A DNA stretch of 62,510 nucleotides, filler included, from Sphacelaria rigidula (Eukaryota), in the NCBI GenBank assembly GCA_964200075.2. It is 10 parts of 10 records of this genome, joined end to end, with 100 filler letters (N's around TTAATTAATTAA, not from the genome) between each part and the next. Parts side by side here need not be neighbours in the genome. Positions count along the whole stretch, not along the records: positions 50,089 to 56,249 come from CAXNAA020021856.1; 9 more parts are not named here. One strand, given 5' to 3'. Below, in pieces: positions 1 to 62,510 of the stretch; positions within the stretch are counted from its first letter, which is position 1; every line of letters starts with the position of its first letter. Both the position numbers and the translations under genes were made by a program. The notes under the pieces are model-generated. The model saw only the letters and a list, made by a program, of their open reading frames with translations. It was not told the origin of the DNA and searched no databases.

Positions 1-370
1 GTTTCTGGCCATTTTTCGTACCTTTCTTAGGCAAAAAACGAGAAGGTATACCTTTTCTAGGCCATTGCCCTTTTTTAAAACACCAAAAGTATTTTTTTTA
101 GATATGTACAGAGGACGACAGGAACACACCCTGAGAAATAGCACAGCACGGAGGGTATTGTAGGAATATTTTTGACACGGCATGATACAACTGCACTTCG
201 TAGTTTTATTGAACAGCAGCACTGCTATACTGTACAGTACCTGTGCAGGAGTACACTAGAGGTAGTACATCCCTGACAGGCAAACGCACGCGCAATAATT
301 TAAGAACAAATGAACAGCAACAAGACCAAAAGGCGGGACAAAGCGGGACAAAACAAAACGAGCGCTCACC

Positions 371-861
371 TCTGGAAAATCCCCCGGGCGATTTGACTTG
401 CGAGTGCCCCGTGCTGTGTTGGTCAGCTTTTCGATGTCTTTCCTGTTTTGCTTGATGCTCTGGACCGTCCCCACCGCGCACTTGAACCGCTCAGCCACCA
501 TTTCTTGAGAGATCCCGTCGTCCAGCTCCGCGAAAACGGCCATCTTCTGCGCTACATAGAGCCGCGTACGCGGGGCAGCTCTGTCCGCTTTCTTTCCCTC
601 TCCACCTCTTTTTTGTTTGGATTCGCTTGCTGCGTTCGCTTGCGCTCTACGCTTTCCCACCGCAGCCTTTGAGGCAGCCCCAGCGGATCGCTTGGAAGCG
701 CACGTCGGGCAGATACGATAGAGTTCGCTCCCATCCACTTCCTCTTGTTCACCGCACACGCCATGATGCCGACCTCCACACCCTCCACGACATCCATGAT
801 CTTGACTAGGTCCGAGACTCTGGTTGGGGATCAGGCAGAGCTCTCCTGCTGCACAGGGCAT
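371..861 (-). CDS. First exon of a pogo/Tigger-like (Tc1/mariner superfamily) transposase with CENP-B-type N-terminal HTH; rest of the gene is off-contig
   Basis: RTRLYVAQKMAVFAELDDGISQEMVAERFKCAVGTVQSIKQNRKDIEK...RKSNRPGDFPE resembles the CENP-B/HTH_psq N-terminus. A GAG|GTGAGC donor lies at ~370 and a TIR-like end lies upstream. Confidence 0.75.
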
Positions 862-999
862 CGTACAGTAATCGTCTACAATCTACAGCTCCGTTGTGGA
901 TGATAGGGGTACAGTACAGCAGTATACTGTATTGCTGTACCTGCGGGGGAAACGTGAAACGTATGAACTGTGCGTGTTTTGCAGCCTTTGCAGCCGGGG

Positions 1000-1170
1000 A
1001 CCCGCACTATGTAGGTCTCACAATGGTCCAAATACGCACCGAACTGGACGGTGCCCCTTATAGTGCGGCACCCGCACTAAACCGTGTTCCGTCTGTGACG
1101 AGCGATTTCAGCCGCATTAAACGTGGCAGGCTCACTAAATAACCCGCACTATACAGGACCACCTACTGTA
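1000..1170 (-). mobile_element. 5' terminus (TIR + subterminal repeats) of the pogo-like element
   Basis: Minus strand reads TA|CAGTAGGTGGTCCTGTATAGTGCGGGTT (element edge 1168, TA 1169-1170), a Tigger-like CAGT start. CCCGCACTA motifs at ~1001, ~1060 (inverted), ~1071 and ~1143. Confidence 0.65.
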
Positions 1171-2309
1171 TCTATATTTTTGTCGATATTCGAAACGATA
1201 CGGCTGTTTTGGCACGGCCGTGGTGTACAAGACCGAGCAGTACACTGGCACACCGACACCCTCACTCACTATTGTTGGTCGCATAAGATCACATCCCCTA
1301 CACAAGTTTTAAAAGCTCACTTACTCCTCACCAGAAGCAATGTCAGGGCTGAACTGGGCGGCGTTTCAACCATCTTGTCGAGAGAAAGTAATAGAGTTTT
1401 GAAAATCGCTCCTGAGGCTGTGGTATCTTGAGCAACCTACGATAGTTCACAGTGGATAGCATTGGACACATGATCTACAGCAGCGGGTAGTGTGCAAATT
1501 GACATCATGGCAGCGGCGGCATGCGGTCATGCAGCTGTCTAATGAATATCTCCCGTCATCGTGCAAGAACCCGCCTGGATCCGGTTTTGAGGTTCAACAT
1601 TTGGGAGACATTGAGGTGGTCATCGAAATCTCATTCAAGTTATCCAATGGGCTCGGGGGTACGCGAGCATTTTCGGCCATGGCACTTGTGCCAGAAGCGT
1701 TTATACGGCAGCCCAAGCACGATGAGCAGGTCAAAAAAAGAAGAAAACGCTGTCTGGGCACGGTGTTGCTTCAACAGGACGTGCCTCCAAGCGCTACAGA
1801 ACACGTAACAGGGCGATGTCCCAGTCGCGCAACTGCCGCTGACGTAAGTACGGTACTGACCGTTCATCTACATGCATACTTTCGAAGTGAACGGCAGGGA
1901 AACTGTTGCAGCGAGGTACTCGCCTGCTGCGCCAAAGAGTATGATGGTAGAATGTCATGCTCTATGTGCTGCGCCGACACCAGCGTGAGCTACCGCACCT
2001 CCTCCTGTTGTAGCGTCTACAGCTCGTAAAGTGGTGGGTATATCTAAGCGCATAGATGATCGAAAGCAAACATGCTGAAAACAAACCTCTTTGGACTAGT
2101 CATCGAGCTTTCGAGCGCCTCTTGTTTAACATCTGAGAGAGACTTCATACTGTTGCGCCGGCGACGACCGCCGTCAGCGAAACTACGGACACGGCGGTCT
2201 TCGCCGAGCCATTTTTTATTTTTTCACAATCCGCAGACGAGGTACGTGGCAAACAGACCACTGTTGTTGTAGTACAGTCACTTCTCACCATTTTCGCAGC
2301 TTCGCGCAG

Positions 2310-2659
2310 TGTGTGTTGTGTGTGTTGTCGTCCCATCTATTGTGGGCGCCGGTCTACACCTTTTGGTATATGTGGGTCCACCAGCCGGGGTCACATGGTG
2401 GGAGGAAGGTCAACACAGGAGCTCTTTCTTTTTTATGTGTTTTTATCAATGCACCTTCCTCCTGCGGTGCTTGCCCTTATTTTTATCGCGAGAGGGGTTT
2501 AGCAGTCCCTTCGTGGTGTCGAATTTTGTGTACCCACAACATAGTCGCTCTCCGCTGTTCAGCAAGGTGTGAGCAAAACTCCCAGATCGCTCCGAGAATT
2601 GAACCGACGACCCAACCGTAGAAAGCTTTCGAGGTTACCACCCGAGCCACCAGGGCGAC
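2310..2659 (-). mobile_element. tRNA-derived SINE, family 1 (~350 bp)
   Basis: Minus-strand head GTCGCCCTGGTGGCTCGGGTGG (A box) ... GGTTCAATTCTC (B box); (CA/CAA)n tail; absent from the opposite arm of the inverted repeat; several copies in the window. Confidence 0.85.
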
Positions 2660-3915
2660 AGTTTTGTGTGTATATATATATATATATGCAGATGTGCTAT
2701 ATCACTTACTTGCAGCAGTGTTGGCCACTCCGTAGGAGGTGTGCGGGAGAGACACAGCTCCATCTATTGCACACAGTCGGAGCTCCCACCACCGGATTGG
2801 CGCGCCTGCTGCCTGCAACATCCTCTTGATAAAGTAGTACAGTTTTCTCAGGGTCGAACGCATGATGTTTCAAAAGATACCTCACCTCCAGGTCCCAAAG
2901 GGGGTCTGGACTGCCCAGGGAAAGTGCTGGCACACTCTTCCTCAGATATGATTTGTGACAACTGTAGGCTTATGATTAGCGCGCAGGGAGAGTCCTGAAG
3001 GGGCGGATGGTTTTGTTGGAAATCAGTCGTCGATACGGGTATAAACCTTTCACATCCTAAACAATACAAAATGGTTTCAAAATATATTAGGTGATCATAT
3101 TGGAAGTTTGCGATATGTTACCGGCCTAATACATATTGGTACCTTTGCAAGACACACATGATTCGCGCCCAATATAATATTATGTTGATGTCGTGGGACT
3201 GCATACATCTTGCTCGCCCAAGATACATTGGTACCGTGGGGTTGGACACATACTGTCTCATCAATATATTTTGGGGCAGCGTGGGCGACAGCATATTGCG
3301 CGACCAATTTATGTGGTTGCATTGGTGAGAACGTGCCGACCGGTCAATATATATTGGGTCTGCGTGGGTGCCAATGTGTTGGTCGGTCAAGATATATTGG
3401 ATATTGTACGTATGACGTTCGTTGTGAGAAAGATCCAGGCGCGGTTGATGCCAGAGCCCGTGCAGATTGGGAAAATCTTCAAAGAGAGCCGTAAACGTTC
3501 GCGTACATTACTACGGGAAATTGCCGAATGCGTTTGATATTATATATCGTATATACTTGTAAACAAATAGCTATATTATGGTGACGGAAGAGGCGACCCG
3601 GTATATATGCCTCGTGATACCTATCTAGCCACCGGTGCGGGGCCACTAATCCCCTTCACAGCATGTAATATATCTTGGCTAAACATCACGATGACAGGAA
3701 CCACGGGTAGATATGCGCCTCTTGGTACCCCCTGTGGTCACCGGGGCTGTATTTCTTTTACCTTGGACAATACAATATGTTCCAATATGATACCAATACT
3801 TTGTATTGGAGCCAGCGAAAATATTGTCATTTCAATATATATTATGTTGAGATCTCCTCGGAGACATTGAAGCAACAACATATATTTCTCGTGTCATGAT
3901 CATGAAGCTATGCAT

Positions 3916-4273
3916 GTGTTGTGTGTGTTGTCATCCCATCTATTCTAGACGCCGGTCTACACCTTTCGGTATATGTGGGCGCACCAGCTAGAGTCACACA
4001 GGAGGAAGGTCAACACGGGAGCTTTTTTCTCTTTTATTTGTTTTTAGTACCCCATCTTCCTTCTGCAGTGCTTGCCTTTGTTTTTATCGCGAGAGGGTTC
4101 AGCAGTCCCTTTCCCTCGTCGACCGTTCAGTCGAATCATGTGCACCCACTACGTAGTCGCTCATCACTGTTGGGCATGGTGTGAGAAAAAATCCCAGATC
4201 GCTCCGAAATTTGAACCCAAGACCCAACCGTCAAAAGCTTTCGAGGTGAGGTTACCAACCGAGCCACCGGGTC
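3916..4273 (-). mobile_element. SINE family 1 copy
   Basis: Colinear with 2310-2659 (GCCGGTCTACACCTTTCGGTATATGTGGGCGC ... GAACCCAAGACCCAACCGTC). Confidence 0.85.
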
Positions 4274-6297
4274 AACGGGCCAATGCATGACAACCGATAT
4301 TGGACATGCATTTGCTCGGGGAATAAAACATCCAATATATATTGTGCATGCCGGCCGTGCATGTATTGAAGTGTCAATATGTATTGAGTCGAAGCGATGC
4401 GCAATATATTGTTACCATAATATATATATTGAACGCAAAGCATGCAGAAATATATATGTATATATATATATCATATATATATATATATTGCGCACGCTCA
4501 TCGCATAGCTATTGCGCAGCCAATATATACTGAATATGCTCGCCGAGGAATATATTGAGCGTTTTCGGCATGTGGTTATACATGATTCAGTGGCGCCCGC
4601 GAACATAAAACTGCCCACCGTACATATTCTAATACACTTTCCGATCTACATGTTGAAAGTACAAAAATACTGCTGCACCAACATGTAGTGTGACCGCCGG
4701 TTCCCTCGTGTATTGTCCGCCTGATATATTGTGGACGCATTGACGCACGACATATTGGGGCGGCAATATATATTGGCGCTTCGGGTGTTGAGTATATTGA
4801 ATAATCAATATATATATATATATATATTGACCTCGTATGGCAGCCAATGTATTACTCGACAAATATGTACTGGTGCCTTTTCTCTCCAACATATTACTCG
4901 GCCAATTGAAATTGAGGTGGCGCGTGTCGTGATATCTTGCTCGGCCGAGATATGCTGCACGTCGCAAGCCTTGACATTTTGATGGCACAATATATATTGA
5001 CCCTCTCTCGTGCCATCATATTGCTCACCCAATATATATATTGACCACCCGACGCGTCTTCATATTGAGCGGGCAATATATACTACATATTGTATCGTCC
5101 AGGGTGTGAAACCGTTCAAGCAAGAACATTCCGATTCTGAACAGGAAACGATGTACTACAGTATCCCTGAATACTATTCTACATGTTCAATTTGGAGCGA
5201 TGTTTCCCAAATACCCCCACAGTTGCCACAAATTATATCTGAGGAAGAGTGTGCCAGCACTTTCCCTGGGTCGTCCAGACCCCCTTTGGGACCTAGAGGT
5301 GAGGTACCTTTCGAAAAACCATACGTTCGACCCTGAACATACTGTACTACATTATCAGGAGGGTGTTGCAGGCAGAAGGCTCGCCAACCCGGTGGTGGGA
5401 GTTGCGACCGTGCGCAACAGATTGCGCCGTGTCTCTCCCGCACACCTCTTACGGGGTGACCAACACCACTGCAAGTCAGTGATAGAGCACACCTGCATAC
5501 ATATAAACAACTATCCGGAGCTGCGAAAATTGTGGGAAGTGACTGCACTACAACAGTGGTTCGTTACCTACGGACCTCGTCTGCGGATTGTGAAAAAATA
5601 AAAAAATGGCTCGGCGAAGACCGCCGTGTCCGTAGTTTCGCTGACGGCGGTCGTCGCCGGCGCAACAGTATGAAGTCTCTCTCAGATGCTAAGCAAGAGG
5701 CGCTCGAAAGCTCGATGACTAGTCCAAAGAGGTTTGTTTTCAGCATGTTTGCTTTCGATCTATGCGCTTAGATATACCCACCGCTTTACGAACTGTAGAC
5801 GCTACAACAGGAGGAGGTGCGGTAGCTCACGCTGGTGTCGGCGCAGCACGAACAGTATGACATTCTACCATCATACTCTTTGGCGCAGCAGGCGAGTACC
5901 TCGCTGCAAACGTTTCCCTGCCGTTCACTTCGAAAGTATGCATGTAGATGAACGGCCAGCACCGTACTTACGCCAGCGGCAGTTGCGCGACTGGGACATC
6001 GCCCTGTTACGTGTTCTGTAGCGGAGGCACGTCCTGTTGAAGCAACACCGTGCCCAGACGGCGTTTTTTCGTTTTTTGACCTGCTCATCTCCTCCGTTCC
6101 CCGTCCTCCGACGAAGGCCATGACCGGTCTTGTCGGTACGGCGTGGGGAGGGTCTTTTCGGNNNNNNNNNNNNNNNNNNNNNNNNNNNNNNNNNNNNNNN
6201 NNNNNTTAATTAATTAANNNNNNNNNNNNNNNNNNNNNNNNNNNNNNNNNNNNNNNNNNNNCCCCTTGTCCCCCCCCCCCCCCTAGAAAAGCTCCTC

Positions 6298-8285
6298 TTG
6301 TTATGGGGGGGCCCCGTGTTTTCCCCCACAAGGGGGAAGTGGGGGGGGGGGGGGGGGCAGGGAGGGCAGGAGACAGGGGAAGTAGAGACGACGGATCCGG
6401 AAGGGGATGATGAGGTAAAGTCGAGTGGGCCGGAAGGGCATGATGATGTAGAGTCGATTAGGCCAGGAGAGCAGGAAGTAGAGGCGGAGGCACCCCCTTC
6501 AGCCGCTCGTCGTATGCGCCATGTCGCTGAGCTTGCTGATTTTGATACTTCTGCGCGTGAGAATGATGAAGTAAGAAAAGGTAGAACTCGTGCGCAAACC
6601 CGTGCAGTTAATCAGCAGAGCGTGCCTGGCCTTGTGGCCACCCTAGGACCCATGTCCGCATCAGAGATAATGTATGCACTCTTAACGGAACAGAGAGCAG
6701 GTATCGCCGAGGAGTTGCCGAAAGAACTCGTTCAGAATGTTGAGTCAGAGCCTAATAGCTATCAAGAAGCCCGGCAATCGAAGCACGCAAAGATTTGGGA
6801 TGGAGCTATGTCTGCAGAAGTTGAAGGCTTGATAAGAGCAGGAAAGTTCACGTTAGCAGTAAAGATCCCAGTAGGCTGTAATATTATTGATGCTAGATGG
6901 GTTTTCAAATAGAAGGCAGACGAAACACGGGAGATGGTGAAGGCCAAGGCTTGTAGCGAAGGGCTTCAAGCAGAAGTATGGTGTGGACTATCTTGAGACT
7001 CGCCTACTGCAAATGCTGCATCGATGCGATTGCTAGCAGCGTTGGCGTGCAAGTACAACTTGGAATTACTCCACTGAGATATTGAGCAAGCGTTTGTTCA
7101 GTCGGAATTGGATCACGAGGTGTTCATGAAGTTGCCTCCTGGCTGCGGTTTGATGTCAGGAAAGGTTGTCCGTTTGAACTAGAGTTTGTGCGGATTGAAA
7201 CAGGCATCTAGAACATTTTACAAGAGGCTAGTGTCGGACCCGGAAAGGATTGGTTTCGAGCAGTCTCTGTCTGACCCCTGTGCCCTGCGTTTCATGATGG
7301 GAGACCAGGTGGTGGGTATGGTCGCGATTCACGTGGATGACATTCTGTATGCAGGAACTAGGAGTCTTTCCAAGGTGGTAGTGAAATCGCTAGGTGACTC
7401 TCTTCCTACGAAGAATTTGGGTGAGGTCAAGTTCTTTCTTGGTTGCGCATTTATTCGCGACCGTGAGGCTGGCACGATTAAGATTTGTCAAGAAAGTTAC
7501 ATCAGAAGTGTTCTCGAGAGGTTTAATATTTGTCGCACCAGCTCGATCCCTGCTTCCCTTGCCAACGATAACAGGTCCTTGATGAGGGATGAGAGAGCAG
7601 GAGATGTGCCGTTCCGAGAGGTGGTGGGGAGCCTGATGTGGATCGCCAACCAGATAAGGCCCGACATCTCGAATGCTGTGCGGGCGGTGGCGAGGCACTC
7701 TCACGAGCCAAAGAAGAGTCACTGGAAGGCAGACCAGAAGATTCCGAGTTAACTTCTGGAAACGACGCATCTAACTCTAAAGTTCAGGCAGGACAGTACG
7801 GTAGATGTAGGCACGTTGTTGTACGTAGATGCCGGCTTTGCAGGCACGGCCACTGACCGTAGATCCGTTTCGAGAGCGTTGATTTTTGTGGCTGCCATGC
7901 TTGGAGTTTCGATTTCTAGGACGCAGAAATGCGTTTCACAGTCGACTTCTGAAGCAGAGTATCTTGCGATGGGTGATGGTGTGAAGGAGGCTCTGTGAAC
8001 GGAATGCTTCAGTTCTTGAGGCCTGGTATGAAGCCTCGTAAGATTGAGATCCTTGAGGACAACGAAGGTGCGATTGCGCTTGCAGAGAATCCGCTTAGCT
8101 CGTGCAGGAGTAAACACATTGACGTGAGGCACCACTCTCTTAGGAATTTGACCGAGGAGGGTGTGATCGAGATCACGCATGTTCCCAGCGAAGAACAGCA
8201 TGAGGACATCCTCACGAAGGCTCTGCCGAGAGATCGTTTTGAAGTTCACCGTGATTTTGCCCTTGGCTCGAGAAATGAGCAGTAG
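6298..8285 (+). pseudogene. Ty1/Copia pol (RT + RNase H), decayed
   Basis: Motifs EPNSYQEA, ARWVFK, KGFKQKYGVDY, DIEQAFVQSEL, GLKQASR, HVDDIL, RPDI, QKCVSQSTSEAEY, EDNEGAI, SKHIDVRHH, DILTKAL, with several stops and frameshifts. Confidence 0.95.
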
Positions 8286-8346
8286 AAGTCTGCGTCGTGA
8301 TTTGTTCTCTTTGATTCATATTTGGTCTGGTAGATGCAACAGCCCC

Positions 8347-8813
8347 AAGGGAGGGTGTTCGTGATAGCGGCTGTAGTATCGATTGATTTGCGTAGAACAT
8401 CTGATTGGACGATTTGAATAACGGAACTGTCGATCTATAAGTTGCTGAGCTGCCACATCATTGAGAATTGCGAGGAACGTTCGCGGTCCTTTCTGTAGCT
8501 TATGTAGGAGTGCTCTTTGTGGATACTGCATTAGTCCGGGCATGGTATTTGTGGTGTGGGGAACAACCCGAAGTTTTGTGGTACGTAAGGAAGTGCGTTG
8601 GTCCGAGTTCCGTTGCTGGAACCATGTAGAACGTTGCTGAGGTTCCGGAACGTTTCCGGAACTTGTGTTTAGTTCTTTGGTTTCCAGAGTTTCTTGTTTG
8701 TAGATGACATGAGCTCACCTACTGTGCTCACTCCACTTTCCCGGCCCGTCTCTCCGGATCAAGGTCTCGATAATACAATATCTTTTTCTCCAGAAGTCAC
8801 GAGGTTACCAACA
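8347..8813 (+). mobile_element. Polypurine tract and probable 3' LTR of the Copia element (LTR ~8356-8813)
   Basis: AAGGGAGGG is followed immediately by TGTT at 8356, with a candidate AACA end at 8813. The second LTR is not in the contig, so the right boundary is inferred. Confidence 0.6.
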
Positions 8814-9009
8814 ACTCTGAACAGACCTGCAGTCTTAGAATACCCGACATGCAATATAAACCCGGACTTATGAACGGGTCTGAGGTGGCCTGACAACAGG
8901 CTAGTATGCGTCCTTATGACACTAACCCACCCAGACAAACCTTTAATACAGCTGCGAGGATTTATCCTAAAAGCAGCGAAGACGAACGTATTTTTTACTA
9001 GTGAAGTCA

Positions 9010-12000
9010 TGAACGGACGGTATGGTCGAGAAGAGATCGACGAGACGCCGGGTTGGAGGGTAACCCCACAGGGCCGCGTTTTGCAATGCCCAAGATCCGT
9101 CTTGGATCGGGAAAATCGGTCTTGGTACTGTGTAGCAGAACATGACTGAGTTCTCGGATGTCTGCCGGTTCCCAGCCGGGCCCATGAAGGTCAAACTTGA
9201 TGTCGCACATGTATGGCGGCAGTTGGTGCCACATTTGCAAGAAACTATGCCGAGAATCTGGTGATGAGCGTTGAAGTACTTCAGCAGGAGGACCGGAAAT
9301 TGACTGGGCAGGATCCACGGCGTGCACCTGGGGTGGAGTCGCAGAGGCGAGGTTGAAATAAGGTTCATCGACACAATAGACTGACTCCGTCAGAGATGTT
9401 GCGTTCGGCGCGGCAGGCTCTGTTACGCACGTCTCGAGTAGAATGTGCATCAGGGGAGCAGCGGTGATTCCTAAAATATCGCCAGGTTCCAAGTTAGCAT
9501 GAGCCGTAAGAGGGAGGAGTTGTTGTCCCGCCGAGACAAAATGTTTTGTGTCGGTTGGTGCGCCAATACGGGGTAACATTTCGGCAAGATAATGAACCGT
9601 AAGTGTTGGCATGCCATTTCGGCGAACTAGTGCAACTTCTAAAAGTTGAGGATCGTCGGAGAGTGTAATACCAACGCTACCGTTGTATCGTAGGTGGTAA
9701 GCAGCTCCGGCTGCTTGAGTATTATTTTGGTAGACCAGGGCGCCGTGTAGTGTATCAAAGTGTTCAAGGCTGAATTCTCCCCGAGACGTGAAATATGGCG
9801 ATGGTGGTGGAAGCGTGCGGCAGGTTTGTTTAAACCGCATATAGCTATATCTACCCAATAATGTGGCGTGGTGCATTGTGCTGTCGGGGACAATGTATGC
9901 CCAGACTGTCAGGCTGGCAGAACGAGTGGTATTGTGAAAGAATTGCACACTGAGACGTACAGATTTTCGTGTCGTCAGGGGTGCGGCAGAATTACCGAAA
10001 CCGCCCCATACTCGAGGTTGGGTGGTGATTTCGCAAGCTGCAGTAGCAGCGCCAGTCTATTTTATGTGTGTCCATGTTGATTCTCGAATAAATGTTTGCG
10101 GGCTGCCGCTGTCAAACAAGGACACGCATTTCGTAGGCGTGGTAGCGTTTACACCAGGGTGGATCGCAACGCGTGTAGTGAAGGTGGCCGGATCCACAGA
10201 CTCTTTACCGCCGACAAGATCCGGACCGTGTTCCAGCAAGGTAAATTGGTCAGGATCAGCGGGGCTGACAGCAAAAACGGACGGTGGGTGATCCGCCGGT
10301 GGCTTAGATTTTTCACCGGAGAATGGGGTGGGCGGTACATTATTTCCAGGCGTGGCACGGTCAGAGTGACCGGTAGCGATTTCGTAAATGATCGGCTTTG
10401 ATTGACAGGGATCGTCGTCCGAGGGGGATCCAGATTGTGCGGGGCTGCAGTCGTCGATTGAAGAAATAGTGCCGTCAGAAATGTTTCGTTTGGTTTTTTC
10501 CGTGATACTTGATAGAGCCGTCGAACTCAAAGTCGTCGCATTTTGGAGAGATTGAGGTCGAGAATTTCCGCTCGAAAGAGGTGTACGTGATGATGCACGC
10601 GCGTCCTCGAGGGCATGCTTACGGGGCTCTCGTTTTCGCCGTGACAATCGTCGGGGAACTTCCCAAACATTTTGGAATGATACCAGAAGTACCTCGAGTC
10701 GGGTGGATGAGGTCAGCATCGGGGCATATCGGAGCGAAACTTGTGGGCTGCTTTCCGCAGGCGAGCTTGGCTAGGGGGTCATAGCCGAAGGCATGTTGGG
10801 GTGGTTGTTATTAGAACGGCCGAAGGTTGTTCCGTGCGTGTTGAAAATCGCGGGGAAATAGCTCGTTCCAACTGATTGGGAATCACATGATCCGATGTGG
10901 TCAAGTTCAAATCAGCAACATTTGAGTCAGCTGAAAAAGGCTTGCTACTACCTGTGCGTGCGGTCGCTGAGGGAACCCTTTGCCTCAGGAACTGGCGGTT
11001 GATCCTCCCACACCTCAGACTTATACTCGGCACTAAAGGACCAGTTCAGGGCCGGGTGTAGGTTTGAGTCGCGGGTTGACACAACTGTTGCGCGGTGTGT
11101 GGAGGGGTGAAGGCGGGGGTCGACATGAACTGCCATCAGTTGCGCTCCTCCATAGTGCCGGGGGAGCCGGGTGAAAACTCTTAGTCGCGGGCTCTGCGGG
11201 CTGTGTTGAAAAGTGTGTGGAGGTTGGAGACGGGGGTCGATTAGAGCGGCCGTCAGTGACGCTCCTGGATGATGCCGGGGGAGCTCGGTGAACAATCTTT
11301 TTCACGGACTCCGCGGGCTGTGTTGAAAAAATCTTCGCTAATGCTGTTGGCGGCGCCGGAGACCGTAGGACGCGTTGGCACGTCATCGATCTCTGCGATC
11401 TGCAGTGAAGGTACCAGGGTTTCTGGTGTTGAGGTTCGAGTTGTGTGTCGGGCCCGTCCGTTTGTGTCTCTCGGCGGATCGTTTGTTGTCACCAGAATTA
11501 TGATCGTTCTGACGAGGGTTTGCATTTTTGTTCTTTTGTCGGCGACCGCAATTAAAGCGATCGTTGCCTCGTTGATTCGAATTATAACGATAATTTCGAT
11601 TTGGTGGGCGGTAGTCGCGCATGCTTTTTTGCCATCGGCGCCGCGCGGTTTCATTGTCCTGCAATCCAGGGTTCATGAGATCAAAGGCATTGATGCATGG
11701 ACTGTCACAGTCACGCATACTATGGCCTTGAACAGTACAGTTGATGCAACTGTTGGCGTGACTGCTAAAGGAGTTGCGTCTAGCAGGAGACAAAAGAAGT
11801 GGGTTTCACAAAATGAGGATCATCTGCATAAATGCCGTTGTTGAAGTCAAATAGACATCATCCCAAGTTTCTTCGGAGAACGGCCAACCATCAAAACTCG
11901 CACTAAACGCATCTCTGTCACTCTGAACATGCATAGTTGAACCGACGACCGAGTCAGGGGTCCATGAAGGGCGAGATGAACTCGAATTCCTGCCGCGAGA

Positions 12001-12422
12001 CCCTTGGGCATTAGCGGAGGACACAACCGTGGGCTGTGAACGCAGAGGCGTAGTAGGTTTGCCACGTATGGCGGGTGTTAGATTAGCCTCTTGGTGTACA
12101 AAAGCAGATCACATAGCATCAACGGAGGCGTGAGGCACATCGCGATGCGCCAAGACACCCGGGAACAACGACGGCATCAGAGCTGGATACTGTTGAGTAA
12201 CGCTATTGCGAACGTAAGTCTGACACATTGCGTCGCTCGGTCCGTTTTGGCGCCCGACAACCGTAGTACCGGAGACTAAAAGCTTATGTTTGCGAAGGTA
12301 ATCCGCGAAGGGGACCTCCGATGCGACAGCGAAAGGGCTCAGCCTCTGGACAGCACTAGTAACAGTGTTTTCGTAAGATTGAGAGTAGATGATACGATTG
12401 AGAGTGGCTTTGATCATTCGCT
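9010..12422 (-). pseudogene. Ty3/Gypsy gag-protease and start of pol, decayed
   Basis: Gag-like ORF 12109..12417; zinc knuckle CINCTVQGHSMRDC; protease LFDSGSPQTFI and LLGRYSY; pre-RT linker FSRSKTDLGHC...SRPYR in a shifted frame; stops and frameshifts. Confidence 0.88.
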
Positions 12423-12679
12423 NNNNNNNNNNNNNNNNNNNNNNNNNNNNNNNNNNNNNNNNNNNNTTAATTAATTAANNNNNNNNNNNNNNNNNNNNNN
12501 NNNNNNNNNNNNNNNNNNNNNNCCCGGGGAGCGGTGGATTCTCATTTCAAAATACGTTCTCATTTTTCTGGCAACCCTGGTATATCAAAGATGAAATTCC
12601 TCCCCTACAAACCCATGTGTCTTTCCTCGCAACGCAACAAAAAAATTGAATTTTTGGGAAAAACATTTCACACTATCAT

Positions 12680-12890
12680 GCCATGGGTACACAAACTCTG
12701 CCCCAACGGTCAACGACGTGCGGACCCCCAGCAGGGGAAGGGAGTGCGCTCAACTTCCCTCGCAATAAAAAAATATATTTACGCAAGTATCCCAGGAGGT
12801 GGAGTACCAAAGAAAAACAGGGAACAAAAACAAATCCTGTGTTGACCCTCCCCCTGTCAGACTCCGGCTGGTGCACCCTCATGTACCGTT
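12680..12890 (+). mobile_element. Diverged partial SINE family 1 relative (3' half)
   Basis: TCCTGTGTTGACCCTCCCCCTGTCAGACTCCGGCTGGTGCACCCTCATGTACCG matches the reverse complement of the SINE body. Confidence 0.55.
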
Positions 12891-14149
12891 ACGCTCTACA
12901 AATGGTGTATGCATGCTCAACAAACGATCTGCAGAAACCAAAAAACCAAAAATCATTCATTGGTCCGCATTTGCCCGTAACATGAGAAATGTACCGTTTT
13001 TGTTGGACAAGATACATCGATCATACGACGATACACAGCAGACTGTAATGCAGTACAGTCTACAAGCAGTGATCAGCCTGGAGTACAGTATACAGAAAAT
13101 AGTTGAGAATGACAAATGCTACGTGAAATCATTCATAACACTTCGTAATTCCGTTTCTGTTTGCAGTCTGCGCGCTCAACGTGTTTGGTCAGCGTCCAAT
13201 TTCCGACAACACAAAAACAACCGCATCTCATATCACCAGCCAATGTAAGTTTGCCCTCCTGTACTGTACATCGCGGTCAGTTGAAGTCACGACTTTTAAT
13301 CCATGCAGTTTGGAACACAAGTAGCTGTGCACACAAGGCAACATGTCTGTATAACGCAACATCTCTCGTCGAAGTCATCTCGAGTCAAAAATGGAAGTTC
13401 AACTACCGTAGATGACGGAATATAACACCCCCTTCTACAGTCAAGGGGACCATATCATTCTGCAGTGGAGAAGGGAAAAACCAAAGTCTCAAACAGATGA
13501 GAATCAAAGTAGGGCACACATATAACACTCCAAAATCACACTTGCGCTCCGTCTCATTACAGAGCGATCAGGGCGTGATGCTGAATGGAAAAGCAAACCA
13601 ACACGAAACATCAACCGGCCGACATGTCAACTACGCAATGACGGTAGATGACGGAATATAACACGCCTACACGACGAAATATGAAATCACATCCATACCC
13701 TCGGGGTATACATGTATGAAAGATACTGCATAGATGGGCAGGGCATAACAGTGATCCAACAGGGGATAAAAGGGACGGGCAAAATATTGCCGACAAAAAA
13801 AACAATCTGACTGTGATCCTGCAAAATGAATCTTCATCTCCACCTAGTATGGCGTTGTATAACACCCCCACTTCAATAGGAGCGAGGACATACTACACTC
13901 TACAAAGCAATGAAATACACAAACCAACTCGCAAACTAGAATAGAATGACGACCTATCGATAACAAAATATTCTTGAAGTCATCCTACTCTTCAATCCTG
14001 GTGGTTCTATAAAAAATTCGATGTTAAATCGAAGGAAAAATTAAAAGGAAAAACGTGCCTTCTTGAGCACTGCCGCTCGTGTTGAAGTAGGAGCTTGGAC
14101 AGCTGATGACGTTGATGGCGTTGACGTCCCGGAAGTGGCTTGTTCATTG

Positions 14150-14480
14150 GCGTTCGGATGCTAGAGTGGGTGACGCGCGTGCCGAGGGAATACTACCGCT
14201 GCCGGTCTTGGGTACCTCTTACTGCTGCTCCGGTTAGCTCAAATATACAAAATGAAGATGAATTTATGCCTTCTGGGATATAAGCTGAGAAGCTCTGATG
14301 TTGTTGTCCTTGATAAAGCTGAGAAGCTCTGATGTTGTTGTCCTTGATAAAGCTGAGAAGCTCTGATGCTGTGTCCTTGATAAAGCTGCTCACTGGCGTT
14401 TGGATGCTAGAGTTGGTGACGCGCGTGCCGAGGGGTGTTTCCGCTGCCGGTCTTGGGTACCTTTCTGCTCCAGTTAGCTC
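14150..14480. repeat. Local direct repeats: two ~70-bp copies (~14155, ~14400) flanking three ~31-34-bp tandem units
   Basis: GATGCTAGAGT.GGTGACGCGCGTGCCGAGGG occurs twice; GATAAAGCTGAGAAGCTCTGATG is repeated three times. Confidence 0.8.
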
Positions 14481-15087
14481 TTGTGGCGCTGTGATGCTGT
14501 CCGTTGATGATGTTGTCCTTCTTGTTGTCTGCGGCGTATGCGCGTTTCGATGCCTCGTTGTAAAATCCTTTGAAATCTCCTTTTTCGGCTGCGTAGCCTG
14601 ATTTAAGCCCACTACGTGTAAATCCCTACCAGTCGGTACATGAGCCTTGACCCAGGTTTATGCTAGCATAATAGAAAGCCTCATGCACCGGGTGCGTTGC
14701 CGGGGAAGTTGTAGACCTGCCGTGGCCAGTTGAGACCAGATATCATTTATATAACTAATGTACCCATATTTGCCCACTCTCACATAACACACACCTGCTG
14801 AAAACACCACCGAATCAGAACCAACACATAACACCACACACACACACACGAACACACACCGAATCCACTGAAAGAAGTGGGGTACTAATACCTGGGAAAA
14901 ACGCTCACACGAAATGACATGTCATAATCCCAGATTTTCGGCACGCGAAAAGGCGTGTGCCGCCCCAGCAGATATGCACTGCAACCACTACATAGGGTAT
15001 ACCTTAAATAATAACAGAATGATCTCTTACTCGTATTTTCCCTGCACGTCATGATTCAATCCCCATATCTATTTCCTTTGTATCCAG

Positions 15088-17385
15088 GCAGATCCTGGAG
15101 CGTAAGTATGATCGATTACTGCCACTTGGGCTTTCCGCACCCCTTCTGGCGATACGGTGCTCTCGTAGTGGGTGCCGGTGCGGAAGAAGGAAAGTTCTCA
15201 CTGACTTTGGAGTACTCCGAGGAGGACAAGACCCTGAAAACGCAGGTGAACGGACGATGTAGCGAGGTCCATGCGTGGGCGACTCTGTCGAAAGTGCTCT
15301 CCGTGACGATCAAGATGCTCTCGGAGTTCCCAGCTAGAGTTTCTCTGGCCTCAGCCCGAGGGCAAGAGCATGCGCGTCTTGAAGGCCAATGTAAGCGCCC
15401 CATTCCGCTGCGTCAAAGGGTTTGGATTCGTTGGATGGTCCTTTAAGTAGTCCCATTCTTAAAGCACATCACACAGTTCAACAACGCTTAATGCTGACTA
15501 TACAGCACGGTCGCTGTGGCAACGTGTCATGGAATGGAAGAGATTGGTTTGTTCACGTTATGGACCAGTGGTTTTGAGGGCTACAGAACACCAAGTATCG
15601 CCATACAAGCCACGCACTTCATTTTCACACGCCCGCGCGCGATCTCTTTTTTGGCAGCCACGGCCTGGATCCCGTCTGGTCGAGGAGGGCAATTTTTCTC
15701 CCGTCTGTCGGGACCGCACGGCGGGCACCGACCTTCTGGGAGTTGCTCTACAGGTGATGGAGGGAGTACTCAGACACGGAGTTCTCCGATGCACAGCTCC
15801 GTAAGCAGTTTGCCGATAATGCCAAGAGGATGGCTCGTCAGGGTCGTGCGCTCTGGCCGGCACCGGTGACGGAGGTGGGTTCTTTTACCACGACTGCTTC
15901 CATGTACAAGCCATGTGCAGGACAGAAATGCGATATTCCCATGAACACAGCCTTTGTCTTCACCATCATATGGTTCGACCTACATGCTTGAAAATGGAAG
16001 ACTGATCACGAAACCATACTTTTTTTTGCACAGGTTCCGGCACCCAACCACGCCAGTCCAGGCCACCAGGTTCGTTCAACATTATCGGTACAAGTAGTTG
16101 TCAAGTTGCGATCTGCTTGTGACAGAAATGCGCGACAAAACGACTGATATGGTCTAAATTTCCATGTTTCTCCATCCAAGCCGCGTTGGTGTCTAGCGTA
16201 CTATCCCATGGTTTCCCTAATCAATCGGTTTCTCCTGCAAGATGTACAAGCCATGTGCAGCCCAAAAAACCGTATTCCCATGAACATCGACCTTGTGTCT
16301 ACACCATCATATGGCTCGCTCGTCCTACATGTTTGAAAATGGAAGACTGATCACGAAACCAAACTGATTTTTGCACAGGTTCGGGCACCCAACCACGCCA
16401 GTCCAGGCCACCAGGTACGTTCAACGTTGTCACACCGCATACGGTACAAGCAGTTGTCAAGTTGTGATCTGCTGCTGGCAGAAATGTGCGACAAAACGAC
16501 CGATATGGTCCAAATTTCCATATTTCTCCGTCCAAGCTGCGTTGGTGTACAGCGTACTATCCTATGCTTTCAATATTCAATCGGCTTCGCCCGCAAGACG
16601 TACAAGCCATGTGCAGCCCAAAATGCCGTGTTCCCATGAACACCAGCCTTTGTCCAAACCATCATATGGCTCGACCTACATGCTTAAAAATGTAGACCTG
16701 ATCACGAAACCATACTGTTTTTTGCACAGATTTCTACTGTTCCGGCACCCAACCGCGTCAGTCCAGGCCGCAAAGTACGTTCAACGTTGTCACACCGCAT
16801 ACGGTACAAGCACTTTTCAAGTTGCGATCTGCTTCCGGCAGAAATGCGCCACAAAACGACCGATATGGTCCAAATTTCGAAATTTTTCCATCCAAGATGC
16901 GTTGTTGTATTAGCGTACATCCCATGGTTTCCATATTATCGCAGCTTCGCCCGCAAGTTTTCTCGTTGAATCCCGACACGGTGTGTTGTCTCTCGGTCTA
17001 CTCTCCCAACCGATATAAATGTATTGTACTTCGTAGGTCGAGTCGGTTGACGTTCCTGTCGAAAACACGTTGAAAATATGGCGACAATCAACGTCCGTTA
17101 TGTCACAAACTGGCATTGTTTTACCAACACGACTCGCAGACGCCACTGAACCGGGACCTGAAGGCTTGGGTAGCCGCAGCCACTTTGGCCTGCTTCGCCA
17201 TCTTTGGGGTGTTCGCTGGGAAGGACGATGACGACTCTCGTCTTTGGGGGGTGTTTCTGGGCCTTGGCATCTTGCTCTCGGGGGCGGAGTTTGTTTTTAT
17301 TGCCAAACATTACGAGATCTTGTGCTTCAAACGAAAAGAGGGGGGGGGCGCTGGAAACGAACACGGGGGTGAGGAGAGCGCTTGA
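15088..17385 (+). pseudogene. 3' part of a probable ROCO-family gene (COR domain + two C-terminal TM helices); exons ~15088-15390, 15658-15874, 17140-17385; frameshifted
   Basis: ILER/MIDYCHLGFPHPFWRYGALVVG...AWATLSKVLSVTIKMLSEFP is COR-like. Junctions are phase-0 compatible (AAT|gtaagc..cag|CCA, GAG|gtgggt..cag|ACG). The last exon has two hydrophobic segments. Frame changes are needed inside exons 1 and 2. Confidence 0.6.
15900..16958. repeat. Tandem repeat, three units of ~340-356 bp, inside the last ROCO-like intron
   Basis: TACAAGCCATGTGCAG at ~15905, ~16245 and ~16601 with colinear downstream sequence. Confidence 0.92.
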
Positions 17386-19109
17386 AATGAACAAGGGAGT
17401 GAGGCTAGTGCGTAGACCCCGTGCTCCCTTGAACTGGTACTGTAGTAAGCGAGGTGTCGGCAGTTCAGGGATTTCGAGTAGCCCTTTGCTCCTGAGGTTA
17501 CAGCAATAATAGCTCTTTCGCCGTTGTGGAAGGGTTGGAGGTTTGCAGCGTTTGGTATGGCTACTCAAGATCATTTTGTCAGATATCAAGCGGTAGAGAA
17601 AAAGGGATTTCAGCACTCGCAACGTAGGAAGAAGTATGCATACTCCGTCGCATAGTAGTCCCCGAATCCAACCAACCGGAAAATAGGTGGGCACGTCATT
17701 TTGGCAGGAAAAGGAGAGAGTTTGCGCCGTGCACCACCAGAATACCTTGTGGAGATAAGAGGGAGAAGGGGGGGTGCATTGCCTAGATTTCTTCTTAACA
17801 CGCACAGCATAGGGTTGTCGCATGTTTGACCCGTTGAGCGTACCGTATTTCGGTAGTTTCGTTTGTGTCAAGGAAGCAGCTGTCCATCCGAAAACTGGGT
17901 GGCGCAATCACGGACGAATTTGTAGCAGGGCTGGAGATGACGAATTTGAGAGAGGGTAAGGTTGAGTGCATAGGAAACGCACCTTCATTTTGGGAAGGGA
18001 TTTGGCGAGTTGGGACGCCAAGGTAGAGAAGAGGAATGAGTCTGCGTCGTGCGTGCTGCGCCCGACAGGGTCGTCTCTCAACACGCGACCATGTCTCGTT
18101 TCTGTGTGGTATGTATGGAGTACACCCAACCGTAGGTTCGATGATATATGGCTTTAGATGTCATATCAAAGAAAGGAAGGGTAGCTGTCATGGCCAGGGA
18201 GGTAAACACAGTGCATCTTGTATCTTGTATCAGTATGCGTGTCTGCTGGAATCGCACTTGATCTTTGAGTCACCCAACCACGTCTTTTTGCACGCCTGAG
18301 GAGTAATTTACGATTCAAGTGCAGTTTAAACGACGCCCCCTTAGATGTATATGGGGCGGGGGGGGCAATCGTTACAGATGGCGCCACCACTTGAAAACCT
18401 ATTTTGCGCCGTCGAGGCTTATTGGCCGCCCAAACCCCAGCACGTGTGCTAATTTGCCAAGTGCTTATTTCGGCCAGAGATATGTTAGGTTTGGTTTCTG
18501 TTGTGGTTAAAAAAATCGGCTACAAGAAACAGGTACTCTAATCGTGAATGAAGCCCACGAAAGCGACGCCCACGAGCTCGCGGCGGTACCTCCGCACGTG
18601 CCAGTCATCGGTAAGGGCTGAATCTTGTACTCAGCGCGCGGGTCTGTATGAAATAGAGGTCGTGGACCTGTGTTGTTGTTCTTNNNNNNNNNNNNNNNNN
18701 NNNNNNNNNNNNNNNNNNNNNNNNNNNTTAATTAATTAANNNNNNNNNNNNNNNNNNNNNNNNNNNNNNNNNNNNNNNNNNNNGCCCTATGGCCGAAAAT
18801 TTGTCTCAGCCAATCAGCGCCCTTCAAACTGTTCCGAAATTTAGATTACGAATACCAAGCCCAATTTTCACTCAATCTCTACATGCTTCAAATGATAGTC
18901 ACTGTCATCGATATGGGGATCTAACGAGAAAATCATATATTTAAAACGGTTACTATGGGGGTCGAATTATACCCGAAATCGTGATGTTTCGGTGATGTCG
19001 GGTGTTGGCGTCGTCTAATTTCCACAAATGATACGCACGAAAGACCCAGGGAGCCTCGTGACGGCACTAAAATCAAGCAGTTTGCGGTTTTCCCGCGGTA
19101 CGGCAAACT

Positions 19110-19390
19110 TCATCGCCCAAAGGCCAAAAACCTCGCGCCGTTTCAAGGAGTTATACCCTGAAATTTTGCACAACTGTGCTTTGAAACATTACGCAACTTT
19201 GGAGGAACTTTTTTTTTATCGTTTAGCGGGGTCCGATTGGGTCGAGGTTGCCCCCGAAAAACGGTGAAGAAAGTCGAAAAAAAAAATCCTTCAAAGTTGC
19301 GTAGTGACCCAAAGAACATTGTGCAAAATTTCAGGGTCTAACTCCTTAAAACAGCGTGAGGTTTTGCCGATGAGTGTTTTTTGGGTGATA
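19110..19390. mobile_element. MITE-like hairpin (~80-bp inverted arms)
   Basis: 19127-19206 (CCTCGCGCCGTTTCAAGGAGTTATACCCTGAAATTTTGCACAA...) is the reverse complement of ~19286-19365. Confidence 0.7.
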
Positions 19391-19633
19391 AGCGTGAACC
19401 AGCCTGTAGGTGATCCAGACAGACTACCCGCACCGCGTTCCAAGGGTTAACTCGATTTTTTTAGTACGAAGTCAAATTTTTGCAACAGCAGTGAGTGGTC
19501 TACTCTCACATCGTTTTTCGAGCGTTTCAAAATAGTCGTGATCGCCAGTTACTCGGTTGAATTGTCTTTGAAAATGAGAATATGCTCGCCGCGCGACGGG
19601 AATATGATTGAAGCGTGAGAGTTCGTGCGCGCG

Positions 19634-19991
19634 CGTGTGTGTGTTGTGATACCATCTATTGTGGACGCCAGTCTACACTTTTCGGTAAATGTGGGCGCAT
19701 CGGGCGGGGGTCACACAGGAAGAAGGCTAACACGGGAGTTTTTTTTGTTCTAGTATTCCACCTTCCTTTTGCGGGGCTTGGCTTATTTTTTATCGCGAGA
19801 GGGGTCCAGCTGTCCCTTTCCCTCGTCGACCGTAAAGACGAAGTTTGTATATCCATGACATAGTCGCTCTCCGCTGTTGGGCTTCGCGGAGAAATAAATC
19901 CCAGATCGTGTGACTTCACCGAGGTTCGAACGCGCGACCCAACCGTCAAGAGGATTCAAGGTCACCAACTCAGCCACAACGGCGACCGGCC
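19634..19991 (-). mobile_element. SINE family 1 copy
   Basis: Same body; head GGCCGGTCGCCGTTGTGGCTGAGTTGG ... GTTCGAACCTCGG. Confidence 0.85.
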
Positions 19992-20434
19992 GTTTGTACT
20001 GTGTATGTATATGTCGTTGAACAGCTACATGTAACCACCTGGTCTCCCATTTCTCCGGTGTTCATACTCTGCCCAGTACAGCACTGTGCAGATACCGGAA
20101 CGACTTTTGTAATGTGAAGACAACAACAACAACGTACTCTGGAATTGTCTTGGTATGTGTAGTACCCATATCACAGCACCGCTTGAAAATAAAACGACAA
20201 GCATGACATGCTACTGGGTAATAACCACCGATAGGAGAGCCCTAATATTGACTGGCAGAAGGGATCTTCAGTTCATTCTTCATCTCCAAAAGATGCCACT
20301 TATGCCGGATAGTTTTGATGTTCACCAGCAGAAGTGATATTTACATTATCCTCGGTGTCTAAAGATGCGACGCATGCTGTAGAGCGGGGTGACTCACAGG
20401 GAGCTGTATCCATCCTTTCCGTTTTTTTGTGAAG

Positions 20435-23400
20435 CGGGAACGTCACGCGTATCCCGATGTAACATTTCTACCGACCCCCGACGTCGGCCCGATGTACCCG
20501 TTTGCGCGCTCACTCGTTGGCCAGGAACAGACCGAGATGTTCCGCGGGCCTAGTTCGGCCGAGGGGCCGAAAGTGGATGTGATGGGGGAGTGTTGGAAGG
20601 CCCAGGAAGCCCTTGCAACGGCCCAAAACATCGCGGAAGAGAAGCGTCGGGTGTCGATGGTGAGGTTATTTTTTTGTATTTTTCGTGGATCGGTATTAGA
20701 ATTGTCGCAGTATGTTACTGGGTTGGATGGTTGGGGATGTTATTTTTTTCTGCTGCTTTTGAGGTTTTCGGAGCAAGTGGAGTTTTTGTTTTTGTTTTTC
20801 AACAGAGAGGGGAAGATGGTATGGTTTGTTCAGATCTGAGATCAATCCTCTCGTGTGCTTTATAGTGGTGGTATGCGGTAGGGAGAGAGTCGTTCGTTTT
20901 TCGTGAGGGGTATTGGAGGGAAGGATCAAATATCGCTTGCTTGCGTCCCTGGTCGTGGCGGCTGGAGGTACAAGTTATTTTTCAACACGTGGCGTCGCGT
21001 AAAACCCCTCTTTCAGGGAGGACCGAGGCCTGCTGGCCGACGGTCGCCCTCGCCACCCGAGTCATGGGAAGTTTGAGAGCTATGTGGTTAAAAGGCACTC
21101 GGGCTTAATGGCCAATATATTGAAATTTGAATCAAGAAAAATTCTCAGCGCCCAAGAGATTATGGAAGGGTGACTTCGCTTCGGGAGGACAGCAGGTCGA
21201 AGTTGGACGACCCTTGCAAATAGCAGATTGTACGACGCTCGGTGTTCAACATTGCCCGCAATTCGGAGCTATCCTTGCGTAGACCACGAGAAGCCACAAG
21301 CGCATTCTTGCCGTGCAATTCGCCTCTTCCATTACGTGAATGGTTACGAAATGTCCCTCCTCTTAACGAGATGTCTCGTCTTGTCCGGGTCGTCTCGTCT
21401 CGCACCATTTCACTCACAGGCGGAGTTGGGGGATATGTCGGGCGTGACCGGCACCAGATATCAAGAGTCAGCGCTGAATATTGTAGAATGGAGCAAAGAG
21501 GTGACAGGTACAGTAACTTCGGCCACTGCAGCCCTCACAGCTGCCGTTGAAAAGTTTCCGAGTTCAATGGTCGCGGTCAAGGGCGAGGAAAGGGATCTAG
21601 CCGTCAGTGCGAGCGCTGGCGTCACTACCGTCGGTGAATCTCGGAGCAGCAGTCGAATTGGATCGAGAACACACGAGCGCGGCACGCTCTCTCGGAGTCC
21701 GGCCGAGGCGCAGCAGCAGATGGACTGGAGGCATGTTTCCCACGCGCGAGCCGAGTGTGTGTCGGCGAAGCGGTCAGCGCGAGCGACCGTCGCCTTGGGC
21801 GGCGGTGGTAGCGGTGTTGGCGGAATGGGACATTCGGGGTCCGTTCGCCGGTGTAACAGCGAGATGATGTTTCGGTCCTTACAGCCAAGCCAAGCCAAGC
21901 AGCAAGCCAAGCCACGGCTGAGTTTCTCTTCCGTCGCCGATTCTGTTACCAGGTCCGCTTCTGGGCTGCAACATGGGCAAAAAAGCACACCAACAGGTGA
22001 GGGCGTCCCACCAGTGCCTCCTCCGCCGGCAGTGGCGTCAACGGCGTCACTTGAGCGCACGCATCCGAAGTTACTCATCCCACCCCCTGCGCCTACTTTG
22101 CGTCCTGTGGGTTGGGTGGCACCTGAGTCTTCAGCGCGTGCTCAACCCGTCTCGACACGTGATTCCGCAAGCGGCAACAGATCGATCTTTGCGTGTGCCG
22201 CGTCGGCTGGATCGGCTGGATCGGTGAAAGTGGCCGCCAAACCCACCCTGGGCCTGACGCGTGTAGCCGAGGGAGGCAGAGTGTGGCGACAGTCGATGGC
22301 AGCGGCCGCGGAGGAGAGACGGGCCAAGTCCCGTGCTGCAGCGGCGACGGCGGCCGCGGCAGCCCTGCCGTCATCGGCAGCATACGCAAATCCTACAGAC
22401 TTTCTACCGGACGGAAACCCCACACAGCAAGGAGGAAACGGAAACAGAAAGCTGTCGCCCGAAGAACAACAGCAACGGCATGCCGCAAACGCGAGGGCGA
22501 ACCACTGGCACTTGGAGTCGCAGCACGCCCGAGCATCTCCCGCCGTACGCCGGCAATGGATCGACGTCAGGGCCAACGGTAGTAGGCGAGAATTCGCTTC
22601 AGCTGCGAGCGCGCCGACGTACAACCGTACCGCACGACCCGCAACAGCGGCGGCCGCTGGGTATACGAAACAGGTAACAGGCGGAGACGCAGATAGTGGG
22701 GCGGGAGTTGCCCGATCGAGCCGTAGACAGTGTCGAACGGTGTGGCCTACCGAAGAGGCAACAAGCGAGCACCAGGCCGCCTCCGACGCTAGTGCCCACA
22801 ACCCTGCGAGCTCTGCGCCCCCAGAGGAAGTGCCACGCCCAGCTGTGTCCGACGCAGCAATTGCCGCGCTTCTCAGCGTGGAGACTTCACCTGTTCGGCC
22901 CGCGAGGGGTGGGGTGGCAGCGCTTGTCGGACGTGGGAGCAGTGCAGATGTGATGCCGCGGAGGTGGCAGCCTGACATCACGCGGGGTATACGATTAGAC
23001 CCCGTACCACTACCGGAGCAGGGTGATTGGAGGGAAGCTGGTGGGCAAGTAGAGGTCGTTGGAGGTGGTGGTGCCAGTGGCGGTGCCCGAGCTAGAACTG
23101 TAGGAGACAGGTGGACGCTTCCAGACTATGACGAGGACGAGGTGTGTAGGTCGACGATTGGGGTAGGAGTTGGGCACAGAAGCCGATGTCAACATCGTGT
23201 TTGTTGGCTAGAAACTAGTTTGCGTTCTGACTTTTTTTGTGTACACTGGAAAACTCTTGAACTGTTTCGCGGCATCGACGTCTGCAGCCGATGCGAATAC
23301 GTTGGGGTAAGTTGTGTTGGTTTCTTACAGCGCGATTCAAGATGGATTCATTATGTATATCTGTTTCCTAGCGAACGGGTTCGGACGCCTGGCTGTTGGC

Positions 23401-24092
23401 TTAGCCCTGCTTGTTTCAGGAGACGAAAAGCCGCTGGCGGCAGTAGTTTAATCCTGTCCATGCATTCAACGCGCGCACACGAGAGCTTCCAATCCCCCGT
23501 GAGCATCAAGCAGCACCGCTATTGGTGGAATACAACCATGGGAATAACCCCTGAAACGACTCTCAATTTCGGCGGACGAAAACGCCTCTCACTTTTCATG
23601 TGTTTTACTAATCACGCCATATCGGGTCATCGCGACGAACGACAGGCTGCCGCATTAAGACTGGCTAAGCGAGAGCAAGAGGTTCAGGCACGCGAAGACG
23701 CACAACTGGCGCTGCGTCTCACGGTGCTCGAAGAGGCGAGCCAGGAACGCCGCGCGGAAGCGGCCAGGCGCCGAGCGGCACGCCGTCACGAGCGCGCGGT
23801 TCAAAGGTACGCCCAAACCGTCACCTCGGGTCCCGCCGCCTTTTACGCCGCGGAAGATTCGGCGATGTCCGCTGCGGTGCGGGCGCTACAGTTCCAGGAG
23901 ATCGATGAGAACGACTTCGAGACTCTTTTGGAGTTGGATGCAAGCGGGGGTACGGGCGGTCGGCAGTGTAGCGGTGAGCGCGGTGTGAGCGAGGAGGCGT
24001 TGGTGGCTGCGCTGCAGCCGGCTACGGCTTCGGGGGATAGGCTGAACGAGACCTGTGCTATCTGCATGGCGGACTATGAGCTTGGTGAAGAG
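20435..24092 (+). CDS. Partial spliced gene for a low-complexity protein with C-terminal RING-H2 finger (probable E3 ubiquitin ligase); exons 20435-20659, 21420-23141, 23646-24092
   Basis: All three exons are multiples of 3 with phase-0 AG/GT borders. DFETLLELD...GVSEE...CAICMADYELGEE|gt is the typical run-in to a RING-H2. The second half of the RING was not found in the contig. Confidence 0.8.
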
Positions 24093-25137
24093 GTGTGTGT
24101 TTGTTTTTGTCATTTTGTCTTTTCTTATCTGGGTTGATTTTTTTTCGCGGGAAGGTTTTGCTGTCGGGTTCTTGTGTATTTTCGGGTGGCGCTGGTGGCC
24201 AAGACGGGCAACGCAGCGGGGTGTATTAAACGCTCTCCAGTTTGAGAGCGGTGTACGTGCGCTGTGCTCTCTCTCTCTTGTTGTATTTGGTTGATGTGAT
24301 GACACCCTCGAACGGGAACTGCGTTGGTTGATTGAGTTTGTTGGGCTTTCGTGTCTGTCGAGGCAAGTTAGTTCCCCGTGCCATCAAAAAAACTTCAGAA
24401 GCATTTAGTGCAGTATACCGGTATGTGGTGACGGCAGCCTGGGGCACATTCTTCGTCCCGCGCATGTTGTGATTGCGCTCCCGTATGTGTTGCCTGAAAA
24501 ACACCGCTCGCGGTACACTCTGCGCTGTGTTCATTTCGGCGCTGTGTTTGTGAAGAAGATTTGAATCACAATCTATGTTGGTGCGGCGGATGGAGACAGC
24601 CGCTTGTGTAGTTTTTCCTGATGATTTTACGGCGGGTGATTTATCTTCTTTTTTTTCTTCTTTTTTTCCTCGAAGGAAGTAGGATACCTCATCTAACGCT
24701 TTCGCCGCAAGCGGGTTTGTGTACCGATTCCCCGGAGGCTCGGCTAGACCGCCTTGCGCCTGTCATGTGGGATAGGCGCCTTGATCTTGTTGGGAGATTT
24801 ACCGAGGTGAATCTCTTGGGTATATAGTCGGAGGGTTCTTCACGCTGACACTTTCTACGATAACCCCCCCCCTCCCCCCCCAAAAAACACCCAAAAGTGT
24901 CACGAAAAAAGTGGCCACACAGCGCCTGATGTTCGGGTTCAGGCNNNNNNNNNNNNNNNNNNNNNNNNNNNNNNNNNNNNNNNNNNNNTTAATTAATTAA
25001 NNNNNNNNNNNNNNNNNNNNNNNNNNNNNNNNNNNNNNNNNNNNGAGGTCAATGGTCTGATGACTATGGCAAGCATGATCATGAGTACACCCCCCCCCAC
25101 CCATGGAAAATTCCAGACGTCACGATCCGTCACGTAC

Positions 25138-28100
25138 CGTGACATCATCCTGCAGCCTGCGATCGACAGCCTCGGCCGCCATAGGCGTGGTCATTCCCCG
25201 GAGCATGCGGTCGGCGCCCTCCGAGGAAATGGAGCTTGAGGTGGTGGTGGAGTCCATACCAGGGGGAGCGGTCTCGTCTTTGAGGTCAAGGGAAACCTGT
25301 GGTTGGCGATTTTGAGATCGACGGAAATAAATGCGCAGCGTGAACGTGGGCATTAAACAACGAGATATGACACTGTCACACAAGATACGTCCATGTTTCC
25401 TTGTGTTCAGTTAACAGCTTCACGTGCGAAAATATGTACGTGAGATTGAGTTTGTTCCCGAAAACGTTTCTGTAGAACCTAGCTATAGCGGCATAATTTC
25501 CAGCTAGGCGCGCGTCTCTGTATTGTATTTGTTTTTTATGCTGAGTTCAGTTTCTTGTGTTTCATGCATGTACCACGCAGTTTAGATTACACACGTGCAA
25601 ACACAATACACATGCATTGCGAGCCCCCTCATTGTTTTTTTTCTTCATACGGTAATGGTGACCACTGTCGTTAGCGTGAGGCCACTTCTCAGTGTCAACA
25701 AAAAAATCTCTTTGAAAAAAAACATATCCAACCTTCTCCGTCATTTTTCGCCCGAAAAGAGGGTGAAGCGGATTCTGACACCTTGAAATGACTTGCTCTA
25801 CTCGTTTAGAGGGTTTCAGAGCACCTTTGCGCTTTCCGTACATAACAGTTTTGTTTTCGGCCAAAGTTACATTTTCAGTAACAAGCGGCCATATTATAAA
25901 AAAACAGGGCGAACACTGCGTGTTTTTTCAGTACCTCAACCTCTTGTCATTGGAAATGCAAGATTGGCCAAAATCAAAAGTCTGACCTACGGAAAAGCGC
26001 AAATATGCCCTGGAACGGTGTCAATAAGTGGAGCAAGTCATTCTAGGGTGTCAAAATCCACCCAGTCATCTTCTCGTGCGAAAAACGACTGAGGACCCGA
26101 AAAGGCGCTTTCCGACGAGTGTGTTTTTTTGTACAAATAAGACGTGGCCTGGAGCTCACTGGTTCTCATCAACACAGAGAACTTAAAAACGTGGACTGTC
26201 ATGTTCCAAGCTCTACGTTATCGAACAGAGGGAGAGTACCATTGCTCCCCCCCCGAAAGGCAGAGCATGCACTCCAACCCGAACCGAACCTTCACACAAA
26301 GCATTAATTCGACCACGACGATCTATGCTAAAACACGCCAAGACTAATACCGATTTCTACAAACGACCGCAACCCCCTCGATCCCCCCCCCAACACCAGA
26401 TGCTCCGTCTCGAAAGGGGTGCGTGGTCAATGGTCACACGACTAAGGCAAGCAACAAATGAGTACGCCCCCCCCAACACCAGAAATGCATTCGCTACTAC
26501 ACGGATGAAACAAACGGATTGTGTCGTGAAAGGCAGAAACACAAGCAGGACACACTTCACCGTATACCAATGGCATGTTGATATCGTGTCGACCATCCGT
26601 ACACGCCTCTGGTGCGGTACGACAGCTACGCTCTAGGAGAACCTCACCTCCACCAGGCAGATGTCATCCATCGCTCCTGCCTCGCAAGGAATAGACTTGA
26701 GAAGCACCGTCGTACCATCCAGCAGCCTGGTTGTTTGTTTCCACAGGAAGTTCTGTAGATGGGAAAAAGAAGGCCGGGACGCATCCAGAAACAACATAAT
26801 ATACATCTAGAAATATATACTCTATTGATTTTCGGCTTGGACCGTGACCGGTTTTGTCTGCGCACAGCAGAGGGACGTTTGTGGACGAGGACAAAGACTG
26901 CGGGATGACATGCACACAGATATCTGAATGGAAATCGTTATACAGCAGGATGATGGTATGTTCTCTCTGCGGAATCGTTGGGTACTTGCGTGGTAGACGG
27001 AAGAACATACAGCAAGGAAGATAGCCTTTGAAGACACCGTGTGTTGTCACAGTTCATCTACGTGCATCATAATCTGTCTAGCTGTATTTTCTTCTGTACA
27101 TTACTCAGCCCGAGGGTATTTTGCATACCGCCCGGCACCACCGCTACTGATTCACTCACGCACCTCGACATTGCACTCTATACCCCACGACATGCTGACC
27201 GTGCTAGGCTCAGCCTGCTCCGGGCTTGGTTTCGGGTCGGTCACTACACCTGTCCAAATCTGCAGAAGCGGACGACAGAACCGAACTGAAGGTTGTTAGG
27301 ATGGGAACAGAAAGAAGTAAGATGTATTTCTGTTCCGGTTTCGGGCCCAAGGTTCGGGTACGGGTACCGACTCAACGCCGTGCGTGTGTTTCTGTTTGCG
27401 TACAGCGTGTGTAAGGTTTTGACCGGAATAACGGAATTGAAAGTGCTGATGTTTATAGTAGTACCACAATACACTCCTTCTCGTACCTGAATTTTTGCCG
27501 GGTAAAGCAACCCTCTTGGTCCAAGATAGCGCGCAACATTGTCATCAACACTCTTCACTTAATTTTACCCACGAATGTCAGGTACTGCCTCGACCAACAC
27601 GGAAACAACTCCTGACGCTGTATTTCCGGATGAATCTGTAGTTAGCGCCTTGAATCGATCCCGTGCATGACGTGGTCCAGAACTCCGCTCTCACATCCTC
27701 CGGTGAAACATCCCCCTCTGTTCCCCGAAGATACACGTTCCAGAAGAATTATGCCTTGAATACAACTCGGCAAAAGGACACAAATCGTTATTCTACCAGC
27801 GGCAAGAACGTCACATGGATCTAGCCGGGAGCGGAAACAACACTTTGTGCTCACACGGCGAGTGATTCCGTCAGGCAAGATCGCTCCGGGAATGGTAGAG
27901 TAGGATGTCTCCTCGGCGGTGATGATCTGAGCCGCGGTGCAACCCCAAGAATAAGATTAAGAACAGCGCGAAGACGAGAGTAACGGGAGAAACGGGGGGC
28001 GGGGAGGGATAAGTATATCTGAGGTCTATCCAGTGACGCCTGTATCGTTGACGGGCGGGCATCGTATCACTCGTGTGACAAAAAATAATGACATCACTCT

Positions 28101-29971
28101 AGAGTGAACACTGATTTATTTTTCACCATTATTTTATTTGTCGCTCTTTGGACCCCTCCCCTTTCTCGGGACGAGTCCGTGGTCTCAAGGGAACAACCCA
28201 TCTCTCCCCCGGTACACGCCTTGCATTTTGATCTCGCGGGTTGGGTCAGCACTCCGGCACCGCGTCACCTCACGTCAAATAAACTTAGTCGACTACTTTG
28301 TTAACTCACATTCCCACACTTTCCCTGGTGAAAATCAGATACTACGAAGAAAACACCCGACGCATCGGGGATCGAACCCTCGTTTTTCTCCACCCTTGCT
28401 GCGACTGTCGGACCATTACACCACCGGGGCGCAGCGGCTGATATTCGGTTATCAAGAGGGACTGAGTGCTTCTGGCTTGCCCAGAACGATTTATCGCCCT
28501 AATAGGCACCGCAGGGGCCGACTTCTGGTCCGCCAACGCACTCCTTACTCAGACCAACCTACCCCCCCTAGCCCAAGGGTGCTCGTATGCGTTGCGCGGG
28601 GGTTAAGATTAGGGTTAGCGGTTAATAGGTTCATATAAAAATAACACATTTCCGAGAAGGCTCTGTCAGCCATTTTTTTCGACCAAAAGAATGGCCACCC
28701 CTCGTTTGTGTGATTTGATGAAGGACGAGCGTGGCCAAACGCTTTGCTTTACATAAGACAGCGGAAGTTCGATCTGAAGGAGCAGGTTCGTGTTTATTTC
28801 GTGGTATCATGGCACGCGCGGCGCCTCTTTCACGACCGAGGGAAATGGGGTTAGGAAGCCCTCCGGGAGAAAACAAGTACAAACATATTCTTGGCCTATT
28901 CATGTGTAACTCGTTCTTCTTCTTCTTCTTCTTCTTTCCATTGCCTACGCGCGTCCACACTGTACCTCAGGCCATCATCCAGAAGTTGATTGATTATAGA
29001 CTTTGATCGGTTTCTGCACGCCGGAAAGCAAGCACAGCAGAAACTTCACCTGGTCGGTCTGGACGAAGAATTGTAGCACCGGGGCGTTTTGAGCCGCTGG
29101 CAGGCCATCGCAATCCAGTGCTCCCAGCTGAACGGAACTTAGCACTGCCGTCAAAACCAAGAAAACGGCGATGACGAAAAAATAAAAAAGAGACATTTTT
29201 CAGGTTATGCAATAAATCAACCTGTCACTACAAACATGCGGTGCTCAACTGTAGAGCACATACCATGCTCTATTTTCAAAGCCTTTCGACTGTAAGATCC
29301 TTCGTTGATACCCATCCATGTTGTTCGGGACAAAGAAGCTTCCACTTTCGAGTACCCGCTAATCCTGCAGGATCTCGGCCAGAAACAAAATATGCTCTTC
29401 TTTTTTTTTTTCCTTTCTAGTCCATGTTGCACCGGATGAATACGCATAATTGAAAAAGAAACAAAAATAAGAACAAAAACAAAAACGAATGCCTGGGTTT
29501 GCCTGTCGAGGGTACTGTCTCTACGATCTATCCGACATCGCCAATACTCAACGAGTAATGCAACCTATTCTCTCCAGTGTTCCAAATACTTCGAGCGCCC
29601 CTCCCCACCCCGGTGCGGGCTGGCCACAAGTAAAAAATGGGATACAACTGCGCGGTCAAAAGGGGTATGTTCCATCCTCCGATGAGACGGAAGCCATGCG
29701 TCTCACCGGTGACCTGCCCATCTTCCTCAAGCTTCTCCGTCACTTCATCCGCGACGTCCGATGATACCAACTCATCCGCCCCTGCAGCCGAATAACCATC
29801 TTCGGGGACCGGGTACACCGTAACACCCGCAACCGGTACTGAGTCACTGCTGGCTTGTGCGCGGCGCTTAGCCATCATCGCCGACCTTGACGTGTTACCG
29901 TCTACTGCCGGCGGCCCCCACAGGACGGCGATCGCTGCGGTCAGAGCCAGAGTCGTGCCGGCCCGCATCAT
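25138..29971 (-). pseudogene. 5' part of a secreted-protein gene, apparently disrupted; exons ~29971-29707, 29127-28966, ~27927-27857, ~27717-27487, ~26754-26648, ~25296-25138
   Basis: Signal peptide MMRAGTTLALTAAIAVLWG; GT-AG bounded exons (e.g. NFLWKQTTRLLDGTTVLLKSIPCEAGAMDDICLVE; VSLDLKDE...DRRLQDDVT). Exon 2 has a stop in every frame and exon 4 needs frameshifts. Confidence 0.55.
28130..28430 (-). mobile_element. tRNA-derived SINE, family 2 (~300 bp)
   Basis: Minus-strand head GCCCCGGTGGTGTAATGG (A box) ... GGTTCGATCCCC (B box). Its 3' part recurs on + at ~47688-47745 and ~49632-49700. Confidence 0.75.
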
Positions 29972-30719
29972 GCTCCACCGGATTTTCCTTCCCTCTACCT
30001 GCGGTATTTGTTTTGTCCAGTTCGTGCTTGTGTTTCAGGTTTGAAGGCGTGCGGAGTCAGAACTTCGGAGCTTCAGCCATGATCAGCGGCGTTTTTTTTC
30101 ATTCCCATTCATGTGATAAATCGAAGGGGTGTCTCGATTCACACGTATGTTACATTTTACGTTCGATCAAAGCATCATGAACCAACGTCTTTTGTTTCAG
30201 GCAGCCGCACGACTGCCGATGTTGTGTCCGATTATATCTATCACTTTCTCGTAGTTGTCGATTTGGGGCGGGATTCTATGGCTTCCTAGAGCAGAGGAGA
30301 CGCTGCGACGGTTACTTATCCAAAAAGTAGCTGCGCGAGTAGGGCTTCCCCCGTATATTTTTCGTTCATCGACGTGGAGTAGTACGGACGTGCTGTGAAG
30401 CGATGACAGGCACTCTTTACTCGACTCTTCATTTCTGTACCCAGAGTACAGCGTGAATAGCCCCCATTGGGCACTGTCTGGGAGCAATCAATCGCATTTG
30501 ATCTCTGCTTATGGGGCACTCAGTCATTCCCCGTCCCGCCCTTGCGTATTTTCGATAATACAGAAGGCAGGCACTACGAGCATTTTCACCCACCACGTGG
30601 AATTTTTCTTCAACGGTGAACATGTTCGACGTCTCTCAAGTTCTTCATGAGCGACTGTGTGTGATGAAACAACCATGTGGAAGACGAGGAGGTTGACGCG
30701 GCGGACTCTCTCGGATGCA

Positions 30720-31655
30720 CCCTACTCTACAGTAGTGAGCTTATGAATGTCAACCCTTTTGGGCCCAGACTCCCCGAAACTTGGGGGTTTGCACGCAGCC
30801 AGGGGCCTTTTTTGTGAATCGACATCACTATGTTCAAACATTTTTAAGCAAACATGATGCCGATTCAAACGAAGGCACTCGCGTGCGAACCGTACCTTCC
30901 TGGAAGTCCGGGTTAATGTGATACCGAACAAGGACACTTCCTACGATAGCTCCTCACCCCCCCAAAAAAGTGGCTGGTTTGGGGAGGCAAAATCTTGCCG
31001 TAAATTGGAATGGAAAAAGTCGAGCACAACGAGCGGCTGGGTATTTCCACGCTTGGGGTAGTTTTCGCCAATGACGCCCACATGAGGCGCTTCATGCAGC
31101 CTGAACCCAAACATTAGGCGAGGAATGAACATTTTTTTTCTCCACACTTTTGGGCTGGTTTTGGGGGGGTGTACTCATGATCATGCATGCCATAGTCGTA
31201 AGACCNNNNNNNNNNNNNNNNNNNNNNNNNNNNNNNNNNNNNNNNNNNNTTAATTAATTAANNNNNNNNNNNNNNNNNNNNNNNNNNNNNNNNNNNNNNN
31301 NNNNNGATGCGTGGTCAATGGTCAAACGACTAAGGCAAGCAACACATGAGAACGCCCCCCCCCCCCCCCCCCCCCTCTTCTTCCTCCCCCGCTAAGGGTG
31401 AAACGGGTCAGGACACTATCTACGAAAGCTCCCGACCAAACTTGCCTAGTTTGGGGAGGGGCAATCTTCACGTAAATCGAAATGAAAAAAGCCGAGCACA
31501 AAGAGAAGCTGGGAATTCCCGTGCTTGAGTCCGTTCTCGCCAATGTCGCCCAGATGAGGCGCTTCATGCACCCTGAACCCAAACATCAGGCGCTGTATGA
31601 CCATTTTTGTCGTGACTCTTTTGGGCTGGCTTTTGGGGGGGGGGGGGGGGGGCTA
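30720..31655. mobile_element. Two partial copies (30720-31205; 31306-31655, on separate contigs) of a TIR/MITE family with terminus (G)GATGCGTGGTCAATGGTC...GAGTACGCCCCC
   Basis: Shared body CATGAGGCGCTTCATGCA.CCTGAACCCAAACAT.AGGCG. The terminus or body recurs at 24864-24944, 25045-25098, 26416-26473, 36270-36322 and 45220-45277. Confidence 0.75.
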
Positions 31656-31795
31656 TCATAGGAAGTGTCTCAAGTGTGACCGACCGTCAACGAATCGATT
31701 TATCGATACTTAAAACAAACTCCGAGCAACCAAACTCACATAGAGCTCACTCTGCAACACCCCCCCCACACACACACACAACACATGATACTCAC

Positions 31796-31989
31796 ACAAT
31801 GGAAGAGACGACGAGGGACAGCATCTGGCGGGTGGTCATGATGATGGTGAAGATGATCGGCCCGAACTTCTTGATCGTGTAGAAAATGAACAGCTGGCCG
31901 GTGGCGGATGTTACCGACAGGGTGCACACGTGCACGACAGACTCCGGGTACAGGGCCATGAACTCGAACGCTTGGTGAAACTGCCCGCT
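31796..31989 (-). CDS. Internal exon of a UAA-family nucleotide-sugar/PAPS transporter (SLC35B2/PAPST1-like)
   Basis: Translates SGQFHQAFEFMALYPESVVHVCTLSVTSATGQLFIFYTIKKFGPIIFTIIMTTRQMLSLVVSSI between aacag| and |gtgag. GQLFIFYTI..FG...FTIIMT.RQ is characteristic of this family. Not shown in this frame in the ORF track. Confidence 0.85.
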
Positions 31990-32100
31990 CTGTTTCCGTT
32001 GAGATTGCCCCGCGATCCCCAGCGCCCCGAAAAAAAAGAAGAAGAAACGAATACAGGCGACGCGAAAGAAAACGATTCATGAATCTTCACTTACTGTTAC

Positions 32101-32995
32101 CGTGTTGTCATCTCATCTATTCTGGACGTCGGTCTACACCTTTCGGTATACAGTAGTGGGCGGCCTAACTATTCATTTTGTGGCATTTTGTGATTAATCG
32201 GTATTGCCGACTTTCTTGGGCTATTCTCGCTTGCAACCGCTCATCACATTGGGAATCTGAAGATATTTGTATTGGCTCCACATTCCAAAAAAAAAAAAAA
32301 CGTACTCGATATTGAGTGAATTTACGGGCTGACCGGTCATCGGGGATCCTGCCACGTTTCAGCACATATTCTTACTCTTTGGCGTTGTCGGTCGATCGAG
32401 CCTGTCCCAATCATACCTGTGAAGAAATGTACAGGTTCATTTTTTCAATTCTACTTGCTCATAGCACGAGAGCTGAAAAACTATGTTTCACGGTCAATAA
32501 CACCCTCCTGATAAACAAGGTATTTACTAGTATCGCCCGATAACACCAACTAACACTCACTTGGACACTGCGTTTCGAGGATAATCGGTCTCTGTACCAA
32601 AATCTACCGACGCTAGCAATTTCGAGTTCTATCGAAGAGACGTACGCGAGGAAAAACCCCGGAACACCCCTGAACAGTTCGACCGCCCACTACTGTATGT
32701 GGGCGCATCAGCCGGGGTCACACAGGACGAAGGCCAACACAGGAGTCTCTTCGTTGATATTTGTTATGGGCCTCCACCTTCCTTCTGAGGTGTTTGCCTT
32801 TCATTTTTATCGCGAGAGGGGTTCAGCATTCCTCTTCCCTCGTCGACCGTTTAGTCGACTTTTGTGTACCCACGACATGTTCACTCTCCACCGTTGGGCA
32901 CTGTGTGAGAAAAATTCCCAGATCACTCCGAGATTCGAACCCACGACCCAACGGTCACAAGGTTTCGAAGGTACCGACTGAGCCAACAGGTCGAT
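32101..32995 (-). mobile_element. SINE family 1 copy split by a MITE
   Basis: 32101-32150 and 32698-32995 rejoin to the consensus TTTCGGTATATGTGGGCGC. Confidence 0.88.
32151..32695. mobile_element. 545-bp Tc1/mariner/pogo-type MITE with TA target-site duplication
   Basis: 25-bp TIRs CAGTAGTGGGCGGCCTAACTATTCA / CAGTAGTGGGCGGTCGAACTGTTCA (3 mismatches); TA at 32149-32150 and 32696-32697. Confidence 0.92.
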
Positions 32996-34349
32996 TGATC
33001 ACACTATACTTGATCTACCATACTACACACGCGGCCATTCGGCTATCCCCATAAAAACCCTTCATCGCGATTTTCATCATCTCGAGGGTAAAATACCATC
33101 TAGAGGGTATTTCATCCCCAGGTGCGGTCATAAACGAATCCTCTGGAGGGCATCCGATGCTCCAGTGACTTCTGAGGTCTAAATTCCTCAAGAGTGTTGT
33201 AAAAACAAATGGTGCTCTGGAGGGCCGCGCATCCTCCGAATTCCTCCGAAGGAATGCGCGGCCCTCCGAAGGAATAACAAGCCTCTGGAGGCGTTCAATT
33301 CCTCTGGAGACCCGAAAACTTGACCGGAACAGAGCATTTCGGGGGGTAGCCGAATGAACACATATGCACCATGCATTCACCGCTCGTGCAGGTAGGATAA
33401 GGAAAAAAGATATCGCAAGAAGAACGCGAGACCCCGCGCGTACCAAAGAACAAATTCAAGCATGACGCTCGCTTAAGAGCAAAATCATACCTTGTATAGA
33501 TCGACTCCTCAAGCCAAGATTTAGTGTTGTGAGTCGTCAGGCTTTCGTTTTCTTGTTTTCTGGTGGACTATGGCCCCGAGTATATATATATATATATATT
33601 ATTCTCATGATTTTTGTATATCTGCACGCCGAGTTCCGAGTTCATGCACGCAGGTGCAACAGGCACGATGCCTGACAGCGCAGCATTCCTCCGAAGTCCG
33701 AAGCACCAGCGGCCAGCATTTCATTCTTCGTTTCTGCTCTCCCGGCTTTTCCTGGAAATTTCCCGTTTCCCTACGCCGGAATTTCCCTCTTACTCTGGAA
33801 CGAGTGATTTTCCTAGTCGTTTGCCTCTCCTCTGTGCCAGTGAGGCAGGCGCTCACCAGAATCCCACGTTCTACTTTGATTTCTTTTTTCTGTCCATGTG
33901 CTTTTCGTAGCAGATCTGCAAGTATTTTTATTTCTTCACCCCGTTTTTCTTGGCGTCTCTCTTCTTATTTAAATTTTGGTAATACTTCAGGTAATTGCAT
34001 TTGGTCATGTAAATATGCTGGAGTATCTGAAAAAATGATGGGGGACTCAATAATGATAACAATAACAACAACAATAACATTAACAAAAACATTAATAATA
34101 ACTCCGGATGGCCCTACTTCCCTAGGAATTCGACGCCCGGAACCAGTGGTACCTGTGACGTTCGAAGCCGTTTGACTCCAGTTTCGCGCTGGTGGTGTAC
34201 CAATATTTGACTGTTTTGGTTCATCGTGATGTAACGCACTATCCCGTCTTTTTCTGGGAGTTTGTTCCTTTCGTGTTCGCCACTGCTTCCCTTCGCGGAA
34301 TTTGCCATATTTCTCCGTGGAACTTATTCGCAGCACTTTTATTTCAGTA

Positions 34350-34679
34350 GACTTTACCACTCGGTAGTTGACAGTTCTCGGAAATTTCCGGTTTGTGATA
34401 GGTGCAATATTGGATTTTTGTGTGGACACCGAAATCCGGATCTTTGGCGGGGCTATGCTCCTGGCGTGCTCCCAAGTAGCATGCGCAGAACGCGTTTTGA
34501 GGTCTGGCAACGCACACTTTGCTTAAGCAACACGTTCCATCCCCCTTGCCCGAGGTTTCTCGATATGTCTTCGTTGGGGTTGGGGTTAGGGTTAGGGTTA
34601 GTGTTATTCAAAATGCATCAGCACCTGCACAAACCATAAATTTCCGAGAAATATCTGTCAACTACAGAGAGGTAAAGTC
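34350..34679. mobile_element. MITE-like element with ~40-bp TIRs and an internal telomere-like tract
   Basis: GACTTTACCACTCGGTAGTTGACAG..TTCTCGGAAATTT vs the reverse complement of 34638-34679; GTTGGGGTTGGGGTTAGGGTTAGGGTTAG at 34573-34601. Confidence 0.7.
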
Positions 34680-35439
34680 ACCTCCCTTATTCGTTTGGAG
34701 CTTACCGCGTGCCGCGCCGTGGCACAAGCGTGCCCCACGCCTCCGACGGGAGGAGAGTGCTGTGAAAGTGAAGTAAAAGTCTGAGTGAAGATCCCGTTCT
34801 GGATTGCTGTTGCGGTAATCTTCAACTCTTCACTTCATATGATTAGACCGTCAATCCTCACATCGCGGGGGAAGTCCATCTGGATCATGCATACTTTCTT
34901 CAAGTGAAATTGATGCCGCTTAAAAAGAGATGACCTACTCTCCACGTCCAGGGGAAAGATAATATTACGCGGACAACAACATTGCCTCGGTTAAGATCGA
35001 TCTCGCTGAGCACTGCGGCGTCAGTCAGTCAGGACACGAGTCGTACAGTGGATGGATGGAGTGCAGTTCTGCAGTACACAGCAAGTACAGAACAAAACAG
35101 TGTAGAGACGTGTACCACGATGTGTTCAAACTAAGATCCATTTTTTCGCACAGAGACGTTTCGTCTGGCGTCTTACGATATGACTCGTCTCCAAACTGTT
35201 GTAGTTGCATTATATCGATCTGGTTTCCCCCGGGAATGTATACCGCTACAAGTTGTGCTTTACCAGATGGGTCCCTACAGTAGACAGTACATTAGTATGG
35301 CGGCCGAAACTGTTATGAAGGCCTTTTCGCTTATCCCCTCTTCCCGCAGTAGGATTGTAAAAAAAAAAAACGTCACCCATCACGCTGAGAAGTTGTGGAA
35401 TCAGCATCATTCTTAGGCCCTTTTCAAGCAAGAGTACTA

Positions 35440-35571
35440 AAAAAAACTAAAAGAAAGAACTCCTGTGTTGGCCTTCCTCCTGTGTAACCCCGGCTGGTGC
35501 ACCCACATATTATTTACCGAAAAATGTATACCGGCGTCCAGAACAGATGGAACGATAACACACGACAACAC
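35440..35571 (+). mobile_element. SINE family 1, 3' fragment
   Basis: TCCTGTGTTGGCCTTCCTCCTGTGTAACCCCGGCTGGTGCACCCACAT...ACACACGACAACAC. Confidence 0.75.
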
Positions 35572-36716
35572 AGTGATGCCGATGCTTCAAATGAAAATTT
35601 CCGGCGCTAAAGGGATTTACCAGAAGCTGGTGGTCTGACGGAGCATGTATCTGTCGGTGAGCACAGTGACGGAGAGTTCTTCAGTGCGTCATGCAACCCC
35701 TTTCCCCTGAGCCGTTGTCTTCTGTGATCTTTGGTGACGCGTACGATCGGTAAGATGATGCCGGTTTGCATTAACCCCTCGGCCGCGAGAGTATCTGATC
35801 TGGGTCATGCATGATTTTTTCAAGTGAAATCGATGCCGATCCAACAGATGATCTATTCTCGCCGTCTAAACATGATAATGTTGGCGAAAACCCGTTAGGG
35901 ATGCAAGAATCAGGCTGCTAGATTACCGAAACTGCTGGGTATGTGGATGGAGGAATGAAACATGATACTGATGTAGATGAGTAGGGGGTTCGAGCCCGGC
36001 CACACTGGATATCTACAAGGACTTTTTTTCCCCTCCTCTACACATGAAACAACCCAGTAGGGGTAGTGATGAAGTTGCTAAGCAACAGCAAGAGGAGTTC
36101 ATCTGTTGGATTGGCATCAACTTCAACTGGGGGGGGGGGGGGGGGAGCTTGATTTTTTCGTCGTTCATTGCCCTTTCGCCCATCACATCCCTGCTGNNNN
36201 NNNNNNACGCAGGAACGGAGGAGGTGGGGTTGTCTCGAGAGCCGGCGGAGTAGGGGGTGGGGGGGGGGGGGGGGGGGGGCCGGCGTACTCATTTGTTGCT
36301 TGCCTTAGTCGTTTGACCATTGCAACTTCAACTGGGAGAGAAATACATGATCCATGGCCTACAATCTTCCGTGGGAAAATCCTAAAACACGCATGGTTGA
36401 CTTGGTGAGCTTTTCGGCTGTTAGCGACATTGGGGGATCGAGTACAGCGACTCTTGCTTCTCGGGATCTCAGCTGACTTCTTGGGTTTGCAACCATTATC
36501 TGAGATGTCCATGTAAGCATTAACCATACTACTAACGTAATGACTATGGCCAGTTTTAACCGGTACCATTTCCGAGCTCTACTTGTATTTATGTTGCGTT
36601 GTCTCCGTAATCTCAGAAAAAGCACACGAACGCTCACTTCAATGTGAAGAATAGTAGTAGAAGTGATGGTACTGGAAAGGCGAGCTCTGTGAACCCGGGT
36701 TGGAGAGATCGGGCTC

Positions 36717-37081
36717 GTGTGTGTGTTGTCTACCCCTCTTTTCTGGACGCCGGTCTACACCTTTCGGTATATGTGGGCGCACCAGCCGGGGTCACACAGG
36801 GGAAAGGTCAACACGGGGCCTTTTCCTCTTGTATTTGTTTCAAGTACCCCACCTTCCTTTGCAATGCTCACCTTTTTCTTTCTTTTTTTATCGCGAGAGG
36901 GGTTCAGCAGTCCCTTTCCCTCGTCGACCGTTAAGTCGAATTTTGTGTACCCAGGACATAGTCGCTCTCCACTGTTGGGCATGGTGTGAGAAACAATTCG
37001 ATATCGCTCCGAGAATTGAAGCCACCACCCAACCGTCAGAAGGTTTTGAGGCTACCAAATGAGCCACCAAGGCGACCGGCC
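36717..37081 (-). mobile_element. SINE family 1 copy
   Basis: Full-length colinear copy; head GGCCGGTCGCCTTGGTGGCTCATTTGG. Confidence 0.88.
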
Positions 37082-37084
37082 GAA

Positions 37085-37390
37085 GCGAAATGTATTGAGC
37101 CTGGCAGAAAAGGTTCCGCGAGTTCAGCGCTGGCACAACTTCCTCAGTGCGTACACTTACGAAATCAAGTACAAGTCAGGGTGTGTCAACGCAAACGCCG
37201 ACCGGTTGTCGCGTCCACCACAACCGCCTAATGATAATGATGTCTAAGGATGCCCAAATCACGAACCCGGGAGACATGAATGTCTATTTCATTGGTGATA
37301 GAGGGGTTTGGCAGCGCAATTTTGATTGCCCGACCAGGAGGGGACACATAAGATCTGTAGTGAGTACCCACGATTCAAATTTGAATGGGC
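37085..37390 (+). pseudogene. Gypsy RNase H C-terminal fragment
   Basis: RVQRWHNFLSAYTYEIKYKSGCVNANADRLSR matches the Gypsy RNase H end motif and is followed by a stop/frameshift. Confidence 0.85.
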
Positions 37391-38689
37391 TGGACCCCAG
37401 ATCGATTTTCAAAATTGTGGGGGGGGGGGGGGGGGGAGAGAAAACCAAAACGCAGCACACGAGACANNNNNNNNNNNNNNNNNNNNNNNNNNNNNNNNNN
37501 NNNNNNNNNNTTAATTAATTAANNNNNNNNNNNNNNNNNNNNNNNNNNNNNNNNNNNNNNNNNNNNTCCCCCCATTCCGTCACGTTTTGGTGTCGGGTGC
37601 TCAGGGCCTAGCCGGTTTCTACACTTTTGCCCAGACGCGCTTTACGTGGCGTATTTCGTTTGGTATATTTTTGGTGGCAAAGGGGAGGGAACGAGCATTC
37701 GAAGAGATATGGGCCAAAGGCAAAGAGACGGAAGTGAAACCCGTTTGAAGCGTTCTCGCGACACTTCGCTCACAGTTCTCTTGATCTGAAAATGCAGCTT
37801 GACCGCGATATGTCGAGGTCTTGGGGGCGAAATTGGCACCTTCGCTGGGCAAAATGGTTTGACCTCGTCGTTTATGCTTTCAAAGGAAAATGAAAAGAAG
37901 GTGAAATAATGACCTCTTGGAACAGAAGCTAGTTGAGAAGACTTGGAGAAGAAACAAAGAGTTTCGCACAGATAAGGGTCATAAAACTGCAGGGTGATTG
38001 TGACGGAGTTCTCTTGTTGTCAAGGTTGCCGTGAAGGTACACGGCAAGCCAAATGCAGAGATGACGGGAGAGACGATGGCTTCATGATGACCCAAGATGC
38101 CACAGAGTAAGTAGTGTTGCCACCATATGCCTCGCGGGGGATGACAACGACTACACGGTTATAATTCCACGGAGGCACACCCAGCGCTGTTCGAAAGTTG
38201 CCGGTTAACTAAAAATTACTGTGCACATGAAGACACGCCTTTCACCCGGAAGACTTGGCACATCCACACACGTCCCCCCAGAAAGACGTGGTGCACCAAC
38301 ACGCGTTCCGTACATGATACGCTCCCCCGTGTCACCGACCGGAATAAGTCTCGCTACGATATGACTGATCGACCACAGTTTTTATTTTCCCACTAGGGAG
38401 AGGCTGAAATGGCAGAATTCGCGCGCCCTTCTTTCTGGGCGAGGCGAAACACCCAACTCCGAAACCGGCCCATATCAGAGTCCCCCCCTTTCCCGGATAC
38501 GTTTTGAAGGTTGGCGTCGGTTGGCAACGGCGCTGTAGAACATGCCACTCACTGCGTAAGCTAGGCAGATAAGGTTATCAAGGTTTTTCCCACCTGCGTT
38601 TCTTTCGTGGTACAATGATGGTGATCGAGCTAGATCATATTGTGCGGGTTGGGATAGCCTCAATTCCGCGCAAAGGGGATCATCATACC

Positions 38690-38795
38690 ATATTTTATTT
38701 TATTTTATTTATTTTATTTGACCGTCGCACTTTCAACTGACCCCCCAGGGATCCAGTCGGGGTCTTATGACAGACGTACCCAAGGAAAACAAAAA
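38690..38795 (-). repeat. Retroposon (LINE/SINE) 3' end with simple-repeat tail; relatives at ~45420-45480(-), ~46895-46981(+), ~56425-56465(+), ~57412-57530(-)
   Basis: Shared core GGATCCCTGGGGGGTCAGTT.AA.GTGCGAC followed by (AATC)n or (AAAAT)n. Confidence 0.7.
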
Positions 38796-39169
38796 TATGT
38801 AGTGCTTAAATCGTGATGCACCCATGAGGCAGCGCAACCCGTGGCTCTCTGGAGGTGACGATACTAGAAATTGAAGCAAATTGTAGGCTGCCATCCACAT
38901 GCAAAGATAGTTAGTACGCTTCGGGCTGAACAATCTTAGCAGGATGCAGGTCACCCTTCATGCGACTCGCCGAACACATCACGGCGCTTCGCGCTTGGTG
39001 ATAGATCGCGAGCCTGGTCAGGCAAAAACCCGGCGTGCTCCGTCCCGGCATTGTACGAGTAGGGATGCGAGGTCGGTGATCGTGTATGACCACGGTATGA
39101 AAGATATGTGTACCACCCTCCCCCCTCCCCGTATAGCTGTTTGGTCTTCGTTTGTTCGCTTTGGGCCAC

Positions 39170-40109
39170 TCTTTCCCCTCCCCTTTCCCCCCCGGGCATT
39201 TACTTGTTCTTGCTCTTCATTTCCTCCGGTTCCCCGCGGACTACGTCTTAGATTGATTGACTGCTCCAGTGGCCATGGATGCTCTCCACCCTACCCTTTT
39301 AACCCATGCCGACATCTTACCTGTGTCTATTCTTTCCCACTCCTTGCTCGCGCTCTGTTCTAGCGTGACTCGGGAGTGTTCTCCCTCCCTTTCTACTTTT
39401 TCTATCGCCAGATATTATAGTTCTATTCCATCGCATTTCCTTTTGAAGCTTATTCTCGTCATATTGCTATGGACACCGGCGACCAGCACTACTAGTACTC
39501 TACCCGCCCACGCTCAATTTCCTCACCCACCCTTCCTCACCGTCTCTCTCTCGAACTCCCTCGACAGTATATCCAGCTTGTTCGTTGTGACTATTTTGTT
39601 GGGATGTAGTGAAGGTACTGGGATATCCCAATTCTAGAACACAACAAGAAGTAGGAGTGGGATATCCCAGTACCTTCCCTACATCACACCACAATACTTG
39701 AAACGAACAAGCTGGATATACCCTCGAAAGAGTTGGAGAGAGACGGTAAGGAAGGGTGGGTGGAGAAGTAAAGAGTGGACGGGTAAAGTAGTAGCAGTGC
39801 TAGTCGTCGGAGTCCGTAGCGATAGGACGAGAGTAGAGTTTGAAAGGGAATGCGATGAAGTAGAATTATACTGTTTGACAATAGGAAAAGTAGAAAGGGA
39901 GGGAGAACACTTCCGAGTCATGCTTCAACAGAGCGCGAGCAAGGAATGGGAGAGGGCAGAGGCAAGTAAGGTGTCGGCATGGGTCAGGAGAGTAGAATGG
40001 AGAGGATCCATCGCTAATGGAACCGCAAACCTAACACGTATCCCACGGGTAAACGGAGGAAAGGAGAAGCAGGAACAAGTAAATGCCCGGAAGGGAAAGG
40101 GGAGGGAAC
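39170..40109. repeat. Long hairpin: ~460-bp inverted arms around a ~27-nt loop (39631-39657)
   Basis: Inner 28 bp have 1 mismatch (GATGTAGTGAAGGTACTGGGATATCCCA); outer ends CCCGGGCATTTAC / GTAAATGCCCGG; pyrimidine-rich left arm, purine-rich right arm. Confidence 0.9.
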
Positions 40110-41463
40110 ATACGAGCTGTGGGCCAGCCTAGACACGGACTTGAGCTCTCAAAGCAATATCTCGTCGACACGGACGAGTTGGGCCATGATCCTCATATTG
40201 TATTAATCGTCTAACCAAGGGGAAGGTGCCCATCTACCCAAAATTTTGGGCCCATATTTTCTCGTTGATTAAACCCCATGACTAGTAATTCCTATATCTA
40301 AGGGAGATGGCGTCCATACTAAAAATATCTATGACACCCCCGATCGATGCATTCAGCGGATGACGACGAATTTTGGTGTGGACATTCCGTGGGGCACGGG
40401 GAGACGATAGATACCCTCATCTTCACCTAATTCGTAATCTATCTTGAGATATGGCGCACATAAGTTTATATAAATAATTTTATGGAGAACCGCTAGTGCA
40501 TAATAAAGCTTTTAAACACAGCTTTTTCAAGTTTTTCGTTTTTGTTTTCATTTTTTCGGGTATTTAGGGCAGTTTTGAGGAGAAATGAACACCGCTTTTG
40601 GGCCTTCCCTCAATTTTTTGCTTTTTTTTAGAGTTGTAATTTGAAGCTCAGCATGGAGGACCGCAGAGGTATGCAAAAACAAACAAATGGGCCTTCATTT
40701 TTTTTAGAGAGGTTCAGGCGTTTTCGTGAGAAAATGGTCTTCACCACACTTGAACGCCCTAAACCAATGAAGAAAATAAAAAGAAACGATCTCACCCACT
40801 TTGTTTTGTTGAGTATGCCCTAACCACGCCCCACACAAATTTTCACGGTTAAGACAAATCAGAATTCATAGGAGTCGACTCGCCGTGACGCGCAAGCAGT
40901 CATGCTGTATAAACGGTAGGTCCCGCTGAGTCGAGGATGGATAACACATGTGCACCGCAGTCATCTTGCGCGCATTACAGCTGTGAGAAAATTACGCGTG
41001 GTCCAGGGCCCATCGGAAGTGAAAAGTCAACCTGTACAATTTGTTATTAGTCCCGCATTAGCCCGAAGGTGGGAAAAATGTGCGGGCGCTTATCCCCAAC
41101 AAGTTGGCCAAGCAAGTACATGACGCTCCCGACTCATGATAATAAGAAGTGCGTGGCATGTACAATCGATGCATCCAATTTTTCAGCGCAGAGTTGACTA
41201 TGCGCCCATGATTTACCCCGGGAGTCATGGAAGGTAAGAAGCAAGAACCTTCGGGTTATACTGAGCCACGCACAAGTTAAGAGGCTGATGAATTACAAAT
41301 TATGTACGACTAGTATGATCTATTGGCTGAAATGATGGCTCTGAGTTGACTCTCGAGTTGATTTGTCTTAACCGTGCAAAGTTTCAATACACAAACACCA
41401 AACGTGGGCCGGTAAATGGCCTGCAAAATACTGTTCCGAATCTCTTCTGATCCTGTCTCTAAA

Positions 41464-41738
41464 CGGCCCATTATACGGCCAATACTTGGAGTTGGACCCT
41501 GAAATTTGGTATTTACAATGAGTTGGGCATAATAAAAAAATTACTGGCGCACACAAGTTTTTTGTTTTTTTTCATGAGTTAAGGGCAATAATCACTTTTC
41601 AGAGATCGGTAAAATGCCCCTAACTCATGGATGAGAAAAAAAACTTGTGTGGGCCAGTAATTTTTTTTATTATGCCCTACTCGTGGTCCATACCAAATGT
41701 CACAGTCCAACTCCAAGTCTTGGCCGTATAATGGGCCT
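41464..41738. mobile_element. Foldback MITE with ~125-bp arms
   Basis: GGCCCATTATACGGCCAA.ACTTGGAGTTGGAC...CATGAGTTAAGGGCA is mirrored at 41615-41738. Confidence 0.85.
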
Positions 41739-42119
41739 GCAAACTGCAGAATCGCTTCTCGGCTGGCCCAGCTCGTGGCGGCCCGAAGGAAACAGACAAA
41801 GGCCAAACCGGAAACGGGAAAAAATTAAAGGGAAAAAATAGAAGTAATAACGAATAGAGTATGATAGGCACAGGAAGGTAGACAATGATTCGAAAAAGAA
41901 GTTGGGAATAGGGTCGCGGGACGTGTGTGGATTCGCCTCAGACGAGCGCGAAAGAACAGAGTTAGCCGAACAAGTAAGTGAACGCGACCCAGATAAAGTT
42001 GGAACCCAAGGGTCATGAGAGAAAGGGGGGACAGAAACAGGATGCAAAGTTAGACATGACGCATAGATAGAGGAAAAGTGTAAGAGACAAAATCCCAAGA
42101 ACAGGTGAGCGGGAGTAGT

Positions 42120-42735
42120 ACGATTATTGGTCAAGGGATACATACCTGTGTGACGTCATTGACGTGACCGAAGACATTGAATTCGACGAGAGCATATGGA
42201 TAAGGGGGGCAGGAGAGGAAGGAACATAAGGTTTTTCGTAGGGAACATCTCTGTGCTCCCACAACTGAAGAGTACGGTAAAGGATATTCAGAGGAGGTTT
42301 GGAGAGATGGCAGCAGATGTACAGAAGTTGAAAGGGCAAGGAGAAGAAATGTCATTGAGAGATTTTAACGCAAGGGTTGGAAGAGCAAGTCAACCGGGTG
42401 ATATCATTGGGGCAACACGGGGAAGAGAAAAAGAACACGGATGGGGTAGAGATGCTGAAGTTCATTGAAAATGGCGAGATGAAGAGGCTGAACGATAGAG
42501 CACAAAAACCAGAGACGCGATATACATGGACTATTAATAGACAATGCACAGGGGAAAATACAGAAAGCTCCATTCTTGACTATATAGCGGTAGAATATGA
42601 AGATAGCAAAGAAATGGAAGCACATGTATGCACAAAAGACGCGGGAAGTACAGATCGTTGCCTAATATGGACAGACAGACAACAGACGAGAGCTATATGA
42701 AATACGTGCTGTAGAAAGTTGTGCAAATGGAAAGT
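42120..42735 (+). pseudogene. Non-LTR retrotransposon APE endonuclease fragment
   Basis: DFNARVG, YTW, SILDYIAV and GSTD(R)CLIW motifs across ORFs 42196..42468 and 42377..42700; frameshifted. Confidence 0.88.
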
Positions 42736-43943
42736 ACAGGCTGGGTCGGTCTCGATGCGAATTCGTGGTGTGCGGACCTCGCCTCACCTCAAATTTGAGA
42801 GTTAGACTTTCAAAATTAGCACGGAGAAAGAATGTGGCAAACTAATATATATTTTTGGGACGATATATATATATTTATATATTCGTGAGTCAAAGGTGAT
42901 AATCAGTACCTAGTTTTCAGGGAAACGCCGTTAACTCACGAAAGAAGAAAAAACGTGTCCCCAAAACGTTTTTTAATATATGTCCTATTCATTTCCCGGA
43001 CCGAATTTGAAAGAGCAACTCTCAAAATTTTGGGGAGGCGAGGCTATTCAGAAACAGGGCCGGGCAAAGTTCTAACAATATTTTCCAGGCCATTTACCGA
43101 ACCAGGTTTGGCACTTGTGTTCTGGAACTTTGTATGAGACCATACCTCTCCAAGAAAAAAAAAGGATCGAAGGGCCATTTTTTCTGGCATGCATTTGCGA
43201 TTCTCCATGACGACTTTCAAATCACAATTCTAAAAATTGAGCTGAAGAACTGAGATGAGGTCCGAGAGCGTTGTCCATGTTTCCTTGAAACACTCCTGAA
43301 AAATGTGTGTTTTTTTCTACGATGCTCTAGCGATTCTCCATGCAAAATTTTAAAGCACAAATATCAAAAACTCAGACGCTATATCCAGATTTAGTGTATA
43401 TAATGCCTCTGCTCGTAATTTATTGATTTTAGTATCAAACATTTTGTGCGCCATATCTCGAGATGACGAATCAAGCGAAGGTGAGGGTATCGATCGTATT
43501 CCCGTGCTCTGTAGCCAAAATACAACAAGGCGTAGTAAATGTAGCATGTAGGATCCTGGATGATGACCAGAGGACAAGGGCATCATGTGGATGATGACCC
43601 TTGCTGTGTAGCCTATGCCTGAAGGTACAGGCCGCAGCTGTTTACTTCGTGAATGGATGCTCCAAGAGAACTTCTTATCGAGCGGGAGGCCAGTGGATTC
43701 TGGAGAAGTCCCTCACTGAATAGCCCTNNNNNNNNNNNNNNNNNNNNNNNNNNNNNNNNNNNNNNNNNNNNTTAATTAATTAANNNNNNNNNNNNNNNNN
43801 NNNNNNNNNNNNNNNNNNNNNNNNNNNGGGGGGGAGTGGGTGGTGTAGACTTCCACATAATATACTTCACCACAGTGCATCAATTGTTTTCGTTCACATT
43901 ACTATAACCAACAAATACAACTACGCCGTGAGCTCAGTCTCAC

Positions 43944-46715
43944 CGAGGCGGACATGGCCATAGCGTGCGCAGAAAACACCACTCGCGGTTGAGCCAAAGG
44001 CACGGCTGGCAGGGCGTACACCAGGGTGGACAGGGCCCCAAACGACCCCGACAAAACGAACAGATCGTCCTGCATCATGGGGGCAGCGAGGAGAAATTCG
44101 AGTGGGAAGCATTGCAACATGTGTATGAAAGGGGAGCATGATCAATGAAGGGAAAGCGTCATAAGATCCCACCTTTCGGCGCCGCTCAAACTGACACTGT
44201 CATCACTGCTGTAGCGACACGTCTCAGAGTGTGGTTCCCGGGAAAACACGTCGTTTTAGATGATGATAGGATGCTCGTTGCGAGTGCGTACTTTGGAAAT
44301 CACAGCGCTCGTCAATGAGGCGCCACGGATAGTCAGTAATGTGCACATCATCTTCTACATCACGTACAAATGTTTTCCACGTGTGCAAAAAACATTTTCT
44401 GAAAAATGCCAGCATTTCCGGAAGTGCGCACATAGGTTTCTAAAGCAATACGCAGAAACAGACTGTGCATGCAAAGTGGGTACAAGTGGCTCAGATTTCT
44501 GATGAAGAAGCAAGAGCATACGCCACAATCCGTGCAAAGTCATCACCGAGTGTTCGTCTTCCAGGGATGTAACATTTTGCGTTCCGAAAAGCTGCACATA
44601 CATCTCCCATAAAAAAAGCCGACAAAAACAGAATGATGGACATGATAATCATGGTGATGATGATGATGAATCCAAGCCCTTCGCCCTGTGCGCTGCAAGG
44701 GAATACATGACACAGTTCACATAAATCATTGCCAACACTTATCTACGTATAGTCGGTAACAGGTTCCACTGTATCTGACCCTTCAACTCACGATGTCGTG
44801 ATCTCGCCACCCGTCTTCTGGAATGGATATATGAAATAAAGTCTACATCATGCCTTCCGAAATACCGTTCAGATACTACAACACCTGAAAAGGAGTACTC
44901 CAACAAACTGTATATGAAGTAGTGAATGTCACACAACCCTTTGCGACGCAAGGGGACTAACAAATTACATAATTCGCACCTGTCCACGCCACTCGAAGCT
45001 TCCATTTAAGATGTTGAAAACCATGTCCGCGATCCCGATGCCCATAAACGCCCCTAACCACGACAGCAGCGCGTCCCGGGGCCGAGCTGGGTCCGGCATG
45101 TGCACCGGTCCTCCTCGCGTCTGGATGATGACATTTCCGTACAGCACGATTTTATGTTTTCTTGACCCCTTTACCCCTTTCCATCATTCGGAACGGTGGA
45201 ACGGTGCTACGTCCGGAAAGGGATGCGTGGTCAATGGCCAGATGAAAAAGGCAAGTAAAAAATGAGTACGCTCCCCTTCAATTATTCTCGAGCTCGTTTG
45301 AAGCCATGTGTTCTATATTTTATATCTTACCTTGTTTGGGTACGTCTTTCATTTCCACCACGGTCTTATTTGTACGCATCACGCCGTGGAGACTGATTCA
45401 CCGATTCATCGATTCACTCATTGGCTTTCGCACTCTAACTGACCCCACAGGGATCCAGCCGAGGTCACATGAAAACAAGCAGCTATAAACCAATAAGTTC
45501 AATCAATCAACAGTAGGTAAGACGGCAACCTTACTCATGTCTCCCATACCAAGGCCTTACAATGGCATGAACCCCGCACAAAACATAGGGAGACCTCGCA
45601 TAACCGATGGACCAACCATTGCTGTATGCTTTGGTGGATGACAACCTTAATGAGCCGGTGCTCGGGTGCTGCAAATATAAATGGGATTTCGGTGCGATGT
45701 TGGGTACCTAGAATGACGACAGGCAGCACAAGCAATAATGCTTTGTTACGTTTTGCTCCAGTTCACGTCTGAGAAAACAAATCTCGATCACGTCTGTATT
45801 ATGCCGAGGAGTAAGGGTTGTCTGCCGAGAATGTCTTCCCTCTCTTGACTCACTGTCGCAAAGTGCACGTGTCTTCTCTTTTCAGCCTCCTGAAGGCAAT
45901 GATGATGTTGACGTTCGAACAAGTTTCCAGGAGAACAAAATAGCAATAAAAATCACTAATTGTTTTTATTATTTCCAACACATTAGCCCGATCTCTCGAA
46001 TCTGTGCTCATAAACGTAGGCTCGCCTCTTCTGTACCGTCACCACTATTCCTTACATGAGATTGCAGCGCTCACTGAGCGGTTTCTTCCGAGACTCCAAA
46101 AACGAGAAAAAAGAGTAGTAGCGAAGGAGAAAGCACGGCCTAGAGCATACGACAAGAACAAAACATACATGAGAACAAAAACTCAAACCAACGTAAAAAA
46201 AAAGCCCTGAGGCGGCCACTTCTGCTGACATTTTTCGATTGATTGGTGAGGTATCGTGCAATAACTGATCCACTACTGCACGTATCCAGTCGTCTTCAGC
46301 CGCAGAGTTAGATCGTGTGACTTCACCGAGATTCGAACCCATGACCCAACCGTCAGAGGGTTTCGAGGTCGCGTAGGGAGCAACCGGGGCGACACAGTAG
46401 GGTGAAAATGAGGGAAACAACAGCAACAACAACACGAGAAATGCCAGGCTCCTGCTGCATAACGCCCGGTGAGCAGGCCATGATGCTACAAAAAAAATCC
46501 ACAACGTCAACGTCGACCTCAATGTCAACAACAATAGTGGGATATGACAATGACAACAACAATGGATCATGACAACAATACGAACCTTTGCAAAGTATTG
46601 CGCAAGCCAGTCCGTGAGCCCCCCTCCAGTAGTGGCCATCTTCTTTTCAGCCGCCTCGCGAGAAGCCAACACAGCAGAAGCTCCCGGCGGCATGACGGTT
46701 TGCTGTATGGGCCGC
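43944..46715 (-). CDS. Partial HPP-family membrane protein; exons ~46715/46693-46586, 45120-44980, 44069-43944
   Basis: Phase-0 spliced product ...WLAQYFAK|TRGGPVHMPDPARPRDALLSWLGAFMGIG...|DDLFVLSGSFGALSTLVYALPAVPLAQPRVVFSAH. GSFGA...P..PLAQPR is the HPP-family signature. The HPP motif itself is off-contig. Confidence 0.88.
46308..46392 (-). mobile_element. SINE family 1 head fragment in an HPP intron
   Basis: Matches 19903-19987 (GATCGTGTGACTTCACCGAG.TTCGAAC...CCCAACCGTC). Confidence 0.75.
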
Positions 46716-49700
46716 CTGAGGATAGCGTCCGTGTATTGGGATCCACGAATACGCGCGGCATGACGGTTTGCTGTATGGGCTGCCTGAAAATAGCGTCCGT
46801 GTATTGGGATCCACGAATACTTCAGACTCACGTTTGTGTTGGATCGACCACTACTTTCTGTGCTCTACTTTTGTCGACTTTTTATTTGCTTTATTTGTAC
46901 GTCTTGGTCTACTACGTCGTTCTGACCACGGCTGTATCCCTGGGGGGTCAGTTAAAGTGCGACAATCAATCAATCATCAATGACGAAAGGGGAGGGCACG
47001 ATACATGAACACATTTGCCCATCAACCTCATGACCGCCGCGGTAAACTGGTACGAACAGAGCACCGGCTCTATTCTCGGAAGATGCACTTTTCGCTCGCC
47101 CTCTTTTATCCTAACAAGTGTCAACACCCTGGACAATGTACGGTCAATAGATTCAACGAACCTATATTTAGCTCAGTACAGTTTTGATCTATTTCATTTA
47201 TTGACCATATACTGTCATCATCCAGGGTGTGCGAAAAAAAAAACCGTCTGACTCCCGTCTTTGACAAGATGAATATGTGCGCACAATACGAGGTACGAAT
47301 ATTTGGCTGAGGAGGGTCGGTACGGTACGGGAGTGCCATACAAAATTAAAAGGTGTGTACGGAGGGAGACATGAAACAATGTTTTCATGAGATTGCGAGT
47401 CTTGCGTTCGCTGAAAGCGAGTACTATAGTTCACTTTAACTTTACCAGTTTTTTACTTTGTGCTCGCTTTTTTGTACCTGTACCGCTGTCATGTGCCTAC
47501 AGCTACACGTCGAAATCCTACTAAAAAAAGAAATGAAAAGGTTTCAGTGGTAAGCTAATACAGAAACCGTATAGAGCCTCGCATAAGGCCCGGGGGATCA
47601 TTTCGGAACTGAAACTATCTCATTCACAATTTGACCGCGTTTCAGTCTCTATCGTATCCTAGACTCTCAATTTCACGGGAACGTTGTAATGGGTTGATCT
47701 CTCGAGACCACGGACTCGTCCTGAAAAGAAGCGCGCGGGGGGGGTATAATTGTGATGAAGAAAAATATATTAATATTTTTTTCCCTTCGGGAGGTTGATA
47801 CGGGCCTCCCGGGGGTGACGCAAGTCGAAAATATATGGTCAAGAGAGACTGTTGTATTTCGATGTACAGTATTGATCGTGGCTGTACAAATCATCGCATG
47901 TGTTTTCGGATGGTGGCTCCGGATAAGGTTGACCAACTTGAGTAACACGGATGTGAGAAGGTTGTATGTACAATTGTTGGGCGGCAATGATTTCAACAGA
48001 TGTGGCATATGCGTAGATCAGCTGTGCACGTTGTGCGTGACCTTGCTCAAATCTGTGCAGAATCCATTGAGGAATGATGCTTTGTGTGACACGCACGCAC
48101 AGCACACGCTTACAAAGCGGTCAGCAACGACACGTTTTTGGTTGATTTGAGTCGCATGCGGCCGCCATTCGTCCAATACAAAACGGATTTCTGTCAAACA
48201 GATACTGCCGTGCGTAGATTAGCAAGGGCTAGCAGTGAAACTAGTGCTCGTGAGTGATGGGGTGTCTGTACGTGTTTTTTCGGGACGGGATGTGTAGGCG
48301 TTGTGTTGCCTTAATCTGTCTTGTCTGCAGTACTACACAGACCTTGGACTAACGCTAACGACCACTTCCAGACCCGCCGCATTTCTGAACCTGCGTGCAG
48401 ATCCGGGGTCAAATCTGTACGAAACTGCTTCACGATAGGACTCAGGACTGGTCGTGATGAGGTCAATCCCCTGCCAAAAGGGGATTGCGCAAGAGGGGAT
48501 AATCCCCTTCGATAACAAGGGCCCTGAGAGTTTGCATTTCTCTGGACAACAGAGTGGCTTTGGCTGGCTGTTGAAATGCGTGGAACCCTTCCTGGCATGC
48601 TCACTGAACATGGGGCTACTTCTTATGTATGAAAAAACCAGTGTAAAAAAACGCGTTTTCCGATAACAGGCCAAAAATCCACTTATTATGCGATCAGAAA
48701 AGGCGTTTAACGATGAGAAATTTTCTGATAACATTTCCCGACAACACCAAGCTTTCAGAAAATCACGCGATCTTCTGATAACCTTGGGCTATCGAAATAT
48801 TATTGAAGTAGCCTTTCAACACACCCTACAGCCCACGGCAGCACCTGTGATGGCTTGGCTGCCATCACTACTGCTGTCGCTGGTGCTCGGGGGCATTCAG
48901 CGTGTTGCATCATTGTCCTTCGCTCGCCAGTAGCGTGGTGGCCCTTCACCCCATGAGAACAGCAGAGGGCAGGGTCGATGACGAGTGCTGTACAGACAGG
49001 GTAGTCTTCATGTAGTCCGTACAATTACTGTAGCTCAGGTCAGGTATGTGCACGCAGCGTGTTGCGAACAGCCGTCGCAATGCATACAATACAGCCCTGT
49101 CTGTATTGTTGTCCATGCTGTCTGTACAATCGAGTACTACGGTGTAGCGGAAAAGCCCAACCGTCAGCTCTACAGTCACTTGGTACAGCGAGGTGGTCTT
49201 CTTATTGCTTATCTTGCGTCACGCAGCCCACCATGTATTGCTCGGTCAAAATATTACAGTAGTACAGACAGACACTGCGGACCGTACACCACGACACGAG
49301 AGCAGAATGTTGTGTCTTTCTCGCGCGCCCCAGAGTTTGAAATAATGCCCACGTGCCTTGTAGAGAACTACTTTTCTCACGTTGAAAACGTCAATCACGT
49401 CAGAAGGGCTACTTGAAAAAATTCTGTTGAAAAACGGCTTTTCTGATAGCGGGCTTTTTATAACTTAAGAAGTAGCCTGAGAGTTGCATCTTTTTTCAAA
49501 ACCGGTCGAGGTCTTCACCGGGCCTTTCCTGTTACAACTGTACGTACTACGGATTTCGGGTGTTACTATCCGCGCTTATAGGTTACTGCATTTTTCCAGC
49601 CCAGCCCTAGAGAGAAAACACTGATATAGTACCGGGGGAGAAATGGGTTGTTCCCTTGAGACCACGGACTCATCCCGAGGAAGGGGAGGGGTTTAAAGTG

Positions 49701-51516
49701 TGAGGAAAAAAAAAAAAGTACGACCGAAATGGAAGTTTGTGGTGTTGCCAGATAATGTCGCCTAGCTACCTACCTACCTAGCCATATATTCCGCTCGCGT
49801 GCGGTAGTCGTTAGTGCACATGCATGAAATTGTTCGTGTGTTCGAGGAGAAACTCCCGAGCCCTCTAAATCCATGGTTGCGGACATATAGTACTGAACGC
49901 TCTTGTTTCGAATATTAACCCTTTTGGGACTGGGCCTCCAGAACGACCAACGAGGCTGGTAAAGAATGGCGTGTCCTGCATATACATGNNNNNNNNNNNN
50001 NNNNNNNNNNNNNNNNNNNNNNNNNNNNNNNNTTAATTAATTAANNNNNNNNNNNNNNNNNNNNNNNNNNNNNNNNNNNNNNNNNNNNGGGAAAGCACTG
50101 TTTTAGGCTTGAACCTCATCTCAAAGTTAAACCTCAATTCGCACAATTTGTTGTTTTATGGTGCTCCAAGAACGAAACAGCAACAGCATCCGTGCTTTCG
50201 CGCTGGGAGATTATGATATTGGCGAAATAAATTTGTTTGGCTGATTCTCGACCAGACCCTCGAGGAAGTTTTCTTTCTTCTGACGCAAAAATCAAGCCGA
50301 TTTCTTGACCAGATTCCACACGTTCGTTGAGGGAACGAGCGGTATATTTCGTTACCGAACGTCCGAATATGTTGGTGTCATCATCGTGGCTGGTGAAATG
50401 TCTCCGAGAGGGGTCGAACACTGAGCAACTGTCAAAACTCGAACCGAGTCCAGCATCCCAATGTTGACTGCAAAAACTCAAGAAGCCCCTGGGTTGTTGG
50501 AATACCTCAAATCGGCATCTCATCGAGCGACATATCCAGGCTACAACGGCACCCGACCAGACAGATGCGACTCAATCGCCGCCGTGTGGCGCCCTCTGCA
50601 CAAAGAAGCGTGTACACATTCGCATGCTGTTCCGCATCGCCCACATGCTACCATGGGCGGCAGAGCTCGATCAAGTCTCATGGGAAGGCGGGACGGCACG
50701 GTACCAACATCAGGAGCGGTCGTGCAGAACTTTCACCGTTCAAGCGAGGGTACGAGACCGCACGTCGAGTAGAGAGGACTTGAAGGTGTCTGAGGCGTGA
50801 ACAAGCCTAAGTATGAACAAGCTGAGGTATTGACCTTGAAGCCAAAAGTCAGCGTTGTCTGAACCCCGCACAACACTGCTGTGCTGTCCTGTACGGTACT
50901 GCCTGGTTATGTTGGCAACGCGCTACACTATATGTTGTGCTGTTCTCTACTACAGCCAGTACATATCCTCACTGTATTTGTACTGACTGTAGTACTGCAC
51001 GCGCGTTTTCAACTGGCGACAGGGTACCCGTCGTTCGCTTAAAGGCAACCACAGAAATATGGAGGCATCTAGCAAAACAAAAGTTCAGGTATTTCGCAGA
51101 CGTCATTTATGTGCAATTCGCGAATATAATTAGCGTTACTGTTGGTCGAAAAAGTTTTGAACAAATTTGTTTCGCAAACGCTTTTTTTGTTATCCCTATT
51201 TCCTTTTTCATCAACTACATCCAGTAGATGCAGCAGGGGATTCTCGAGCTCAATGCTTCCAAATTCAACATCCACAACGACGCCGAAAACAGAAATGGGA
51301 ACGAACTTACTCTTCCATTCTCCACGCCTCCCGAGCAGAAGTAATGGGTACTTACATCACGCGAACGACACGCGAAAGCCGCACATTCGGCGACGCGGAC
51401 CAGCGTTCAAGTTTAGCGCCAGAAACTCAGCGACAACAAACACGATACGTCAAATAAAAGACCAAAAAAGGTGACCGAAAAAAAAAGAAAAGTGTCTTTG
51501 TACAGAATATTGACTG

Positions 51517-54483
51517 TCATCGCGAGTCCTTTACTTGGTGCTGCACGACTCTGTCATGGTGCAGCAATAAATCATTTTCCCTATCGCCAACTAAACAATC
51601 ATTGGGAGCACTACCACCACCACCACCACCACTACCACTACTACTAACACCAACACTACCGTCAACCCCCACCCTCCTTTTCATTGGGCCGCCTGGAAAA
51701 ATGCAGTCTGCCTTGGCAAACTCCTCGCAACCTTTCGGCGTAAACCACACGAGCGAAAATCGCTCGCCTCTAAAGGGCCTTGTCCAGTGGCGTTTTGTCC
51801 AGCCGTTAAACTCCCGCGGGCGGTACCGGATGTCCATTTCTTCTCCCTCCACAACCAACTGCCCCCCAACATAGTTACCCAGGCCCACAATCAAGCTGAG
51901 GCTCTGCCCCGCTCCCGTCCCGCTGTCGATATGCGGTCGGAATTGCGCGTGACGATTTATCGCGATTGTTGTCGAAGCGGGCCGGTTGGGGAGAAGCATG
52001 GACTCTAGTTCGAACGCGGCGCGTGTTAGCTCTGGGAAAAGGGTATTACCGCGCGGCGGGGGGCAAGGGGGGGGGAAAGATCCTACCGTGAAGGAGCCGC
52101 CGTGGGGTGCCGGTGCTGGCGGCGATGACTGTTGTTGTTGTTGTTGTTGTTGTTGTTGGTGGTGGTGGTATAAACCGCTACCATCATTGTCACCAACACC
52201 GTCATTGCTTCCTCCCTCGATCTTGTCCTCTTCCCGCTCCTGCTCACCAGACCCGTCACTTGATGTATCACAACCATCGTCACCCATTTCCGAGTCATAT
52301 TGCTCTTCGCCTTTGTTATGACCATCAGGTGCGCCATCAATAGTGCGCCTTTCGGACAGCAATAAGGCCTTCTTCAAGTAGCTCTTAGCCGAGGGAGCCT
52401 TCTTCTTCACCGCGCCGCCGAAAATGACAGAATCACGCGCCGGTGTGCTCGCCGGCCACAACCCAGACGCGTCCGCCTCTCTCAGGAGCCGCAAAACCTC
52501 CGCGTACAACGGTGGCGCAGTCGACAGGGATTGCTCCTCCAACGCTGACAATGGTTTCCGGACGATACCCGCAGAATTAGTATCCTGATCGTCGCCATCG
52601 GCTGCTGCTGCACTCGCTCTCTCATTCGCGGCGGCTAGCTCCGTTCGAAGCCTTGCAGCTCCGGGTTGAAGGACATCGTGCAGCCAACTAGCGCCAAGGT
52701 TTTTCTGTGTTTGCCACCACCTCGCGGCACTCTCTTGTACAGTCTGCCGAAACATCGACCCGGCCGCGCGCGTCTGGCTATCGCTCCATCCATCCAAGGG
52801 GTGCGCCAACCGCTTCGCCGCCGCCGGGGACATACAAACGCCGCCCAGCTTCGTCTGCCAGGTGGAATAGCTCACCTCGGCTAGCCAGCACGGCGGCAGG
52901 GGCGCAAGCGGCACGGGAAATATGTCCTCTTGTCTTGTGGGATCGATGCATGCAGAAATGTCTTGGGCATCGATCAGACCCCTCGCGGCCGCCACAGCGA
53001 GAGCGACCATGCCCCGCACCTGCCGGTCCACAAACGCATCGCCAGATATGGAAAGACAGACGTAATCCACATCGCGTATTGTCGCGGTAGAGTGAGAGTA
53101 GAACCGGTACAGACGACGGGACGCGGAGGGGCTGCGCGGCAGAGCTGAAGCGCTGAAGTTATGCCATAGTGGGCACCGCCGGCGCCTACGACCGCCGTCA
53201 AGACGCACGTTGCAACTCCCAAACGGTCGAAACGAAAGCGTCCTAACGCCCCTTAGCAAGGGTATCAGGGTCGTTTCTCCTCGGGCACCTCCTCCCCACG
53301 GACCCTCTGCAGTTCTATCGAATAGCCACGCGGGAATCAGGTACTCGTATCTTCGACGGGTGGCGTGGGCTTCCGCGTGTAGTTCCTTGGGAACCGGCAT
53401 TCGACCTAGGACTCTTACGCCGGAGCTGGCGAGGGCTGCGTTGGTCTCTTCGAGCCACGCTCGGATGTTGGAGGTGGGAACCGTGGTTGGTGCTTTGAGG
53501 CACATGGTGTCCGCCCTGTTATGTTACATATTTGCGATGTTAAAGCGAGTTGTTAGCCGGGTATTTTTCACTCGTAGCTCGGTGCGACTGTGTATCCCTG
53601 TATCACAAACGCGTAATCTAATATGAGCCCGTAGGACATGGGTCAGCGTGGTGCGCGTTGGAAATCAAAGATGCAAAGAATCACGCCAAGTGTTTTCCGT
53701 GGCGTCGTACCGAGGGATGCATTCAATTTCGGACAGAACAACCACTTTGCCTAGTGAGATGCAATTTTTCATCACGTCATTCAACAGGAATTCATACGAA
53801 GGAAACAGCCTCTCATGAAGAGGCGTTCACACCAAGTGCTTCGAATCACGCATACCAAATCGGACAGAGTAGAAGGCCACCTAGAAGGCCACGGATTCAA
53901 AAATGCAAGGTACATTTAAGCATACACATTGCGCTTACGTTGCACTGACGCCCGGTTCCTGCACCAGTACCGGGCACCGCCTTGACCCCACTGACGATGC
54001 CTGGCTAAACCCGACAGGCTTCGCGCCTGCCCCCGTGACTCCCGCAGTACGCTCCTCGAATCCCCTGACGCCCATCGCCCCCAGTATGCGCTCTCCTGCG
54101 CTATCGCTATCAGCCACGAGGAGAGAATAAGTATCGTCGTCATTTCTCGTTTCTTCTCCCGGAATGGCGTTAGGAAGGCAACAATCGTAGCCAAACAGAA
54201 GCATCACTTTCTCGCCGGGGTCTAGGCGAGGCGCGGAACAGCCGTCGGCTTGCCCACGTAAGTGGCGAAAAAGAGCACTCCTGCTCGCAAAAGTTTCTCC
54301 GCAGAAGGTGCAGCACGTTCTGACGGGGTCACGGACAGCAGCAGTAGCATCAGTTTTGGATGCTGCGGGTGGGGAACATGGCAGCAGTACTTCCGGTGTC
54401 GTTTCTGTGCTATATGTGTCCATGGTACTGGCCTTGTCGTTGGTTCCCATTATGGTTCGACGTGGAGGTACACGACTTGCCAA
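51517..54483 (-). CDS. C2H2 zinc finger + TruA/Pus1-like pseudouridine synthase fold + C-terminal 2OG-Fe(II) dioxygenase; exons (5' end uncertain, ~54483)-53939 and 53515-51517
   Basis: Phase-2 intron AC|gtaagc...aacag|G joins GVSAT-ADTMCLK. CTFCGETFASRSALFRHLR; PUS motifs KVMLLFGY, RRRYEYLIP, WHNFS, GDAFVDRQVRGMV, PLAP; dioxygenase motifs RPHIDSG, LGNYVGGQL, RHWT, GERFSLVWF. Confidence 0.85.
52127..52169 (-). repeat. (CAC)n(CAA)n coding microsatellite (poly-His/poly-Gln)
   Basis: Encodes HHHQQQQQQQQQQ in the linker between the PUS-like and dioxygenase domains. Confidence 0.9.
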
Positions 54484-56968
54484 TGTGTAACGTGGCAGCG
54501 CAATGTACGGGCTCTGCGGGGTGACTCGCTTTACGAAAAGCGCCTCACTGTACAGTTTCCACCAACTTATACTCTTGTGCAGCGACAGCGTTCACGCACG
54601 GCAGATCAAGTGTCACAAAAAATTAAAACCACAAATATCCAGCTTGGCTGCTTCCACCCGTCGTGTACATCAGTCGCAACTGTCCTTCCCCTAGCTGTCC
54701 GTTTGTGATCCTCCGCAGCGGGTAGTCTGGGGACCCTGGCGTGACCGAAAGCAAGGTTTGCCTGTGCTACTGCGTCTGCACTCCAACCGACGGTCCCCCA
54801 GACCGCGTAGATGCTGGAGTCGGGGATGAAAGCTGGGGGAGGGGATAAAGTAGGTCTTGTGTGATCACCACAGTATGGGTCGGTCGTTTGTGTTCGTAGT
54901 CAGTCTTGTACTGATTCCCTTCCCTCTGCCATGTACATTACCATGATATTGCTTCAAATGACCATAGGTTTTGAGGAAATATTGGATAATGATTTCAAGA
55001 TATGGCGTACAGTTGATTACACCTCTCTCGCGAAGCAGCGTTCGGGGACAAAACAAGTGGAGAGCGTTTCGATCCTGCCCCGATGCACAGGGTGTTGGCT
55101 CCACGACCAGAACTGAAAGGATAAACATAAGAAATTTTTATTCGCCATCATCATCGACGTCGTCAAGTGTTCATGTACTCGTGATCCAAACAGGACAGAC
55201 ATAGCTTGGAGGGGAGATACCTTTATCCGCTGAGGGGAATACCATGGCATCCGGTAGCAACGGCCATGGAGGGTCGGGCATGACCTACAGCTGGGCAGAC
55301 GTGGAAGTGCCTGAGGTAAACAAAGCAGTACTGACGGCTTTACAACTTGAGTAGCAAGAAATTATCGTGGGCAAAATGTAGTAGTTCTGGGAGAGAGTAA
55401 ATTGCGGTTGGCCCGTTAAACATACAACCACGGCATGTTCTTAGAACAAGAATTTGGACGTCGGAAATGGCTGTTATTGTACTGGCAGAAGTGTTGTCTG
55501 AGGCGGCGATACTAGATACACCCTGATGCTGGTGTGCGTTGTTTACATATGATGTGTACTCAAGTCCACGAAACACCAGCAGGTGCTTACCGCTGGCCTT
55601 CATCGTGGCAGACTGAAACACACACACACACTCAGACACACACAGGTGTGAGACTAAGCTCCTCATGTTGTGAGATCAAGCTCCCCGTTATGTGGGGCAA
55701 GCTCCCTTATTGTTCCGTGTTCAATGCACCGGTGTCTACGTTACTCGACACAACAGCTCAGTATACACAAGGGCGCCGTGTGTGAGTGACGACGTGGGTC
55801 ACGTATCGACGGGTCTTCAGCTGCATGCTGATGATACGCAGCTTGCGGTAAATATTCAAATGTTGCTGGTACTGCATTCACTTTGCAAATCCACGTCCAA
55901 ACGATAACCGCACGATCTGTGGTATACGGTGATGTGGTACGCAGAGAGTTGAACGAAACGCGGCAGGGTGGGGAAAATACGAGCGCGGGTCCAACCGCAA
56001 CCCAAGGCAAATAGAGAACCGGTGTGTATGAACGTTTCCGATAATGGATGCCCCAGCCAGAGTCTGCGCTGCTGGAACTCAAATCGGTGGAGTGCGAACG
56101 CGTGCAGCGAGCGATAGCAAGCACTGTCAGCCCCCTAAAGATCCGAATGTTGATTTCCAAACAAATTTCATGGCGACAGTTTGTTCAAGGCTCGAGAATT
56201 ATGGATTTTTTAAAGGGCACAATCAAGACTTGAGAAAAATCAAAACCACNNNNNNNNNNNNNNNNNNNNNNNNNNNNNNNNNNNNNNNNNNNNTTAATTA
56301 ATTAANNNNNNNNNNNNNNNNNNNNNNNNNNNNNNNNNNNNNNNNNNNNCCCCCGGGTTTTCTTGTCCTCAAGCGAGGGTTTCCGTTTTGGTCCCTTTCG
56401 CACGTCTATCTTCTGGATAATGACTACGCCTAGACCCCCTGGAGTCAGTTAATGTCCGACGATCACTCGATAAAGATAATCAGCATGGGACCAAGAGACG
56501 AACCCTTGGAAGAAAACATCGTCCTTCCTCCTTGACTTGTTCACCTGCACGCCAATGTTCCCGCTGTTGTAACCAATTTCAACATATGTTAAGGAACCTC
56601 AAGGGTTTTCCAGGCCACATCGGATTGGTTTTGTTTTCGGAAATTTGCTGGCCTTTCTCAGCTCACACCCAGCGTGTCGCCAGTCAGCACAGGAGTTGGA
56701 AGAAAGGGTTTGGTAACCTTTCCGAAACAAAAAGTTTAGATTTGTGAGCAGACCTCACTTCTTCTCCAGAATATGTTCATTTTCAGATCAATGTTCAAGT
56801 TTTCGATTTGTCCAGGTCGATCTCAGACCATCACACGTTCACCCGTGATTTGGAACTGGAAGGGATACATGATTAAGTAGGACCGAAAGAGTTGAAAGTC
56901 TTGGAAGGAAAATCTACCGTTAGAAAAAGACTGAGCAAAGCACAAGCGTGAAATGACTTTATATTTAC

Positions 56969-59900
56969 CCGGAGTTTCTCCCGCTCGACGCGGGCAACCT
57001 GTTCAGCGTTCTCCGCCAGCGCCTGCATGATCTCCTCCTTACGCCGTTTCAGTTCCGTCTGTATTCGAACGCAAAACACAAAATTGGAAGCACGGGAACG
57101 TCCGTCGTAACCGGGCTGCTAGTGATGACCACCTACCACAATGTCCTGCATGGGTTGCCAGTCAGAGGTTTGACAGTTAGTTCGTCATGCTAGCGAGGAG
57201 TGATATGTGTGAAGCGGCAGGTATAGTTGAGGATCGGCAACGCCTCGTCGAGAGTCGCGCCACCGTGCCATGGATCCACTTATCTTCGGGAACATGCTTA
57301 ATGTACATCTTGTGTGCTGGGCGTATGTGGAGCTGGGCTCTAAAACACTGCACTATGAAGAAACCCTCGGAAACAACATGTGCAGATTCACTTCCACTTT
57401 TCGCATACATAAATTGATTGATTGATTGATTGATTGATTGTCGCACTTGAACTGACCCCCCAGGGGCCCAGCCGGGGTCTCATGATAGACGTACTCAAGA
57501 AAAACGGAATTCAAACACGCTCTGAGGAAAAAAAAAAAGAACAGAAAACAATAGGAACAGAAAAAAAGAGAGAAAGAGGGGTCGAACAGAACGACAAAGC
57601 AGACTAAGTCGTGACAAAAAAAAAAAATCAACACACAAAGTGTTTTATTTTCAGACTAAGACTAAGTGTTTTCCCTCTCAAGAATCGCCGAGTTTGATTT
57701 TTCACCTGTTTTGCAATCCTCGCGGATTGTCGCACACCCCACAACTCGGCAGCGTCCAGCGCCTGTGTCAGTGTGTGTGCTCTCTCCACCAGTCTGTGGA
57801 GGGAACCCGAGAGTGGATCAACGACTCGTGTTCATGATATAAACCAGCTGCGCGGATCACGAGAGCGGTCTGGAGCGTGCCAATTATCTGCAAGAAAATC
57901 TACGCGAACGGGTCATGATCTAATCTGTTTGATATGCGGAAAGCTGTCCGACAATCGAACACCAGAACGTGTGTCAGTAGGATGGTTTCACCGCCAATAT
58001 CCACGGACGCAATGAATCTCGGACATCATTTTTCAACAAGAGGGTTGTGAGGCAACGTTTCCCCCCGAGATTATAGATTTTGAGACACATGCACACCTCG
58101 GGCTCTTCCTGCGTACCTGGAGAATAGAAAATAACATAATCGTATGCGTTGTACAAAACGCAAAAAAATGCTCCACCCTCAGGTCTGTCACTGCTCACCG
58201 GGTGCATCCCAATCGACACAAGTGCTTATACAAGAGGAGAACGTCCTGCAAGGACGGCGCACGCGTCCCACGGCCATCCTCCGCAAGAGCACGGTAACAG
58301 CGTTCTTGCACAGCCTCCCATTGTCGATTACACTGTATATCACCCCCGCCAGGTCGTGATGCATCATCTCTCACTGCAAGGCCGCACGGTGGTAAACGCA
58401 TGACCGTAGGAAAATGTATGGGGAGCGGGTGGTTATTCCACTTGTTCAATCTCATCAAAAGATACACGATGCATATATCTAGACAGATGGAGCGGAGACA
58501 AGATGAAAACAGAAAAAAAATGTTAGCACGAAAGATTAGAAAAAGGGCAAGACCGAGCCGGAGGGTGAAACACAGAACAAATCGAATACAGATCGATAGA
58601 GCTAAGACCTAGATCTCCCCGGAAAAATAGTGCGGATTCCGGCGCCAACGAGCTACCTCCGACATGGTGATCATGGTGCGCCGACTACCGAAGGTGGGAC
58701 GGGCGAGCAATATCCCACTATAGAATTATGTTCTGTCGACCTGCGAAAGATGCACGACTCCGCAGACCGAACGCCCACGTGGGAAGTACTTGCCTTCGCC
58801 GGAGCACCGCCGCCGATGATCAAGGTTATCTGTATGTTTTACGATGGCATGCGAGCTCAGATACCGCAGGATGATGTCGAAGTATTACGAGTAATGCTAC
58901 GGTAGGGGTGCACAAATATTTTCTGAGGTCAGCGTTGTTAGGAGCCCTTCATCTCGTCCAAAACAGGACTCATGAAGTAAGTGAGAGTATGCCAGGATGA
59001 TTATCCCAATGTACTAGGGATATCCCGAATGAATTTGCAAACGGGGATGCCCTGACCCATATTCTTGTGCATGTACAACCGTTAGGGGCCCCTGAACCAG
59101 ACAAGATTTCGCGCGCAAAAAGTGCACCCCTACCGTAGCACTGCTGTTACAGTGGTTTCACATGTGCCGGGGACCTAGGAAAGGAAGCACGATGCATATC
59201 ATCCCCGCTGATCGATGCGATCGTGCGAAGTGTCGCGGCAGACCCGGCCGTCGTCATTGACTTCGTAAACCTAGGTGGTACGTCAATCAGTTACCGGATG
59301 AAGGAGATGAGGGTGCCGCGCGCGGTATGGGGTTTGCTGCACGCGGATGGTCTCGGGATACCCTAGAGGTCCCCCGACGGAGTTGCTGAGATGATGAGTG
59401 TGGTGGTCATGAAGGTGGTGGTGGTGTGCCGGGAGTTCGGATCAGCGCTATCCGAGAGCAAGACAGAGTCCATGCGCCAGTGATCAACCCCTTGTTCCCT
59501 AGAGGCCGGACCGCATCAAGGCGGCAAGTCAATGGTATAAACAGACTGCGAAGGGTATCCGCCTTTGGTGGTGTTGTCAATGTAGGCGCAAATATTTTCG
59601 ACGAAGTGGAGGGTCGTGTCATCGCTGCATGGGCACACCTCCGAATAAATATTTCCGGGCTCTACGATCAGCCGAAGGCCCGGTTTGCTCTAAGGATCCG
59701 GCTGCTTCAAGCGGAGGTGGAAAGAGCTATGCTGTACGGGTGTGCTCACAGAGGTTGCATCCATGTAGCTTCGGAAACCTGCACACTGCCCACCACAAGC
59801 TTTTCCTGCTTGAACGTTGGGTTCCGCAGGGAGGATCGCAGTGGTCACAAGACTCCCTCGTACGGAGATATGCCTGACATGACCCCGCAAGCGCCAACGT

Positions 59901-62243
59901 TTGCTTGTAAAGGCCCTTGTCCGATGGGACGAGACACGTCTTCCGAAGCGCACCGGGGCCCGTCCTACGGTGTGCCTCGCAAGTGCCTAAAGGAAGCTGG
60001 TCGGCATCCCAAGCACTGGGGGAACCGCCTCCCCGCGAAGCTCCGTGCTTTAGGGGCTACCACGCTTGAGGGAACAACGAAGATAGTAGCTTGTCCGAGG
60101 TGTGGAGGTCCAAGACTCACAAGATTGAGCCATTCCGGACGGAGGGAACGTGAGCAAGTGGTACTTGGGCGTTGAGAAAGGGACGGAGGATTGCGAGGGG
60201 ATGTGGCAACGGAAAGACCTGTGCCAATCCGACCTACGTAACAACAAAGAGGCTGCTGCGCTGAGAGCTGTCAGCACGAGAGCTGCCTCCGCTGGCATTA
60301 CAAGCGCAGCTACAATCCTTGAGGAACTCAACATAAAGGTAGTTGAAAGATTGACCCGTGTTGCTCCTACCTGGGGATAGGTGGTAAAGGCATGGTAGCA
60401 CGGAAACGGATGTCCCCGTGTCTCGTACTATCGGTTGTTGATTTCGTTCCTGGGCTTGAAACCTTAACAATGTCTCCTATTAATAGCGGTGTTTCAGCAC
60501 ATGTATACTCTTCGTTTGCCTTGGCTCGGGGTTTGCTCTCTTTTAATCTTTGTTTTTTCTTTACTTTCCCCTGTTTCCTGTTTATTCTATTCTCTGTGTG
60601 TCTGGTTTCGCACTCTCTCTCTTTTCTTCTTCCTCGTCTTCCCTTATTTGCCCTCTTCCTTCAAGTATTTTTGCTTCTACTCGAAGTCCGTAGATTTTTC
60701 TGTGTTGCTTTTATATGGCTCGTGGGTGAGAGTGCCTGCCTGAATAGTGTGGTCCTTTGATATCTGGGTCGTGTCGTCCTGACATGTCTGAGTCGTGTTC
60801 TTCTACCTAAATGGAATCCTGCTTCCACATCCGTTGTTGCTGTTGCTGTTGTTGTTGTTGCTGTGCCTGTTACTGTGTTCCGGGACCGGTGCTAGATACT
60901 AGCGTGATTTCGCCCCCCGTTCGTTTGTCCGTAGTTCATACTTTCTATTCTCTCTTCTTTCTCCATACTTCTCTCCCCTATATTTTCCTTGACAGCGATT
61001 TTCCCCGATTGTTTACCTCTGGTACTTCCATCTAATTACCGACGCTGGATTTTTCGCCAATCAGTGCACGCGAGGTAATCCTCCAACAACTCAATCAGTC
61101 AGTCGAATCTGGATATTCTTAACTTTACTCTTTCGTAATCTGTTCAGACCCGCTTGTACTAGATCATTTTGCGTGAGTAAATTATTTTTGTGTTGGACCC
61201 GGGGTAACAGAACTCTGTCGCCCTCTCACGGCCGTAACGTTTTTTCCGCGGTGAACATTCGCCTAATCAATAGCCTCAGGCGACCCGTTTTGTCCTACAG
61301 TGGAAACACTTGTCGATAATCCCCGCAGCTCGATCCGGCTTCTGACTACGAGTTACACCCAAACGGCATGGTAACAAGCAGGACCCGTTTTCCCTGAAAG
61401 TAAGTACAAAAGCAAATCAACTCCCACCTTCCGCGAGCAAAAAGGAGACGTCTCCAATACTTATGGCGCACCTTTATTGCCCCCACCGGAACACATCTCC
61501 ACGGCGCGATACACGTCGACACACGAAGGCACCGCAAGAGCCATCCAGCCGTTGAACATTGATTCCGCCTCACCCGCGGCAACGCCCGCCTCGGCTGGAA
61601 ACATGCTCCCCGGAGCAGATGCTGACGCCCCAGCAGTCTCCGTCATCGTAGAAGGCGTGGCAGCATGCTTCACCGCGGCAACCGCACTCTGAAACCGACC
61701 AAACGCTAGCAGTCCCACGAGATTTGCGTGGGTGGACCCTCCCCAAAAATGATTTTTTCCCCCGTCGTTTTGTCTCTTGGAAGAACCTCGCGTATCGCTG
61801 TTGCTTTTGCCTCGATCAGTGTGGGCCGAGGCTGTCGCGAAGTTCCCGCCGTCACGAAAGCCACTCGTAGAATTTCTCGCTTGTCTGAGATGACTTCCTG
61901 CTGTTTCGGATGAAGCAACAGGCGTCCCCGCGCCTACCGTCGCCAGCCGTGTTGACGGTGTGGCTATCGGGGTCATTGTCGATTGCTGTTCGCCGAGATC
62001 TCCCGTAGCTATCTGGCGCAGAGACCGCGTCGACCACGACTCGAAGCGCACAATCGGACACGAGGATATCCCCGGCATGAAGGAGTACGGGTCGCGACTG
62101 AGAGTTGCTGCTTCGTCGTCTGTAAGGCAAAGCACCACGGTGAGGGATCGCCGAATCATGGACGCGATCCTGCGGTACATATAGTCTTCCCCGCCACGGG
62201 TGCGGCATGACCAGCGGAGGTCATGCGATGATGGTGCGGTCAC
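56969..62243 (-). CDS. Internal exons of a divergent dynein heavy chain-like gene (end of AAA4 into stalk coiled coil); exons 62243-61472, 58373-58199, 57793-57706, 57058-56969
   Basis: Four GT-AG exons with matching phases (1, 2, 0). IRRSLTVVLCL...PGISSCPIVRFESWSTRSLRQIA resembles the dynein D4 motif VRxNLHxVLC...FPxLxNCCTIDWFxxWPxxAL, and coiled-coil exons follow. The exon chain is more certain than the family call. Confidence 0.62.
58700..60760 (+). pseudogene. Decayed RTE-like LINE reverse transcriptase in a dynein-like intron
   Basis: VDLRKMHDSADR..WEVLA..G.PP.MIKVI.MFYDGMRA, LLHADG (degenerate YADD), IRLLQAEVERAMLYGCA; many disruptions. Confidence 0.85.
58895..59140. mobile_element. 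~245-bp MITE inserted in the LINE; related end at ~62430-62510
   Basis: Perfect 19-bp inverted ends TGCTACGGTAGGGGTGCAC / GTGCACCCCTACCGTAGCA. Confidence 0.88.
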
Positions 62244-62510
62244 CTGTAGCCGAGGTAGATCGGGGAGAGGAAGTAGAGGGGTCCAGGGAAGAGAGGAGGA
62301 TCGTGGTTTGAACTGTGTTGCTCGAGTAGTTGTACGGGTATTGACGCTGAGAATGGGGGAAATGACACTGAGGAATAGTGGAAACACTGTTTACTCTTTT
62401 TGTGGGACTATTTCATTAAAAAAAAACAAATCTGGTTCAGGGGTGCACTTTTAATTGCTACGGTAGGGGTGCACTTTTTTCGCGAAATTTTGTCTGGTTC
62501 AGGGGCTCCT

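What the first reader, a model, noticed from the sequence alone, without database searches (positions are those of the whole stretch)
51517..54483. Pseudouridine-synthase fold with no recognisable catalytic Asp, fused to an intact-looking 2OG-Fe(II) dioxygenase and a C2H2 finger
Seen: one spliced ORF with C2H2 - TruA/Pus1-like domain - acidic/polyQ linker - dioxygenase carrying HxD (H 51931-51933, D 51925-51927), distal H (RHWT) and the 2OG-binding R (GERFSLVWF). Where TruA/Pus1 have RTDxGVxA, this protein has SQASSVGSRRCPVLVQEPGVSA. Established: that Asp is essential for pseudouridylation, and TET/JBP- and AlkB-type dioxygenases oxidise nucleobases. From memory, algal TET/JBP-related dioxygenases fused to RNA-modification domains have been predicted bioinformatically, so the architecture may not be entirely new. 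Inference: the PUS fold has been repurposed as a tRNA-binding or base-flipping module that delivers a base to the dioxygenase, implying an uncharacterised RNA modification.
Basis: partly seen in the sequence, partly recalled or inferred. Interest (0 to 1): 0.75.

Follow-up and report, generated by a model that had tools for sequence, protein, structure and literature searches.

The report
Pseudouridine-synthase-like protein fused to dioxygenase
An expressed algal gene joins a zinc finger, a pseudouridine-synthase-like domain whose key aspartate is a glutamate, and an intact-looking iron/2-oxoglutarate dioxygenase, which points to an uncharacterised nucleic-acid base oxidation.

Summary
The gene is real. 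It has two exons on the minus strand (54450-53939 and 53515-51520, 836 codons). Contigs of three runs, whose RNA kind is only guessed, carry the exact GT..AG junction.

The N-terminal finger is Cys-x2-Cys-x12-His-x7-Cys, not classical C2H2.

The middle domain has a PUS1/TruA fold. The RTD motif is replaced by VQE. A Glu, not nothing, sits where the family profile aligns the catalytic Asp of human PUS1. The pocket Tyr and Arg are kept. In 149 relatives that position is Asp in 86, Glu in 48 and other in 15. Diatom orthologues keep Asp.

The C-terminal 141 residues fold as a small double-stranded beta-helix dioxygenase. The HxD, distal His and RxS residues are invariant in 42 of 42 relatives. The domain matches no Pfam model. 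It shows weak, repeated affinity to TET/JBP.

Some relatives add an aldo-keto reductase or an FkbM-type methyltransferase.

My best reading is an RNA-directed base oxidase aimed by the PUS-like module. Whether that module still makes pseudouridine is open.

I found no description of the family in print. A 2009 prediction that I recall could not be read.

The parts
53939..54450 (-). Coding exon 1: N-terminal tail, zinc finger and first third of the PUS-like domain (170 codons plus 2 bases).
   Evidence: Frame and first ATG. Transcript-like contigs cover it and run at least 218 letters beyond 54700.
53516..53938 (-). Intron, 423 bases, GT..AG.
   Evidence: Sequence. The joint that skips 423 bases is seen in contigs of X1, X2 and X3. 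It is absent from the X5 contig, which runs through.
51520..53515 (-). Coding exon 2 (first base completes the Thr codon, then 665 codons). The stop codon is at 51517-51519.
54238..54312 (-). Zinc finger, C-x2-C-x12-H-x7-C (residues 47-71).
   Evidence: Sub-threshold Pfam C2H2 hits. The same spacing occurs in 69 of 293 session proteins, and 22 have classical C2H2. The Ectocarpus orthologue model shows two short strands and a helix at the finger.
52840..54210 (-). PUS1/TruA-fold domain, interrupted by the intron.
   Evidence: PF01416. Family profile against PUS1 at E 1.4e-23. Foldseek of the orthologue model against 4nz6 at E 3.2e-15, TM 0.75 on the target.
53956..53958 (-). Glu165 (GAA) in the column of the catalytic Asp, within VQEPGVSA where PUS1 has RTDKGVSA.
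   Evidence: Transcript-like contigs show no other letter here (table 3).
53347..53349 (-). Tyr equivalent to human PUS1 Tyr201, the aromatic residue of the pocket.
   Evidence: Alignment to 4iqm. Active-site residue list of hPUS1 (passages of PMC3983220)..
53014..53016 (-). Arg equivalent to human PUS1 Arg295, in the QVR motif.
52435..52497 (-). Conserved helical motif (LLREADASG-WP) ahead of the dioxygenase. It is also present in relatives that lack the PUS part.
   Evidence: Consensus of A1 and A2. Helices in the model.
52118..52308 (-). Low-complexity acidic stretch and His/Gln run (CAG repeat 52118-52175). Predicted disordered in the orthologue.
51685..52107 (-). Small DSBH Fe(II)/2-oxoglutarate dioxygenase domain (141 residues). 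H 51931-51933, D 51925-51927, distal H 51787-51789, R 51760-51762, S 51754-51756.
   Evidence: AF2 pLDDT 90.0. Foldseek CcTet 5.7e-5 and NgTET1 3.5e-4. VIA NgTET1 Z 9.4, AlkB Z 8.6. Ligand residues invariant in 42 of 42.

Best explanation
This is an expressed gene of a widespread algal family. An N-terminal C2HC finger and a PUS1-type domain are joined through a conserved helical segment to a small Fe(II)/2-oxoglutarate dioxygenase distantly allied to TET/JBP.

Most likely mechanism:
1. The finger and the PUS-like domain bind a structured RNA.
2. They hold a flipped-out pyrimidine in a pocket that keeps the Tyr, the Arg and a carboxylate (Glu here, instead of Asp).
3. The dioxygenase hydroxylates a base of the same RNA with O2 and 2-oxoglutarate, most plausibly at a C5 substituent of a pyrimidine.
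4. In relatives, a fused aldo-keto reductase or an FkbM-type methyltransferase works on the resulting carbonyl or hydroxyl group.

Shown: gene structure, both folds, and the residue conservation.
Inferred: RNA as the substrate, cooperation of the two domains, and the chemistry.
For: - Gene structure: splice junction in contigs of three runs. Continuous orthologues.
- PUS fold: PF01416 above cut-off. Profile against PUS1 at 1.4e-23 and yeast Pus1 at 4e-17. Foldseek at 3.2e-15.
- Pocket: HNF motif in 132 of 149 relatives. Carboxylate in 134 of 149. Of the 48 Glu-bearing relatives, 40 keep an aromatic residue plus Arg. The window has Glu, Tyr and Arg.
- Dioxygenase: pLDDT 90 DSBH. The best structural matches are nucleic-acid oxidases: CcTet, NgTET1, AlkB, ALKBH2/3/6. 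H59, D61, H107, R116 and S118 are invariant in 42 of 42. Twelve of 42 relatives give weak Tet_JBP hits and no other 2OG family is hit.
- Domain packing: the whole-protein model of the Ectocarpus orthologue has pTM 0.79 despite 155 residues below pLDDT 50, which suggests a fixed arrangement of the domains. This last point is my inference.
- Fusion partners: I scanned 25 relatives, chosen because their dioxygenase is not C-terminal. PF00248 (aldo-keto reductase) was found in 13, PF05050 (FkbM methyltransferase) in 3 and an R3H nucleic-acid-binding domain in 1.
- Two relatives keep a canonical RTD with Tyr and Arg next to the same dioxygenase, so the fusion probably began with an active PUS.
Against: - No substrate is shown. 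All chemistry is inferred.
- Fold scores do not separate TET from AlkB or prolyl hydroxylases. Z values run 9.4 to 8.0 and are tied within about 1. The tool also warns that a best Z of 7-8 is common.
- The window domain itself hits no Pfam, PHROGs, NCBIfam or PDB sequence.
- TET/JBP enzymes act on DNA, not RNA.
- The apparent link between Glu and the Tyr-Arg pair is explained by shared descent. In 8 independent pairs the Tyr state hardly ever differs (sign test p 1 for Tyr, median 0.5 for Arg).
- I could not obtain model coordinates. Neither the position of the Glu carboxylate nor the distance between the two pockets was measured.
Confidence: 0.5

Rival explanations
1. True bifunctional enzyme. 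The PUS domain still makes pseudouridine, with Glu as the catalytic carboxylate. The dioxygenase then modifies that pseudouridine or a neighbouring base.
For: - The window and the brown-algal clade keep Glu, Tyr and Arg.
- A carboxylate is kept in 134 of 149 relatives.
- Two relatives have canonical RTD, Tyr and Arg with the same dioxygenase.
- Passages of PMC3973310 name Asp, a basic residue and an aromatic residue as the conserved active-site set.
Against: - The Asp is treated as the universal catalytic residue of all pseudouridine synthases (PMC3973310). D146A abolishes hPUS1 activity (PMC3983220).
- I recall, unverified, that Asp60 to Glu inactivates E. coli TruA (Huang et al. 1998). My search did not find this.
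- The Arg of RTD is Val here.
- Diatom members lose the Tyr and often the Arg. Repeated Asp/Glu interchange is not seen in working PUS families.
Confidence: 0.25
2. DNA pyrimidine hydroxylase of the TET/JBP kind (thymine to 5-hydroxymethyluracil, or 5mC oxidation). The finger and PUS-like domain serve as reader or targeting modules, possibly through RNA or R-loops.
For: - The top Foldseek matches are DNA enzymes: CcTet, NgTET1, CMD1.
- Weak Tet_JBP Pfam hits in 12 of 42 relatives.
- The family reaches dinoflagellates (Polarella). Divergent dinoflagellate TET/JBP homologues make 5hmU in DNA (abstract and passages of PMC11572971).
Against: - The partner domain is an RNA-enzyme fold with its RNA-pocket motifs kept.
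- No DNA-binding domain is detected other than one finger.
Confidence: 0.12
3. Protein hydroxylase (prolyl-hydroxylase-like) acting on a ribonucleoprotein. The PUS-like domain serves only as an RNA or ribosome anchor, like the catalytically silent TruA-like assembly factors of trypanosome mitoribosomes.
For: - Prolyl hydroxylases score nearly as well as TET and AlkB (5iax Z 8.2, 6f0w 7.9, 4iw3 7.7).
- A giant-virus relative passes the Pfam PF13640 cut-off (30.9 bits against 27).
- TruA-like mitoribosome factors match the PUS part (6sga_FB at 4.8e-7, 9hny_FB at 3.7e-7).
Against: - No member of A2 hits PF13640, while 12 of 42 hit Tet_JBP.
- The conserved carboxylate, Tyr and Arg pocket is unnecessary for a mere anchor.
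- The methyltransferase and aldo-keto reductase partners fit small-group chemistry on a base better. This point is inference.
Confidence: 0.08

Closest known systems
PUS1 (human 4iqm/4nz6, yeast 7r9f), TruA family of pseudouridine synthases
   Same: Same fold and best sequence match. Shares the HNF motif, the pocket Tyr (Tyr201 equivalent) and Arg (Arg295 equivalent).
   Different: RTD is VQE: the Arg is lost and the Asp is replaced by Glu. The protein adds an N-terminal C2HC finger, a helical linker and a C-terminal dioxygenase. It scores far below the TruA equivalog cut-off (38.9 bits against 142.85).
TET/JBP dioxygenases (NgTET1 5cg8, CcTet 7vpn/7w5p/8jkk, CMD1 7cy7)
   Same: Best structural matches of the C-terminal domain. 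Shares the HxD...H...R ligand set. Weak Pfam Tet_JBP hits in 12 of 42 relatives.
   Different: The window domain reaches no Pfam threshold. It is a bare core of about 130 residues without the TET inserts. It is fused to an RNA-enzyme fold. Z values are tied with AlkB and prolyl hydroxylases.
ALKBH8 (AlkB-type dioxygenase fused to an RRM and a methyltransferase; 3thp)
   Same: The logic is the same: a 2OG dioxygenase joined in one chain to an RNA-binding module and a second RNA-modification domain. From general knowledge it hydroxylates a tRNA wobble uridine derivative. The ABH8 chain matches at Z 7.4.
   Different: ALKBH8 has a different dioxygenase family and different partners. Its partner methyltransferase is active, whereas the state of the PUS pocket here is unknown.
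Catalytically silent TruA-like assembly factors of trypanosome mitoribosomes (6sga FB/FC, 9hny FB/FC)
   Same: A TruA fold used within a ribonucleoprotein. These chains match the PUS part at E 3.7e-7 to 6e-6.
   Different: They carry no dioxygenase. The pocket residues here are largely kept.
Small standalone homologues in giant viruses (Nucleocytoviricota)
   Same: The nearest Atlas clusters of the dioxygenase domain are 141-155 residue viral proteins (scores 0.96-0.97). Locus L001 encodes a relative (37% identity, E 6e-13) that passes PF13640.
   Different: They have no PUS or finger part. The neighbouring genes in L001 (ligase-PolX fusion, rhodopsin, DnaJ) give no functional hint.

Membership tests
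TruA/PUS1 pseudouridine synthases | PUS core fold and Pfam PF01416 | tested here: met
   PF01416 scores 30.5 bits against a cut-off of 23.3 on exon 2. Family profile against 4iqm at E 1.4e-23. Foldseek against 4nz6 at 3.2e-15, TM 0.75 on the target, for the Ectocarpus orthologue model.
TruA/PUS1 pseudouridine synthases | Catalytic Asp in the (G)RTD loop | tested here: not met
   The window has VQE, with Glu in the aligned column. Across the family the column is Asp in 86, Glu in 48 and other in 15 of 149.
TruA/PUS1 pseudouridine synthases | Pocket aromatic residue (hPUS1 Tyr201) and basic residue (Arg295) | tested here: met
   The window has Tyr at 53347-53349 and Arg at 53014-53016. Across the family Tyr is found in 52 and Phe in 11 of 149, and Arg in 67 of 149.
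TruA/PUS1 pseudouridine synthases | Curated equivalog score (TIGR00071 hisT_truA) | tested here: not met
   38.9 bits against a cut-off of 142.85.
TruA/PUS1 pseudouridine synthases | Uridine-to-pseudouridine isomerase activity | not testable with these tools
   Needs an enzyme assay.
Fe(II)/2-oxoglutarate dioxygenase superfamily (DSBH) | Double-stranded beta-helix fold | tested here: met
   Model of the window domain has pLDDT 90.0. Nineteen Foldseek matches at E of 0.001 or better, all among those listed being 2OG oxygenases. Seven chains at Z of 8 or more.
Fe(II)/2-oxoglutarate dioxygenase superfamily (DSBH) | HxD...H iron triad and Arg (RxS) for 2-oxoglutarate | tested here: met
   H59, D61, H107, R116 and S118 of the domain are invariant in 42 of 42 aligned relatives. 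Coordinates.
TET/JBP (Pfam PF12851) | Pfam model at gathering score | tested here: not met
   The window domain hits no family at E up to 10. Twelve of 42 relatives give sub-threshold hits, best E 0.0015. The viral relative scores 17.4 bits against 34.9.
TET/JBP (Pfam PF12851) | Closest structural neighbours are TET/JBP rather than other 2OG oxygenases | tested here: inconclusive
   Foldseek ranks CcTet and NgTET1 first. NgTET1 scores Z 9.4, but 6n1f scores 8.8, AlkB 8.6 and a prolyl hydroxylase 8.2, all tied within about 1.
AlkB family | Pfam AlkB model (2OG-FeII_Oxy_2), and the second Arg of the C-terminal Rx(N/S)xTxR motif (this motif is recalled) | tested here: inconclusive
   No Pfam hit. 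The fold match to AlkB is Z 8.6. The sequence reads RFSLVWF, so the recalled second Arg is absent.
Classical C2H2 zinc finger | C-x2-4-C-x12-H-x3-5-H and the Pfam gathering score | tested here: not met
   The pattern is C-x2-C-x12-H-x7-C. zf-C2H2_4 scores 22.2 bits against 27, and zf-C2H2 scores 20.8 against 25.2.

The most novel reading that the evidence does not exclude
A natural pseudouridine-synthase pocket that runs on Glu instead of the otherwise universal Asp. It is coupled in one chain to a TET/JBP-like dioxygenase and makes an undescribed oxidised pyrimidine in algal RNA: a hydroxylated pseudouridine, or a C5-hydroxy or C5-hydroxymethyl uridine derivative. Relatives with a fused aldo-keto reductase or FkbM methyltransferase would process it further.
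Probability: 0.2. Interest if true: 0.85.

Novelty: new variant of a known kind. Interest (0 to 1): 0.6.

Why it matters
Multi-domain RNA modifiers that pair a 2OG dioxygenase with a second modification domain are rare. ALKBH8 is the textbook case.

This family is large. The dioxygenase domain alone finds 1106 clusters at 50% identity with E of 0.001 or better. Named members come from diatoms, brown algae and a dinoflagellate, groups that dominate marine primary production. Its dioxygenase has no Pfam model, and I found no biochemical study of it.

Finding its substrate could add a new modified nucleoside. It could also show whether a PUS pocket can work, or be reused, with Glu in place of the invariant Asp.

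The repeated Asp/Glu exchange with retention of a carboxylate is itself unusual for this fold.

Tried and rejected
SEARCHES WITH THE DIOXYGENASE DOMAIN THAT FOUND NOTHING
- Pfam at E up to 10: no family.
- PHROGs: none.
- NCBIfam: none for the dioxygenase.
- PDB sequences with the family profile A2: only a chance hit at E 0.53. With A1, no dioxygenase chain appeared among the 60 rows shown of 64.

CONTEXT
- Twelve neighbouring frames of the window (39.6-62.4 kb) gave no Pfam family.
- The one viral locus found (1 relative among 19 pattern matches) has uninformative neighbours.
- No whole genome is held for the window.
- No earlier notes of this scan exist for this place.

EXPRESSION
- No RNA holder is listed as such. 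The kind of runs X1-X4 is only a guess.
- I read them as transcript-derived because of the spliced joint and the tenfold lower intron depth.
- No contig was shown to bridge the CAG repeat.

STATISTICS
- The striking table in which Glu goes with Tyr and Arg does not survive control for descent. In 8 independent pairs the Tyr state almost never differs, with p 1 for Tyr and median p 0.5 for Arg. I therefore do not claim co-evolution.

LITERATURE
- Four searches found no paper that describes a pseudouridine-synthase/dioxygenase fusion.
- Iyer et al. 2009 (Cell Cycle 8:1698, PMC2995806) may describe it. I recall that its abstract mentions an algal dioxygenase family predicted to modify RNA, with diverse domain architectures. 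The paper is not held, so this remains recall.
- The effect of Asp-to-Glu in TruA could not be found and is also recalled.

STRUCTURE
- Model coordinates are not returned, so no residue-level superposition was made.
Full report
GENE MODEL

On the minus strand, two open frames (53935..54591 and 51517..53523) join in frame. Exon 1 ends at 53939, followed by GTAAGC. Exon 2 starts at 53515, preceded by AACAG. The first ATG of the upstream frame is at 54450, not at 54483. The product has 836 residues.

Contigs of runs X1, X2 and X3 carry a joint that skips exactly 423 bases. The ends read CT..AC on the plus strand, which is GT..AG on the gene strand. These contigs have depth 56-64, while separate intron-only contigs have depth 3-6. 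A contig of run X5 runs through the intron. The RNA kind of X1-X3 is only guessed by the tool. The spliced form and the depth contrast are why I read them as transcripts.

The contigs show no letter differences from the genome, so the Glu codon discussed below is not edited (table 3). They break at the CAG repeat (52118-52175), so no single contig was shown to link the PUS part to the dioxygenase part. That link rests on two things: the uninterrupted genomic frame, and full-length orthologues, some from transcriptome assemblies.

FAMILY

Exon 2 finds 62 relatives among 7999 scored candidates. The closest is 85% identical and unnamed. The closest named ones are brown algae (Ectocarpus at 53-55%, Choristocarpus at 46%), followed by diatoms.

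The dioxygenase domain alone, searched exhaustively, finds 1106 clusters at E of 0.001 or better and 255 at 1e-30 or better. Named members include Chaetoceros, Thalassiosira, Cyclotella, Mayamaea and the dinoflagellate Polarella. Atlas neighbours of the whole Ectocarpus protein are diatom clusters.

ZINC FINGER

Residues 47-71 read C-x2-C-x12-H-x7-C. Pfam C2H2 models score below their cut-offs (22.2 bits against 27). Among the 293 proteins checked, 69 share this spacing and 22 have a classical C2H2. Another 169 lack the pattern altogether, many of them being N-terminally truncated gene models.

PUS-LIKE DOMAIN

PF01416 passes its cut-off. A profile of 52 family members matches human PUS1 at E 1.4e-23, yeast Pus1 at 4e-17 and bacterial TruA at about 7e-7.

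A model of the Ectocarpus orthologue has mean pLDDT 77.6 and pTM 0.79. The model matches PUS1 4nz6 at E 3.2e-15 with TM 0.75 on the target.

In the profile alignment the family's Q-D/E pair falls on the T-D of RTDKGVSA. The window has VQEPGVSA. The catalytic column therefore holds Glu165 (53956-53958).

Passages of PMC3983220 name D146, Y201, H292 and R295 as the hPUS1 active site, with R144 in the catalytic loop. Counting along the 4iqm alignment, Y201 and R295 correspond to a Tyr and an Arg that the window keeps. R144 corresponds to Val.

Across 149 relatives with this region aligned:
- The acid column is Asp in 86, Glu in 48 and other in 15.
- The residue before it is Gln in 106.
- HNF is kept in 132.
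- Of the 48 Glu-bearing rows, 40 have an aromatic residue plus Arg.
- Of the 86 Asp-bearing rows, mostly diatoms, only 7 have Tyr plus Arg.
- Two relatives keep a canonical RTD with Tyr and Arg.

On a FastTree of these rows, built without the trait columns, the acid column changes state at least 19 times. Asp and Glu differ in 8 well-supported independent pairs. The association of Glu with Tyr and Arg is not significant once descent is controlled, so I do not claim it as co-evolution.

My reading is that a carboxylate is under selection but its exact length is not. This differs from working pseudouridine synthases, where the Asp is treated as universal (PMC3973310 passages). In the window's clade the rest of the pocket is intact.

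DIOXYGENASE

The last structured 141 residues (51685-52107) hit no Pfam family even at E 10, and no PDB sequence even as a profile. Folded with 42 relatives, the domain gives pLDDT 90.0.

Structural matches:
- Foldseek: CcTet 5.7e-5, NgTET1 3.5e-4, a Burkholderia 2OG oxygenase 3.7e-4, ALKBH2 5.9e-4, ALKBH6 9.5e-4.
- Exhaustive aligner: NgTET1 Z 9.4 (rmsd 3.0, 127 aligned), 6n1f 8.8, AlkB 8.6, CcTet 8.4, ALKBH3 8.2, a bacterial prolyl hydroxylase 8.2.

These Z values are ties, and the tool warns that a best Z of 7-8 is common. The DSBH fold is secure, but the subfamily is not.

H59, D61, H107, R116 and S118 of the domain are invariant in 42 of 42 relatives. Twelve of the 42 give weak Pfam Tet_JBP hits (best E 0.0015) and none hits another 2OG family. 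A giant-virus relative (37% identity, E 6e-13) passes PF13640 and weakly hits Tet_JBP. The nearest Atlas clusters of the domain are small proteins of Nucleocytoviricota.

FUSION PARTNERS IN RELATIVES

Of the 292 session proteins that carry the domain, 24 have 150 or more residues after it. I scanned 25 proteins, picked because the domain is not C-terminal. Thirteen carry an aldo-keto reductase, 3 an FkbM-type methyltransferase and 1 an R3H domain. One such protein comes from a transcript assembly (P0054).

These partners suggest that the dioxygenase product is a hydroxyl or carbonyl group that is then methylated or reduced. This is inference.

INTERPRETATION

The dioxygenase looks active. The inference that the PUS fold lacks its catalytic residue is only half right, because a Glu stands in its place, the Tyr and Arg are kept, and diatom orthologues keep the Asp.

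I favour an RNA-directed base oxidase aimed by the finger and the PUS-like pocket (0.5). The rivals are:
- a truly bifunctional enzyme with a Glu-driven synthase (0.25);
- a TET/JBP-like DNA hydroxylase (0.12), made more plausible by the dinoflagellate thymidine hydroxylases of PMC11572971;
- a protein hydroxylase on a ribonucleoprotein (0.08).

NOVELTY

Four literature searches found no description of this fusion. I recall that Iyer et al. 2009 predicted an algal dioxygenase family with RNA-modifying architectures. That paper is not held, so prior prediction cannot be excluded.

The gene is one orthologue of a large, uncharacterised family. I rate it a new variant of a known kind (multi-domain RNA modifiers with a 2OG dioxygenase).

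Noticed in passing
relatives P0112 and P0140 (no window coordinates): Two relatives carry a fully canonical RTD loop with the pocket Tyr and Arg, next to the same dioxygenase. P0140 also has an N-terminal R3H domain and a C-terminal aldo-keto reductase (1689 residues). They may represent the ancestral, catalytically complete form.
   Followed up: partly
relatives such as P0071, P0082, P0151, P0153, P0176, P0186, P0203: The dioxygenase domain is repeatedly followed by an aldo-keto reductase (13 of 25 scanned) or an FkbM-type methyltransferase (3 of 25). Some of these proteins have no PUS part in the predicted product.
   Followed up: partly
L001:404-2974 (giant-virus contig): Upstream of the viral dioxygenase homologue lie a fused ATP-dependent DNA ligase / family X polymerase gene and a bacteriorhodopsin-like gene. 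The homologue itself is a 92-residue frame that covers only query residues 46-123, so it may be truncated or split.
   Followed up: no
window 54700 and upstream: Transcript-like contigs continue at least 218 (X1) and 183 (X2) letters beyond 54700. The 5' untranslated region is therefore longer than about 450 bases, or there is a further upstream exon.
   Followed up: no
window 51603-51661 and 52118-52175: Two simple repeats lie inside the coding region: a Gly/Ser run near the C-terminus and the CAG (Gln) run in the linker. Short-read contigs break at both.
   Followed up: no
window 22001-24000: G+C content rises to 0.608 here, against roughly 0.42-0.57 in the other 2-kb bins of the window.
   Followed up: no
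window 6001-12000: Sustained positive GC skew of 0.16-0.19 over 6 kb.
   Followed up: no
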